Source: Heterodontus francisci (Eukaryota). From it: DNA of 64,000 nucleotides. The stretch is taken from the NCBI RefSeq assembly GCF_036365525.1, contig NC_090385.1, positions 73,020,065 through 73,084,064 on the forward strand, read 5' to 3'. The position numbers were made by a program, and so were the translations under genes. Shown piece after piece: positions 1 through 64,000 of the stretch (position 1 is its first letter; the number at the start of each line of letters is the position of its first letter). A model generated the notes under the pieces. The model searched no databases. It had not been told where the DNA came from and worked only from the letters and a program-made list of their open reading frames with translations.

Positions 1-600
1 GTGAGAATTATGCAATGTGCCAAACAGGCAGTTGAACAATAGTTGTTGAGGGTAACTATGAGGAATAGACATGACATTGCATTAAGGTAAGGGTGAGTAT
101 GAGTATGAGTAGAGGGGGATGGTTGCATCAGCAAGGTAAATTGGTGTGAGGAGTGATGTGCAGGAGTAGGCTTGGCAAGGCAGAGTGAGGGTGGGGGATG
201 GGGGGAGGTTGGGGTCATATTCACATGAGGATATAGTTGAATTTGCCATTGCACTCAACTTTCCGGCCCTGATTTGGCCATTGAACTGCTTTTGGCACTG
301 TATCCAGGAGCAAGCAAAGCACCACACTCCTGCTTCTAACCACCTCAGCGATCTCCAGCCACAATTTCTTGCTCTCTGAGACGGGCTTTTTTCTCCTATC
401 AGCAGAGTAGAGTCTCTCCCTGCAGGCACTTGCACAGCATCAGGTCTAGGGAGGCACTTGTGAACCGAGCTGCAGCCTTGCCACATTGGGAATCCATCAG
501 TACAGTTGCTTCCACAGTTCCCCCCACTGCAAAATCCTTCAGCTTTTCAGATCCTTTTTAAATAGTTCAGTTGAAATCGACTGTTCAATAGTTACTGGAA
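1..600 (-). mobile_element. Decayed Harbinger/PIF ORF2 (Myb/SANT-like) remnant; terminal part probably continues at 2915-3064
   Basis: ORF 82..486(-) contains SWIQCQKQFNGQIR, matching PWLQCCKEFNDLIR of the Harbinger ORF2 exon near 26700. A TIR-like end aaaattcaaccc lies at about 3053-3064, beyond the LINE insertion. Confidence 0.5.
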
Positions 601-611
601 CTCCCTTTCTT

Positions 612-2778
612 TTTTTAATTTTTTCTTGGGATGTGGGCGTCACTGGCTAGGCCAGCATTTATTGAATATCCCTAATTGCCCTCAAGAAGGTGCTGGTGAG
701 CCGTCTTCTTGAACCACTGCAGTCCATGTGGAGTAGATACACCACAGTGCTGTTTGAAGGGAGTTCCAGGATTTTGACCCAGCGACAGTGAAGGAACAGC
801 AATATAGTTCCAAGTCAGGATGGTGTGTGGCTTGGAGGGGAACTTGCAGATGGTGGTGTTCCCATGAACCTGCTGTCCTTGTCCTTCTAGTTGGTAGAGG
901 TCGTGGGTTTGGAAAGTGTAGTCTAAGGAGCTTTGGTGATTTGCTGCAATGCATCTTGTAGATAGTACACACTGCTGACATTGTGCGTCGGTGATGGAGG
1001 AAGTGAATGTTGAAGGTGGTGGACGGGATGCCAATCAAGCGGGCTGCTTTGTCCTGGATGGTGTCGAGCTTCTTGAGTGTTGTTGGAGCTGCACCCATCC
1101 AGGCAAGTGGAGAGTATTCCGTCACACTCCTGACTTGTGCCTTGTAGACGTGGACAGGCTTTGGGGAGTCAGGAGGTGAGTTACTCACTGCAGGATTCCT
1201 CGCCTCTGATTTTCTCTTGTCGCCATGGTATTTATATGGCTACTCCAGTTCAGTTTCTGGTCAATTGTAACCCCCAGGATGTTGATAGTGGGGGATTCAG
1301 TGATTGTAATGCCGTTGACTATCAAGGGGAGATGGTTAGATTCTCTCTTGTTTGAGATAGTCATTGTCTGGCACTTCTGTGGTGGGAAGGTTACTTGCCA
1401 CTTATCAGCCCAAGCCTGGATATTGTCCAGGTCTTGCTGCATTTCTACACAAACTGCTTCAGTATCTGAGGAGTCACGAATGGTGCTGAACATTGTGCAA
1501 TTATCGGCGAACATCCCCACTTCTGACCTTATGATTGAAGGAAGGTTATTGATGAAGCAGCTGAAGATGTTTGGGCCTAGGACACTACCCTGAGGAACTC
1601 CTGCAGTGATGTCCTGAAGCTAAGGTGATTGACCTCCAACAACCACAACCATTTTCCTTTGCACTAGGTATGACTCCAACCAGCAGGGAGTTTTCCCCCT
1701 GATTCCCATTGACCTCAGTTTTGCTAGGGCTCCTTGGTGCCATACTCTGTCAAATGCTGCCTTGATGTCAAGGGCAGTCACTCTCACCTCACCTCTTGAG
1801 TTCAGCTCTTTTGTCCATGTTTAAACCAAGTCTGTAATGAGGTCAGGAGCTGAAAGGCCCTGGCGGAATCCAAACTGAGCGTCAGTGAGCAGGTTATTGC
1901 TGAGCAAGTGCCGCTTGATAACACTGTCAATGACACCTTCCATCACTTTACTGATGATGGAGAGTAGACTGATGGGGCAGTAATTGGCTGGGTTGGATTA
2001 GTCCTTTTTGTTTGTACAAGACATACCTGGACAATTTTCCACATTTCCGGGTAGATACCAGTGTTGAAGTTGTAACTGTACTGGAACAGCTTGGCTAGGG
2101 GCGTGGCAAGTTCTGGGACACATGTCTTCAGTACTATTGTTGGAATGTTGTCAGGGCCTATCGCCTTTGCAGTATCCAGTGCCTTCAGTTGTTTCTTAAT
2201 ATCTCGCAGAGTGAATTGAATTGGCTGAAGGCTGACATCCGTAATGCTGGGGACTTCAGGAGGAGGCCGAGATGAATCATCCACTTGGCATTTCTGGATG
2301 AAGATTGTTGGAAATGCTTCAGCCTTATCTTTTGCACTGATGTGCTGGACTCCCCCATCATTGAGGATGGGGATATTTGTGGAGCCACTTCCACCAATTA
2401 TTTGTTTCATTAAACATGTTCATGACTGGATGTGGCAGGACTGCAGAGCTTACATCTGATCCATTGGTTGTGGGATTTCTTATCTATCGCATGTTGCTTA
2501 TGCTGTTTGGCACGCAAGTAGTCCTGGGTTGCAGCTTCACCAGGTTGACACCTAATTTTTCAGTATGCCTGGTGCTGCTCCAGGCATGCCCTCTTGCATT
2601 CTTCATTGAAGCAGGGGTGATCCCCCGGCTTAAAGGTAATGGTAGAGTGGGGGATATGCCAGGCCATGAGGTTGCAGATTGTGGTTCAGTACAATTCTGC
2701 TGCTGGTGATGGCCCACAGCACCTCATGGATGCCCAGCTTTGCATGCAAAATTGTTCAAAATCTATCCCATTAAGCAC
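612..2778 (-). mobile_element. CR1/Zenon-like LINE, copy A (5'-truncated; RT and 3' end)
   Basis: Frameshifted RT pieces KAIGPDNIP, MFADNCTMF and YKAQVRSVTEYSPLAW..IQDKAARLIG. The 3' tail reads gggcaattagg..gccagtgacgcccacatccc plus an A-rich end on the minus strand. Confidence 0.9.
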
Positions 2779-2913
2779 TGTGGATGTACCTATACTAGGT
2801 GGACTGCAGCAGTTCAGGCAGCTCATCACCGCCTACTCAAGGGCAATTAGGAATGGTCAACAAATGTTGGCCTTACCAGCGATGCTCACCTCCCAGGAAC
2901 AAATAAAAAAAAA
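2773..2913 (+). mobile_element. 3'-tail fragment of the same Zenon-like LINE family
   Basis: caagggcaattaggaatgg..ccagcgatgctcacctccc followed by an A-run; inverted relative to 620-750. Confidence 0.8.
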
Positions 2914-3109
2914 CTCATGCAGGTTGTCATCATGCCTGTTCATGCTAATTAGTTGGTAAAATTGGAAGTCAGATACAAATGTAGTGGCTGGAACTACTTC
3001 CGGTTTCCACATTCACTACTGGTCACTCCTGCTGCTAATGGGTCAAAGCATTAAAATTCAACCCATTGTATAAAAATTTGCCGTTCTGAACTGAAAACAA
3101 CCATCCCAT

Positions 3110-3875
3110 CCTAATCAATCACCTCTTCATCCTGTCTCAACAGAGCCAGAGTTCCGCCAGCAATAGTTTCTCCTCAATCATGTTGCCATCAGTTCCAGAG
3201 TTTCCCAAGGGTTCATCCTTGGCATGTCCTATTCCTCACATGCCCATCCTCAGTGACATTGCCATAGCAATAAGATCAGATTCCAAATGTATGCTGATGG
3301 CCCTGATTATTACCTCGCCTCCACTTAGCTCATCCCCATGACCACCACAATCACTACCAAACAGTTTGTCTGACATCAGGTTGTGGATGAGTCGGAATTT
3401 CCTCCAGTGTAACACTGGGAAAATTCAAGCCATCTTTTTTGACCTCTCACCAAAACACCACTTCCTTTCCAGAGATTCAAACATTTCCTGGATGCTTGTT
3501 CCGCTAAATCATTTCACGCAAGCTTAACATTCTGCTGGTTCCAGAGAAAAGCTTCAAGCCCATATCCTAAAATGTTACCTACGACCTTCGCACTATTATC
3601 CAGCTCCACCCATACTCTTATGTTATGTTGTTGAATTATTTTTCCACATTCTCATTACCTTTAAACTTAATTTCCATAATACCCACTTCACCTGCCTCTG
3701 TTCTTAAACTCCATCATCTCCTTACTTCTCACTTCACTTTTAAAAACCTTCCAAAATCCTAACTCTTTAGTTAATTCTTGGTATTTTACCACTATGACTC
3801 AATATCCATTACTTTCTTCCAATGTGAATTGCTTGAGACTTTTTTCCAAGTTAAATATACTAAATAAAAGCAAAT
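3110..3875 (+). mobile_element. Highly decayed L2 LINE RT/3' remnant
   Basis: Relic motifs cccaagggttcatccttggc (PQGS.LG-like) and tatgctgatg (YAD); degenerate L2-type tail near 3825-3875. Confidence 0.55.
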
Positions 3876-3885
3876 TGGTAGATTC

Positions 3886-5052
3886 TATGGGATTGGAATT
3901 CCTCCCCCCCCCACCCCCCCCCCCAACAACTGGACTTTAAAACCGGACTTTGTGCAGTATGGGGAAGGAACTGCAGCCCCCACGGACACTAGTACTGTGA
4001 ATAAGAGCCAAACCTCAACACAAAGCACACAGAGGCAGGCTGCATTCCGATGGGTCAATTTTCAAACATCCCAACATCACAACGGAACAGATACTGTTAA
4101 AGGACTGGAATTTGGGACATCATCATAACAGTGACACCGCATAACTGCCATCATGTTAAGTGATTGGGCAGGCCATTGTTACAATTAACTGGCCCCAGAG
4201 CACTGCATTCACTCCTGTCCAGACAGAAGAGAAACCTCTTTCATGGATATTAGCTTTGGAGCCTGGATTACCTCACCTTGGTGGAGTTCATTGTTCTCAG
4301 TCAGAGAAATCACATCAGCACTAAATGGATCTGTCTGATGGTTTCAGGAGATGTGATTATGATATTTCAATAAGGATCATCATAAAAAGGACAAGATTGA
4401 AGGGTTTGGCACTGCAGTTATGTGAAGAAGAACAGGGGACTGGTCATCTCAGGTTCAGGCCTACAATCAACATTGGCAATGACTAGCTGTGTGGGTGATT
4501 GTAAGTTTTTCAGTCAAATCTTGAAGGGGTTTGTACTGTGGGGGCTGCAGTCAAAAAGGAGGGTCAGGAATGGTCAACCTGGCTTGTGGGCCTACAATTC
4601 TCAGCGGAAGGACTAACTGCATGGAGGATTGGAAGTTATAAGTAATTATTTGGAGCTGAGAGTTATAAAAGAATTTCAAGTGCAGCAACCAAATCCTGGG
4701 AGGATTTGTGTTTTGAATTGAGTGAATTTGGGGCAGAATCCCACAATTTGGGGCAGGCGGTTTTGCCTGTGTTTTTTTCAAAAACGTTTATTTTATAAGT
4801 CATGGGGACTTGTGTGTTTGGCTGAGCACTGAGGTTAAATCGCGGAGGGATTTAAATCGGACTAACCAATCAAGTGTCGTATGCTGTCCTTGAAATTAGT
4901 TTAGAGGTTTTTGGAACAGGGTGTGAGGAGGGTTTTTTTCAAATAAACAAATTTGTGGTTCAACCTAACCCGATGTCATATGCAATTTTGTTCTTGTAAT
5001 TCCCAAAGTCCAAGAACTGTAGTAAGGGGGTACGGGAACAGAAACTCTTACA
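3886..5052 (+). mobile_element. Solo LTR
   Basis: Ends TA(TG-derived)...CA; 4-bp TSD attc at 3882-3885 and 5053-5056; TATA-like cataaaaa near 4381 and aataaa near 4942. Confidence 0.65.
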
Positions 5053-7234
5053 ATTCTACCACATAGTACCACTTGCTCATCCTGTCCCTTTTTTCACCAG
5101 ATTTAGCAAACAAATGTGGTCATCTCTGTTCATTATCATGTCACATTTGCATTCTAGAAATATCTAAAGGAAATTAATGTTCAAAGTCTCATGTAGTATT
5201 CTAGAACAAAATCATATTCAGATGATGCAAAATGTAAAGTGTTTACAATTTCTTTCTTCAGTGCACCTGGATGATTTAGGTACTTCACAACCAAGAGCAA
5301 ACTCTTCAAACTCAAAAGAACATGAATCGAACAACAAAGATAATTTGGATGACTCAGACAAAGAGAAGGGAATAGAATGAGTCAGCATTTGAGAGACTGT
5401 GCATGAAGCATACCTATTAACCTACAATGCGCTGAAAGAATGGTGTTCAGCAGTAAGATTGGGTGTGCTAATTTCTGCTGATCCAGAAAATCAACTGGTT
5501 TGGAAATCTTCAAAGACTTTTATCACTACTATTACTGATTAATGCATGCTATCCTGATTAAAATGAGGCATTTCAGAGATATTCATCCAAGGACACAATG
5601 CAACTGGTTATTATCTGTTCCAGGGTCTTCCAAAGGACCACTCACAAATGTTGAAGTAATCCCAAGAATATTAAAGAATAATGTAAAGCTGATAGCCAAA
5701 CTGAAATACATCAACAATACAGCAATGATTGCAGATGTAAATAAGATTCCAAGAGATTTTTGAGTAGAAAAATATAAGTCAAATAAATTTGAAATATTAA
5801 TTAAAAATAAAAGCTAAGAATAATGATGGTAATGGTAATTGCTAAGAAAATAGACTTTCTAAATATTGACCTTTCAGTGAGCCCGATGGATTGAGTAGGT
5901 AGAGAAAAATATTTACTTAGTTACTCCATTGATGGCTGAAATAGCTGGTTAAGTTATTTATTACATGCAGAAGAGGAGTTGAACACCATGGAGAAAATTT
6001 ATGCAAACATGCACTAAATTGGTGATAGGAAATCGAATGCTTCATTGTTATGGTCAATGCAGGACGTAGAAGTTAAACCCTGTACACTGAAGTAAGAGGA
6101 TTGCTGGAGCAATTAAGTTACAATAATATAGATTCATGCTGAATATTAATTAGACCAGAACAATGATTAATAGGAGAATCCTTGAAGTATCACGAGAAAA
6201 GGGAGAAGTTATGAGGCTGATTATGACAAGAAAATGACAGTGTGGGCAGATTATTCAGGAGCCACAGGGAAATATACAAATATACAAACTGGGTGGTTTT
6301 ATTTTAATAAAAAAAGTCAACAGATAAAACTCTCCGGCAAACAAAGGCAGTGGAGGGAGGCCACCACCACCCAGTAAACGGGTCCTGGAACAAGCAGAGA
6401 TCGGCAGCCGCCAGCCTCTCAATCCGGTGCCAGGGAGGAGGGTGATTGGGGGTGGGGGGGGAAGGGAGATTATCTACAAAAAATTACATTAATTGATCAA
6501 GAGGCATCTAATGGAAAACATGGCTATGGAATGGGCAGGTGTAACATCACTGGCTGTTATAATGCATATGAGAGATGAGAAATGATGGAGTGCATTGATC
6601 ACCAACCTCCAGAATATATATAGAGAGATATTTGTAACATTTCTGACTGTATGAGAAAAAAGTCAGTTTAAGTATAAGGAACATTTTCCCACTTATACTA
6701 ACAATGTTTTTTTTCACAAAGCAAATGGATGAAGGTTTACTGGACCCAGAGAGAAAGCATATTAGGAGAATTGATCCACAGTCTGATGCAGAGTACTTCA
6801 CCATGGCGCATGATCAAAGTTAATGGAAAGCTTACATTGTCTGTTCATACCAACATAAACTATTTGAGATTCTTCGTTCACTTCTGGGCCCTTTGGAATT
6901 CATCCTGGATATGTTGAACCAACTACAAACCTTCTGTTATTGTTATTGATATTAAGTAGGTCTTCTTTCTTGCAGCGAGTAGCACCACAAGAACATCAGA
7001 AAATCCAGATAAAATCTTAATCAGAGCTATATATATCATGATTGGTCGACATACTTGGTCCATTACTAGGGAGGTAGTCATAGAACTATAGCAATTTACA
7101 CCATTACATCATTTGACCCATTGAATTTGTGACAGCTGTTTATGAGAACAATTCAAATTAATGCCGTTACTTTGCTATCTCCCCATAGTCTTGTATTTTG
7201 CTCAGTTTCATATATTTCTCCAATTTATCCAAGG

Positions 7235-7935
7235 AAACATTTTACAATTGGTGGGATGTGGCAAAAAGTCGCGTTCCCGAGGGATTTCTAATGAGGCCTC
7301 AACTTTTCGCCTTATATATTAATGATTTGGCTGAAGGAATAAGGAGCTGTATGACCAAGTTTGCAGATGATACTAAGTTAGGAGGCATAGTAAATTGTGT
7401 GGATGGGATGAGGAAAATACAAAAGTAAATAAATTAAGTAAGTGGATAAAACTATAGAAGATAGAATTCAGTGTGGGGAAGTGTGAGGTCATCCCATTGG
7501 ATTTGAGAATGTCAGGTCAGAATATTTTCTGAATGGGTAGAGACCAGGAGATTTGGAAGGGCAAAGATATTTAGGTGTCCATGTACCCAAATAGCTAAAA
7601 GTTACTGCACAGATACAAAAAGTAGTCAAAAAGGCTAATTGGAATGTTGACCTTTAGCTCAAGGGTTTGGAATTCAAAAGTGAGGAAGTGATACTTCAGT
7701 TATACAGAGCCATGGTTAGGCTTTATCTGGAGTATTGCGTTCAGTTTTGGGGACCATATTTAGGGAAGATGTATTGGCCTTGGATGAGGGTGCAGAGCCG
7801 ATTCACCAGAATGATACCAGATCTTAACCAGTTAAAATTATGGGGACAGGTTTTATGAACTTGGCTTTATTCTCTTGAGTTTAGAAGGTTGAGGGGGTGA
7901 TCTAATTGAGTACTTAAAATGATTAAGGGATTCTA
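7235..7935 (+). mobile_element. CR1 LINE RT C-terminal fragment
   Basis: ORF pieces YINDL..KFADDTKLGG and LQLYRAMVRLYLEYCVQFW. Confidence 0.85.
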
Positions 7936-7994
7936 CAGGATTACATAATAAGGATTGAAAAATTGTGGCTAGAGTCTCTGCTATGTGCTCTCAA

Positions 7995-8190
7995 GGAGCA
8001 TAGGAACGGGAATAGGCCATTTAGTCCTGTAAGCCTGTTCTACCATTCAATGAGATCATGGCTGATCTGTGACCTAACTCCATATTACCACCTTTGCCCC
8101 ATATCCTTTAATACCTTTGGATAACAAAAAATCTATCAATCTCAGATAAAAAATAATGATTAATCTAGCATCAACTGCTTTTGCAAAAGA
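7995..8190 (-). mobile_element. CR1 3'-tail fragment
   Basis: Reverse complement of the CR1 3' UTR (ggccatt..gcctgttctaccattcaatgagatcatggctgatc), matching 53470-53600. Confidence 0.75.
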
Positions 8191-8450
8191 CAGTTCCAAA
8201 CTTCTACTAGACTTTATCAAATACCTTCTAGAATTTCATATAACTAACATCCATCTCCTGACCACTACTTTATTCACCTCTTCAAAAAAGTCAAGTAGTT
8301 TCTTCAGGCAGGACCTACCCTTTACAAAACCATGCTGGCTCCCTTTGATCAACTGAAATTTTTCAGTGTGTTCAGCTTCTCTATCCTTAATTATGGACGC
8401 TCGAAATTTCCTGACAACAGATGTTAGGCTAAGTGGTCTATAATTCCCTA

Positions 8451-9203
8451 GGTCCAGATTTTATTCCTGCAATGGGAGTCCTGGCGGCGAGCCAGAAGGA
8501 GGGGGGGCTGTGTCTTGACCCTCAATTGTATCCCCATAGCTACTTAACAGCAGGCAGTCAATTAATTGCCCGCCGTTGGGGATGCCTTCCCTTTAAGGGA
8601 TAAGCTCCCACCTCCAGAACTGCCAGCCAATTGAAATGCCAGCAGCTCTGCAGTGCCTGCAGTGCCACTGGGAGCAATGGCCACTGCTGGTACTGCAGGA
8701 AGTCAGACAGTACCGAAGAGAGGAGAAGACCTCTCCACAGGTAAGTGGGGTTGCAATCACCGGGCCCATTCAGGCAGGCCCCAGCGATGGGTTTGGGTGC
8801 TTGGTGAGGATGGGGTTGGGGGTCTTTCTGGGGGGTGGGGGGGGGGTGACTATTGCTCCTGAGGGGGCCCTCCAGGAACCCTGGATTTCCCAAAAGGAGG
8901 GAATCCCTAACCCTGCTAGGAGGCCACCAGATTTTACCTGGCAGCGACTCCAAGTAATGGCAGGCCACGCCACCTTCCATTAAATTGAGATTGATGGGGG
9001 AAGAAGCCCTTAAATGGCCATTAATTGGCCACATAAGGGCCTCAATTTTCCTGGGGTGGGAAGGCCATCCTTGGCCTTCCCCACCCCAGACTAAATTTGA
9101 AGGCTTCGGGAAGGCAACGGGCACTCAACCCCCGCCTTCCCATGCAATTTTATGGACCACCCACTTCCATTCTCATCCTTAGGGGGCCCATAAAATTCAG
9201 CCC
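8451..9203. mobile_element. Non-autonomous Harbinger-type TIR element (MITE-like)
   Basis: Imperfect TIRs ggtccagattttat / ataaaattcagccc; 3-bp TSD cta at 8448-8450 and 9204-9206; interrupts a CR1; homologous to 39807-40581. Confidence 0.8.
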
Positions 9204-9674
9204 CTAGTTTCCCGCTCTCACCTTTCTTAAATAGTGGAACAAGAAGTGCAATTTTCAATCTAAAGTAGTAGTTCCCGAATCAAGAGAATTTTTGAAGATT
9301 CTAGTTAAGGCATCTGTAAGGTTTACAGTCTCTTCTTTTAAAACCCTAGGATGGAAACCTGTAGGTCCTGGGGATTTAGCACTCTTTAACACCATTATTT
9401 TCTTTATTACTTTATTTTGCTTACATTAATTTGGTGATTCCCTGTCCCTGATTCAATATTAGTTTCCTCTTCCTCTATTTTAAATATTGGTGCAAAGTTC
9501 AACATTTCTGCCATTTCTTTATTTTCATTTACAATTTCGCTATTACCAGTTTTTAAGAAGCTACATTGCTCCTGGCCATCCTCTTTTTCCTAACATAATT
9601 GTAAAGATTTTGTGTTGATTTTGACATCCCTTGCAAGTTTCTTTTGATACTTCCTTTTTGTAGCTGTTACTATT

Positions 9675-12251
9675 TGTGGAATTTTCTGGACTTCGGGGGT
9701 AGCTGGCTCTACAATGATAGGCAGCTTAAAAGCCACTGGCAAAACGTGCCCACCTGGTCCAATAGGAAGGAGGTTTTGTTCCAGAATGCAGCAGATGTCA
9801 GCAGTGGCCTGCCGTGAAAACCTCAGCCTCCTGATGCACTAGTGCTCAGACATGTCAGGAGAGCTGATTGTCTGTCTGTAGACCCTGTATTGGGGGTTTC
9901 GCCTCCTTACAGCTAGATCTTGGTGTCCATCTTCTTTGCACTGTGGACAGATATATAGCTTAGGAGAAGGCAGCTGGTGCTGCTGCTGGTGCTGTTTCTC
10001 TGCTCCTGGCACTATTGGAGGTGGTGTTGCCTCTCCTTTTGTCCCTCATCAGAAAGAGGAGCTAAAGAAAATTACAATCACCAGGGACGTGGAACTGAAC
10101 AAATTGTTGGAGCTGTGGGCTGACAAGTGCCCTGGTCCTGATGGACTTCATCCTAGGGTCATAAAAGAAGTGGCTGGTGAGATAGTTGATGCATTACTTT
10201 TAATCTTCCAAAATTCCCTAGATTCGGGAAGGTTCCGCTAGACTGGAAAATAGTGAATGTAACTCCTTTATTCAAAAAGGGAGGGAGACAGAAAGCAGGA
10301 AACAATAGGCCACTTAGCTCAGTTAGCTTAACATCTGTCTTAAGGAAAATTTTAGAAGGTATTATTAAAGACATTATAGCAGGGCACTTAGAAAAATTGA
10401 AGGTAATCAGGCAGAGTCAACATGGTTCTGTTAAAGGGAAATCATGTTTAACCAATTTATTGGAGTTCTTTGAGGGAGTTACATGTGTTGTGGATGAAGG
10501 GGAACTGATGGATGTATTGTACTTAGATTTCCAGAAGGCATTTGATAAGGTGCCACATCAAAGGTTATTGCAAAAAATAAAAGCTCATTGTGTAGGGGGT
10601 AACATATCGGCATGGATAGAAGATTGGCTAGTTAACAGGAAACAGAGAGTAGGCACAAATGGGTCATTTTCTGGTTGGCAAGATGTAATGAATGGTGTGC
10701 CACAGGGATCCGTGTTGCGGCCTCAACTTTTTGCAATTTATATAAATGACTTAGATGAAAGGATCGAATGAATGGTTGCTAAATTTGCTGATGACACAAA
10801 GATAAGTAGGAAAGTAGGTTGTGAAGAAGACATAAGGAGGCCACAAAGGGTTATAGGTAGGTTAAGTAAGTGGGCAAAAATCTGGCAGATGGAGCATAAT
10901 GTGGGAAAATGCAAAGTTATCCATTTTGGCAGGAAGAATAACAAAGAAGCATATTATATAAATAGTGAGAGATTGCTGAGCTCTGAAATGCAAAGGGATC
11001 TGGGTGTCCTAGTGCATGAATCCCAAAAGGTTAGTATGCAGGTACAGCACGTAATTAGGAAAGCTAATAGAATGTTATTCTTTATCGCGAGGGGAGTTGA
11101 ATCCAAAAATAGGAAGGTTATGCTTCAACTATACAGGGCATTGGTGAGAGCACATCTTGACTAGTGTGTACAGTATTGGTCTCCTTATTTAAGGAAGGAT
11201 GTAAATGTGTTGGAAGCAGTTCAAAGAAGGTTTACTAGGCTGATACCTGGAATGTGTGGGCTAACATATGAGGAATGATTGGACAGGCTAGGTTTGTATC
11301 CTCTGGAATTTAGAAGAGTAAGAGGCAACTTCATTGAAGCATATAAGATCCTGAGAGGACTTGACAGGGTGGATGTGGAAAGGATGTTTCCCTTTGTGGG
11401 AGAATCTAGAACCACGGGTCACTGTTTAAAAATAAGGAGTCACCTCATCTCCTCAGAGATGAGTAGAAATCTTTTCTCTCAGAGGGTCATGAGTCTTTGG
11501 AACTCTCTCCCTCAAAAGGCGGTGGAAGCAGAGTCTTTGAATATGTTTAAGGCAGAGCTAGATAGATTCTTGATAAGCAAGAGGGTGAAAGCTTATCGGG
11601 ATAGGTGGTAATGTGGAGAAATCAGTTGAACCATGAACTTATTGAATGGCGGAGTAAGCTCAAGGGGCTGAGTGGCCTACTCCTGCTCCTATTTCGTATG
11701 TTCATAATGCTAAATTTCTGGTTGGCAAGATGTAATGAGTGGTGTGCCACCATGCTGTGGTGAAGGCTGGCAGCAGGGAAGTGCACCTGAAGATGAGTGA
11801 AATGTTAATCAGGTTAACTGCCTTCCAAGAAGTTGGCAATCAGTTGTCAAGCAGTGAGATCACTCCCTGAGAGAAGGAGTGCTTTGAACAGCAGCCTCCC
11901 ACATGCCCATGGCTGGAGCTCTTCAGTTTTTCTGATCAAAGCCTTCCCAGCTTATCAGTTTACTGAAGAAGCTCTTCTCACTTGCAAGCACCTTGGTGAA
12001 TCAGGAAACAGGTGCTCTGGGTGGGAAATCAGAATTTGGGGGTAAAACAGTACTCGATTGACTTTTTAAGTGTCTTTATTGGTTTCCTGATAGATCATTG
12101 GGGGTTCCCCGCTTGCCTTCAAACCTGCCAAGGGTGAAACCTGGAATATGGCGGGATGATGTTGGGATTCTGACCTGATGTCACTTTTAGGGGATTTAAC
12201 TCCTTGCATGTATCCAAACCCATCTCCCTTTGCCTGGGAAAATTCCCCTCT
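9675..12251 (-). mobile_element. Internally deleted Harbinger carrying the transposase N-terminus, split by a CR1
   Basis: Minus strand 9730-9910 reads RVYRQTISSPDMSEH*CIRRLRFSRQATADICCILEQNLLP..LPVAFK (HARBI1-like N-terminus). TIR-like ends tgtggaattttc / gaaaattcccctc. Confidence 0.7.
10050..11708 (+). mobile_element. CR1 (HER1-like) LINE, 5'-truncated
   Basis: PGPDGLHPRV, YLDFQKAFDKVPH, GVPQGSVL, KFADDTK, WNSLPQKAVEA; CR1 3' UTR ending cctactcctgctcctatttcgtatgttc. Confidence 0.95.
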
Positions 12252-12814
12252 AACTGTTTTGTCACCTTTTATTATTTTTGGTATCTCTCCCAGTTACCAG
12301 TATCCATGCTACTTTTTGCATTTTTGTATACTTTTTCTTTTAGTTTTATGATGTCTCTCACCTCTTTAGTTCTCCATGGCTGTTATTTTGGCAAGGAAAG
12401 CTCATGCCGCTTAGGGGTACAAACTGGTTCTGTATCATATTAAATTCTTTTTTGAACACCTCCCACTGATCTTTTGTTGTTTTACCCATTAACATATTTT
12501 CCCAGTTTACTGTGGATAGTCTCTGCCTCATCCCATTGAAGTCAGCCTTACATAAATCTCAAATTTTAGTAGCTGTTTCACATTACTCCCCTGCAAACAT
12601 GACATCGAACTTGATCATATTATAATCGCTATTAGATAAATGATCAACACAGTTTTAATTAAATCGGACTCGTTACTCATTTCCTGAATCTAATGTGGCC
12701 CACCCCATTGATTGCTCTAGGACTTAATGTTGCAGAAAACACTGAACACACTTAAGAAAGTCACTACCTTCCTGACATGAGCTAGTCTGCTTATCTCATT
12801 CCATATGAAACTTA

Positions 12815-14437
12815 AAACTGAAAGAGGAGGTAATTAATACACTAAAAAGTTTTAAAATTGATAAGAAGGAGGTATTAGATAGGCTGTCTGTACTTAAAGT
12901 TGATAAAGCACCAGGGCCAGATGAGATACATCCACGGATACTGAGGGAAGTGAGAGTTGAAATTGTCCAGTCTTCCTTAGACTCTGATGGTGCCAGAGGA
13001 CTAGAGAATTGCAAATGTTACAACCTTGTTCAAAAAAGGATGTGAAGATAAACCTAGCAACTGTAGGCCAGACAGTTTAATTTCAGTGCTGGGGAAACTT
13101 CTAGAAACAATAATTCAGAACCAAATTAATAGTCACATGGATAAATACGGGTTAATTAAGGAAAGCCAACACAGATTTGTTGAGGGAAAATCATGTTTAA
13201 CTAACTTCCTGGAGTTTTTTGAAGAGGTAACAGAGAGGGTTGATGAGGGTAATGCTGTTGATGTGGTGTACATGGACTTCCAGAAGGAATTTGATACAGT
13301 GCCACACAACGGACTTGTGAGCAAAATTATGGCTCATGGAATAAATGGGAGAGTAGCAGTATGGATACGAAATTGGCTGAGTGACAGGAAATAGAGAGTA
13401 GTGGTGAATGGATGTTCTTCGGGCTGGAGGAAGGTTTGTAGTGAAGTTCCCCAGGGGTCAGTGTTGGGACCCTTGCTGTTTCTGATGTATAGTAATGACC
13501 TGGACCTTGGTGTACAGGGCACAATTTCAAATTTTGCAGATGATACGAAACTTGGATGCATTGTGAACTGTGAGGAAGATAGCATAGAACTTTAAAAGGA
13601 CATCGACAAGTTGGTGGAATGGGCAGTCAAGTGGCAGATGAAGTTCAATGCAGAGAAATGTGAAGTAATTCATTTTGGTAGGAAGAACATGAAGAGATAA
13701 TATAACATAAAGGGTACAACTGTAAAGGGGGTGCAGGAGCAGAGGGACCTGGGTGTATATGTGCATAAGTCATTGAAAGTAGCAGGACAGGTTGAGAGCA
13801 CGGTTATAAAGCATACAGTATACTAAGCTTTATTAATAGGGGCATAGTGTACAAGAGCAAGGAGATTACGTTGAACTTGTATAAGATACTAGCTCAGCCT
13901 CAGCTGGAGCAATGCGTCCAGTTCTGGGTGCAGCAGTTTAGGAAAGATGGGAAGGCATTGGAGAGAGTACAGAAAAGATTCACAAGAATGGTTCCAGGGA
14001 TGAGGAACTTCAGTTGTGAAGACAGATTGGAGAAGTTGTGGCTGTGTTTTTGGAGAAGAGAAGGCTGAGAGGAGATTTGATAAAGGTATTCAAAATCATG
14101 AGGGGTTTGGACAAAGTAGATAGAGAAAAATTGTTCCCACTGGTGAAAAGATCGGGAACAAGAGGGCACAGATTTAAAGTGATTCGCAAAAGAAGCAAAT
14201 GGGACATGAGGAAAAACTTCTTCATGCAGTGAGTGTTTAGGATCTGGAATGCACTGCCTGAGAGTGTGGTGGAGGCAGGTTCACTCGAGGCATTCAAAAG
14301 GGAATTATGCTGTTATCTGAAAAGGAAGAATGTGCAGGGTTACAGGGAGTAGGCATGGCAATGGCAATAGGTGAATTGTTCATTCGGGTGCCGGTGCAGA
14401 TACGATGGTCTCCTAACTGTAAAACTTCTGTGATTCT
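12815..14437 (+). mobile_element. CR1 LINE, 5'-truncated
   Basis: RT motifs in ORFs 13026..13394, 13401..13595, 13847..14068 and 14038..14232; tail ctgtaaaacttctgtgattct. Confidence 0.93.
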
Positions 14438-14439
14438 TA

Positions 14440-15990
14440 ATTGGTTAAAGACTGGCCGAGGACATCAGAAGGAGTCAGAGATGAATCATCCATTTGGCAC
14501 TTCTGGTTGAAGAAGATTGCAAATGCTTCAGCCTTGTATTTTGCATTGAATTGCTGGGCTCCCCCATCATTGAGGATGGAGATATTTATAGATCCTTCTC
14601 CTCTGGTTAGTTGCTTAACTGTCCACCTCCATTCATGAATGGATAAGGAAGGACTGCAGAGCATTTATCTGATCTATTGGCTATGGAATTTCTTTTCTCT
14701 GTCACATGTTGCTTCTGCTGTTTAGCATGCTTGTAGTCCTGCATCGTAGCTTCATCAGGTTGGCATCTCATTTTTCAGTATACCTGGTGCTGCTCCTGAC
14801 ATGCTCTCCTACAATCTTCATTGAACCAGGGTTGATCCCTGGCTTGATGGTAATGGTCGAGTGAAAGATATGTTGGACCGTGAGATTACAGATTGTGGTT
14901 GAATACATTTCTGTCGCTGCTAATAGCCCACAGCGCCTCATGGAAGCCCAGGTTTGAATTGTTAGATCTGTTCTGAATCTATCCCATTTAGCATGCTGAT
15001 AGTGCCATAAAACACGATGGAGAGTATCCTCAATGTGAATTCGGGAGTTCATCCCCACCAGAACTGAGTGATGGTCACTCCTACCAATATTGTCATGGAC
15101 AGATGCATCTGCAGCCTGTAAATTGATGAGGGCAATGTCCAGCATGTCTTTCCCTCATGTTGGTTCTCTCATCACCTGCCGCAGACCCAGTCTGGCAGAT
15201 ATGTCCTTCAGGACTTGGCCAACTTGGTTTGTAGTGATATTACCGAGCCTCTTTTGGTGAGGCAAGTTGAAGTTCCCCACCCAGAATAAATTCTGTGCCC
15301 TTGCTACCCTCAGTGTTTCTTCCATGTGGCGTTCAACATGGAGGAGCACTGATTCATCAGCTGAGGAAAGGTAGTAGATGTAAATCAGCAAGAGGTTTCT
15401 GTGCCCACCTGCTTCCATGAGACTTCATGACATTCAGAGTCAACGTTGTGAATTCCCAGGGACACTGCCTCCCGTGGATCTCTCCTGTTGGTGGAACAGG
15501 ACCTATCCATGGATTGTGATGGAGGAGTCAGGAGTGTTGGCTGAAAGGTATGTTTCTGTGAGTACGATTGAGTCAAGCTGCTGCTTAGCTAGTTTGTGGG
15601 ATATGCCTCCCAATTGTGGAACAAAACTTAGTTGTTAGTGAGAAGAACCTTGCAGGGTCGACTGGGCAGGTGTGCCTTTGTCATGTCCAAATCCGGTGCT
15701 GATGTCAATGCTGAAATGGTCCAGGCAGTTTTACTGTTATTATAGATTTCCGTAGTGGTTTTGATACAACTGATTGACTTGTGTGGCCAGTTCAGGGAGC
15801 AGTTATGAGTCAACCACATTGCTGTGGACTTGGAGTCAGATATAGACCAGACCAGGAGGTTTACTTCCCTAAAGGGCATTAGCGAACCAGTTGGGATTTT
15901 TTGACAATCTGCTCATTTCATGGTCACTATTATCGACACTAGCATTTTATTTCCTATTTATTTATTTAACTGAGTTTACATTGCTCCTAG
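14440..15990 (-). mobile_element. Zenon-like LINE copy B (5' leader plus endonuclease; 3' half lost)
   Basis: APE motifs RPCKVLLTN, WVGNFN and IGRSDHHSV. Leader 15780-15990 matches the SINE body at 46050-46280. Confidence 0.85.
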
Positions 15991-16292
15991 CTTGAAGATG
16001 GAAGTAAACAAAATATTTCATTTTTATCATCCTGCAAAAGGCTCATTTAATCTGATAACTCAGCATATTGAAGCAAGGCCAGAGAGCCTCCTATAGAATG
16101 GAGTCCAAGATAACATCATCCTGTTAACCATGAAATTCAAACAGCAAGATTCCGAAGTCTGCATGGTGTAGAAGGGTGAAAGTGACCAATAGAAATTAAC
16201 GCAACAAGTGAGACTGATTCATCAGCAATTAATACAAGATGCTTTCTATTAGGTATCAGGTCTACCCGATGTATTAACCTTGCAATCCATAT

Positions 16293-17084
16293 TGTTATGA
16301 CCGAGATTGGAGGAATGCACTGTCTTTCTCTAGTTCCACTACTCCACTGGTCACAGCACATATTTAAATGTTTTACCCAGTTACCGATATGGCCAATTGT
16401 ATACTTTATCTATAATAGTTTCAGAATAAAAATCTGCCAACCAAGTTTCTTTAATAAACAACAACATTGTTGATTTATTATAAAACAATATTTATTCAAT
16501 AAAGATGCAAAGCTTATTAACACAGTTTGAAATATGGAAGTATAATTCTAAAATAACCTAAAAATAAAGAAAAATGATAAACTGACTCTGCAGAGATCAA
16601 ATTTTTAAAAAACACTTTGGCCAAGTTATTGTTAATTCTTGAAGCTCTGTTCAGGAGACATCGAGAAGTAGTCTTGCAGGCTTTTCGGGAGAATTATTGT
16701 ATGGGTGTTTTCAGCTATCGTGCTGGATTCTCAGAAGATTTTTCAAAACAGGTGGCAAAGGATGTGTAGGATTGCTTCTCTCTTAGCAGGATACACACCA
16801 ACTTAACTTTTAAACAGTCCATGCCCACATGAGAAAGCCAAAACTCCTGACAACCATAAACCTAGACATGTGACTTCTCTGTAAACAACTCCAATAGTCA
16901 GCAAGATTTAGCACTTCATTGTCTCTTCCAGTGTTTTTAAAAAAAAAATCCAAAGTGCTCTTCCAGTAACCTTTAAAAAAAAACAAATCCAGGCATCTCC
17001 TCAGTCTTTCAAATGAACCAATTTTCACAGTCTTTAAACACGAGTCTTCAAAAAAATATTAATAATGGAAGCAGCTTCATGACA
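16293..17084 (-). mobile_element. Solo LTR
   Basis: tgttatga...tcatgaca termini; TSD atat at 16289-16292 and 17085-17088; left end similar to 32681. Orientation inferred from tttatt. Confidence 0.8.
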
Positions 17085-17849
17085 ATATCTGCAAACATGC
17101 CTTCATCTAAATCTCCACCACTGACACTTTTTGAGCAATTTCTCTTATTCAATCAGATCAATCAATTGCCATCTTGTCTTGTACTCCTCCTTTATGCAAT
17201 TAAATATAAAGTGTATTTCACACAATGTATTTAATAACACACAACAGTTGAATACAATTCATCATGTTGTCAGTGAGAGTTGCATTGGAACCTCTCCGAT
17301 ATGCTTATGAATCTTGTGTGACACCTAACTTATGATTTCTCACTGATTTCCTTTCAGAAGGATTAATTGTGTTGGCTGGCTGTACAACTTGACTGCCAGC
17401 CTGCTCGAGTTCCCAAGTTCCCGAGGCCTCCTTGTAGTGTGCACAATGATGGTCCTTCATCTGAGTCAGCCACAGCAGGCATTTTTGTGGCTGCTATGGT
17501 CCTGTTTGCTTTCTAGAACATCTACTATCATTGCACAGGGATGGCCTTGTTTATGTCATCAGTTTGAGAGCCATTTGCCTCACCCATGACAAGTATGGAA
17601 ATGTCACAATTGAAATAGATTCTCTTACCATGTCTACTGATCTGTGTGAGAAGAGGGCTGCAAACAAATAATGAGATCTGTGAATCCCTGGCTTATAAGA
17701 GCAGCTATATTTGCTCTCCAAGCATGTAAAAGTCATTCCAGAGTTTATGCTTAAGATTAGACCCCCAAGGCATCCATTTTATTCAGTATTCAGGAGAGGT
17801 GCTCGTATTGTACCTATGGATCTGCTGCAGATAAAACAGGAGTGGAGGT

Positions 17850-18165
17850 GAAGGGCCTATTCACCTTAACAGAAAGATCAGTGACGAGGGGGCATAGATT
17901 TAAAGTGATTGGTAGAAAAATTAGAGGAGAGATGAGGAAAGACTTTTTCACCCAGAGGGTGGTGGGGGTCTGAAAGGGTAGTTGAGGCTGAAACTCTCAA
18001 ATCATTCAAAAGGAGTCTGGATAGGCATCTCAAGTGCCGTAACCTGCAGGGATGCGGATCAAATGCTGGAAGGTGGGATTCAAATAGATGGGTCGTTTAT
18101 CAGCAGGCACAGACACAATGGGCCAAGTGGCCTATTTCTGTGCCCTATGATTTCTATTTCTATGA
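17850..18165 (+). mobile_element. CR1 3' fragment
   Basis: RGHRFKVIG..MRKDFFTQRVV; tail atgggccaagtggcct..tttctatttctatg. Confidence 0.85.
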
Positions 18166-18844
18166 ATTGCCATATACTCCATGCTAGACTGCAGTGCAGG
18201 TAACCATTCATCCAATAGTACCCAGATCTGGGTACTGGACTCCTCCACAGACCATACCAGTGTATTATGTATGGATACAAGTAACTGACATAGATAATTA
18301 TGCTTAGATAGCAGGTCTGTGAGGTCTAAATCCATGAATGCTACTCTTACCCTATCTTCGTAACCTTCCCTAGCCCTACAATTCCTCCACCCCCTTCCCA
18401 AAACAGTCTAAGAGTGAAATTGGGCTCAGAAATGCCCTTTTTGGGCACCATGAGGCCCCTAAGGGACCAAAATAGTGCTGGGGAAGCACGTACACATTTC
18501 TGATGTTAAGTACACCAAACACCATATTGGTAAAGGGCTTAGCGTGTGTACACCAAACATCCACTGGAAGTATGCAGAGCAGCAGGATTATGACATTTAT
18601 CAATGCGCAACACTGATTTGACGTAAGCACTGTCATTATGGAGCTCCATGATCCAGCCCTGGCTTATCTTCCCACAGCTGAGGATGCGTTCAACGGCATG
18701 AAGGATCCCCCGCCTGCGCTATTTAAAGGGATCATCAACTACTTACAAGTTAATTGCTGGATTATTTCTTCTGGCTGTTGCTGCAATTCTATGCATTTTG
18801 GGGAATTTTTACATAATTGTTATAGGTTTCAATATTCTACAGGG

Positions 18845-19970
18845 ATGGTGCTGAAATACCTTTTTGGTAATTTGTGCACAAACCAGTTGCCTCCAGACAT
18901 TAGTGGCCTAGTAGGCCTTCCTTTTGGAATTGAGCTCGACTCGGAGAATGAGCAGAGGTCTTGCAGAGCAGGACAAGCTGCTAGAAGAGGAAGGAGGAAG
19001 AGGGAGCGAAGTGCTCTCAGTTGGAAGCCAGGGTCTAAGGGAGAACTTCTCTTACATGAACAGCAATGTTTGAGATGTCTGTGTTTCATTAAGGATGTAC
19101 TCACTGAAATCTGCCAACTGCTGCAGCCACAACTTCAATCTCAGAACAAGCAAGGACTGCATTATCAGTGGGTATGAAGGTGATTGTGGCAATCAACTTT
19201 TATGTGTTGCACCTTCCAGGCTGTTGCTGGAGATATTAGCAACATCTTGCAGTTTACATTGCACCGTTGCATAAGGGAGATCACTGAGGATCTCTTTGCA
19301 AAGAGAGTTAACTGTTTTTTTTCATTTTTCATTTCATTCCCTCTTGCCAGAGAGAGGTTTAAGGGTTTGCAAGGATTGCAGGCTTCCCTATGGTGCAGGG
19401 TGACATTGGCTGCATATACATTGCTTTACATGTGCCTCATGTTAACTCTGCCATGTATCTGAACTGAAAGGGATTTAATATCCTCAATGTGCATCTGGTG
19501 TGTAACCACAGGGAGTGCATCATGCAGTCATGATGCATTCATTCTCTGTGCCTGTTGTATTTGAACCACCACAGCAAACTAAAGGGTGGTTACTGGTTAC
19601 AAGGGCTAACTGCTGATGACATCGCTCATTACTCTGGTTCGCAACCCATGTGCAGCAGGCTTAGAATGAGAACCATGCTGCCACAAGAAATCAGATAGAA
19701 CAGACCATTGCCATCCTAAAGAAACTATTTCGCTGTCTAGACTGCTCTGGAGGAACACTGCAGTACTCAGCTGTGTGTGTCTCAAGATTTGATGTGATAT
19801 GCTACATGTTGCACATCCTTGCAATCATGAAGGAACAATCTTTGCCACTACCTATAGGCAAAAAACTGAGGAGCAGATGCACGAGGAGGTGATGCAAGAG
19901 GAAGGAAAGCTGAAACTTAGACAATCCCTTTCTGACCAGGCTGTACGTGAACAACTAATTCAAGAATGAT
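18845..19970 (+). pseudogene. Harbinger (HARBI1-like) DDE transposase, frameshifted
   Basis: EQQCLRCLCFIKDVLTEICQLL, FQAVAGDISNILQFTLHRCIREIT, AGFPMVQG, KGFNILNVHLVC, HDAFIL, HAATRNQIEQTIAILKKLFRCLD; aataaa near 20072. Confidence 0.88.
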
Positions 19971-21234
19971 ACCAGTAACTTCAAACCCACTACCATATTC
20001 ACCAATAGTCCCACACTCCTTACCTTCCCTCTGTTACTGACCATCACATCTCTGTTTTGCCACAATGCAAAAATAAAAGCCAAAACAAAAGACACATTCC
20101 AATCCAAATTTATAATTTAAATTATGCTATGTTACATAGAAAAATAAACTAATTAGCTCTGTGCATTCTCTTAGTATCTGTCTTCCTTGTGGCTTTGCCT
20201 TTCTTAGGGCTCCTATGTGACTATTCCAGTGGCTGCAGCATGGCTGGTGGAAGGCTACTGACTTTCAGTGGAAGAGACTGCAGACTGCCTTGCAGGACAA
20301 CCTCAAGCAGCTCTGGGCCTAGAAGGCTCGGCTTCAGACTCCACCATCTCGACACGGATGGCAGCAGTCTGGGTTGGCTGGCTGACAGGCAACAGCAATG
20401 GAACGGGTGGAGTGTTCGGATTGCGAAAATGAATGTTATCATCTAGACAGAGGACGGCAAGTTCGTGCTCCATGAAGCCACTACTTTTCTTCTGGGGTGT
20501 TGCCTCAGCAATCCTAGTGATCTGTTGGAGGACAGATTGCTGGACTGCTGTGAGACCCTGCAAGCCCCTCGGGACAATGGTTTCCATAGCTATGATGGGA
20601 GCAGTTTGAGCTGCCACTGCAGCACTCTGGCTTTAGGTGGCTGGTGCTTGGCTACAAGGGAAGCTGAGACATCAGTCATCAGATGCTGCATCATGGTTGG
20701 GCCTACAAGTGTGTTGATGGAGTTGGCCATCATTTCCATGCTGGAGAGAATGGGCATCAAACTCTGCACAAAGCCCTCTGCTAAGTTGCTACCAAGCTCC
20801 TCCATGCTCCTTGATATTGACTGCAGGCTTTCCACTAGGCTTCCAATGAAGCAAGCATTTCGGTGTGTATACCCATCAGCCTTTTCCAAAGCATGGTCCA
20901 TCTGAGACCTTGCAACATAACACATCTGCAACCTCGCTCTCCAGGGAGCTGGAACCTGTGCTATCCTTTCCCCCTGCCCTGGTGTATAACTACATGCAGA
21001 TCCCACCTCCATGATATCCTTTAAATTAGATGCAGTGCCAGTATCTGAGCTGGTGACTGCGTCCCTTCATTTTCACAGTCTTCCTGCTCTTCCACCACTA
21101 CGTAGGTAGGTTGCCGTTCTTGGGTATCTGAAATGAAAAAGGGAAAAAGGTTGGGTTGTAATGAGGGGAGAGGAGAAAGTAATAAGTGCTTGCTTATACC
21201 ATCTGCAGCTTGTAAGCTATAAGAATGTTAGGGA

Positions 21235-21770
21235 TGTGGCCGGCTTCCCACATTCTACCCTCTATAAACATGAGGCCATCCAAAACTCTGCTGCCCATGT
21301 CCTTACTTGCACCAAGTGTTGTTCACCTATCACCCATGTGCTTGCTGACCTACACTGGTTCCTGGTTAAGCAATGTCTTGATTTTAAAATTCATATCCTT
21401 GTGGTCAGATGCCTCCATGGTCTTACCCCTAACGATCTCTGTAATCTTCTCCAGCCCCACTATCCTCTGAGATATCTGTGCTCCTCAAATTCTAACCTCT
21501 TGAGCTTTCCTGATTTTTATTGCTCTACCATTAGTGCCTTCAGCTGCCAAGGCCCTAAGCTCTGAAATCCATTGAATCTCTCCACATTTACACTTCTCTT
21601 TCCTTATTTACGATACTTTTTAAAACCTACTACTTTTATAAAGCTTTTGGCTACATTCCCTAACATTAGATTATGTGGCTTTTGCCTTTCTTTTGCTTTA
21701 GAACACTCCTGTGAAGCAACTTGGGATGTTTTATTGCCTTAAAGGCACTATATAAATACATGTTGTTGTG
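21235..21770 (+). mobile_element. L2 LINE 3' fragment
   Basis: IQNSAAHVLT..PITHVLADLHW..DFKI and AFSCQGPKL; L2 tail tgtgaagcaacttgggatg..aaaggcactatataaatacatgttgttg. Confidence 0.88.
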
Positions 21771-22086
21771 GCTGTCACTGAGGGAAGAGTTTAATGTGAG
21801 AAGGGCGATTAGCTATTAGGATATTTTCATCATCAATGGCTTCAGCCCCGCTGGAGCATGGCCTCAGCAATTGCCCTTCCCACAATGACCAGCATTGTCT
21901 CTTCCATGGAGGGTTAGAAGATGCCAGTCCATCTCTCTCCATCCTGTCAGTTCCTGCTGCTGCTGGTTGTGCACCATCTTCTCCTGTAAGGGAGAGAGGT
22001 GTGTCAGTGAGTATTGCACTGTCTGGGTGCTGTTACTGTCATGGTTGAATAGCTGGCAGTGTGCACAATCTGTGAGGTGTGGGCAC

Positions 22087-22294
22087 TGTGATGTCTCTCG
22101 GGACTGGAGTGATGTTTAGCCGAGTATAGTATAAGATATGATGCAAGGACTGAGACAGCAGCAGCAAGCTGTTCAACATAAAGGCTTCTTCTTTATTCCG
22201 CTTTCATTTCACTTTCCCTTTGCGAGCATGTGTGTTCTACAGCAGCTTCTAGAGTACACAATGTACAATGCAATTGCAATTTCAAAACACTACA
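22087..22294 (-). repeat. 3' LTR of the Gypsy element
   Basis: tgtgatg...actaca; direct repeat of 26312-26529; adjacent to the PPT. Confidence 0.92.
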
Positions 22295-25200
22295 TACCTC
22301 CCCTACTTAGTAAATGAGAGACATAGCATGTTTCAATGGTTTGTTTTCAAAAAATGTTAGCAATAAACTTAAACATAAATAGTTCACTTCGTAACAGTCA
22401 CTTAAGGTGGGCATTTTCTCTCATGAGCAGGCTATCGTCTGACATCAGACGTAGTCTCATTTGACTCATATTCTTCATTTGATGTGTCAATGTCAGAATT
22501 GGATTCAATGCTTGCGAGTGGTGTTTTCAGTGCTTTGAAGAACGACGCGTTTCTTGTGTTGATTTGTGAACCACATTTAGCAGTGATCATTGATCCTTTT
22601 GTGTTGGTCACAACAAATGGTTGGATGTCATAAGGGGTTGTTTGTTTTCCAACATGACCATCATATTTCATAAGCACTTTGTCTCCTGGCTTTAGTGGTG
22701 TAGCTCTTAATTTCATGTTTCACTCTGCATGTACTTTCATTCGATCCTTGTGCTCTTGATCTCGTTCTCGAACATGTTGATCATTAGCTCCACGGGGTAG
22801 CTCAGGTAGACATGTGTGAATAGGATGTGCAAAGATGAGTGTAGCTGAAGGTTTTCCAGTAGTCGGGTGAGGAGTCACTCTGTAGTTATGACATTATGTA
22901 GTTCTTGCTTCCCCGAATTGTTCTCAGCTGTAGCTGTACGTATCACTTCTTTCAAGGTTTGCATAATTCTTTCGACTTCTCCATTAGCTCTTGGACAATG
23001 GGATGTGATTTTTCGATGAGTGAACCCTAGGTAGTTCGCAAATTTACTGAACTCATCGCTGTTGAATGGGATCCATTATCACTTCTTACCATTTGAGGGA
23101 TTCCAAGCAAGGCAAAGATCTGGGCAAGCTTTGGGATGACTGCTTTTATTGAAGTTGATCTAAATAATTCCATGATTGGGAATCTGCTGTAGTCGTCAGT
23201 GACAACACGCAGGAGTTCACCTGTGGGCAAATCTGCGAAGTCAACACGAACTTCAATCCATAGTCCTGGAGATAGTTCAGACATCTTGAGAGAATCATGA
23301 AGTTTTGACATTATGATTGCTTGACCTGGCAAGCACCGATTGACTTTGTGCTCTACCATGCGGTCAATTCTTGGGAACCATACCCCTCCCTTAGTAGTTA
23401 TTTCGTTTTGACTATTCCTTGATGTCTTTGATGTGCTATATCTACAACACATTCCCTCAATGAGTGTGGAATGACAAAACAGTTATTGTGTAATACAAGA
23501 TCAGATGTGGTTGTAATGGTGAGCTCATTTTGAACTTTGTGAAGAGCTTGTAGTGTGTGAGCGATTTTGGTTGTTGATGCTTTTTCGATCACGTCGCTCC
23601 AGTTTCGTGATTTCATAGCCTTCATACATAATTGTAAAGCCTCATTTTGTTTTGTTGCTGCTTTGATGACAGCTCATTTTAGCGACTTTGGCACCGCATT
23701 TATGCTTATGTAGTTAAGATGTTGTTCATCAACCTTTTCCTCACAACTATTAGGACCGACTGTCAGCAGTGGATGTCGCGAAAGATGGTCTGCTGGGTTG
23801 AGCTTGCCTGGTTGATACTCAACATGGAACTCATACTCTTGCAGTTTGAGTATCCAACATTCTATTCGAGTGGGTGTTTTTCTATGTGGATTGTTGAACA
23901 AGCTCACTCGTGGTCTATGATCGGTTATTACTTTAAACTCACTTCCATATAGGTAGAGATGGAAGTGTAAGATACCCCATGTGATTGAGATCACTTCTCT
24001 CTCTGTCTGTAAATGACTTGCTCGACAGTCATTAACGATCTGCTTGCCATTGCAACGATTGATGTGTTATCTGTCTTGTCCTTCTGTATGAGAACTGCAC
24101 CTAAACCAACCAGGCTTGCATCCAAGACTAGCTCGGTGGTTTTCTCTGGGTCAAAATAGTCATTTGTGCAACTTGTTGACAGGTGTTGTACTGCCTGTTT
24201 GTATGATTTAGTTCATTCCCACTTAGTGGTCTCTTTTGTCAGATCGCATGGGGGGCAGATAGCGTAACGAGGTCAGGAATGAAACAACTGCAATACATGG
24301 CGAGTCCTAGCAGACTCAGGACTTCTTGCACATTTGTAGGATCCAAAGCATTTGTTATCTTCAACTTTCTGTGGATCTGATGATACTCCTTCACCACTGA
24401 ACACATGACTGAAGAATTTATTTCTGCTTTTCTTGAACAAAATACTTGTCTTTGTTCAAGGTGAGATTACATTCTCTGAGACATTGTAGGCATGCATGTC
24501 GGCATGTCTCGAGTTCTTTTTCAGTGCAGCCATTGATAAGAGTGTCATCATTGATGTTCAGCCTGCCATCAAATCCTTGAAGTGCAGACTGAATCAAATG
24601 CTGAAATACCTCAGCTGCTGAGCTGACTCCAAAGTCGAGCCTCTTATACTGGAAAAGTCCAATTTGAGTGGAGAATAAAGTAAGATATCTTGATTATTCT
24701 GCAAGCTCGATTTGATGGTAGCCTGCATTGAGATTAAGTTTAGCAAAGTGTTTAGTGAAGTGTTTAGCACCATTCACTTTCTCTATGACATCATCGATTG
24801 TCAGTGTCAAGTGTCTTTCTCGTTGTATGGTTTGGTTTGGTGATTGCATATCAATACAGATTCCAATCTGGTTCTCACTCTTGGGCTTCTTGACACATTG
24901 TATGGGTGATATCCAAGATTAGGCTCATTCCCAACTATCTCAATAATGTCAAGGCCAAGTAAGAATTGAAGTTCCTTCTCTGTCTGTTTCCAGACATGAA
25001 ATGGTATTTGATGCGCAACTGGGGGCACATTAGGATCTTCATGCAGCTTGCAGAAAACACCTTTCAGCTTGCCAATACCAGTGAAGCGATCAGCATACAG
25101 TTTGAGAATGTTTTTGTTATGTAAAGGAATCACGTATGTGACTGCAATCATGTCGAGATCTGTTGCTGTGTGGAAACTGATGAGCATGTAACATTCTCCT

Positions 25201-26311
25201 GATATTACATGGAATTTAGCATTCATTCCAGTGCCTTTGAATGAGACTGGTGTTTTAAAAGTTCTGAGGATTTTCAGCGGTTTGTCACTGTTGTAAGGGA
25301 AAATTTTGGTATTCCCTGATTTGCAGAGAATGGGGCAATCCTAAAGTTGGTTGAATGTTTTGTCTCCCATGACATTGACAGACGCTCCTTTATCTATGAG
25401 ATCATTGCGGCCAAGCAGCCAATGGTCACTGTCTCACGTGGCTGTTTGCTGTGTCTGAGAGGACAAAGGCATGCTCAGGGTCATCTGTCTCTACTTTGGC
25501 TACATTCTCTCACTTTTTTGCTGTGGTACGCATACATGGTACCCTTTTGTTGGTATTGGTTTGTAGCTGATTTTGCTGATGAGCAACAAACACGAGCAAA
25601 ATGGTTAGGTTTTCCAGAGGCTTTACACTGTTTATCAGGAGCTATGGCACAGTTGACTGGAGAGACAGCCTTCGATTATTTGTGTTTTTATTTCCCGTTC
25701 AACATCACCAAAGTCACATTTGGTTGCTAGTTGCCTCAATTGCATGCAATTTTGGTCAATTGTCTCGTTTGTGTCTTGCAGAGTGCATCAGAAGTCAATG
25801 GTTTCATATATGGTGTTTCTCTTGGGTGTAAAGTAGGTTTTCAGCTTATGTTTTGCTGAGTCATAGTCATTCTGCTCAGGCAAAGTGTCTCAAAGATATC
25901 TTCTAATTCTTCACCTCCATAGTGTAGAAGCAAGGCCTTTTTCTTTGTGTCATCTGTGATTGTGAAACCTGCCATCGGGCCTTTGAAATGTCACAGTCAC
26001 TTTTGCCAATGTGGGGATATAGATGCTGGCTCTGAATGAACACAAAAAGGTGGTAGGTTGGGCACAGACAAGGCCATATCAATCAACAATGCCATTCCTT
26101 TCAGAAGAAACTTCTCTGCAATGATCTGAGATTAATTTTTTTTTTTAATTGGATGGTTATTTGGAGAGATCAGTATCTGAGTATACACTGTACAAACATC
26201 CTGTGTGTGCCTAACATGGTCTCCAACTTAAAATGCTGTTTGTAAATTTTCATACCTGAAAGCAATGTTTCTGTTTTTTTTATCATCCTTTGCTATTTAC
26301 CTCATCACCAT

Positions 26312-26529
26312 TGTGATGTTTCTTGGGATTGGAGTAAGGTTTAGCTGAGTTTAGTATAAGACGTGAGGCAAAGACTGAGACTTCAGAAGCAAGCTGTTCA
26401 AAGTAAAGGCTTCTTCTTCTTTATTCTGTTTTAGCTTCACTTTGGCTTTGTTAGCATGCGTGTTCTACAGCAACCTCTAGAGTACACAATGCACGATGCA
26501 ATTGCAGTTTCAAAACACTAAAAACTACA
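26312..26529 (-). repeat. 5' LTR of the Gypsy element
   Basis: tgtgatg...actaca; adjacent to the PBS at 26300-26310. Confidence 0.92.
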
Positions 26530-27239
26530 GGCACGAGGCTTGCAATAGTACTAGATGTGAGAGGGTGAGATAAAGCATTTGAATATTGGGTATGAGTTCT
26601 GATAGCGTTTGTTGGTGGGTGAGTGATTGGGGTGTGGTAATTTGATCAGTTGCAGTGGCTAGTAGTGGGATATGGCATTTGAAGATGCATTCACTGACCA
26701 TGACCATTCGTATGAGATCATTGAACTCCTTGCAGCACTGCAGCCAGGGTCCTTGGGCCTGCATCATTCTTGATGCTAACCTCCACGGCTATCTGTTCCT
26801 GCTCCCTTTTGAGAATGTTGTTGCTTGAAGGCCTCTTTCCCCCCAAGATGATACAGGACATCTCTCCTTCTTTCCACCACCTCTCAAGCCATTGTCAGCC
26901 ATTCTTCACTCTTTCTCAGGTCAGATTCAGTTGAAGAGTGACTCCCAGCACCTGCTGTAGGTAGAATGCACCAATCTTTAAGAAATGCAGACTAGCTTTA
27001 AGTAGTACAGCTGGCTTTCAGTAGCACAAACTTATAACGATAGCAGCTTCCCTGCTGATGCTTGCAACCAATGAACAGTGCAAGAAGAGTGCTGGCTGCA
27101 CACAGAAATCATTATAATTAGCAGTCAGCACAAAGTCAGCCTGCTGCCTGCCTTCCACTCAACGGCCACAAGATAATCACACATTGTTATCCCTGTGTCC
27201 ATTTTCTGAGGCTAATTCATTTATAGCCCTCTGTTCCTC

Positions 27240-27680
27240 TAACACTGACCTCTTGTGCATTCTCCTCCCCTCATGAATTAGCAATACTATTCTGGAATGG
27301 GAAACTTCATCTGACCTCTTCACATGGTTCAGCTGAATAGGGTTAAGTTTGTCAGTGGAAGCCTGTCTTGCATGTCTGCCTGCGGCAGGCGGTTTCCATG
27401 TGTAACTGTACTGTTGAGTCACATGAGAAGATTTCTTAGCTTTTCCTTCCATCCTTCCAGGCTCCATGGGTTCAGGAGGCAGCATTGATCTTTTATTCTA
27501 TTTCCTTGTCTGCTGCCCCAGCATGGTGAGAAGGGAAGGGGAAGCACACAGCCATCACTTCCATAAGCAATTGCTTGCTTCTTTTGCCTGAAGAAGCATT
27601 TCCAGCTCCTGATTATTAAACCTGCCTTTTTTCATCCTTGGATCCTCCATTGCACAGCACCATTGCACAGTAAGCAATGC
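27240..27680 (-). mobile_element. Possible older Harbinger ORF2 (Myb/SANT) remnant
   Basis: Minus strand reads MEDPRMKKGRFNNQELEMLLQ, resembling the RF...ELE.LL start of Myb/SANT-like domains. Confidence 0.35.
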
Positions 27681-28809
27681 CCTGGGCTCCCCTGTACTAT
27701 TCAGCAGTTTGAATGGATGCGCAATGCTGTTAACAAGCTACGCTGATTGATTCTGCACATGTCGCATTGCAATCCCCAAAGCCAGTAAAATCACTAGTTA
27801 ATGACTGTACTTAATAATACTTGAAATGCTCAAGTAATACTCAGTTAATCCTCCGATTGTACTCAAACAGCATTTTCAAGACTTAAATGTTTAGTGTTGA
27901 AAGGCCTTTATCTAAGTGGTTGTGCCTGTGCAGTATATCTTCAATTTTCTATCAAAAATAACCATTGACATTACAGCATAGAGATAGCTAAACACTGCTT
28001 TTATCATCGTGGATGATAATCTAAATTTTTATAACATAACCTTTGGTCAACCAAAGTCATTCATATTCTTAGGAAAGCACTTACCTAGTTGAGCTCCCAT
28101 AACAGATTAGTGGGTGAGGGATGTGGTTAATTTATAGCTCCAGATATTGGGTCATGCTCACAGCCATTATTTTCTGCCCTGGACAGTGCCCTGGGCTGTT
28201 CCCCTTCATTGGTTTTCTATAGATGAAACCCCACCCATTATACTTTAACTTAACATTCTGTCAAGTGTCTACTGCTGTCTCACGACAACAAGATTGATAT
28301 GCATGGCTTGTAGCACATTGGTGCAGTAAAGTTTAGCTAAAAGGAATTAACCCCTGAAGATGTCTAAACTGGGGCTGTATCTAAAATAGTTGGCTCAATG
28401 CCCATTGGTGAATGTTGGTCGGATAAGTGCTTGAAATGATTTTGAAAAGCAAATTAACAAAAAAAGTACTTGATTTACTTCTACTTCCACCACAGTATTA
28501 GGCTTTGAGCCCATTTGCACGGTTTTCAGTGAAACATGGACAAAATTGTAAAATCTTTTCTTAAACCAATAGAAAAAATCTAGTGTTCTATGCAATAAAA
28601 AAAGTCAATTTGACTTTTTCAGCCACTGCTGTGACCATTTTTCAGGCATAAAATAGACCCCTAAGCATCCAATATGGAGGGCGAGGCAAGTGCACTCATT
28701 AAGATCCATACGTATGCTGCCCACCATCTTGGTAAACACAGAGAAAGAGGTGTGCAGAGCACGCAGCTGAAATAGGGATTGGCGCCTTTGGTATGTGAAA
28801 ATAGGGAGC

Positions 28810-28928
28810 TTGGATAGGGAATATGGGATTAGTGTAGGATTAGTATAAATGGGTGGTTGATGTTCGGCACAGACTCGGTGGGCCGAAGGGCCTGTTTCAG
28901 TGCTGTATCTCTAATCTAATCTAATCTT
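28810..28928 (+). mobile_element. HE1-type SINE 3' fragment, inside a probable Harbinger-derived element (about 28600-29295)
   Basis: gggccgaagggcctgtttcagtgctgtatct(ctaat)n; near-identical to the reverse complement of 38362-38460. Confidence 0.85.
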
Positions 28929-29560
28929 AACGTCTATTTGAGGACATCCTTGCAAAATTAGGTTGCCCTGAACACTGTTGATGCCAGGCCAGCTGTGTTC
29001 AGGAAAAGTGGTCTACATGTGGCCTACCAGCGGTTTTTAAAAGGAACCCTGTGGGCTGCCACCAATAAGGTAAGTTTTTTGAAATATACTGACTTGCATT
29101 TGGACCTGAGAAGTGCAGGAGTGCTGCACTGCAGTGCCAGCTCCTACTCAGTTCCCTCTGAATCAACACCCTCCCTCTCTCAATTGCTCCTCTTTTCTGA
29201 CCACTTTCTCCCCCCCTGCACCCCCCACCCCAAACCAAGACCGAATAGAGCTCTGCTGCTTGTGACACAGTGGTGCTAAATTAAAATTCCTTTTAGCAGT
29301 AGGGCAATGGTGGCATAGTGGTAATGTCACTAGACTAGTAAATCAGAGGCTGAGGATGTTCTGGCGACATGGCTTTAAATCCCACATGGCCGATGATAAA
29401 ATTTGAATTCAATCAATAAATCTGGAATTAAAAGCTAGTCCAATGCTAACTATTTTCAATTGTTGTAAAAACCCATCTGGTTCACTAATGCCCTTTAGGG
29501 AAGGAAATCTGCCATCCGTACTTGGTCTGGCTTGCATATGACTCCAGAGCCACAGCAATG

Positions 29561-29683
29561 ATAACTGCAGATTCTGGAAATCCAAAACAAAAAACAGAAA
29601 GTGTTGGGAACACTCAGCAGGTCTGGCAGCATTTGTGGAGAGAGAGATAGACAGAGTCAACACTTCAGGTCTGTGACCTTCCA
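29561..29683 (-). mobile_element. Short Penelope-related repeat with degenerate minimal hammerhead motif
   Basis: 9-bp TSD acagcaatg at 29552-29560 and 29684-29692; homologous to 48355-48455. Family and strand inferred from the motif. Confidence 0.6.
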
Positions 29684-30706
29684 ACAGCAATGCGGTTAAC
29701 TCTTAAATGGCCGAGGAAGTCCAAGAAAAGGAATGAAACCAGACAGACCACCCGGCATCAGCCTAACACAGCCATACTCACCGAATCATATGTCTCAGAT
29801 ACCACCATCAGCATCCCACTGGGGACAGGACATACCCGCCAGAGGTGGTGGCACAGTGGTATACAGACAGGACAGAGTTGCCCTGAGAGTCCTCAACATT
29901 GACTCTGGATCCCATGAAGACTCATGACATCAGATCAAACAGCGGCAAACCTCCTGCTGATTGGCATTTACTGCCCCCTACCCCCCTTGGCTGAGGTATC
30001 AGTACTCCTCCCTGTTGAACACCAATTGGAAGAAGCAGTGAGGGTAGCAAGATTACAGAATGTACTCTGGGTGGGAGACTTCAATGTCCATTCCCAAGAG
30101 TGGCTCAATAGCCTAAAGGACATAGCTGCCAGACTCGGTCTGTGGCAGGTGGTGAGGAAACCAACATGAGGAAAAAAACTACTTGACCTCATCCTCACCA
30201 GTCTACCTGTCCCAGATGCATCTGTTGATGACAGCATTGGTAGGAGTGACCACTGCACAGTCCTTGAGGAAACAAAGTCCCATCTTCTCATTGAGGATAC
30301 CCACCATCGTGTTGTGTGGCACTACCACCATGCTAAATGGTATAAATTTTGAACAGATCTAGCAAATCAAAATTGGGCATCCATGTGATGCTCTGGGCAA
30401 TCAGCAGCGGCAGAATTGATTTCAATCACAATGTGTAACTTCATGGCCTGGCATATCACCCACTCTACCATTAGCATCAAACCGGGGGACCAACCCTGGT
30501 TCAGTGAAGAGTGCAGGAGGGTACGCCAGGAGCAGCACCAGGCATACCAAAAAATGAGGTGTCAGCCTGGTGAAGCTACAACACAGGACTACTTGCATGC
30601 GAAACAGAGGAAGCAGCATGCGATAGACAGGGCTAAGCGATCCCACAACCAACAGATCAAATCTAAGCTCTGCAGTCCTGCCACATGTAGTCGTGAATGG
30701 TGGTAG

Positions 30707-31618
30707 TGTTACAACCGACCACTCCCGTCAAATCCCCCAATCAAGATAAATGATTCTGATTGTGGTGGGACCAAAGCACTGTTAATGCAATCCCGTCATT
30801 CCACAGATCAGCTAACATATCATTTAAAACTTTCCAAATTAAAGAAAGACCCAACCAAATTGTACCATCTATTAACCACCAACTGCCCCCCCCCCACCCC
30901 AAATGAGGCTAACCAAACCAGGTGTCTTTAAATCAACAAATTAACTCTTCAATTAAACAAACTCAATTCTTAAACACTATGAAGATAGAAACAACGAGAA
31001 AAAAATTAAAGTCCTTGCTAATCTACAGTCCAATGTTGCTTGAAGTCCTCACGGGATGTTGCTCAAAGTCCTCACAGGATGTTGCTTTCCTTCTCCAGTG
31101 AATTTCACCAATTAACGACTTGCAAATGCTTTCAACAGAATCAGTCTGACATTAGAGTTTTTAAGGGATAAAATATTGTCACAGTCTAACTTCCCTTCAA
31201 TTTAAATTACCACAGATCTCTGTTTTGGCTTGATTTTTTTTTGAATTTTGAAAGATAATAATTAAACAGATTAAAATCGTCTTCCTTCAGTTTAAATGGT
31301 TGAGAGCTCTTTTTCAGGTGTGCTCATCACATCCGTGTCCTCTGCGTCTGTTGTTCTGTTAGCACAAACTGTCTTCCTAACAGCCAGTTCAAAACTGAAT
31401 TGTAACAAATGTATCGCATCAAGCTTGTTCCCAGTGGCTATATCTATGGTAACGAGAATGCAACCTTTGAATCGCAGTCTCCAAATGGCTGTTTCTAAGG
31501 CAACAAGAATGCACCTTCTTAAAACTCCTAAGGCTTGCTGGCTCTTAAACCAATACTAATCCCTTGCAAGCCTTAAATGCAAACTGCATATTCCGAAAAA
31601 AACTACAGGACCATGACA
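30707..31618 (-). mobile_element. Solo LTR inserted in LINE copy C
   Basis: tgttac...catgaca; TSD gtag/gtgg (one mismatch); LINE sequence resumes collinearly afterwards. Confidence 0.8.
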
Positions 31619-32680
31619 GTGGATATTTGAACAACTAACAGGAGGTGAAGGCTCCACAAATATCCCCATCGTCAATGATGGGGCAGCCCAGCACATCAGT
31701 GCAAAAGACAAGGCTGAAGCATTTGCAACAATCTTCAGCCAGAAGTGCCGAGTGGATGATCCATCTCAGCCTCTTCCTAAGGTCCCCAGCATCACAGATA
31801 CCAGTGTTCAGCCAATCCGATTCACTCCACATATATTAAGAAACGGTTAAAGGCACTGGATACTGCAAAGGCTACGGGTCCTGACAACATTCCAGCAATA
31901 GTAATTACAAATGGTGCTCCGGAACTGGTGCTCTGAAGACTTGGCCCATAGCCAAGCTGGTCCAGTACATCTACAGCACTGGCATCTACCTGGCAATGTG
32001 GAAAATTGTGCTGGTATGTCCTGTGCACAGAAAGCAGGACAAATCCAACCCGGCCAATTACCACCCCATTAGTCTACTCTTAATTATCAGCAAAGTGATG
32101 GAAGGTGCCATCGACAGTGCTGTCAAGTGGCACTTGCTGAGCAATAATCTCAGTGACGCTGAGTTTGGGTTCCACCAGGGCCACTCAGCTCCTGACCTCA
32201 TTACAGTTCAAACATGGACAAAAGAGCTGAACTCAAGATGTGAGGTGAAACTGACAGCCCTTGACATCAAGGCAGCATTTAACTGAGTATGGCATCAAGG
32301 AGCCCTAGCAAACTGGAGTCAATTAGAATCAGGGGAAAACTCGGTTGGTTGGAGTCATACCTAGCACAAAGAAAGATGGTTGTGGTTGTTGGAGGTTAAT
32401 CACCTCAGTCCCAGGATATCACTGCAGGAGTTCCTCAGGGTAGTGCCTAGGCCCAACCATCTTCAGCTGCTTCATTAATGTCTTTCCCTCCATCGTAAGA
32501 TCAGAAGTGGGGTTGTTTGCTGATGATTGCACAATGTTCCCCACCATTCGCAACTCCTCAGATACTGAAGCAGCCCATGTCCAGATGCAGCAAGACCTGG
32601 ACAACATCCAGGCTTGGGCTAATAAGTGGCAAGCAGCATTCACTCCACACAAGTGCCAAGCAATGACCATCTCAAACAAG

Positions 32681-34949
32681 TATTATGGCCAAGGTGGAAG
32701 GAGTGCACTGTTAATTCAGTCCCACTTCTCCACGTCACAACATATTCTTTAATTTTTCCACTTTTTGAAACAGTCAATCGGATACACTATTTCCCCCCCC
32801 CCAGAATAGAACAGACTAACCAGGTTTCTTTACTGAACAACAAAATTAACATTTTATTGTAAGACAAGTCTTAACTAGTAATGAAGTAAAACAATAGCAC
32901 ACAGATCAAAATTTTAAATATCCACATTAAATATTTAAAACATCCTCTTTTCTACCTTTACCAACTTTTCAAGGCCCTTTTTACCTTACTCCCTTCATAC
33001 TCGCACTCACACACACAAAGTGATTTATGACTTTAACCCCATATAGGGACTAATCCAAATCAAGTGTACATCCCTATGAATCTCCTTTAATTAAGTTCAA
33101 ACTAAACAGATTTCGACAGAAACGTGTTTGGTTCTGAAGAACTGAACTGGTCTTCCCTCAAAGAAAGAAAACTAACAGAGAATATTACTATCTTTCGGAT
33201 AGCCTATTTTAAAAAATAATTATAGCCACATCATAAATATCCCAGATATTATAAGAGTATGGGAAACTCTCTTCAAAAAGTATCTCCCCACTTAAGGAGA
33301 CACAGAGAGGGGGTTCTTGTAATTGTGTACAGAATGCTACATGAGACAATTTATTAACTTTTATATATTTATTAAAGAATTGAACATGCAATACACTTTA
33401 AGTGGCTAAGAATACTACGGTATCAAATGTTACTAAGAGATGTAAAATATAATCTTACTTCTAAAATAGAATCCAAAAGTTCAACCTTGACAAAGTTACA
33501 GCAAAATATCTTAGAATATCCATCAAAATTCAAAGTAAACTGCTACCTAAAATTCCCCGAGGAAGCCTTCCTGCTTAACAAGACAAGATATTCTCAGTTA
33601 AGAGCAGAATTCTCTAGTCATGCAGTCAGCCATAGGTTGAGAAGCATTGTTGAGTAATTCAGTACTTCTGATTTTTTGATTCGAAACTCTCATGTTTATA
33701 CTGTTTCTAATCTATCATTTCATCTTTTGGAACGTAGGTGTTACCTTTCTGTGTGTATTTTTCCTTCTTTAATATCATTAGCTACCATTCCGACTGAATT
33801 TATTTGCTGGAAATTCCCTTCGCTTGAAGTTGTGAGCTTTTATCTGGTCAAAATGTTTGTCATTGGGTTTACTTGGCATCTGTTTTTATAAGTACCATTC
33901 CATTTTGTGATTTATCATCTGCAATTGTCTTTTTATGATACCTGGTTCCACCCTGTTGAGTCAGTCTATCTATATCACTAGCACTATCAACTAATTAGGC
34001 TTATAGGTATCAATACTGACCCCATTTAACGTGTGTCAGTGTTTTTCATCTTCTAATTCCATTGTAACAGAGACCTTGGAATGTATTTATTTTAACTTAG
34101 AAAGTGTTTCTGGTTCACATTCCATTGTAACAGGGATGTTTATGGATTTTTAATTCTGTCCTTAAAAGGGAATTTTAGCGAGTCTTGAAAACTGACCATT
34201 AATTCAATCTTTAATTCTAAAAGGTATAATGTATTAATTATATCTAAATTCTACCAAATTAAGCCTATTATACCTATGTTTCATCACACATACATATATA
34301 TATATATTCTTATACACAAATCGGTTAACTGCAAAATATAAAAGGATTTTTACATCAGAGCTCTGTGACAGACAAAAATAAAACACAAACAGATCACTTG
34401 CTCATTTTTTGAAGTAAACAGCAGGTGAGATATATTGTTCCAAACTAGCATAAAGTCCAATCTTCTGAGCACACAGATCTTTGGGATCTCAAGAATCTTT
34501 CAGAAATTAGTGTTCTTCAGGTGGCATTGAAAGTAATTTAGGAGACCTTCTTGAAATACAGAAATCAAGATAAATTCATGCTGGACTTCACAGGATCCTT
34601 CAGAGATATTGGAAAATGAAGCTGGGTTGTGGTCTTCTGTTCTTTCTTAACTTCTCCTCCAGGCTTGACGCACATACAGATTGACTTATGACCGACCAGC
34701 TTGGTAGTTTTAGCCCACCCAGGTGTGCTGTGCCTGCTACTAGGCTTGTCCAAACAAAGGAAAGTTGTCAATTTTCTGCCCCTGTTGCCATGGCTTCTGC
34801 CCTAAGCCTAGCCCGAACCAGGTGACAAACAGTAACACTGTTGCCAATCCAGCCCTCACTGTGCTCTTGATTAAAACATTTATTTAAGCTGAACAAAAAA
34901 TTCCTTTTTAAATTTTTTTTTGTTGACAGAACAGAGTCACTTCATAACA
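32681..34949 (-). mobile_element. Solo LTR inserted in LINE copy C, with a nested insert of about 1.27 kb (about 33020-34288)
   Basis: tattatg...cataaca; TSD caag at 32677-32680 and 34950-34953; left end homologous to 16293. The nested block is bounded by gtgat...atcaca inside a CA-rich tract. Confidence 0.75.
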
Positions 34950-36155
34950 CAAGAGTGAATCTAACCATCTCCATTTGATGTTCAATGGCATTACCACCCC
35001 TTACTATCAACATCCGGGGGGTTACCATTGAACAGAAACTAAATTGGATCAGCCACATAAATGCTGTGTTTACAAGAGCAGGTCAGAGGCTGGGAATTCT
35101 GTGGCGAGTAACTCACCTCTTGACTCCCCAAAGCCTGTCCACGATCTACAAGGCACAATCAAGTGGAATGGAATACTCTCCACTTGCCTGGATGGATGCA
35201 GCTCTAACAACACTCAAGAAGCCAGACACCATTCAGGACAAAGCAGCCCACTTGATTGGCATCCCATCCACCACCTTCAACATTCATTCCCTTCACCACT
35301 GATACAGAGTGACAGCAGTGTGTACCAACTACAAGGTGCACTGCAGCAATTCAAGAAGGCTCCTTTGACAGCACGTTTCAAACCCGCGACATTTACCACC
35401 AAGAAGGACGAGGGCAGCAGATGCATAGGAAAACCACCATCTGCAAGTTCCCCTCCAAGCCACACACCACCCTGACCTGGAACTATATTGCTGTTCCTTC
35501 ACTGTCTCTTGGTCATAATCCTGGAACTCCCTTCCTAACAGTACTGTGGTGTACCAACACCCCAAGGAGTGCAGAGGTTCAAGAAGGCAGCTCACCACCA
35601 CCTTCTCAAGGGCAATTAGGGATGGGCAAAAAATGCTGGCTTAGCCAACGATGCCCACATCACACAAGTGAGTAAAAGAAATGCCTGACCATATCCAGCA
35701 GGCATCTACACTTCATGTAAATATCAAATGGAGCTTTTGCGATTTTTTTTTTTGCACTGGTTTAAAAACCATTGTGCTGGAAGCCGACCCCGCCCACAAA
35801 GCTGGCCAAGCTCCCAGATCAAATTAATCACCATGATGATTTTCTGCTCATTGCACCCATTTGTGGGCCTTCTTTAAATTAGGATCCTTTTCGGAGCAAG
35901 GACACTAATAGGCATGTTTTAAAAACTTATAGATATTAAGTTATTAATTTACTAATGAACTGACTATTGGACACCAACGAAACTAGTAAATGATTCCATA
36001 TAGTTTTTAAAGTAATTTTCAAAGAGTTAAAATCAGGTTACTCAGTGTTGGTCAACTAGACATTCTGATTAAATATGTTTTTTTGTGATTCGCACATTTT
36101 TAACTATATTAAGCAAACTGTACCAGGTTACTATTGTTAAACATATCAAGTGTAA

Positions 36156-37084
36156 TGTACAGTTGGTAAGGGGTGTGGGTGGTTCTCACCATTCACCTCC
36201 CAGTTGACCACAGCAAGTGTTTTTTTAACTAGGATTTTAACCCCTTGTGTTTTATTTGTCAAACAAACAGACAGTGACAGATTTTCTTGTAGGTTTGAAA
36301 CAAAAGATTAACTGTTTATGTAACAATATTCATTCCCGAAATTGTCGTAACCGCATCCACGCATGCATTCATTCGCGCGCGCACACACACACACATGCGC
36401 ACACACATACACACACACACAAGAATAGATAGATAGAGAGGAAAAGGGTAAGTAGTTTGAAGTGAGGTCTATGTTCGGGGTTCAGGGTCTTCTCAGAGGA
36501 CAGTTTCTTTTTTAAAGTTGCAAGCCTGAGTTGTCTATAGATTTTCTGGTGGCTGATACTTCAGTCTGGAGGCAGTAGTCACTTTCAGTCCTCTGCTGCA
36601 TTGAACTGAGTGAGAGAATTCACAACGGGCCTCCTTCTTTTGATATTGCTGGATCTCTCATCTCTTGGCTGCACAGGCTTTTGGGATGTTGTGATCTCTC
36701 CCTCCTCTCTCCACAGAGCTACTTTTTTTGGTAAAAGTATCTCACATGTTGCCTCTGTTGGGAGATGCAGAGTCCCTTCCCTGCAATGACTAACAATGGG
36801 CCAGGGTATGGTTACTTTACACCTTCTTTGTTCAGAAGAACCCATTTAATTCAGGAATGTCTCTTGATAGGTTCAGGATGGGTGTAATTGACACCTCTTA
36901 GCTTGGAATGTATCCTTTTGTGTTTAATAGACAGTAAGACGGTTTGAATATACACGACCAGGTCCTCTGACCTTCAGTGGCCATTTTGCAGCACATTGAC
37001 TTTTCCTTTAAAAAATGGACAATTTTTATAACTTTTTAGTTTGGGTTCTGTATTTGCATTGCTGCACTTCTCATGAGTGTGACA
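36156..37084 (-). mobile_element. Solo LTR with internal (CA)n-rich tract
   Basis: tgtac...gtgaca; TSD gtaa at 36152-36155 and 37085-37088. Confidence 0.7.
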
Positions 37085-38361
37085 GTAATATTTTTATTGC
37101 AATTATTTTTTTTAAATTACATTCTAAAACATTGCCTGACTGCAACAGTTCATGGAAGTTTTTGCATTCAGCAATATGTAAATTAGTTTGAGAGGAAGCT
37201 TGAGGGGGGGGGGGGGAACCCTTCTTTAAACTAACACAATTTTGAATGCAATCTGTGCCCTGTTTACCGATTGTACCCAAAGTTTAACACTGAGCATTAG
37301 CGCCAACTTTAATTTCCTTGTAACCTGCACTGTGCTATGACATTAAAGTTACCTTTAAAGATTTATTCATGTACACTTTATTTGGAATGTGTATTCATTC
37401 CAAGATATGAGTTTATATAAGGGTAAATGAAGTGAAGAGAACGCGAATTTGTGGTTGCCATTAGGGTAAGACTTTCTTGTTTGCTACTATTACCTGGGTT
37501 TCCACAGAGCATTCACCAGCTTTAGCCTAGAGGGTGAGCAGGAAACTTTCTCCAAAGCTTCTTTATATCAATTGGTAAGAGGACATGGTTGTTGTTTACA
37601 AATAATTCTCCTTCTCTTCTCCTTCCAAAGCTAACCCTGCTGGATTTTGTGGTCTTAGTGGGAAGGCACCAAATTTACTTGGGACTGGCCACATCTTCAT
37701 GATTTTGAGTGAACTCCCTTGGAATTAAAAAGACAGAGAGAGGTGTGGAGGCTTGTATGAAAGCTTGCAGCTATGTTTTGCTTCACAGGGATGCCCGGTG
37801 ACTATGCAGGCATGCACCCACTAATCTGGTGCCAGAAATTTGGCCTTGAGTTTGCCATGTCTCACAATGACAGCAGAGGGCCACCCCAGCAGTTTCTCAT
37901 GGTGGTGAGTTTTTTTGATGATGGGGTTGTCTCTTCCAGTGCCTTGCTTTTTGTGGGCATTGTTGGCAAGTTTTTATTGCAACAAGTTTGAGTGAATTAG
38001 GCAAAGCTAGCAACTGAGATTCTGTTTCCTATGGAAAACTGGTGAGATTCCACCATTAATAAGGGGGAAGGAGCTTTAAGATTATTTTGATTTTAGTTGA
38101 TAGCATTCCTGTGAAGCATCGTGGGATGCTTTTCTACGTGAAAGGTGCTGTTCATAAATGCAATTTATTGTTCTTGTTGCTACTTTGCATGCAAGAAATT
38201 GTAGTTAGTATGGATGACAACATATTCTGTAAGTTCCTGAGTTAGTGCTGCCCCCACCCCTTAACCAAAGTGAAGTGTTAGTGGTTGATTGTGCACCTCT
38301 TAATTTTAGATGACAGTTCTATACTAACAACCTTGCTTCCCCTCGTCAGGTCATTGAAATG

Positions 38362-38635
38362 TTTAGTTTAGAGATACAGCACTGAAACAGGCCCTTCGGC
38401 CCACCGAGTCTGTGCCGAACATCAACCACCCATCCATACTAATCCTACACTAATCCCACATTCCTACCAAACATCCCCACCCGTCCCTATATTTCCCTAC
38501 CACCTACCTATACTAGTGACAATTTATAATGGCCAATTTACCTATCAACCTGCAAGTCTTTTGGCTTGTGGGAGGAAACCGGAGCACCCGGAGAAAACCC
38601 ACGCAGACACAGGGAGAACTTGCAAACTCCACACA
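38362..38635 (-). mobile_element. HE1-type V-SINE, 5'-truncated
   Basis: V-domain tgtgtggagtttgcaagttctccctgtgtctgcgtgggttttctccgggtgctccggtttcctcccaca on minus; CR1-like tail; TSD gaaatg at 38356-38361 and 38636-38641. Confidence 0.9.
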
Positions 38636-39806
38636 GAAATGCTGTAGCACTGATCTGCAGTTCTAAAAGCAGGTGCCAGTACCATTTCTGTCAATATGGC
38701 ATGAGACTTTTTTTAACCCAGCTTCCTCCCATGGAGCTCCAACAGTGTTTCTCTCCTTTGCTGAATCTACTTGTGGAGGGCTTGGAGGTCCATCTGATTG
38801 AAATTGTGCGCTCATCTTTTGTTACACTTTGCAGCGTTGTTATCCTTTTCCTTGGTGCACTCTGCTAGATCCTCCAGTAGAAGGCATTCTTTAAAAATGG
38901 GACAAAATCACACGAGTCATCCAGTACAGGTAAGCACTTTCCTACATAACTGATGATTCCCCAGACAACAATCTTCAGCCAGACTTGGTTTTATAAAGGT
39001 TGCACTGTAATTTGCAAGCATCTTCAGTGATGCACTCTTGTATTACATGGAATCTGCACTAGAGAAACACCAATGGATGTTTAAGTTAGCTTATCATGCA
39101 AATTATAATGGATAGAGCTCTGCAGAGTATCAATGGACACAAGTTCTGAGTATATGGTGCAAATTTGCCACCTGTAGATGCATATCATGTTGGGGCCAAT
39201 AGATTTATCTCACTGATAAACATAACCACTATTTTGCAGTAAGTACCAAGTTATTAAAATATTCCCCTTGACCTTGCTTTTCTTAGATTCAGCTCTTCTA
39301 ACACCCTCAAAGATTGGTGTCATTCTCAATAAGATATTTATCATTCAAAGTTTATTAACAATACACTATTTTTCATGCATGCCAAATGTTTGAATGTGTT
39401 GAATTTGTGATAAAGCTGGCAATTTAACTTCTGATTGTTGGGATGCATTGCTTTTTTGATAATCCAAACTTTGAGAATGGCAAGGATGATAAGACAGAAC
39501 TTAGAGAAATAAATTCAGTGACAATATTCATTGCACAACTAGAACAATGTGTGAAGGAGAACAGTAAGTTTTATATTTTCAGTATTGAATTTCTGGAGTG
39601 CTCACATTCACGTCTGGTGTCTTTAACTGTTCAGCTGTTGTAGTTTTACAAGTAACTTAATTCAGATACAAATGTTCACAGCTCTCAAAATGCGTTGAGT
39701 AATTTAAACATCTCCAAGTGGCTGTAGTTTTGACTGTAAATATAACTTTTTAAACAGTGATTTAATTGCAAAGGGGCTAATTGTTAATCTGTTCCTGAAA
39801 AACAAT

Positions 39807-40581
39807 GGCCGTATTTTATCTGGATGAACGGGGTCTTAACGTCTGGAAAAAGCGATGCCAAAAACCCAGCATTACCTCTTCTGTTGGAGGCCCTCCTAAT
39901 CAAACGCCAATTCAGCACTTAAGTGAACAGTGGCGCGCCTTCCATGTGATCAAGGACCCTGGCTATGGAAGTCCTGCCCTCTGAGAACTGTCGGCCAATC
40001 AAACTGAACAGTGCCACTGTGGAAGCAGTGGCTGCTTCTGGTGGAGCACGTACCCGAGGACCAGGAGCAGTGCTGGATCTAGGCCACAGGTAGGTCAGGA
40101 CGGGAGGGCGTCCCAGGCTGGGGGCATGGGGGCATGGGGGCGGGTGTGGGGGATAAGTAGCAAGGGCAGGGGAGTGGTTCTCAGCAGGGTTCTCACCCTT
40201 CCTGATGCCGGATCTCTCGTTCAGGCACTAAGTGCCTTTTAACGGGGACCCCCACAAACATCATCGGAGCTGGCAAGCAGCCCACAGGGATTTTCCTGCC
40301 ATGCTTCCCAATGGCGACAGGGCTACCAAACTCACAGCTAAATGTGGTGGCAGTGGGATAAGGTCCTTAACTGGGGGTTAATTGCCCAGTTAAGGGCCTC
40401 AATTGGCTGTGGGGTGGCAAAGGCCATTCACAGGACTTAATTTTGGTGGAGCCTGGAAGATGGCAGGATTCTAACCCCCACCTCCGCACCCCCCACCCCA
40501 ACCCCCCGCCACAATCCCACCTGATTATATGCCCTCCCCACCTCCAAACCCATCGCGGTGGAGAGCATAAAATTCTCCCCC
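39807..40581. mobile_element. Harbinger-type MITE, same family as 8451-9203
   Basis: TIRs ggccgtattttat / ataaaattctcccc; shared internal blocks such as taagggcctcaatt and gtgccactg.gaagcagtggc. Confidence 0.75.
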
Positions 40582-40939
40582 GTGTCACATCAGCATGAGA
40601 CCTTAATATTTCCACTTCTTTATTCTTGGCAGTTTTTATCAGTCAAATATCATTATTGCCAACCAAAAAAAGGCTCCCACTATTCACCAGCTCCCATATA
40701 TTTCTCATTGCAGGATTACTTATCCTAAACCTGAATGGCAGGCTTTAATATTGCTCAAGATCTGTTCATGCTAATGATGTTGGGCTGCTTGCAGCCTTGT
40801 TAAGTTCTGGGAAGTTCACATTTGGGTTTCAGCTGGTTGCACTGTACCTGCACATAAGGAATCTGGCCCCACAATCACTATATTTGGCTCCTCTATTACA
40901 TGGAGGAATTCCCCCCCCTCCCCAGTCCCACCCACTTCA

Positions 40940-41175
40940 TGATGTTAACTACTATGCTCACTGATCTACATTTGTTCCAGATCCAGCAACATCTGTATTT
41001 TAAAATTGTCATCCTTGTGTTCAAATCCCTCCATGGTTTCATCCCTCCCTATCTCCTGTAACCTCCTCCAGCCCTACAACTCTCCAAGTTCACTGCGCTC
41101 TTCCAATTCAGGCCTCTTGTACATCTTGAATTTTAATTGCTTCACCATTGGTGGCTATGCCTTCAGGTCCCTATA
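40940..41175 (+). mobile_element. L2 3' fragment
   Basis: Homologous to 21320-21560 (ctgatctacat..ttttaaaatt.tcatccttgtg..ctccatgg). Confidence 0.75.
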
Positions 41176-41197
41176 TAAAGTATAGTATGTGCTATAT

Positions 41198-41425
41198 AAA
41201 GCCACATACTATCCTGACTTGGAACTGTATTGCCGTTCTTACATGGTCGCTGGGTCAAAATCCTGAAACGCCTTTCCTAACGCCACTGTTGGTGTACCTA
41301 CACCCCAAGGATTGCAGCAATTCAAGAAGGCAGTTCATCACCACCTTCTCAAGGGCAAGTAGGACTGGGCAACAAATGCTGGCCTAGCCAATGATGCCCA
41401 CATCCCATGAACGAATGAAAAAAAG
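41198..41425 (+). mobile_element. Zenon-like LINE 3' fragment
   Basis: Matches 35455-35680, including ggcctagccaatgatgcccacatcccatgaacgaatgaaaaaaa. Confidence 0.88.
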
Positions 41426-43373
41426 CGATTTGTTATTGTTGTCAGAAAACCTAGTGCAACTTATGCCTCGACTACTGATATGTACTCGGAGGGAGAACGT
41501 TCCATGTCGGGACTACAAGCTGAAAAATTCTCTCTATTAACTATCAGACAAAGGCAGTTATGGAGGAAGAATTGCTTTGGCTGACACATTTAGTGACATT
41601 ATAAATGCATTGAAAAAGAATGGGTTTATGTTGTCACTACACAATGCAGCTGAAACAATTCTTCCCTTATACTGATGAATTCAGATTACAAGTTGTTGTT
41701 TATTCTGATGAGGAAAAGTTGTCACTTTGAAATTTGGTCATTTTGTATGCATTGTAGCAAAAACCTCTGAGCAAAGCAAAAAGCAGCTGCCATTGCTAAA
41801 ATAAACCATTTCTTCATGGACTCTTCACCTGTAGAACTTCTAACATCAACCTCACTGAGTAATCATTGGTATTGTTTGGTATGCCCAGAAGGTTACTTAG
41901 GTGCTGATAGATAGTAAACAGGAGGACTCTGATTAAAATAATTGGCTCAGTGCCTAGGTACAATAAGTAACACTGTGTTGTAAATTCGTACAGAACATAG
42001 CTTTGGGAGAACTTGTCACAGTCTCAAGCATTCAGTATTTGCCTGGTAGAAAGACCAGTTATGAAGGAACATTGAAATCCTAATTAGCCACATAGCTTAG
42101 GGGATGTACTGCTTTAGATTCAGCATTGGCTGTTGCTGATTTCTAACTGTGAGTGAAAAATAGTGCTAATGGCAGAATTGTTGAAAGTTTCGACATATTG
42201 AGCATTAAGCATATTTTCTTGATTAAATAAGTAGATATAATCTTTTCTAAATTTAAAGTGCATGATTTACTGCTCTGCAAGTTAATGATTTTTATTTCTT
42301 TTGGTCTTAAAGGGATACTTTAGTTTAAAAAGTGAAATGCATAGGTCAATTGGAGGGGATGCTGGATAAGTACATGTGTGTGAAAGGAATAGCATGAAAG
42401 GATCAGATGGAGTAAAGAGGCTCATGTGGAGCATAAACATTGGCAGTGGCAGAGACCCATCAGGCCAATAGGCCTGCTTCTTTCCTGTAAAATTCTATGT
42501 AGTTATATGTAAAAGAGATGACTGTCAATATTAGAGAACAACTCAAGAAATCCTGGCCTAAAATAATATTTTTACTTGCATCAAATAATATGATACACAG
42601 CACATATTTAATGTAATGATGCACTTGTAATAGATATTCAGTGATGAATTCCTCAGTTATTTGTACTCTTTCCATTGGTTTTTCTGTCATAATTAAGTTT
42701 TAATTGGTATGTAAATGACACTTTAATCATCTATCATTGAAATTAGCTATGGAAAGATATAAATGAGCATTGAAAGCTCTTGGCCGATATCAAATGACTG
42801 AGTAAAACTGAAATGTTTAAAGGAAATTGCAGCATTGAGATTGTAAGCAAGAGGGGAGAGGTTACTTCAGTGAACAGGTCTATTGAGTTTTTTTACAAGT
42901 AAAGTTAATAAGGACCAAGGCTCAATGTGTGCAATCAATAAATGCTGGGCTTGCTGGTGGCGCCCACATCCCAAGAATTAATTAACAAAAAGGCCTGTGG
43001 AAGCCAAAATGAACTTTAAAGGAAGGAAGAGATTGGAACAGGTAGTCATGCAGTAATCAAAGTTGAGAGGGAGGGAAGGAGATCAAGGGCACTGAGAGAT
43101 GATACAAGGCAAAGTGATAAGGGTAAATTGAGCGAAATGTAAAAGGTGACTAGTGCACAGGGAGGAGTTTAGAATTCCACATCTAATTTACTTTTAAGGA
43201 GGAGGAAAGACTATTTTCTGTTTATTGCTGGGCAGTTTAAAGTGGTAGAGGAACATGCTACAACCACAGACAATAAATCATGTTGTTGCATGACTGTTAA
43301 GTCATGAAACGGTTGTCATAAAGGCACTGCAGAAAAATTGTTAAAACAGATCCCTTAAAGGAGAATGGGGATG

Positions 43374-44944
43374 TGTCATGCTGGGCCTGCCAAGAATGAG
43401 GCATATTAATTTTGCCATCTGGGCATTAAATTTCAAATTGTTGCTGGAAAGAAGAGAAGGGCTGTTACAAGGGCTGCAAGATTTGGATGGAGGATATTTG
43501 CATACCAATATGGCCAAGAGAGGTTACTTCCTTTATCCAATTTAACTCACAATGGACTTTGAGCACCAGTCATTGAAGGTGAGGGAATTCAAATTTCAGG
43601 ATGACTGCTGGGATAGCCGAATCCACAAACAGATGTGGCCAGACCAGCTGGTCATGTGACTAGCCTGCTTGGCAACCTGTTTTTTCTGAATTGTACAAAC
43701 AGTTTGAACTGAGAAAGACTGTGTGCTCCTGGACTGAGAAGATCTCTCCTGTCTGCTCCTATCTCTTTCTCACAAGCCTCTGAATCCATTGAAGACACAT
43801 GAACCCCAAGAGAGAAAAGTCTGCTACAGCGAACAAGGTTTAAGAAGAATACTGGGCCCCAATGAAAAGCAAGATCTACGTACAATCATGGACTCTACAG
43901 TGAGCTAAAAGAACCATAGCAAAAACTCTTCAGATATTGCCTCAAACTTTTTCACTTTATTTTTCTTCTGCTCCTTTCTGTCTCTATTTGTATGTGTATA
44001 TCATGTATGCATGCTCGCATGGACACGTCGTGTATCCATAGGCATAACCCAAATTAGAATTTAAGTTCAAGTTTAATAACTTTCGACTTTTCTTCTTTAA
44101 ACCTAAGAAAACCTGTTTGTGCTGTTTTTTCGCCTTATAATTGGAAAGCGATGAACAAGGATTCACCAAGGGGGAGCTAAAAACATGATGTGTTTAAAAT
44201 TAAACCCTGTTACGGTAAGATCAGGTGAAGACTGAGAGGGACCCCTAGCTACCTTTCTCACATGATCATAACAAACTGTTACACCACGTGCCCACGCGAG
44301 CATGCAAATGTGATACACACATGCAAATAGAGACAGAAAGGAGCAGAAAAAAAATAAAGTGAAACAGTTTGTGGCAATATCTGAAGAGTTTTTGTTACAG
44401 TTCTTCGAGCTCTCTGTAGAGCCCTTGATTGAAGGTAGATCTTGCTTTTCATTGGGGCCCAGTATTCTTCTTAAACCTTGTTCACTGTAGGAGACTTTTC
44501 TCTCTTGGGGTTCATGTGTCTTCAATTGATTCAGAGGTTTGTGAGAAAGAGATAGAAGCAGACCGGAGAGATCTTCTCAGTCCAGGAGCACATAATCTTT
44601 CTCAGCTCAAACTGTCTGCACAATTCAGAAAAACCAGGTGGCCAAGCAGGCTAGTCACGTGACCAGCTGATCTGACTATGTCTTTTTGGGATTTGGCTAT
44701 CCCAGTAGTCATCCTGAAATTTGCGCTCCCTCAACTTCAATGACTGGTGCTCAAAGCCCATTGTGGGTTAAATTGGATAAGGGAAGTAACCTCTCTTGTC
44801 CCTATTGGTATGCAAATATCCTCCATCCAAGTCTGGCAGCTCTTGTAACAGGCCTTCTCTTATCCCAGCAACAATTTGAAATGTAATTTCCATATGGTGA
44901 AATTAATATGCTTCATTCTTGGCAGGTAGGGGCCCAGCATATCA
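43374..44944. repeat. Inverted pair of LTR-like sequences (long imperfect palindrome)
   Basis: 43374-44035 is the reverse complement of about 44283-44944. ORF-track peptides 43652..43885(-) and 44429..44662(+) are nearly identical. Flanked by ggatg on both sides. Confidence 0.9.
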
Positions 44945-45959
44945 GGATGATTTGAAATCATTTCAGATAGATGCCTCATTCGATTTTAAGGGGTTGAATT
45001 TAAGCTTGGGTAATTTTAGGCAGAAAGTGTAAGCATGCTGCCCACGCAAAGAGCCTGCTGAAAGCCTTCACAATTTTGAGGGCTAGGTCTCATCTGCATG
45101 AGACCCCGAGTTGAAGTCACTGTTCTGGTCCTCATGAGCAGCTTCCTGGTTTGAGTTGGGGAGTTACTAAGAATTCTGGTGGCTCAGTATTGGACTCTAG
45201 CTAGAATTTTGGCTCTGGGAGGGGCTTGCGGATGACCCAACAGTGGGCCAGAATATTTTTATTGGGCCAGAATGAAGCACCGATTCTCCTCCTAGCCACA
45301 TGGAAATCAAAAGAAACCTGACTGTTTCCTGCAGCAGACTGTTTAAAGGCTGATAGTCAGTTTTCCCAACAGCTGATATCAATGGATATAGCATGTTTGT
45401 TGCATCTATTGGTATCTAAACATTGCCTCAGGTATTGCTGAATTATTTGCTTAAGACAAACATTTAAGAACTTTTAGTTATTCAAAAACTACCACCATCT
45501 CCAGAGGGATCCCCTTCATTAGGGTAGACAATGAATATTACATTGCCTTCTCACCTTTAAAAGTTCACATGTCTGCTGTGACTACTCTTGGGATAATATG
45601 ACCAGTCTCTTGTATTTATGGTTGGACTGATTTGGTATTGAAATTATGATCAACACTTCAGATAATTCCTTTTGTTACTAGCAGAAGAGAGAGCAACAGC
45701 AAATGACAAGCGCACAGGTCCTAAACCACAGGATAGAAGATTAATCCTTATCTAGGATTCATTCTACAGCTATTCTCCCTGAAGATGTTTATCCCTGTCC
45801 CAGTACAATACTGATAATTGAGCTGCAGGTCCTATCTGGACACAAGTATCCACAAATACCAGCTTGGAAGTATTTATGGCCTACACAGTAAAAGAAACAT
45901 AATCCTTTCCTGTTACAGCAGATGGTGCCCTCCTGACACGTACATGGATTGGCCCAAAT

Positions 45960-46358
45960 GGTGAGACTGTGGTGTAGTGGTAATGTCACTGGACTTGTAT
46001 TCCAGAGGCCCAAACTAATGCCTTGGGGAAATGAGCTCAAATCCCACGACAGCTGGTGGAATTTAAATTCAATTAATTAATAAAAAAAGTCTGGAATTGA
46101 AAGCTAGTCTCAGTAATAGTACCATGAACATCGATTGTCGTAAAAACCCATCTGGTTCATGAATGCCCTTTAGGGAAAGAAATCTGCCATCCTTACCTGG
46201 TCTGGCCTACATGTGACTCCAGACTCATAGAAATGTGGTTGACTCTTAAATGCCCTCTACAATGATCTAGTAAGCCACTGAATTCAAGGGCAATTAGGGA
46301 TGGACAACAAATACTGGCCTTGCCAGTGACACCCACATCCCATGAATGAATCAAAAAA
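45960..46358 (+). mobile_element. Full-length tRNA-headed SINE sharing both ends with the Zenon-like LINE
   Basis: A box tggtgtagtgg; B-box-like gagctcaaatccc; body matches the LINE leader; tail caagggcaattaggg..cccacatcccatgaatgaatcaaaaaaa. Confidence 0.9.
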
Positions 46359-47109
46359 AGGAAACTGAACCCCAAGGTACTGGGAAGCTTTGCAAATTCA
46401 AAGAGTACCTGTTACATCTATGTGGGCACGTTGAGAAATCTCCAGAAGAATTCCTCCCAGGCAAAGCCACAGTAAATTAAGGAATAACTCTTAACATGGT
46501 TGACCCAGCAGGCACAAATGATGTAGCAGGTCGCCACAACATTCATTTTCATTAGGACTGATTGGGACAACTGACAAAGACAAATATTCTGAATCCTCTC
46601 AATCTATCACACAGTTCATATATTATTTGCTTATTTATTCTGTCAAATTGATCTATATAGTTTAAAACCTTTCTCCATCTAGCACATTACACCTTAAATC
46701 TATGTCACACTTTAAATATTTGTATAGCATCATTTTAATTGGTTTAAATAACCTCTGTCGGTCAACTGGAAAACAACAATCTGCAGCAGAACTAACCAAT
46801 CACTGAATTTTGATTTTCAAAACAACTAGTCTGAACTATCAGAAAATGAGCCCATCAAATCATTCCAACAATTTTCGTTGAGTGCTGGCTGATTATTTGC
46901 ACCTTAACAAAATCAAATTTAAGAAAACAAATAGACTTTGTTCATGCCTGCAAACCTACCAATATTTTGGGATTTCTTGTCTGTGCTTTCTTCTGCTGGG
47001 CTGTCCCTTCCAATTACTTTTCAGGCGTCTTGTCTGTACACAAAAGACTTGTGTATATGCCAACTTTGTGCCTGCATATTAGTGGATCTTCATGAACAAG
47101 TCATTAATC

Positions 47110-47857
47110 AACCAGATTTTGCTGAAAAAAAAGCATCTGAATGATGCATTGCTGTTAGTAATGTGCAAATTGGCCAGCAATTTATAGTGAGGAAGAAATA
47201 CCCTGTGTATTGTGAATCGCAACAAGTTGCTGGCCGAACTCTGTCGTTCTGCTTTTCGCTTGTCGTAAACGACATTGTACGCTTCACCTTCCTCTGATTT
47301 TCATCAAGGTGCACATCATTTGCATGTTACTAGTCCATTAAACTCACCATAAAAAGTTATGTTCAATACCCTTTTAATGACGTGATAATTCTTATTGACT
47401 TCCAGTCAACCTTCCGTGTCCACAAAGGAAATCATTGTAAGTGTAGAATTTCATTCCTTCAGGTTGTAAATTTCTTTAGGAGATTTTAAAAATGAGAAAT
47501 TTAGATTTTTTCTTTTCCTTTCTGTCTTTTGTCTTTCTCCCTCTTAATCCAATCTTCCTTTTCATCTCTTTATTTTGCTTTCTGTACCTGATTTGACATT
47601 GAATTCACCCACTCTAAATTCACCCTCCCTTTCAGTCCTTCCTCTTTATTTCTCAATCCTTAAATCTCTTTGGTTAAGAAGATACACTGTCCCATCGTTC
47701 AATAAAATCCCAGATGCCCTGTTGCCTTTGCTGCACCGTTAACAGCTCACACTTCCAGAAACTATGAGGAAAAAAAACCCTTTAAAACCTAAAGACACAA
47801 ACCAAACCAACGAACAGGGCACACCGTGAGATGCCCAGCTCCAGATAAATATGGCCC
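47110..47857. mobile_element. Probable non-autonomous TIR element (Harbinger-like ends)
   Basis: Imperfect TIRs accagattttgctg / cagataaatatggccc. Confidence 0.45.
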
Positions 47858-48354
47858 TATTGGTCTAAAACTGCAGTCACTGCACAACCAACAGTTTCAT
47901 AAATTGCATTCTCACTCAGTCTCCTCTATTGTGCAGCAGGACTTCAAAGACAACAGCAATTCTTGACTTTATAGCCCACTTCATTGCATTCAAAATGTCT
48001 AACCTCTTTGTTTGTTCCTCAATGTATTCTATTCAGCTGTGTCAATGTAGATTCATGGTATCTGATCTGTGTAACTGGCTCAACAAATGATTCACCAGTA
48101 GATCACCATGGGGCACCTTACTTCCCATTGTGTGATGGGTTATCGGCATTGGCAAGGCCATAAAATGATCGGAAGCTTTGCATTGTTGATTGACCTTCCT
48201 GATCAGGCAAAAGTATTCTTCAATCTTCTTGAACCAGTTCCAGAAATCTATACCTCAATATTTCATAGCTCATGATGCCATTGGATTGATGCAAGAAAAA
48301 GCTCTGAATTCTTTACTGCTAAATGAAGAGTACAAGATAACTCTCCTGTACATA

Positions 48355-48455
48355 ATAAAAGCAAAAAATGCTGGAACCACTGAGCAGGTCTGGCAGCATC
48401 TGTGGAAAGAGAAGCAGAGTTAACGTTTCGGGTCAGTACCCCTTCTTTGGAACTA
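48355..48455 (-). mobile_element. Penelope-related repeat with degenerate minimal hammerhead motif
   Basis: Minus strand: ccaaagaag-gggt-actg-accc-gaaac-gttaac; homologous to 29561-29683. Confidence 0.6.
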
Positions 48456-48844
48456 CTTGCCTGTACATCTTAGTTTCACATATGGGGATCACCAATAATC
48501 CAAAAGCTTGAATATCCAAAATATCAATTTCATCTTCTCTTGAAATTTAATTAGATTTAGCAAAACTACATGTAACATCTTCTGAAAACTCTCCATCGGG
48601 TATACTGCCGAAGTGTTTTTCTACCAGTTTAAGATGATGATAATACTACCATCTCTCCTTCATGGGCTTTATGCTGGTGTTTATACTCCTTGTTGGGTTA
48701 AATTCATGGCATTCTCATTCTTCTTCCTATTTACGCTGTATCTGTTCTCTCCCTTGTTCCTTTTTGCATTGTTTGTAACTTCAGGTGAGATGCTCATCCA
48801 TTTAGTTGAAACTCTTGTTCTTTTGCTTTCTATCTTTTTAAGAT

Positions 48845-49015
48845 GTGCGCCTTGGCTCAGGGGCAGTGCAGCTCCCTTTAAGTCAGGAGACTGTGAGTTC
48901 CAGCTCTGCTACACTTTAACATATAAAGTAGGCTGACACTGCAGTGCAGTACTAAAGCAGTGCTGCACTGTTAGAGGTGTTATTGTTTTGATGAGAGAAT
49001 TAAAGCATATTGTCT
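48845..49015 (+). mobile_element. DeuSINE (SacSINE1-like) 5' fragment
   Basis: tggctcagggg A-box-like; taggctgacactgcagtgcagtact..gtgctgcactgttagaggtg; aligns with 63600-63770. Confidence 0.65.
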
Positions 49016-49309
49016 GCTCAGAAAATTGAAGGCCGGAAGGATAATCTAGGTTATTGATTTATCTTATATGTGCTACTATTATGCTAAGTCATGAGCCACA
49101 GATATCATTGGAGGAAGGGATGGGGGGGAAAGGGAAATGGTGAGGGGGTGGGGGGTGTTGCCTCCTCCAGTCAGCAGGGAAAAGTGGTAAGTCATAGCGT
49201 TGTCTTAGCATGTAATGTTTTTACTATTTTTTGTTATAAAAACTAATTTGTTCATTCCTCCCTTTTTGGAGATTCTGTAAGAGAACGCACAGTACAAATT
49301 TTGTCAAAA

Positions 49310-49680
49310 GGAAGCAAGAAACAAAAAGATACAGACTCCATACGAGAGAATCCTAAAAACCAAACTAAGCTTGTGCTGAAGTACACTGGAGGCCATAGAT
49401 ACTAAGTGTTAGCAACAGAAAGACAGACAGGAAAAATAGCAGCAATCCAAGGAAGTCCTCCAGCAAAAAATCAGAAAGGCAGAAGCTAAGTTTGCTCAAA
49501 GATTTGAAAGTGACAGAAAAGCTTCTGGCTTTCATGAAAAGGATGAGGAGAATCAAATCCTCGGACTGGTGTATGTGATGGGAATGAGCAGAAAATATTT
49601 TCTGCTTATTTAATTTCATAAAGAAAACCATCGGCAGCCCTGAAAAGATTTGAAAGAAAATTCATAAAGCATTCTGGTGA
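49310..49680 (+). mobile_element. Possible highly decayed RTE-type LINE C-terminal remnant
   Basis: Weak resemblance to the RRL.W.GHV.RM..GRP region; many indels. Confidence 0.25.
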
Positions 49681-50254
49681 CTATCTAGCGACCTCAGTTA
49701 AAATATCAATATATGGCGGTCGAGTGAGGACAGGATCAATCTCACCTGTGATTTCTCCCCCTCCCCACATGACAATCAGACCTACTAACATTCACCATGT
49801 AGGCACAAGCAGGAAGAATAGCCACTTGGAAACTTACTGGAGATCAATTGGTATCCAGGAAACACATCCCAGCAGGTATCAATGTTTTCAATAGAGGCAG
49901 AGGGGAGAAAATTGTTAACAAATTGTTAAAACCTGTGATGGACTTTAAAACTGCTCCAATATCAGGAGAAGCATTTACATATCTCCTTGATTATTCTCCC
50001 ATCTTCAAAGCTAGTGATGAATATTTAATGTGCATGTTTGTAGAATTAAGGGCAGTGTTAACCAATTTAAAACAAACAGGTAATTACCTGTAAAAACAAA
50101 AATTGAGACCCAGTGGACCCAATGGGCACACACTTCTGCGTCCATCTGAACTTTTCTCTGTTTCACTATTTGATTCATGCTAATATGGAAAATATTTCTC
50201 TGAGCTTTACTCTCTTGTTTCCCCAAAGTTGGAAATATTCTGTCCTACATGGTC

Positions 50255-50390
50255 ATGCAGTTACTATTATAATGTAGGAAATGCAGCAACCAATTTGTGC
50301 ACAGCAAGGTCCATCAACCAGCAATGAGAAAATGATCAGATAATCTGCTTTAATGATGTTGTTTGAGGGATATATACAGGCCAGAACTAT
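50255..50390 (-). mobile_element. DeuSINE 3' core fragment
   Basis: Minus strand reads agattatctgatcatt..ttgctgtgcacaaattggttgctgcatttcctacatt. Confidence 0.7.
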
Positions 50391-50569
50391 ACTATATAAA
50401 TGTATTATTTAGTGTTCCTCAGGTTTTTGGATTGAATGTATGATGAAAAATCTTTCAGCCTTTAATTTTGATCAGTTGTACTTTTGAGAGTTATTAAATA
50501 GTGACGACAGTAGTTATCTTAAAATTAAGTTCAAACATTACTGATATTTCACAGAAGGTCAACTGTAAA

Positions 50570-50672
50570 TGGTGTCAGCTGTTGCTCAGTGGGCAGCAAT
50601 TTTGCCTCAGAGACGCATGATTGTGGGTTCAAATCTCATTCCAGCATTTGAGCACAAAAATAAAGACTGACA
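50570..50672 (+). mobile_element. DeuSINE tRNA-derived head
   Basis: gctcagtggg A box, gggttcaaatc B box, then ttgagcacaaaaat..ctgacac. Confidence 0.7.
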
Positions 50673-53215
50673 CTTTTTTTATTCATTCTTGGGATGTGGG
50701 CATCACTGGCAAGGCCAGTATTTATTGCCCATCCCTAATTGCCCTTGAGCAGGTGGTGGTGAGCTCCCTTCTGAAGCTGCTGCAGTCCCTGTGGTGTAGG
50801 TCTTCTTCTTCTTTGGCCTCCTTGTCTCGAGAGACAATGGGTAAGCGCCTGGAGGTGGCCAGTGGTTTGTGCAGCAGCGCCTGGAGTGGCTATAAAGGCC
50901 AATTCTAGAGTGACAGACTCTTCCACAGGCGCTGCAGATAAAATTGGTTGTCGGGGCTGTTACACAGTTGGCTCTCTCCTTGCGCTTCTGTCTTTTTTCC
51001 TGCCAACTGCTAAGTCTCTTCGACTCGCCACGCTTTAGCCCCGCCTTTATGGTTGCCCAATTCTGACTTTATGATGGAGGGAAGTTCATTGATGAAGCAG
51101 GTGAAGATGGTTGGACCTATGACACTACCCTGAAGAACTCCTGCAGTGATCTCCTGGCTGAGATGATTGACCTCCAACAGCCACAACCATCATCTTTTGT
51201 GCTAGGTATGACTGCAACCAGCAGAGAGTTTTCCCCCAATTCCCATTAACTTCAATTTTGCTAGTGCTCCTCGAACTCACATTCAGTCAAATGCTGCCTT
51301 GATATCAAGGGCAGCCACTCTCACCTCACCTGTGGCATTCACCTCTTTTGTCCATGTTCAGATCAAGGCTGTAATGAGGTCTGGAGTTGAGTGATCCTGG
51401 GAGAACCCAAACTGAGCATCCATGAGCAGGTTATTGCTGTGTAACTGCCACTTATTAGGATTGTCAATGACAACTTCCATCGCTTTGCTGATGGTTGAGA
51501 GTGGACAGATAGTTCGGTAATTTGCCAGTTTGGATGTGACCTGCTTATTGTGGACAGGACATACCTGGACAATTTTCCAAATTGTCAGGTAGCTGTGAGT
51601 GTTGTAGTTGTACTGGAAAAACTTGGCTAGGGGCACGGCTAGTTCTCAAACACAAGTCTCCAGTACAACAGTGGGGATATTATACGGGGCCAGTGCCTTT
51701 GCTGTATCCAGTGCCTTCAGCTATTTCTTGTTCTAATGTAGAGTGAATCAAATTGACTGAAAATGGCATCTGTGAAGCTGGAGACCACAGGAGGAGGCCG
51801 AGATGGATCATTCACTCTGCATTTTTGGCTGAAGATGGCTGCAAATGTTTCAACCTTGTCATTTGCACTGACATGCAGGATTCCCCCATGATAGCGGATG
51901 TGACAGGACTGCAGAGCTTTGAACTGATCTGTTGGTTGTGGGATTGCTTTTCTCTGTCTAACACATACTGCTTCCGCTGTTTTACATGCAGGTAGTCGTG
52001 TGTTGTAACTTCACCAGACTAGCACCTCATTTTTAGGTATGCCTGATGTTGCTCCTGGCATGCACAACTGCACTCCTCATTGAATCAAGGTTAATTCCCT
52101 TGGCTTGATGGTAATGTTAAACTGAGGTATATGTCCAGCCATGAGGCTACAGATTGTGGTTGAATACATTTCTGCTGCTGCTAATGGTCCACAGCACCTC
52201 ATGGATGTCCAGTTACGAGCTGCTACATCAGTTCTGAATCTATCTCATTTAGCACAGGTAGTGCCACACAATACGTTGGCAGGTATCCTCAGTGTGAAGA
52301 CAGGACTTCGTCTCCGCAAGGACTGTGAGTGGTCACTCCTACCAATACTGTTATAGACTGATGCATCTGTGGCAGGTCCTTATGAGGACGATGTCAAATA
52401 GATTTTATCCTCTTCTGCACTATCTGCCGCAGGCTAGGTCGGACGGATATGTCCTTCAGGACTTGGCCAGCTTGGTCAGTAGTGGTGCTACTGAGCCACA
52501 ATTGGAGGTGGATATTGAAGTCCTCCACCCAGAGGACATTGTGAAGCCCTGATACCCTCAGCACTTCTTTAACATGGAGGAGTACTGATTCATCAGCTGA
52601 GGGATGGCAGTGGGTGGTAATCATCAAGAGGTTTCCTTGCCCATGTTTGACCTGATGCCATGAGACATCATGGGGTCCATAGTCAATCTTGAGTGTTCTC
52701 AGGGCCACTCCCTCCTGACCGTATACCACTGTGCCACCATCTCTGGTGGGTTTGTCCTGCCAGTGTGACAGGAAATACCCAGGGATGGTGATGGCAGTGC
52801 CTGGGACATTGGCTGGAAGGTTTGATTTGGTGAGTATGACTATGTCAGGCTATTGCTTTTCTAGTCTGTGTGACAGCGCACCCAATTTTGGCACGTCCCC
52901 AGAGGCTCCTCAGGCGGTATTTGCAGGGTTGACTGATCAGGGGGTGCCTTTGTTGTTTCTGGTGCCTAGATTGATGCTGGATGGTCTTTTTCAGCTTTCT
53001 ATAGTGATGTGATACAACTGAATTGCTTGCTTGACCATTTCAGAGGGCAGTTAAGAGTCAACAACATTGCCGTGGGTCTGGAGTCACATGCAGGCTAGAC
53101 TGTGCAGATTTACTTCCCTAAGGGTACTTGTGAACCAAATGGGTTTTTATGATCATCCAGTAGTTTCATGGTCACCATTATTGAGATGAGATTTTATTCC
53201 AGTTTTATTATTTTA
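50673..53215 (-). mobile_element. Zenon-like LINE copy D (leader, EN, RT, tail; internal deletion at the RTE insertion)
   Basis: Leader at 53010-53215; EN motif WVEDFNIH; RT motifs QFGFSQDHS and LDIKAAF; tail at 50673-50800. Confidence 0.88.
50801..51058 (-). mobile_element. RTE-clade LINE 3' fragment
   Basis: Minus strand open frame ..FICSACGRVCHSRIGLYSHSRRC (RTE C-terminal zinc finger); (GAA)n tail. Confidence 0.88.
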
Positions 53216-53309
53216 TAATAATAACAACAATTAAAATTAAATAGGACTTCTTGTAATAAAATGTCCCAAGGCACTTCACAGGGGCATTATAAAACAAAAT
53301 ATGACTTTC

Positions 53310-53460
53310 TTTTTAATGGGATGTGGGCATCACTATCTAGGCCAGCATTTATTGCCCATCCTTAATTGCCCTTGAACTGAGTGGCTTGTCAGGCCATTTC
53401 AGAGGGCATTTAGGAGTCAACCACATCACTGTGGGTCTGGAGTCACAGGTAGGCCAGACA
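53310..53460 (-). mobile_element. 3' half of tRNA-headed SINE (5' half at 59722-59960)
   Basis: Reverse complement matches 46200-46358, including the junction ccactcagtt|caagggc. Confidence 0.85.
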
Positions 53461-54725
53461 CAGAAACATAGAAAATAGGAGCAGGAGTAGGCCATTCGGC
53501 CCTTCAAGCCTGCTCCGCCATTCATTATGATCATGGCTGATCATCCAACTCAGTAACCTGTTCCAGCTTTCGCTTCATACCCTTTGATCCCTTTAGACCC
53601 AAGAGCTATATCTAGCTCCTTCTTGAAAACATACAATGTTTTGGCCTCAACTGCTTTCTGTGGTAGTGAATTCCATAGGCTTACCACTCTCTTGGTGAAG
53701 AAGTTCCTCCTCATCTCAATCCTGAAAGGTTTACCCCATTTCCTTAGACTATGACCCCTGGTTCTGGACTCCTCCACCATCAGGAACATCCTTCCTGCAT
53801 CTAACCTGTCAAGTCCTGTTGGAATTTTATAGGTTTCTATGAGATCCCCCCTCACTCTTCCGTACTCCAATGAATATAATCCTAACCAACTCAATCTTTC
53901 TTCATACGTCAGTCCCGCCATCCCAGGAATCAGTCTGGTAAACCTTCGCTGCACTCCCTCTATAGCAAGAACATCCTTCCTCAGATAAGGAGACCAAAAC
54001 TGCACACAATATTCCAGGTGTGGCCTTACCAAGGCCCTGTATAATTGCAGCAAGACATCCCTGCTTCTGTACCCGAGTCCTCTCACGATGAAGGCCAACA
54101 TACCATTTGCCCTTTTTACTGCCTGTTGCACCTGCATGCTTACCTTCAGTGACTGTTTGCACTGGAGTGCTCACTTGGGTTGCATTGGAGCGTTAAAGTG
54201 GAAGTTTGGTGACTGAGGATAATTAAGGGTTAATTTTATCTTAAGTCGAGTCTGTCTTTTATTTAGCAGATTAAATTAACAGTTGCTGTTTGGGTTGGAG
54301 AAGTTGAGTTTTCGACCAGCTTTAAACAGAGTTCACTCAGGCTCTGCTTGCAGCTGCACCTTGTTAATTAGAGAATTGGCTTAAACCAGTTTTCAGAGCT
54401 CGATTCAGTCAGTATAAAAGTGGGCAATCTTACAGTGCTGACCTTGTTTGTACTGGAGTGCTGACTTGGGTTGCATTAGAGTGTTAAAATGGAAGTTTGG
54501 TGACTGAGGGAGTTCGGTGAGGAGGGAGCGAGGAGCTACTTTCATTTCCTACCTGTCCTCAGAGTGAGGGGAGCTGAGAGTCTCCAAAGAGCACAGCTGA
54601 CTGGTGAGTAAGTCCTGGTGGGTATTTTTCAAAGTGGATTGAATTGTAAGTCATTGTTTCAGCAAGACTTAATTGTTTTTTTAAAATTCTAATCTTCTGA
54701 AGTTTTTAATTTAAAGGGTTTAGTC

Positions 54726-55493
54726 ATGGCAGGAGAGCATTGTGGATAGCACATATAGAGAGGTGGTCACACCGCATCTGAAGGGACTTGAGGAAGGAAA
54801 GGAATGGGTGACCATCAGGCAGTCAAAGAGAAACAGGCAGGTAGTTCAGGAGTCCCCTGGGGTCCCACTTGTAAATCAGTATTCCATTTTGGAGGCTGAT
54901 AAGGCTGGTTCCTCCAGGGAGTGCGGACAGAGCCAAGCTTCTGGCACCGCAAGCAGCCTGTTCGCACAGGAAGGGGGTAAGAGAGGAAGAGCAATAGTAA
55001 TAGGGGATTCTATAGTCAGGGGAACAGATAGGCGCTACTGTGGCCATCAACGTGACTGCAGGATGGTGTGTTGCCTCCCTGGTGCCAGGGTCTGGGATGT
55101 CACTGAACGGCTGCAGGGCATCCTGAAAGGGGAGGGTGATAAGGCAGAGGTCATGGTACATGTTGGTAACAATGACATAGGTAGAAAGAGGGATGAGGGC
55201 TTGCATCAAGAATTCAGGGAGTTAGGCTGTAGACTAAAAAGCACGACCTCTCGGGTTGTAATCTCTGGATTACTCCCAGCGACATGTGCTAGCGAGTATA
55301 GAAATAGGAGAATAGCACAGATGAATGCGTGGCTTAAGAGTCGGTGCAGGAGGTTTTAGATTCCTGGACCACTGGGACCGTTTCTGGGGAAGGTGGGACC
55401 TGTACAAGCGGGATGGTCTACATCTGAACCAGAGGGGGACTAACATCCTTGCTGGTGGGTTTGCGAGTGCTGTTGGGAGGAGTTTAAACTAAT
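54726..55493 (+). pseudogene. CR1 ORF1 with SGNH/GDSL esterase domain, frameshifted
   Basis: IVIGDSIVRG, VCCLPGA, VHVGNND, and DGLHLNQRG after a frameshift. Confidence 0.88.
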
Positions 55494-55509
55494 TTGGCAG
55501 GGGAAGGGG

Positions 55510-58395
55510 ATGCAGACTCCTAGCAGAATAGGGACACAGCTAAACACAGGAAAGCGAACAAGTCAGAGGGAATACAGCGGAAGTACGTTTCAAGGGAGTA
55601 AGACCAGGATGGAAGGCCTCTACTTTAATGCCAGGAGTATTGCAGGTAAAACGGATGAGTTAAGGGCAATGATTGACACGTGGAATTGTGATATAGTAGC
55701 CATCACGGAGACATGGTTGAGGGAGGGGCAGGATTGGCAGCTCAATATCCCGGGATATAGAATCTTCAGGCGAGACAGAGGAGGGGGTAAAAGAGAAGGG
55801 GGCATTGCAATACTAGTTAAGGAGTCAGTTACTGCAGTAAGGAGAGATGATATCTTGGAGGGGGCATCAAATGAAGCTTTATGGGTAGAGTTTAGGAATA
55901 AAAAAGGGACAGCCACATTGCTAGGTGTTTATTATAGACCTCCAGATAATCAGCGGGAAATTGAGGAGCAAATATGTGCGCAATTTGCAGAGGTGTGTAA
56001 AAATAATAGGGTAATTATATTAGGTGATTTCAACTTTCCCAACATTAATTGGGATAGTCATCGTGTTAAGGGCTTAGATGGAGTGGAGTTCTTAAAATGT
56101 ATACAGGAGAACTTTTTAGCTCAATATGTAGAGAATCCAACAAGGGAGGGTGCAGTGCTGGACCAAATTCTGGGGAATGAAGCAGGACAGGTGGTTGATG
56201 TGTTGATGGGGGAGCATTTTGGTGATAGCAACCACAACGTGGTACAATTTAAGCTTGTTATGGAGAAAGAAATAGACAAGTTGTAAAAAAAGGTTTTGGA
56301 TTGGGGGAGAGTGAATTTTAGTAAAATAAGGCAGGATCTGGTCAAGGTAGACTGGAAAGAGATACTTGTCGGGAAATCTACAGAAGAGCAGTGGGGGGCA
56401 TTCAAAAAGGAAATGGGGAGGGTACAGGCCAAACATGTTCCCTCTAGGGAAATAGGTAGGAGCAACAAGCCCAGAGAAACATTCTGGGTACGATGAGAAG
56501 GAAAAGAGAGGCTTTTAGCAAACACAAGGAGAGCAAATCAATGGAAGCATTAGTGGAGTACAGAAAGTGTAGGATGGAGCTTAAGAAAGCAATTAGAAGA
56601 GCAAAGAGGGGATATGAGAAAGCTCTGGCTGGTAAAAGTAGGGAAAATCCCTAGATATTCTATAAGTATATCAATGGGAAGAGGATAACCAGGGAAAGAG
56701 TAGGACCCATTAGGGACCAAGGGGGAAATTTGTGGATGGAGCCAGAGGACATTGGTAGGGTGTTGAACGAATACTTCACATCTGTCTTCACCCAAGAGAA
56801 AGAAGATGTAGATATGGAACTTAGAGAGAGAGACTGTGAGGTTCTTGAGCAAATTGTCATAGGGAGTGACAAGGTACTGGAGGTTTTGGCAGGCTTAAAA
56901 GTGGACAAATCTCCAGGTCCGGACGATTTGTGTCCCAGGATGCTGTCGGAGGCGAGGGTGGAGATTGCAGGGGCTCTGACCCTAATTTTAAATTTCTCTA
57001 TGGCCATGGCGGAGGTGCCAGAGGATTGGAGGACAGCTAATGTGGTCCCACTATTTAAGAAAGGTTGTGGAGATAAGCCAGGGAACTACAGACCAGTGAG
57101 TCTCACGTCAGTGGTAGGGAAACTATTGGAGAAAATTCTGAAGGAGAGAATCTATCACCACTTGGAGAGGCAAAATTTGATAAGGAATAGTCAGCAAAGC
57201 TTTGTCAGAGAAAGGTCATGCCTAACAAATTTGATTAATTTTTTTGAGCATCTGACCAGGTGTGTCGATGAGGGTAGTGCAGTTGATGTAGTTTACATGG
57301 ATTTCAGCAAAGCCTTTGACAAGGTCCCACATGAGAGACTTATCAAGAAAGCAAATGGACATGGGATACAAGGTAACTTGATAAGGTGGATTCAAAATTG
57401 GCTTAGCTGTAGGAGACAGAGTGATGACAGATGGCTGTTTTAGTGACTGGAAGCCAGTGTCCTGTGGTGTACTACAGGGATCTGTGCTGGGTCCCCTATT
57501 GTTTGTCATTTATATACATGACATAGATGACTATGTGGGGGGTAGGATCAGTAGGTTCGGGGATGACACAAAGATTGGCCGAGTGCTTAACAGTGAGGTT
57601 GAGTGTCTTTGGTTACAGGAACATGCAGACGGGATGGTCAAATGGACAGAAAAGTGGCAGATGGAATTTAATGCTGAAAAGTGTGAGGTGATACACTTTG
57701 GAAGGAGTAATGTGACACGGAAGTATTCAATGAATGGCCTGACACTGGGAAGTTCCGAGGAACAAAGGGACCTTGGCGTGTTTATCCGTAGATCTCTGAA
57801 GGCAGAAGGGCAGGTTAATAGGGTGGTGAAAAAGGCATATGGGACACTTGCCTTTATCAATCGAGGCATAGATTACAAAAGCAGGGAGGTCATGTTGGAG
57901 TTGTACAGAACCTTGGTAAGGCCACAGCTGGAGTACTGTGTGCAATTCTGGTCGCCACATTATAGGAAGGATGTGATTGCATTGGAGGGGGTGCAGCAGT
58001 GATTCACCAGGATTTTGCCTGGGATGGAATATTTAAGCTATGAAGAGAGGTTGGATAGGCTTGGGTTGTTTTCGCTGGAGCAGAGAAGACTGAGGGGTGA
58101 CCTGATCGAGGTGTACAAGATTATGAGGGGCATGGACAGGGTGGATAGGGAAAAGCTGTTCCCCTTAGTTGAAGGGTCAATTATGAGGGGTCACAAGTTT
58201 AAGGTGAGGGGCGGGAGGTTTAAGGGGGATTTGAGGAAGAACTTTTTTAACCAGAGGGTGGTGACGGTCTGGAATGCCCTGCCTGGGAGGGTGGTAAAGG
58301 CAGGTTGCTTCACATCCTTTAAAAAGTACCTGGATGTGCACTTGGCACGTCATAACATTCAAGGCTATGGGCCAAGTGCTGGCAAATGGGATTAG
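55510..58395 (+). pseudogene. CR1 ORF2 (APE endonuclease plus reverse transcriptase), disrupted
   Basis: YFNARS, AITETW, GVYYRPP, LGDFNFP; SPGPD, YMDFSKAFDKVPH, FGDDTK, LEYCVQFW; several stops and frameshifts. Confidence 0.95.
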
Positions 58396-59721
58396 GTAGA
58401 CAGGTCAGGTGTTTTAATATATTGGTGCAGACTCGATGGGCCGAAGGCATCTGCACTGTATTATTCTGTGATTCTGTGACTGGTGTACGAGAACACCCAG
58501 GTCTCGCTGCATGCACTTTAATTTTACATGCTAATCTCTTATGTGGGACTTTGTTGAAAGCCTTCTGAAAGTTCAAATAAACCACATCCACTGGCTCCCC
58601 CTCATCAACTCTACTAGTTACATCCTCGAAGAATTCTGGTAGATTTGCCAAGCATGATTTCCCTTTCGTAAATCCATGCTGACTCTGCTCGATTCTACCA
58701 CCGTTCTCTAAGTGCCTTGCGATAAAATCTTTGATAATGGACTCGAGAATTTTCCCCACTGCCGACGTCAGGCTGACTGGTCTATAATTCCCTGCTTTCT
58801 CTCTACCTCCCTTTTCAAATAGTGGGGTTACATTAGCTACCCTCCAATCTGTAGGAACTGTTTCAGAGTCTATAGAATCTTGGAAGATGACCACCAATGC
58901 ATCCATTATTTCTAGGGCCACTTTCTTAAGTACTCTGGGATGCATACCATCAAGCCCTGTGGATTTATCAGCCTTCAATCCCATCATTTTCCCCAATGCC
59001 ATTTCTCTAATAATACTGATTTTCTTCAATTCCTCTCTCTCTCTAAGACCTGTGTTCCCCAACATTTATGTTATGATATTTGTGTCCTCCTTTGTGAAGA
59101 CAGAACCAAAGTATGCATTTAGTTGGTCAGCCATTTATTTATTCCCCATAATAAATTCCCCTGTTTCTGACTGTAAGGGGCCTACATTTGTCTTCACCAA
59201 TCTTTTTCTCTTCACATACCTATCGAAGCTTTTACAGTCAGTTTTTATGTTCCCTGCAAGCTTGCTCTCATACTCTATTTTCCCCTTCTTAATCAATCCC
59301 TTGGTCCTCCTTTGCTGAATTCTAAACTGCTCCCAATCCTCAGGTCTATTGCTTTTCCTGGCAAATTTATATGCCTCTTCCTTGGATCTAATGCTATCTC
59401 TAATTTCCCTTGTAAGCCATGGTTTGGCTACCTTTCCCGTTTTACTTTTGTGCCAGACAGGGATAAACAATTGTTGCAGTTCATCCATGCACTCTTTAAA
59501 TGTTTGCCCTTGCCTGTCCACTGTCATCCCTTTAAGTAATGTTTCCCAATCCGTCGTGGCCAACTCACGCCTCATACCTTCATAGTTTCCCTTACTAAGA
59601 TTCAGGACCCTTGTCTCAGAATCAACAACGCCACTCTCCATCTTGATGAAGAATTCTATCATATTATGGTTGCTTGTCCCCAAGGGATCTTGCACCATTA
59701 GATTGTCAATTATTCCTCTCT

Positions 59722-59960
59722 ATGACCAGCTAAGGATGGCAGATTTCCTTTCCTCAAGGACATTCGTGAACCAAATGGGTTTTTACAACAATCAACAATG
59801 GTTTCAGGGGCACTATTAAACTGGCTTCTAGTTCCAGATTTATTATTTGAATTCAAATTTCACCGTTTGCTGTGGTGGGATTTGAGCCTATGTCCTCAGA
59901 GCACTAGCCTGGGCTCTGGATAACTAGTCCAGTGTTATTACCCCTGCGCCACCACCGCCC
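59722..59960 (-). mobile_element. 5' half of tRNA-headed SINE
   Basis: Minus strand: ggtggcgcaggggtaataacactggactagttatccagag..ggctcaaatcccaccac; continues at 53460. Confidence 0.85.
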
Positions 59961-59982
59961 CATGAGCCACATAAGGAGATAT

Positions 59983-60245
59983 TGGCCAGAATTTTATGGT
60001 GGGCAGGAGGCCTTGCCCACCAGCCAAAAAGATGGTGGCGAGCCCGCCTCTGCCAGGCCTGGGAGCACATCAGGATTTGACGTGGCCCAGGCCCTTAACT
60101 GGATTTGGGTGGGACTACCACCTTTCTGAGGCAGGAAGTCCCATTGAAAGCCGACAGATCTCAGTCCCAGCAGCAGCACCAGGCGAGGTGACCACTGCTG
60201 GAACTGCACCCAGTTTTGGCAGCAAGAGGGATGCCAGACCCAGAA
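59983..60245. mobile_element. Left part of a Harbinger-type MITE
   Basis: ggccagaattttat terminus; blocks shared with 8451 and 39807 (gaccactgctggaactgc). Confidence 0.6.
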
Positions 60246-60249
60246 GAAA

Positions 60250-62130
60250 GAGAATAGAATATGATGTAAACTAGCAAGAAATATAAATACGGATTGTAAA
60301 AGCTTCCATTGGCATGTAAAAAGGAAAAAAATGGCAAAGAAAAAAGTGGGTCCATTACAGGCAGAGACAGGAGAATTAATAATGGGAAATAGAGAAATGG
60401 CAGAGAAGCTAAATGATTACTTTGTATCTGTCGACATTGGAGAAGATACAAGAAATCTCCCTGAAATAATTGAGATCCAAGGGTCTAGTGGGAATGAGGA
60501 ACTGAAAGAAATTAGGGTTAGTAAAAAATTGGTATTGGAGAAATTAATGGAACTGAAGGTTGATAAATCCCTGGGACCCGATGATCTTCACCCTAGAGTG
60601 TTGAAAGAGATAGTTACAGAGATAGTGGATGCATTGATTCTAATCTTTCAAAATTCTATAAATTCTGCAATGGTGTCTGCAGATTGGAAAGTTGCACAAG
60701 TAATCCCACTGTTTAAGAAAGGAGGGAAAGAGAAAACGGGAACTAAAGACCTGTTGGCCTGACTTCAGTAGTAGGGAAAATACTAGAATCTATTATAAAG
60801 GATGTGATTACTGGACACTTAGAGAACAATGGTCTGATTGGGCAGAGTCAACGTGGATTTATGAAGGGGAAATCATATTTGACAAACTTGTTCTTGTTTT
60901 TGAGGATGTTAGTTGCCGAGTGGATAAGGGGGAACCAGTGGAAGTGGTGTATTGAGACTTTCAGAAGGCTTTTGATAAAGTCCCACATAGGAGGTTACTG
61001 AGCAAAATTAAAGCGCATGGGATTGGGGGTAATATACGAGCATGGATTGAGGATTGGGTAGCAGGCAGAAAACAGTAGGAATAAAAGTGTCATTCTCAGG
61101 TTGGCATGCTGTGACCAGTGGGGTATAACAAGGATTGGTGCTTGAGACCCAGCCGTTCACAATCTATGTCAATGATTTGGATGTGAGGACCAAATGTAAT
61201 ATTGCCAAGTTTGCGCATGACGCAAAACTTGATGCGAATGTGAGTTGCGAGGAGGTTGCAAAGAGGTTTCAAGGGGATTTGGACAGGCTGAGTGAGTAGG
61301 CAAGAACACGGCAGATGGAATATAATGTGGATAAGTGTGAGGTTATCAACTTTGGTAGGAGGAATGGAGGTGCAGAGTATTTCTTGAATGGTGAGATTGG
61401 AAAGTGTTGATGTCCAAAGGGACCTAGGTGTCCTTGTTCCTAAGTCCCTGAAAGCTAGCATGCAGGTGCAGCAAGCAATTAGGAAGGAAAATGGTATGCT
61501 AGCCTTTATCACAAGAGGATTTGTGTACAGGAGCAAAGAAGTCTTGCTTCAATTGTATAGAGCATTGATGAGGCTGCACCTGGCATATTGTGTGGGTCCC
61601 CTTGCCTGAGGAAGAATATATTTGCCATAGAGGGAGTGCAGTGGAGGTTCACCAGACTGTTTCCTGGGATGGTGTGATTGTCCTATGAGGAGAGAGATTG
61701 AGGAGACTGGGCCTGCATTTTCTGGAGTTTAGTAGAATTAGAGGTGATCTCAGAAATTTACAAAATTCTTAAAGGGATAGATAGGGTAGATGAAGAAAGG
61801 ATATGACCTCTGGCTGTGGGGTCTAGAACCAAGGGCCACAATCTCAGAATACAGGGCAAGCCATTTTGGACTGAGATGAGGAGGAACTTCTTCATTCAGA
61901 GGGTGGTGAATCTTTGGAATTCTCTGCCCCAGTGGGTGGTGGAAGCTCAGTCACTGAATAAGTTCAAGACAGAGATCAATAGATTTCTAATTGCTAATGA
62001 CATCAAGGGATATGGGGATAATGCATGAATATGGCATTGAGGTAGACGATCAGCCATGATTTAGAATGGCGGAGCAGACTTGAAGGGCTGAATGGTCTAC
62101 TCCTGTTCCTATGTTCCCATGTTCCCATGC
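60250..62130 (+). mobile_element. CR1 LINE, 5'-truncated, decayed
   Basis: LGPDDLHPRVLKE, QRDLGV, WNSLPQ; tail ctactcctgttcctatgttcccatg. Confidence 0.92.
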
Positions 62131-63589
62131 GCCTTATAGAATAACTTCGAGTTATCCTATAAGAGTAATTTTATACGGCTCAATCGCTGGTATGGAACCT
62201 CACTAGCGGCAACCGCAGGATGAAAAATTCAACATGTACTCAAATTCAGCAAGGATCCATGCTGTCATTGAAGCCTCATCGCATTATCTCTTGCATGTCC
62301 ATTCTGTGTTCTTTAAGCATGAGAAGCCATGCATCCACCTTGGTTCATTTCTTTTTAGAGAGTTGATATGCGACAGACAGTATAGGAACACCGAGGGATT
62401 GAGCTGTGCCAGTTCTTTCTGGAACAGTGGTATAAATTGGCTCTGTAAACTAGCAGAGAACAAAGCACTGACATGTGATTGAGGTGTCAGTAAAAGTGAT
62501 TAAATAAATGGGTGGATATAACAAATTACTGCAGTTTTCACATTTCAGCAACACAGTATGTATTGGTAGCTTTTTGCACATTTGAAAGAGTATCAGGAAC
62601 TTAACATCACTATTAAGACACAGTCCATTCCACAGATATTAGGCACAGTGTTTTTAAGCATGTCTTTAAATTCTCAAATATAGATCATGAAGCATTATTT
62701 CTGCTGTGTTCAAATAATTTTTATTTTTACAATTCTGAATTGTTGACTGTAGGAAATGCAATGATTAGATATCAATAGAGACTGAAATGTTTTATGAGGT
62801 CATTTTAGATCTTCGTAACTATTGTTTTTTCCCTTAGCGGCTAACATTGTAACGATGTTTTCTCCATATTCTTTTTGGTTACAAAACTACAGCAGCTGAT
62901 TTTACATGTTATGATCAGTAATCAGACAACAGTATGGAAATCAATATTAGTTCTTAACTTATTCAATAAACAAGTCAAAATTAGAGCTGAATTTTCAGCA
63001 AGTCAAACCAGTTCTTTTGCAGATGCATTAATACTGATTCTTTTACTAATACAATATTGCACATATTAATTAATAGTATTGCCAGGAGAAATACACTGAA
63101 ATGTATCTGGGTCATGCTGAATCCTAGAATATTAATATGTTTACACAGAGAATAATTCATGCCATGAAGCCAGCTGAAGAATCTCTCTTATGGAGAGTAC
63201 AACACCTCTGGTGGATTTCCATTGTTTTCTTCAAAGCTTTAGCTTGGCAATCATCATTAAATCATTCCCCATGATCCCACACCAAAAATATCCAACTAAG
63301 TAAAAATGAGAAATTCAACAATAATTTAGCTTCAGTAATTGATAATTACTGCTGTAATTGTTTGAATTGAGCTATTTCAGCCCCAGGAATTACTCTCCCA
63401 CTCCACGCAGAAGGTAAAGAAATATTTTCCATGTAATCTTTACCTTCTTCATAAAACAACTCACAGAATTATAAAATACATTCCTAAATACTAACACCCC
63501 TCTTAAAGGACATCATATGATTGGACATTACTTACATAAAAGATGTCAACATTTCCAAAATACTTCCACTGAGACAGTATAAATGACAC

Positions 63590-63935
63590 ATGATGCAGTT
63601 AGTTATGAGTCCGTGATAACACCCTTGCTTATAAGACAGAATGTCGTGTGTTCAAGCCGCATTCTGGAGACCGAAGCACAAAATCTAGGCTAACTCTTTG
63701 GTGCAATACTTGAGGGTGTGCTGAAATGTCTGAGGTGCCATCTTTCGGATGAGACGTCAATCAAGGCCCCATCTTCCCTCTAGCTGGACTTAAAAGATCC
63801 TGTAACACAATTTTATAGAAGAAAAGAAGAGCAGGAGAGTTCTGTCCATTGTCCTGGCCAACATTTACACCCCAACCAACATCACTCAAAAGCTGATGGT
63901 CTGGTTATTATCACATTTCTATTTGTGGGACTATG
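63590..63935 (+). mobile_element. DeuSINE (SacSINE1-like), interrupted at its 3' part
   Basis: Deu-domain-like tctttcggatgagacg..aaaagatcc..gaagagcaggagagttct..tgtcctggccaacattta..caaccaacatcac. Confidence 0.8.
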
Positions 63936-63936
63936 T

Positions 63937-64000
63937 GGGAGGCGGTGGCGTACTGGTATTGTCAGAGACCTAGGAATTGCTCTGGGGACATAGGTTTGAA
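63937..64000 (+). mobile_element. Start of another tRNA-headed SINE or LINE copy (runs off the window)
   Basis: ggcggtggcgtactggtattgtca..gctctggggacataggtttgaa matches the heads at 29302, 45960 and 59960. Confidence 0.7.

Follow-up and report, generated by a model that had tools for sequence, protein, structure and literature searches.

A 3.3-kb shark LINE with a tRNA-derived head and no TTTT run, probably transcribed by RNA polymerase III

In the textbook view, non-LTR elements use RNA polymerase II, and the length of SINEs is limited by how processive RNA polymerase III is (PMC10886601). The 2018 Repbase survey by Kojima likewise assumes polymerase II for LINE partners, and among LINE 5′ regions it found those of RTE and Vingi elements only in SINE bodies (PMC5786205). 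In the derivatives it describes, a tRNA head was added to a short LINE derivative, whereas in the shark element reported here the head sits on the coding LINE itself. A possible precedent for tRNA-like sequence in a LINE is RTE-1_DAn, since a single sentence of the survey states that this LINE and its relatives hold such a sequence (PMC5786205); unlike the shark LINE, RTE-1_DAn belongs to the RTE clade. Cassandra, Helenus and Ajax, described as TRIMs with polymerase III promoters (PMC10886601), are similarly retroelements that acquired a small-RNA promoter. Unlike the shark LINE, these TRIMs are short (Helenus, 311–1263 bp), non-coding and of LTR type.

Two tRNA-derived SINEs with LINE partners are familiar from sharks. 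HE1 has an 80-bp V domain and the tail of its LINE partner, HER1. The two are tabulated as a V-SINE pair (PMC3747384), and SacSINE1 is described as a Deu-SINE of 463 bp, with a 330-bp Deu domain and an L2-type tail (PMC5499810, PMC2746220, PMC4824008). CR1-Zenon-like LINEs have been listed in the whale shark by RepeatMasker class (bioRxiv 10.1101/443036). We found no description of a shark LINE with a tRNA head in the printed literature, Repbase and Dfam lying outside that search.

The window analysed here is a 64-kb stretch of the Heterodontus francisci genome (Table 1). A first-pass annotation had seen in three of its elements, copies B, C and D, a common SINE-like leader running into an APE endonuclease, with the tRNA-like head kept in copy C. 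Copy C does begin with such a head, including its A box, and leads through the leader into an APE-RT frame. It is a decayed copy: three later insertions interrupt its frame, and its endonuclease has lost some 110 nt at the N-terminus (unit 387–498). The first insertion ends in a 9-nt duplication (29552–29560 and 29684–29692), which repeats the ATG that the annotation had taken as the start codon at 29690–29692. The same leader is indeed present in all three copies; copies B and D have no tRNA head, because they begin at unit positions 112 and 115.

Table 1. Features of the element and its derivatives in the 64-kb window; unit positions refer to the 3,301-nt consensus.
Feature	Position	Strand	Remarks
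Copy C, whole	29302-35681	+	head, then leader, then APE-RT frame
Copy C, tRNA-derived head	29302..29395	+	aligns with heads of full-length copies
Copy C, A box tggcatagtgg	29311-29321	+	
Copy C, decayed B box	about 29371-29383	+	
Copy C, leader (5′ UTR), common to free SINE	29396..29560	+	unit about 95-272
Later insertion in copy C, short dispersed repeat	29561..29692	.	39 matches in examined loci
Copy C, leader end, basic N-terminal stretch and APE endonuclease	29693..30704	+	PF03372, PF14529 on sister copies
Later insertion in copy C, solo-LTR-like	30705..31618	.	TG...CA ends
Copy C, reverse transcriptase region	31619..32680	+	unit 1498-2563; PF00078 on sister copies
Later 2.3-kb insertion in copy C, LTR-like	32681..34948	.	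short inverted ends, 4-nt duplication
Copy C, C-terminal part of ORF	34949..35619	+	stop codon 35617-35619 inside SINE-shared tail
Copy C, 66-nt 3′ UTR with stem-loop, then A-rich end	35620..35681	+	
Copy B, older subfamily	14460..15969	-	unit 112-1664
Copy D, older subfamily	51056..53213	-	unit 115-2394
Copy A, 5′-truncated	606..2783	-	unit 1120-3301
Full-length derivative SINE	45960..46359	+	unit 1-323 plus unit 3219-end
Head and leader fragment	59724..59961	-	unit 1-239, cut by another element
5′-truncated derivative SINE copy	53313..53459	-	

Copies throughout the genome match the annotated picture of an autonomous single-ORF retrotransposon of 3.3 kb that starts with a SINE-type tRNA head. 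Thousands of candidate copies appeared at first look. Twenty-six full-length copies, aligned as the young subfamily after four of older types had been excluded from a set of 30, delimit a unit of 3,301 nt whose 5′ end is sharp and which contains the A and B boxes and a single 975-codon APE-RT frame. Their consensus has no ORF1, for which the annotation had seen no room. Sister copies of copy C carry APE and RT domains in one element, above the Pfam cut-off (PF03372, PF14529, PF00078), and the family has the dispersed copies, 5′ truncation, constant A-rich 3′ end and lack of LTRs that are typical of LINEs. The 3′ UTR is 66 nt long and holds a stem-loop (z −2.3 on locus L121).

The fusion of head and LINE is real. 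In three genome searches with endonuclease DNA as the sole query, 30 of 39, 19 of 29 and again 19 of 29 non-self matches extend into the tRNA-like head, the remainder being 5′-truncated copies. Column agreement among full-length copies is 0.19–0.42 upstream of the unit start and 0.69–1.0 downstream; the flanks are unrelated, and copy starts fall exactly on the tRNA 5′ end. Because endonuclease-only queries reach the head and no common sequence lies upstream of it, the head is part of the LINE unit. Two of the checks that the annotation had proposed against itself, a junction varying between copies and a consensus extending further upstream, came out in its favour: the head–LINE junction is identical between copies, and they share nothing 5′ of the head. 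It had also proposed to look for target-site duplications around head and tail, which the 26 copies do not show (mean best match 3.8 nt, against 3.4 nt in mismatched flanks). Across copies of two subfamilies, the alleles of the head vary together with those of the ORF (r 0.92, 82 of 87 copies concordant), a correlation that is partly circular because the subfamily-B set was picked by eye; the endonuclease-only searches are free of this circularity. A search directed at the old subfamily yielded chiefly young and intermediate copies. The junction is also present in four further organisms, contigs spanning it in 4 of 4 runs.

The A box occupies unit positions 11–21 and the B box 75–85, and both are nearly alike between subfamilies while adjacent sites have changed. 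Such a head at the 5′ end is what a SINE2 element has; SINE2 elements are also short and non-coding, as the 400-nt derivative is and the 3,301-nt LINE with its 975-codon frame is not. ARAGORN calls no tRNA within the 64-kb window; on better-preserved heads elsewhere it calls a cloverleaf tRNA-Thr(AGT) of 89–95 nt with a long extra arm, which agrees with the Thr-AGT-like loop and extra arm of the annotation. Descent from a Thr(AGT) gene was nevertheless set aside: although the loop reads AGT, the best local match is tRNA-Leu (z about 6) in a comparison with Leu, Thr(TGT), Lys and Ile genes, a set without genuine Thr(AGT) and Ser genes. Rfam at curated thresholds gave no match, with only weak tmRNA-clan matches on the heads, and no tRNA cloverleaf consensus emerged when the heads were aligned, covariation being slight. 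Calls of this kind by ARAGORN may inflate the tRNA counts of shark genomes.

The 975-codon frame is the only long one in the unit consensus, other frames reaching at most 123 codons. The gcaATG annotated as its start codon was rejected, as it lies out of the endonuclease frame: measured to the endonuclease Lys, the distance is divisible by three in two of the 26 full-length copies, and its modal value, found in 13, is 161 nt. The in-frame readings of copies B and C result from indels, the in-frame gcaATG of copy C being the second copy of the insertion's 9-nt duplication. Another ATG, 29 nt further 3′, is in frame with the endonuclease in 19 of the 26 (copy C has an in-frame ATG at 29707), and in 20 of 26 the in-frame ATG is followed by GCC-TAG. 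Since the in-frame ATG runs into this stop, translation would need readthrough or a non-AUG start; beyond the TAG, no in-frame Met occurs before residue 210, which lies past the catalytic GDFN at 179, and an ordinary start codon is thus lacking. The leader contains nine ATGs. No readthrough-promoting structure was detected 3′ of the UAG (z +0.96). The T of the UAG varies in 6 of 26 copies, more than at most sites, from which nothing can be inferred because 62 non-CpG columns are equally variable.

From the endonuclease onward, codon differences between subfamilies comprise 91 synonymous and 50 non-synonymous changes, which shows purifying selection on the ORF, as expected if source elements are autonomous. 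Selection is not apparent in the 42 codons that precede the endonuclease (2 synonymous, 10 non-synonymous). None of the 26 full-length copies is intact, the longest open stretch being 549 codons.

On its sense strand the unit has no T4 run, against 15 A4, 13 C4 and 9 G4 runs, and the older subfamily likewise has no T4 and four TTT; in both, the sense strand is free of an internal polymerase III terminator, as in SINE2 elements. The ORF holds 4 TTT where synonymous shuffles predict 15.2 ± 3.2 (0 of 3000 as low), none of them in the 23 and 13 chances of spanning a codon border, and only one window has four T in 5 nt (11.0 expected). Three control LINE families of the same genome have 11, 4 and 2 T4 runs and are far less depleted. 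In a panel of 66 RT frames, the other 65 being related frames drawn from 80 metagenome loci after exclusion of 15 without a clean open RT frame of 450 codons, the TTT ratio of the shark LINE is the lowest (0.18; next 0.53), and 64 of the 65 others have at least two T4 runs. By itself the absence of T4 is a weak signal, as the synonymous null predicts just 2.07 runs (P 0.08); the strength of the case lies in TTT depletion. T-poverty is not exclusive to the shark LINE, because TTT is scarce in one control CR1 family as well (27 where 38.9 are expected, P 0.001) and the metagenome RT frame L280 has no T4 (5.4 expected). Phe content is 1.8%, against 2.7–4.8% in seven relatives. The depletion of TTT and T4 favours transcription by polymerase III, of which it is the expected footprint. 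Judged against controls and independent of the annotation's own evidence, this terminator avoidance favours the SINE-type promoter reading, so that the interpretation as an autonomous LINE with such a promoter is supported, the polymerase itself being a putative assignment.

We consider it likely that RNA polymerase III transcribes this 3.3-kb element, with its tRNA head and lack of TTTT, over its whole length from the internal promoter in the head. TFIIIC would bind the A and B boxes of the head, and the polymerase would read the full 3.3 kb, terminators having been selected away, and halt where the flank offers its first T-run. Translation of this uncapped RNA would bypass scanning to a normal start and would go through UAG readthrough in AUG-GCC-UAG or begin at a non-AUG codon ahead of the endonuclease. 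R2, which lacks a promoter of its own and relies on co-transcription by polymerase I, shows that a retrotransposon RNA that is neither capped nor made by polymerase II can be translated. The protein would then bind the 3′ stem-loop, and the RNA would be inserted by target-primed reverse transcription, with the promoter copied along. We infer both the use of polymerase III and the translation route from sequence. The chances are about even that the whole picture holds: an undescribed autonomous coding retrotransposon, older than the main split of shark lineages, that is transcribed by polymerase III over 3.3 kb, translated from uncapped RNA by readthrough or a non-AUG start, and that directly gave rise, through an internal deletion, to an abundant tRNA-SINE. 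If true, a rule would be broken by which polymerase II serves the LINEs and polymerase III only the short, non-coding SINEs. The element would be a natural SINE–LINE intermediate and a natural polymerase III messenger, a long coding RNA in which avoidance of terminators has shaped even the choice of codons and amino acids. It would also provide a testable model for the translation of uncapped polymerase III RNA.

Polymerase II is usual for LINEs (PMC5786205, PMC10886601), and a capped RNA would be easier to translate. The head could then be a captured 5′ end, fixed in the LINE as an RNA structure or boundary, with transcription from a leader promoter or by host read-through; T-poverty, seen in part in one control CR1 family too, would reflect avoidance of splice acceptors or U-rich decay signals, or strand composition. 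We hold this to be unlikely: copies begin precisely at the 5′ end of the tRNA amid unrelated flanks, the A and B boxes have changed little between subfamilies while their neighbours changed, three other LINE families of the genome retain T4 and T5 runs, and two AATAAA in the first 350 nt would presumably be awkward for a polymerase II RNA. Labour might also be split, with polymerase III RNA being copied and the protein supplied by occasional polymerase II transcripts of family members. Such a division fits the T-avoidance and removes the need to translate RNA that lacks a cap and carries nine upstream ATGs as well as an in-frame stop, but selection on the ORF (91 synonymous, 50 non-synonymous) is easier to maintain if the protein acts on its own RNA; we hold the division to be very improbable. 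Cis preference is established for L1.

Site-specific non-LTR elements exist, and the order of SINE 5′ part, ORF and SINE 3′ part formally resembles an insertion into a SINE. That SINEs merely lie upstream of LINEs, or that the LINE inserts site-specifically at SINE position 323, is nonetheless scarcely credible and was rejected. All copies have one and the same junction, which is linked to the ORF subfamily, and the last ORF codons and the stop are located in the tail shared with the SINE. None of 27 5′-truncated, tail-bearing pieces is preceded by the SINE 5′ half with its leader, and their flanks are unrelated, so truncated copies at the same target, as a site-specific element would leave, were not found.

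The 400-nt SINE equals the LINE unit minus positions 324–3218, and 37 SINE-type joints connect unit 323 to about 3219. Most simply, it would be an internal deletion of the LINE that retained promoter and tail and used the LINE's enzyme, the direction probably being from LINE to SINE. In this way a tRNA-SINE could arise in a single step, through a deletion in a LINE already carrying the promoter. With its tRNA head, LINE 3′ tail and composition from the LINE's two ends, it resembles SINE2 or bipartite LINE derivatives, and, as a tRNA-derived shark SINE with a LINE partner, SacSINE1 and HE1/HER1. It is probably distinct from both; identity with SacSINE1 was dropped on length (463 bp, against about 400 nt) and on the likely presence of SacSINE1 as a separate family. 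The genome has two further tRNA-SINE families. One, of more than 420 nt and presumably SacSINE1, shares only a 16-nt B-box match with the 400-nt SINE; the other, which we take to be HE1, has a head that differs from that of the LINE and its derivative.

The shark LINE resembles single-ORF CR1-group LINEs in having APE and RT in one frame, a short 3′ UTR with a stem-loop and no target-site duplication, and differs from them in its tRNA head with A and B boxes, its lack of T4 and its lack of an AUG start. None of the 49 related metagenome loci scanned with ARAGORN yielded a tRNA, though many of them may lack 5′ ends. CR1-Zenon is a putative label for the element. In a quick tree built from 26 RTs, none of them a named reference, its RT stands apart from the CR1 and Tx1/L1-like controls of the genome and groups with metagenome elements and a moth-element-like protein (SH-aLRT 99). 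It is 36–43% identical to these companions, against 33% to the genome's vertebrate-type CR1.

The tRNA-headed element is a real, old and abundant shark LINE with a SINE-type head, and it is now apparently inactive. Its copies in the window, its derivative SINE and neighbouring repeats are listed below.

LINE and SINE copies and other repeats in the window
Feature	Position	Strand	Remarks
Copy A	606-2783	-	3′ piece of LINE
Copy B	14460-15969	-	leader present; begins at unit position 112
Copy C	29302-35681	+	broken by three later insertions; ~110 nt deleted at endonuclease N-terminus
Dispersed repeat, ~125 nt	29561-29683, 48357-48437		many matches among loci compared; 9-nt duplication at insertion
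Insertions in copy C	30705-31618, 32681-34948		TG...CA-type ends, short duplications, solo-LTR-like; few matches among loci compared
Inverted repeat, 650 bp	43386-44034 / 44280-44926		arms 90% identical
Full SINE	45960-46359		
Copy D	51056-53213	-	leader present; begins at unit position 115
Head fragment	59724-59961		
Second tRNA-SINE family	63675-63928		

We searched the 6.0-Gb assembly three times with endonuclease DNA alone. The tRNA head was reached by 30 of 39 non-self hits in the first search (batches of 20/29 and 10/10) and by 19 of 29 in both the second and the third; these sets overlap, with at least two truncated loci present in two of them. Hits that fell short of the head ended within the leader or just beyond, and had no other upstream sequence in common. 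An alignment of 26 full-length young copies, diverging by 3.0–4.2% from the column majority, gave a unit length of 3,301 nt and a sharp 5′ boundary, with column agreement of 0.19–0.42 in the 20 columns upstream versus 0.69–1.0 in the first 20 inside. Alleles distinguishing the young and old subfamilies co-varied between head and ORF across 87 copies (r 0.92; 82 concordant, 5 discordant), the old-subfamily set having been chosen by eye. Contigs spanned the leader–ORF junction, with at least 31 letters on each side, in 4/4 runs (organisms B, C, D and E). The head is thus joined to the LINE as one unit, as the first-pass annotation had proposed; it had also suggested target-site duplications around head and tail as a check, and none was found above a mismatched-flank control.

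The head carries an A box at unit positions 11–21 and a B box at 75–85, and ARAGORN identifies many of the natural heads as tRNA-Thr(AGT), 89–95 nt in length. Against genuine tRNA genes of the assembly, in a set without Thr(AGT) and Ser genes, the top local match was tRNA-Leu (z about 6), in agreement with the long extra arm of the head; Thr(TGT) and Lys scored slightly lower. The assembly also holds a tandem array of 3,050-bp period (G000:C34:18727223-19007247) with tRNA-Leu and tRNA-Ile genes, whose TAG/CAG anticodons vary among units.

The SINE would be the LINE with one internal deletion, which would account for the 37 SINE-type joints, all running from unit position 323 to about 3211–3222, within the last codons of the ORF. 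In the reverse order, the SINE came first and the LINE was built from its 5′ part, but this requires the LINE to have captured that part precisely to the start of the tail. A loose end in organism E, hinting at a joint about 25 nt earlier in the tail, suggests a second joint, as would be expected if deletions from the LINE arose more than once. Targeted insertion of the LINE into the SINE is excluded, because the leader precedes 0/27 truncated tail-bearing pieces. One locus, L151, is a longer internally deleted derivative joining unit 445 to 3005, a single case; other single internal deletions of the LINE are also present.

A single frame of 975 codons (nt 308–3235) contains both APE and RT, and is followed by a 66-nt 3′ UTR with a stem-loop. 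Between the subfamilies, the endonuclease codons differ by 20 synonymous and 13 non-synonymous changes and the codons after them by 71 and 37; the 42 codons upstream, where mapping is less sure, differ by 2 and 10. None of the 26 full-length copies is intact. The leader ATG that the first-pass annotation took as the start instead begins, in the young subfamily, an upstream frame of 19 codons, and lies in the endonuclease frame in 2/26 copies. An ATG 29 nt downstream is in that frame in 19/26, yet it is followed by GCC and then by TAG in 20/26 young copies (CAG 3, GAG 2, AAG 1); in the old subfamily, 12 of 17 copies with a base there have TAG. Four other organisms showed no change of 15% or more at this codon in mixed SINE and LINE reads. 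The next Met in frame, residue 210, lies downstream of the catalytic GDFN, so the sequence implies that ribosomes must get to the endonuclease by reinitiation, by readthrough or from a non-AUG codon. Both L1 ORF2 and R2 are known to start translation independently of AUG.

Four T are the vertebrate minimum for polymerase III termination. Sense-strand runs of four or more number 0 for T in the unit, 15 for A, 13 for C and 9 for G (for zero T4, P 0.006 when bases are shuffled and 0.08 when synonymous codons of the ORF are). TTT, the most depleted non-CpG triplet, occurs 6 times versus 27 expected. Its 4 occurrences in the ORF, each a Phe codon, compare with 15.2 ± 3.2 expected, and 0/3000 synonymous shuffles were as low. 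Where a T at a codon border would complete TTT, it was used in 0/23 and 0/13 chances, versus 40/177 and 153/478 for T elsewhere. Windows with four T in five nucleotides number 1 versus 11.0 expected, a deficit that A, C and G do not share. In 3,228 called columns of the old subfamily there are 4 TTT and no T4. Control families of the same assembly gave 56 TTT (61.2 expected), 11 T4 and 3 T5 for a young CR1; 29 (33.6 expected), 4 and 1 for a Tx1/L1-like family; and 27 (38.9 expected, P 0.001) with two T4 runs, one of them T5, in 1.9 kb of an older CR1. Across 65 related metagenome RT frames out of 80 loci, the ratio of TTT to base expectation was 0.53–2.12, versus 0.18 in the shark LINE, and 64/65 had two or more T4 runs. 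The remaining frame, on metagenome contig L280 from an unrelated host (54–2790; 912 codons, 5′ end missing), has none (5.4 expected) and a TTT ratio of 0.53.

PMC12358842 describes polymerase III termination at T-tracts on the non-template strand, and PMC10886601 a polymerase II/polymerase III division between LINE-type and SINE-type elements. We infer that polymerase III is likely to transcribe the whole 3.3-kb unit, in keeping with the SINE-type promoter first proposed, because a tRNA promoter stands at the exact 5′ end and terminators are lost strand-specifically over 3.3 kb in both subfamilies.

Protein fragments 70–86% identical to the LINE occur in the sharks Heptranchias, Heterodontus, Cetorhinus and Rhincodon, one of which may be the window's own species. 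Judged from these records, the host is presumably a shark and both main shark lineages are represented in the family. The named protein hits include no ray or chimaera, which is weak evidence. ORF pieces also lie inside predicted shark gene models (P0005, P0030, P0031, P0034 and P0037; aldo-keto reductase, ERI1, JMJD8 and others), as either mis-annotation or exonisation. The RT groups with metagenome and insect-type CR1-group elements at 36–43% identity, apart from the assembly's own CR1, and its clade may be CR1-Zenon. CR1-Zenon is a class that bioRxiv 10.1101/443036 reports in whale shark. A search of the full-text literature, with Repbase, Dfam and subscription journals outside its scope, found no account of a LINE that has a tRNA head or uses polymerase III.

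A second tRNA-SINE family of more than 420 nt, its body unrelated to the LINE's SINE, occurs at locus L065 (about 965–1489) as well as in the window, and is presumably SacSINE1. SacSINE1 and HE1 are probably other families of the assembly, distinct from the LINE's SINE, judged in part by length. Published descriptions give SacSINE1 a length of 463 bp and a tail of L2 type (PMC5499810, PMC2746220, PMC3747384, PMC4824008 and PMC10468316). No SINE reference sequence stands in the passages searched of PMC11481361 and PMC3234267 or in the supplement files searched of PMC5804259, PMC4824008 and PMC11481361. A CR1 family at loci L284–L308, with copies 98% identical and a column majority that gives an open RT frame of 964 codons, is younger than the tRNA-headed LINE.
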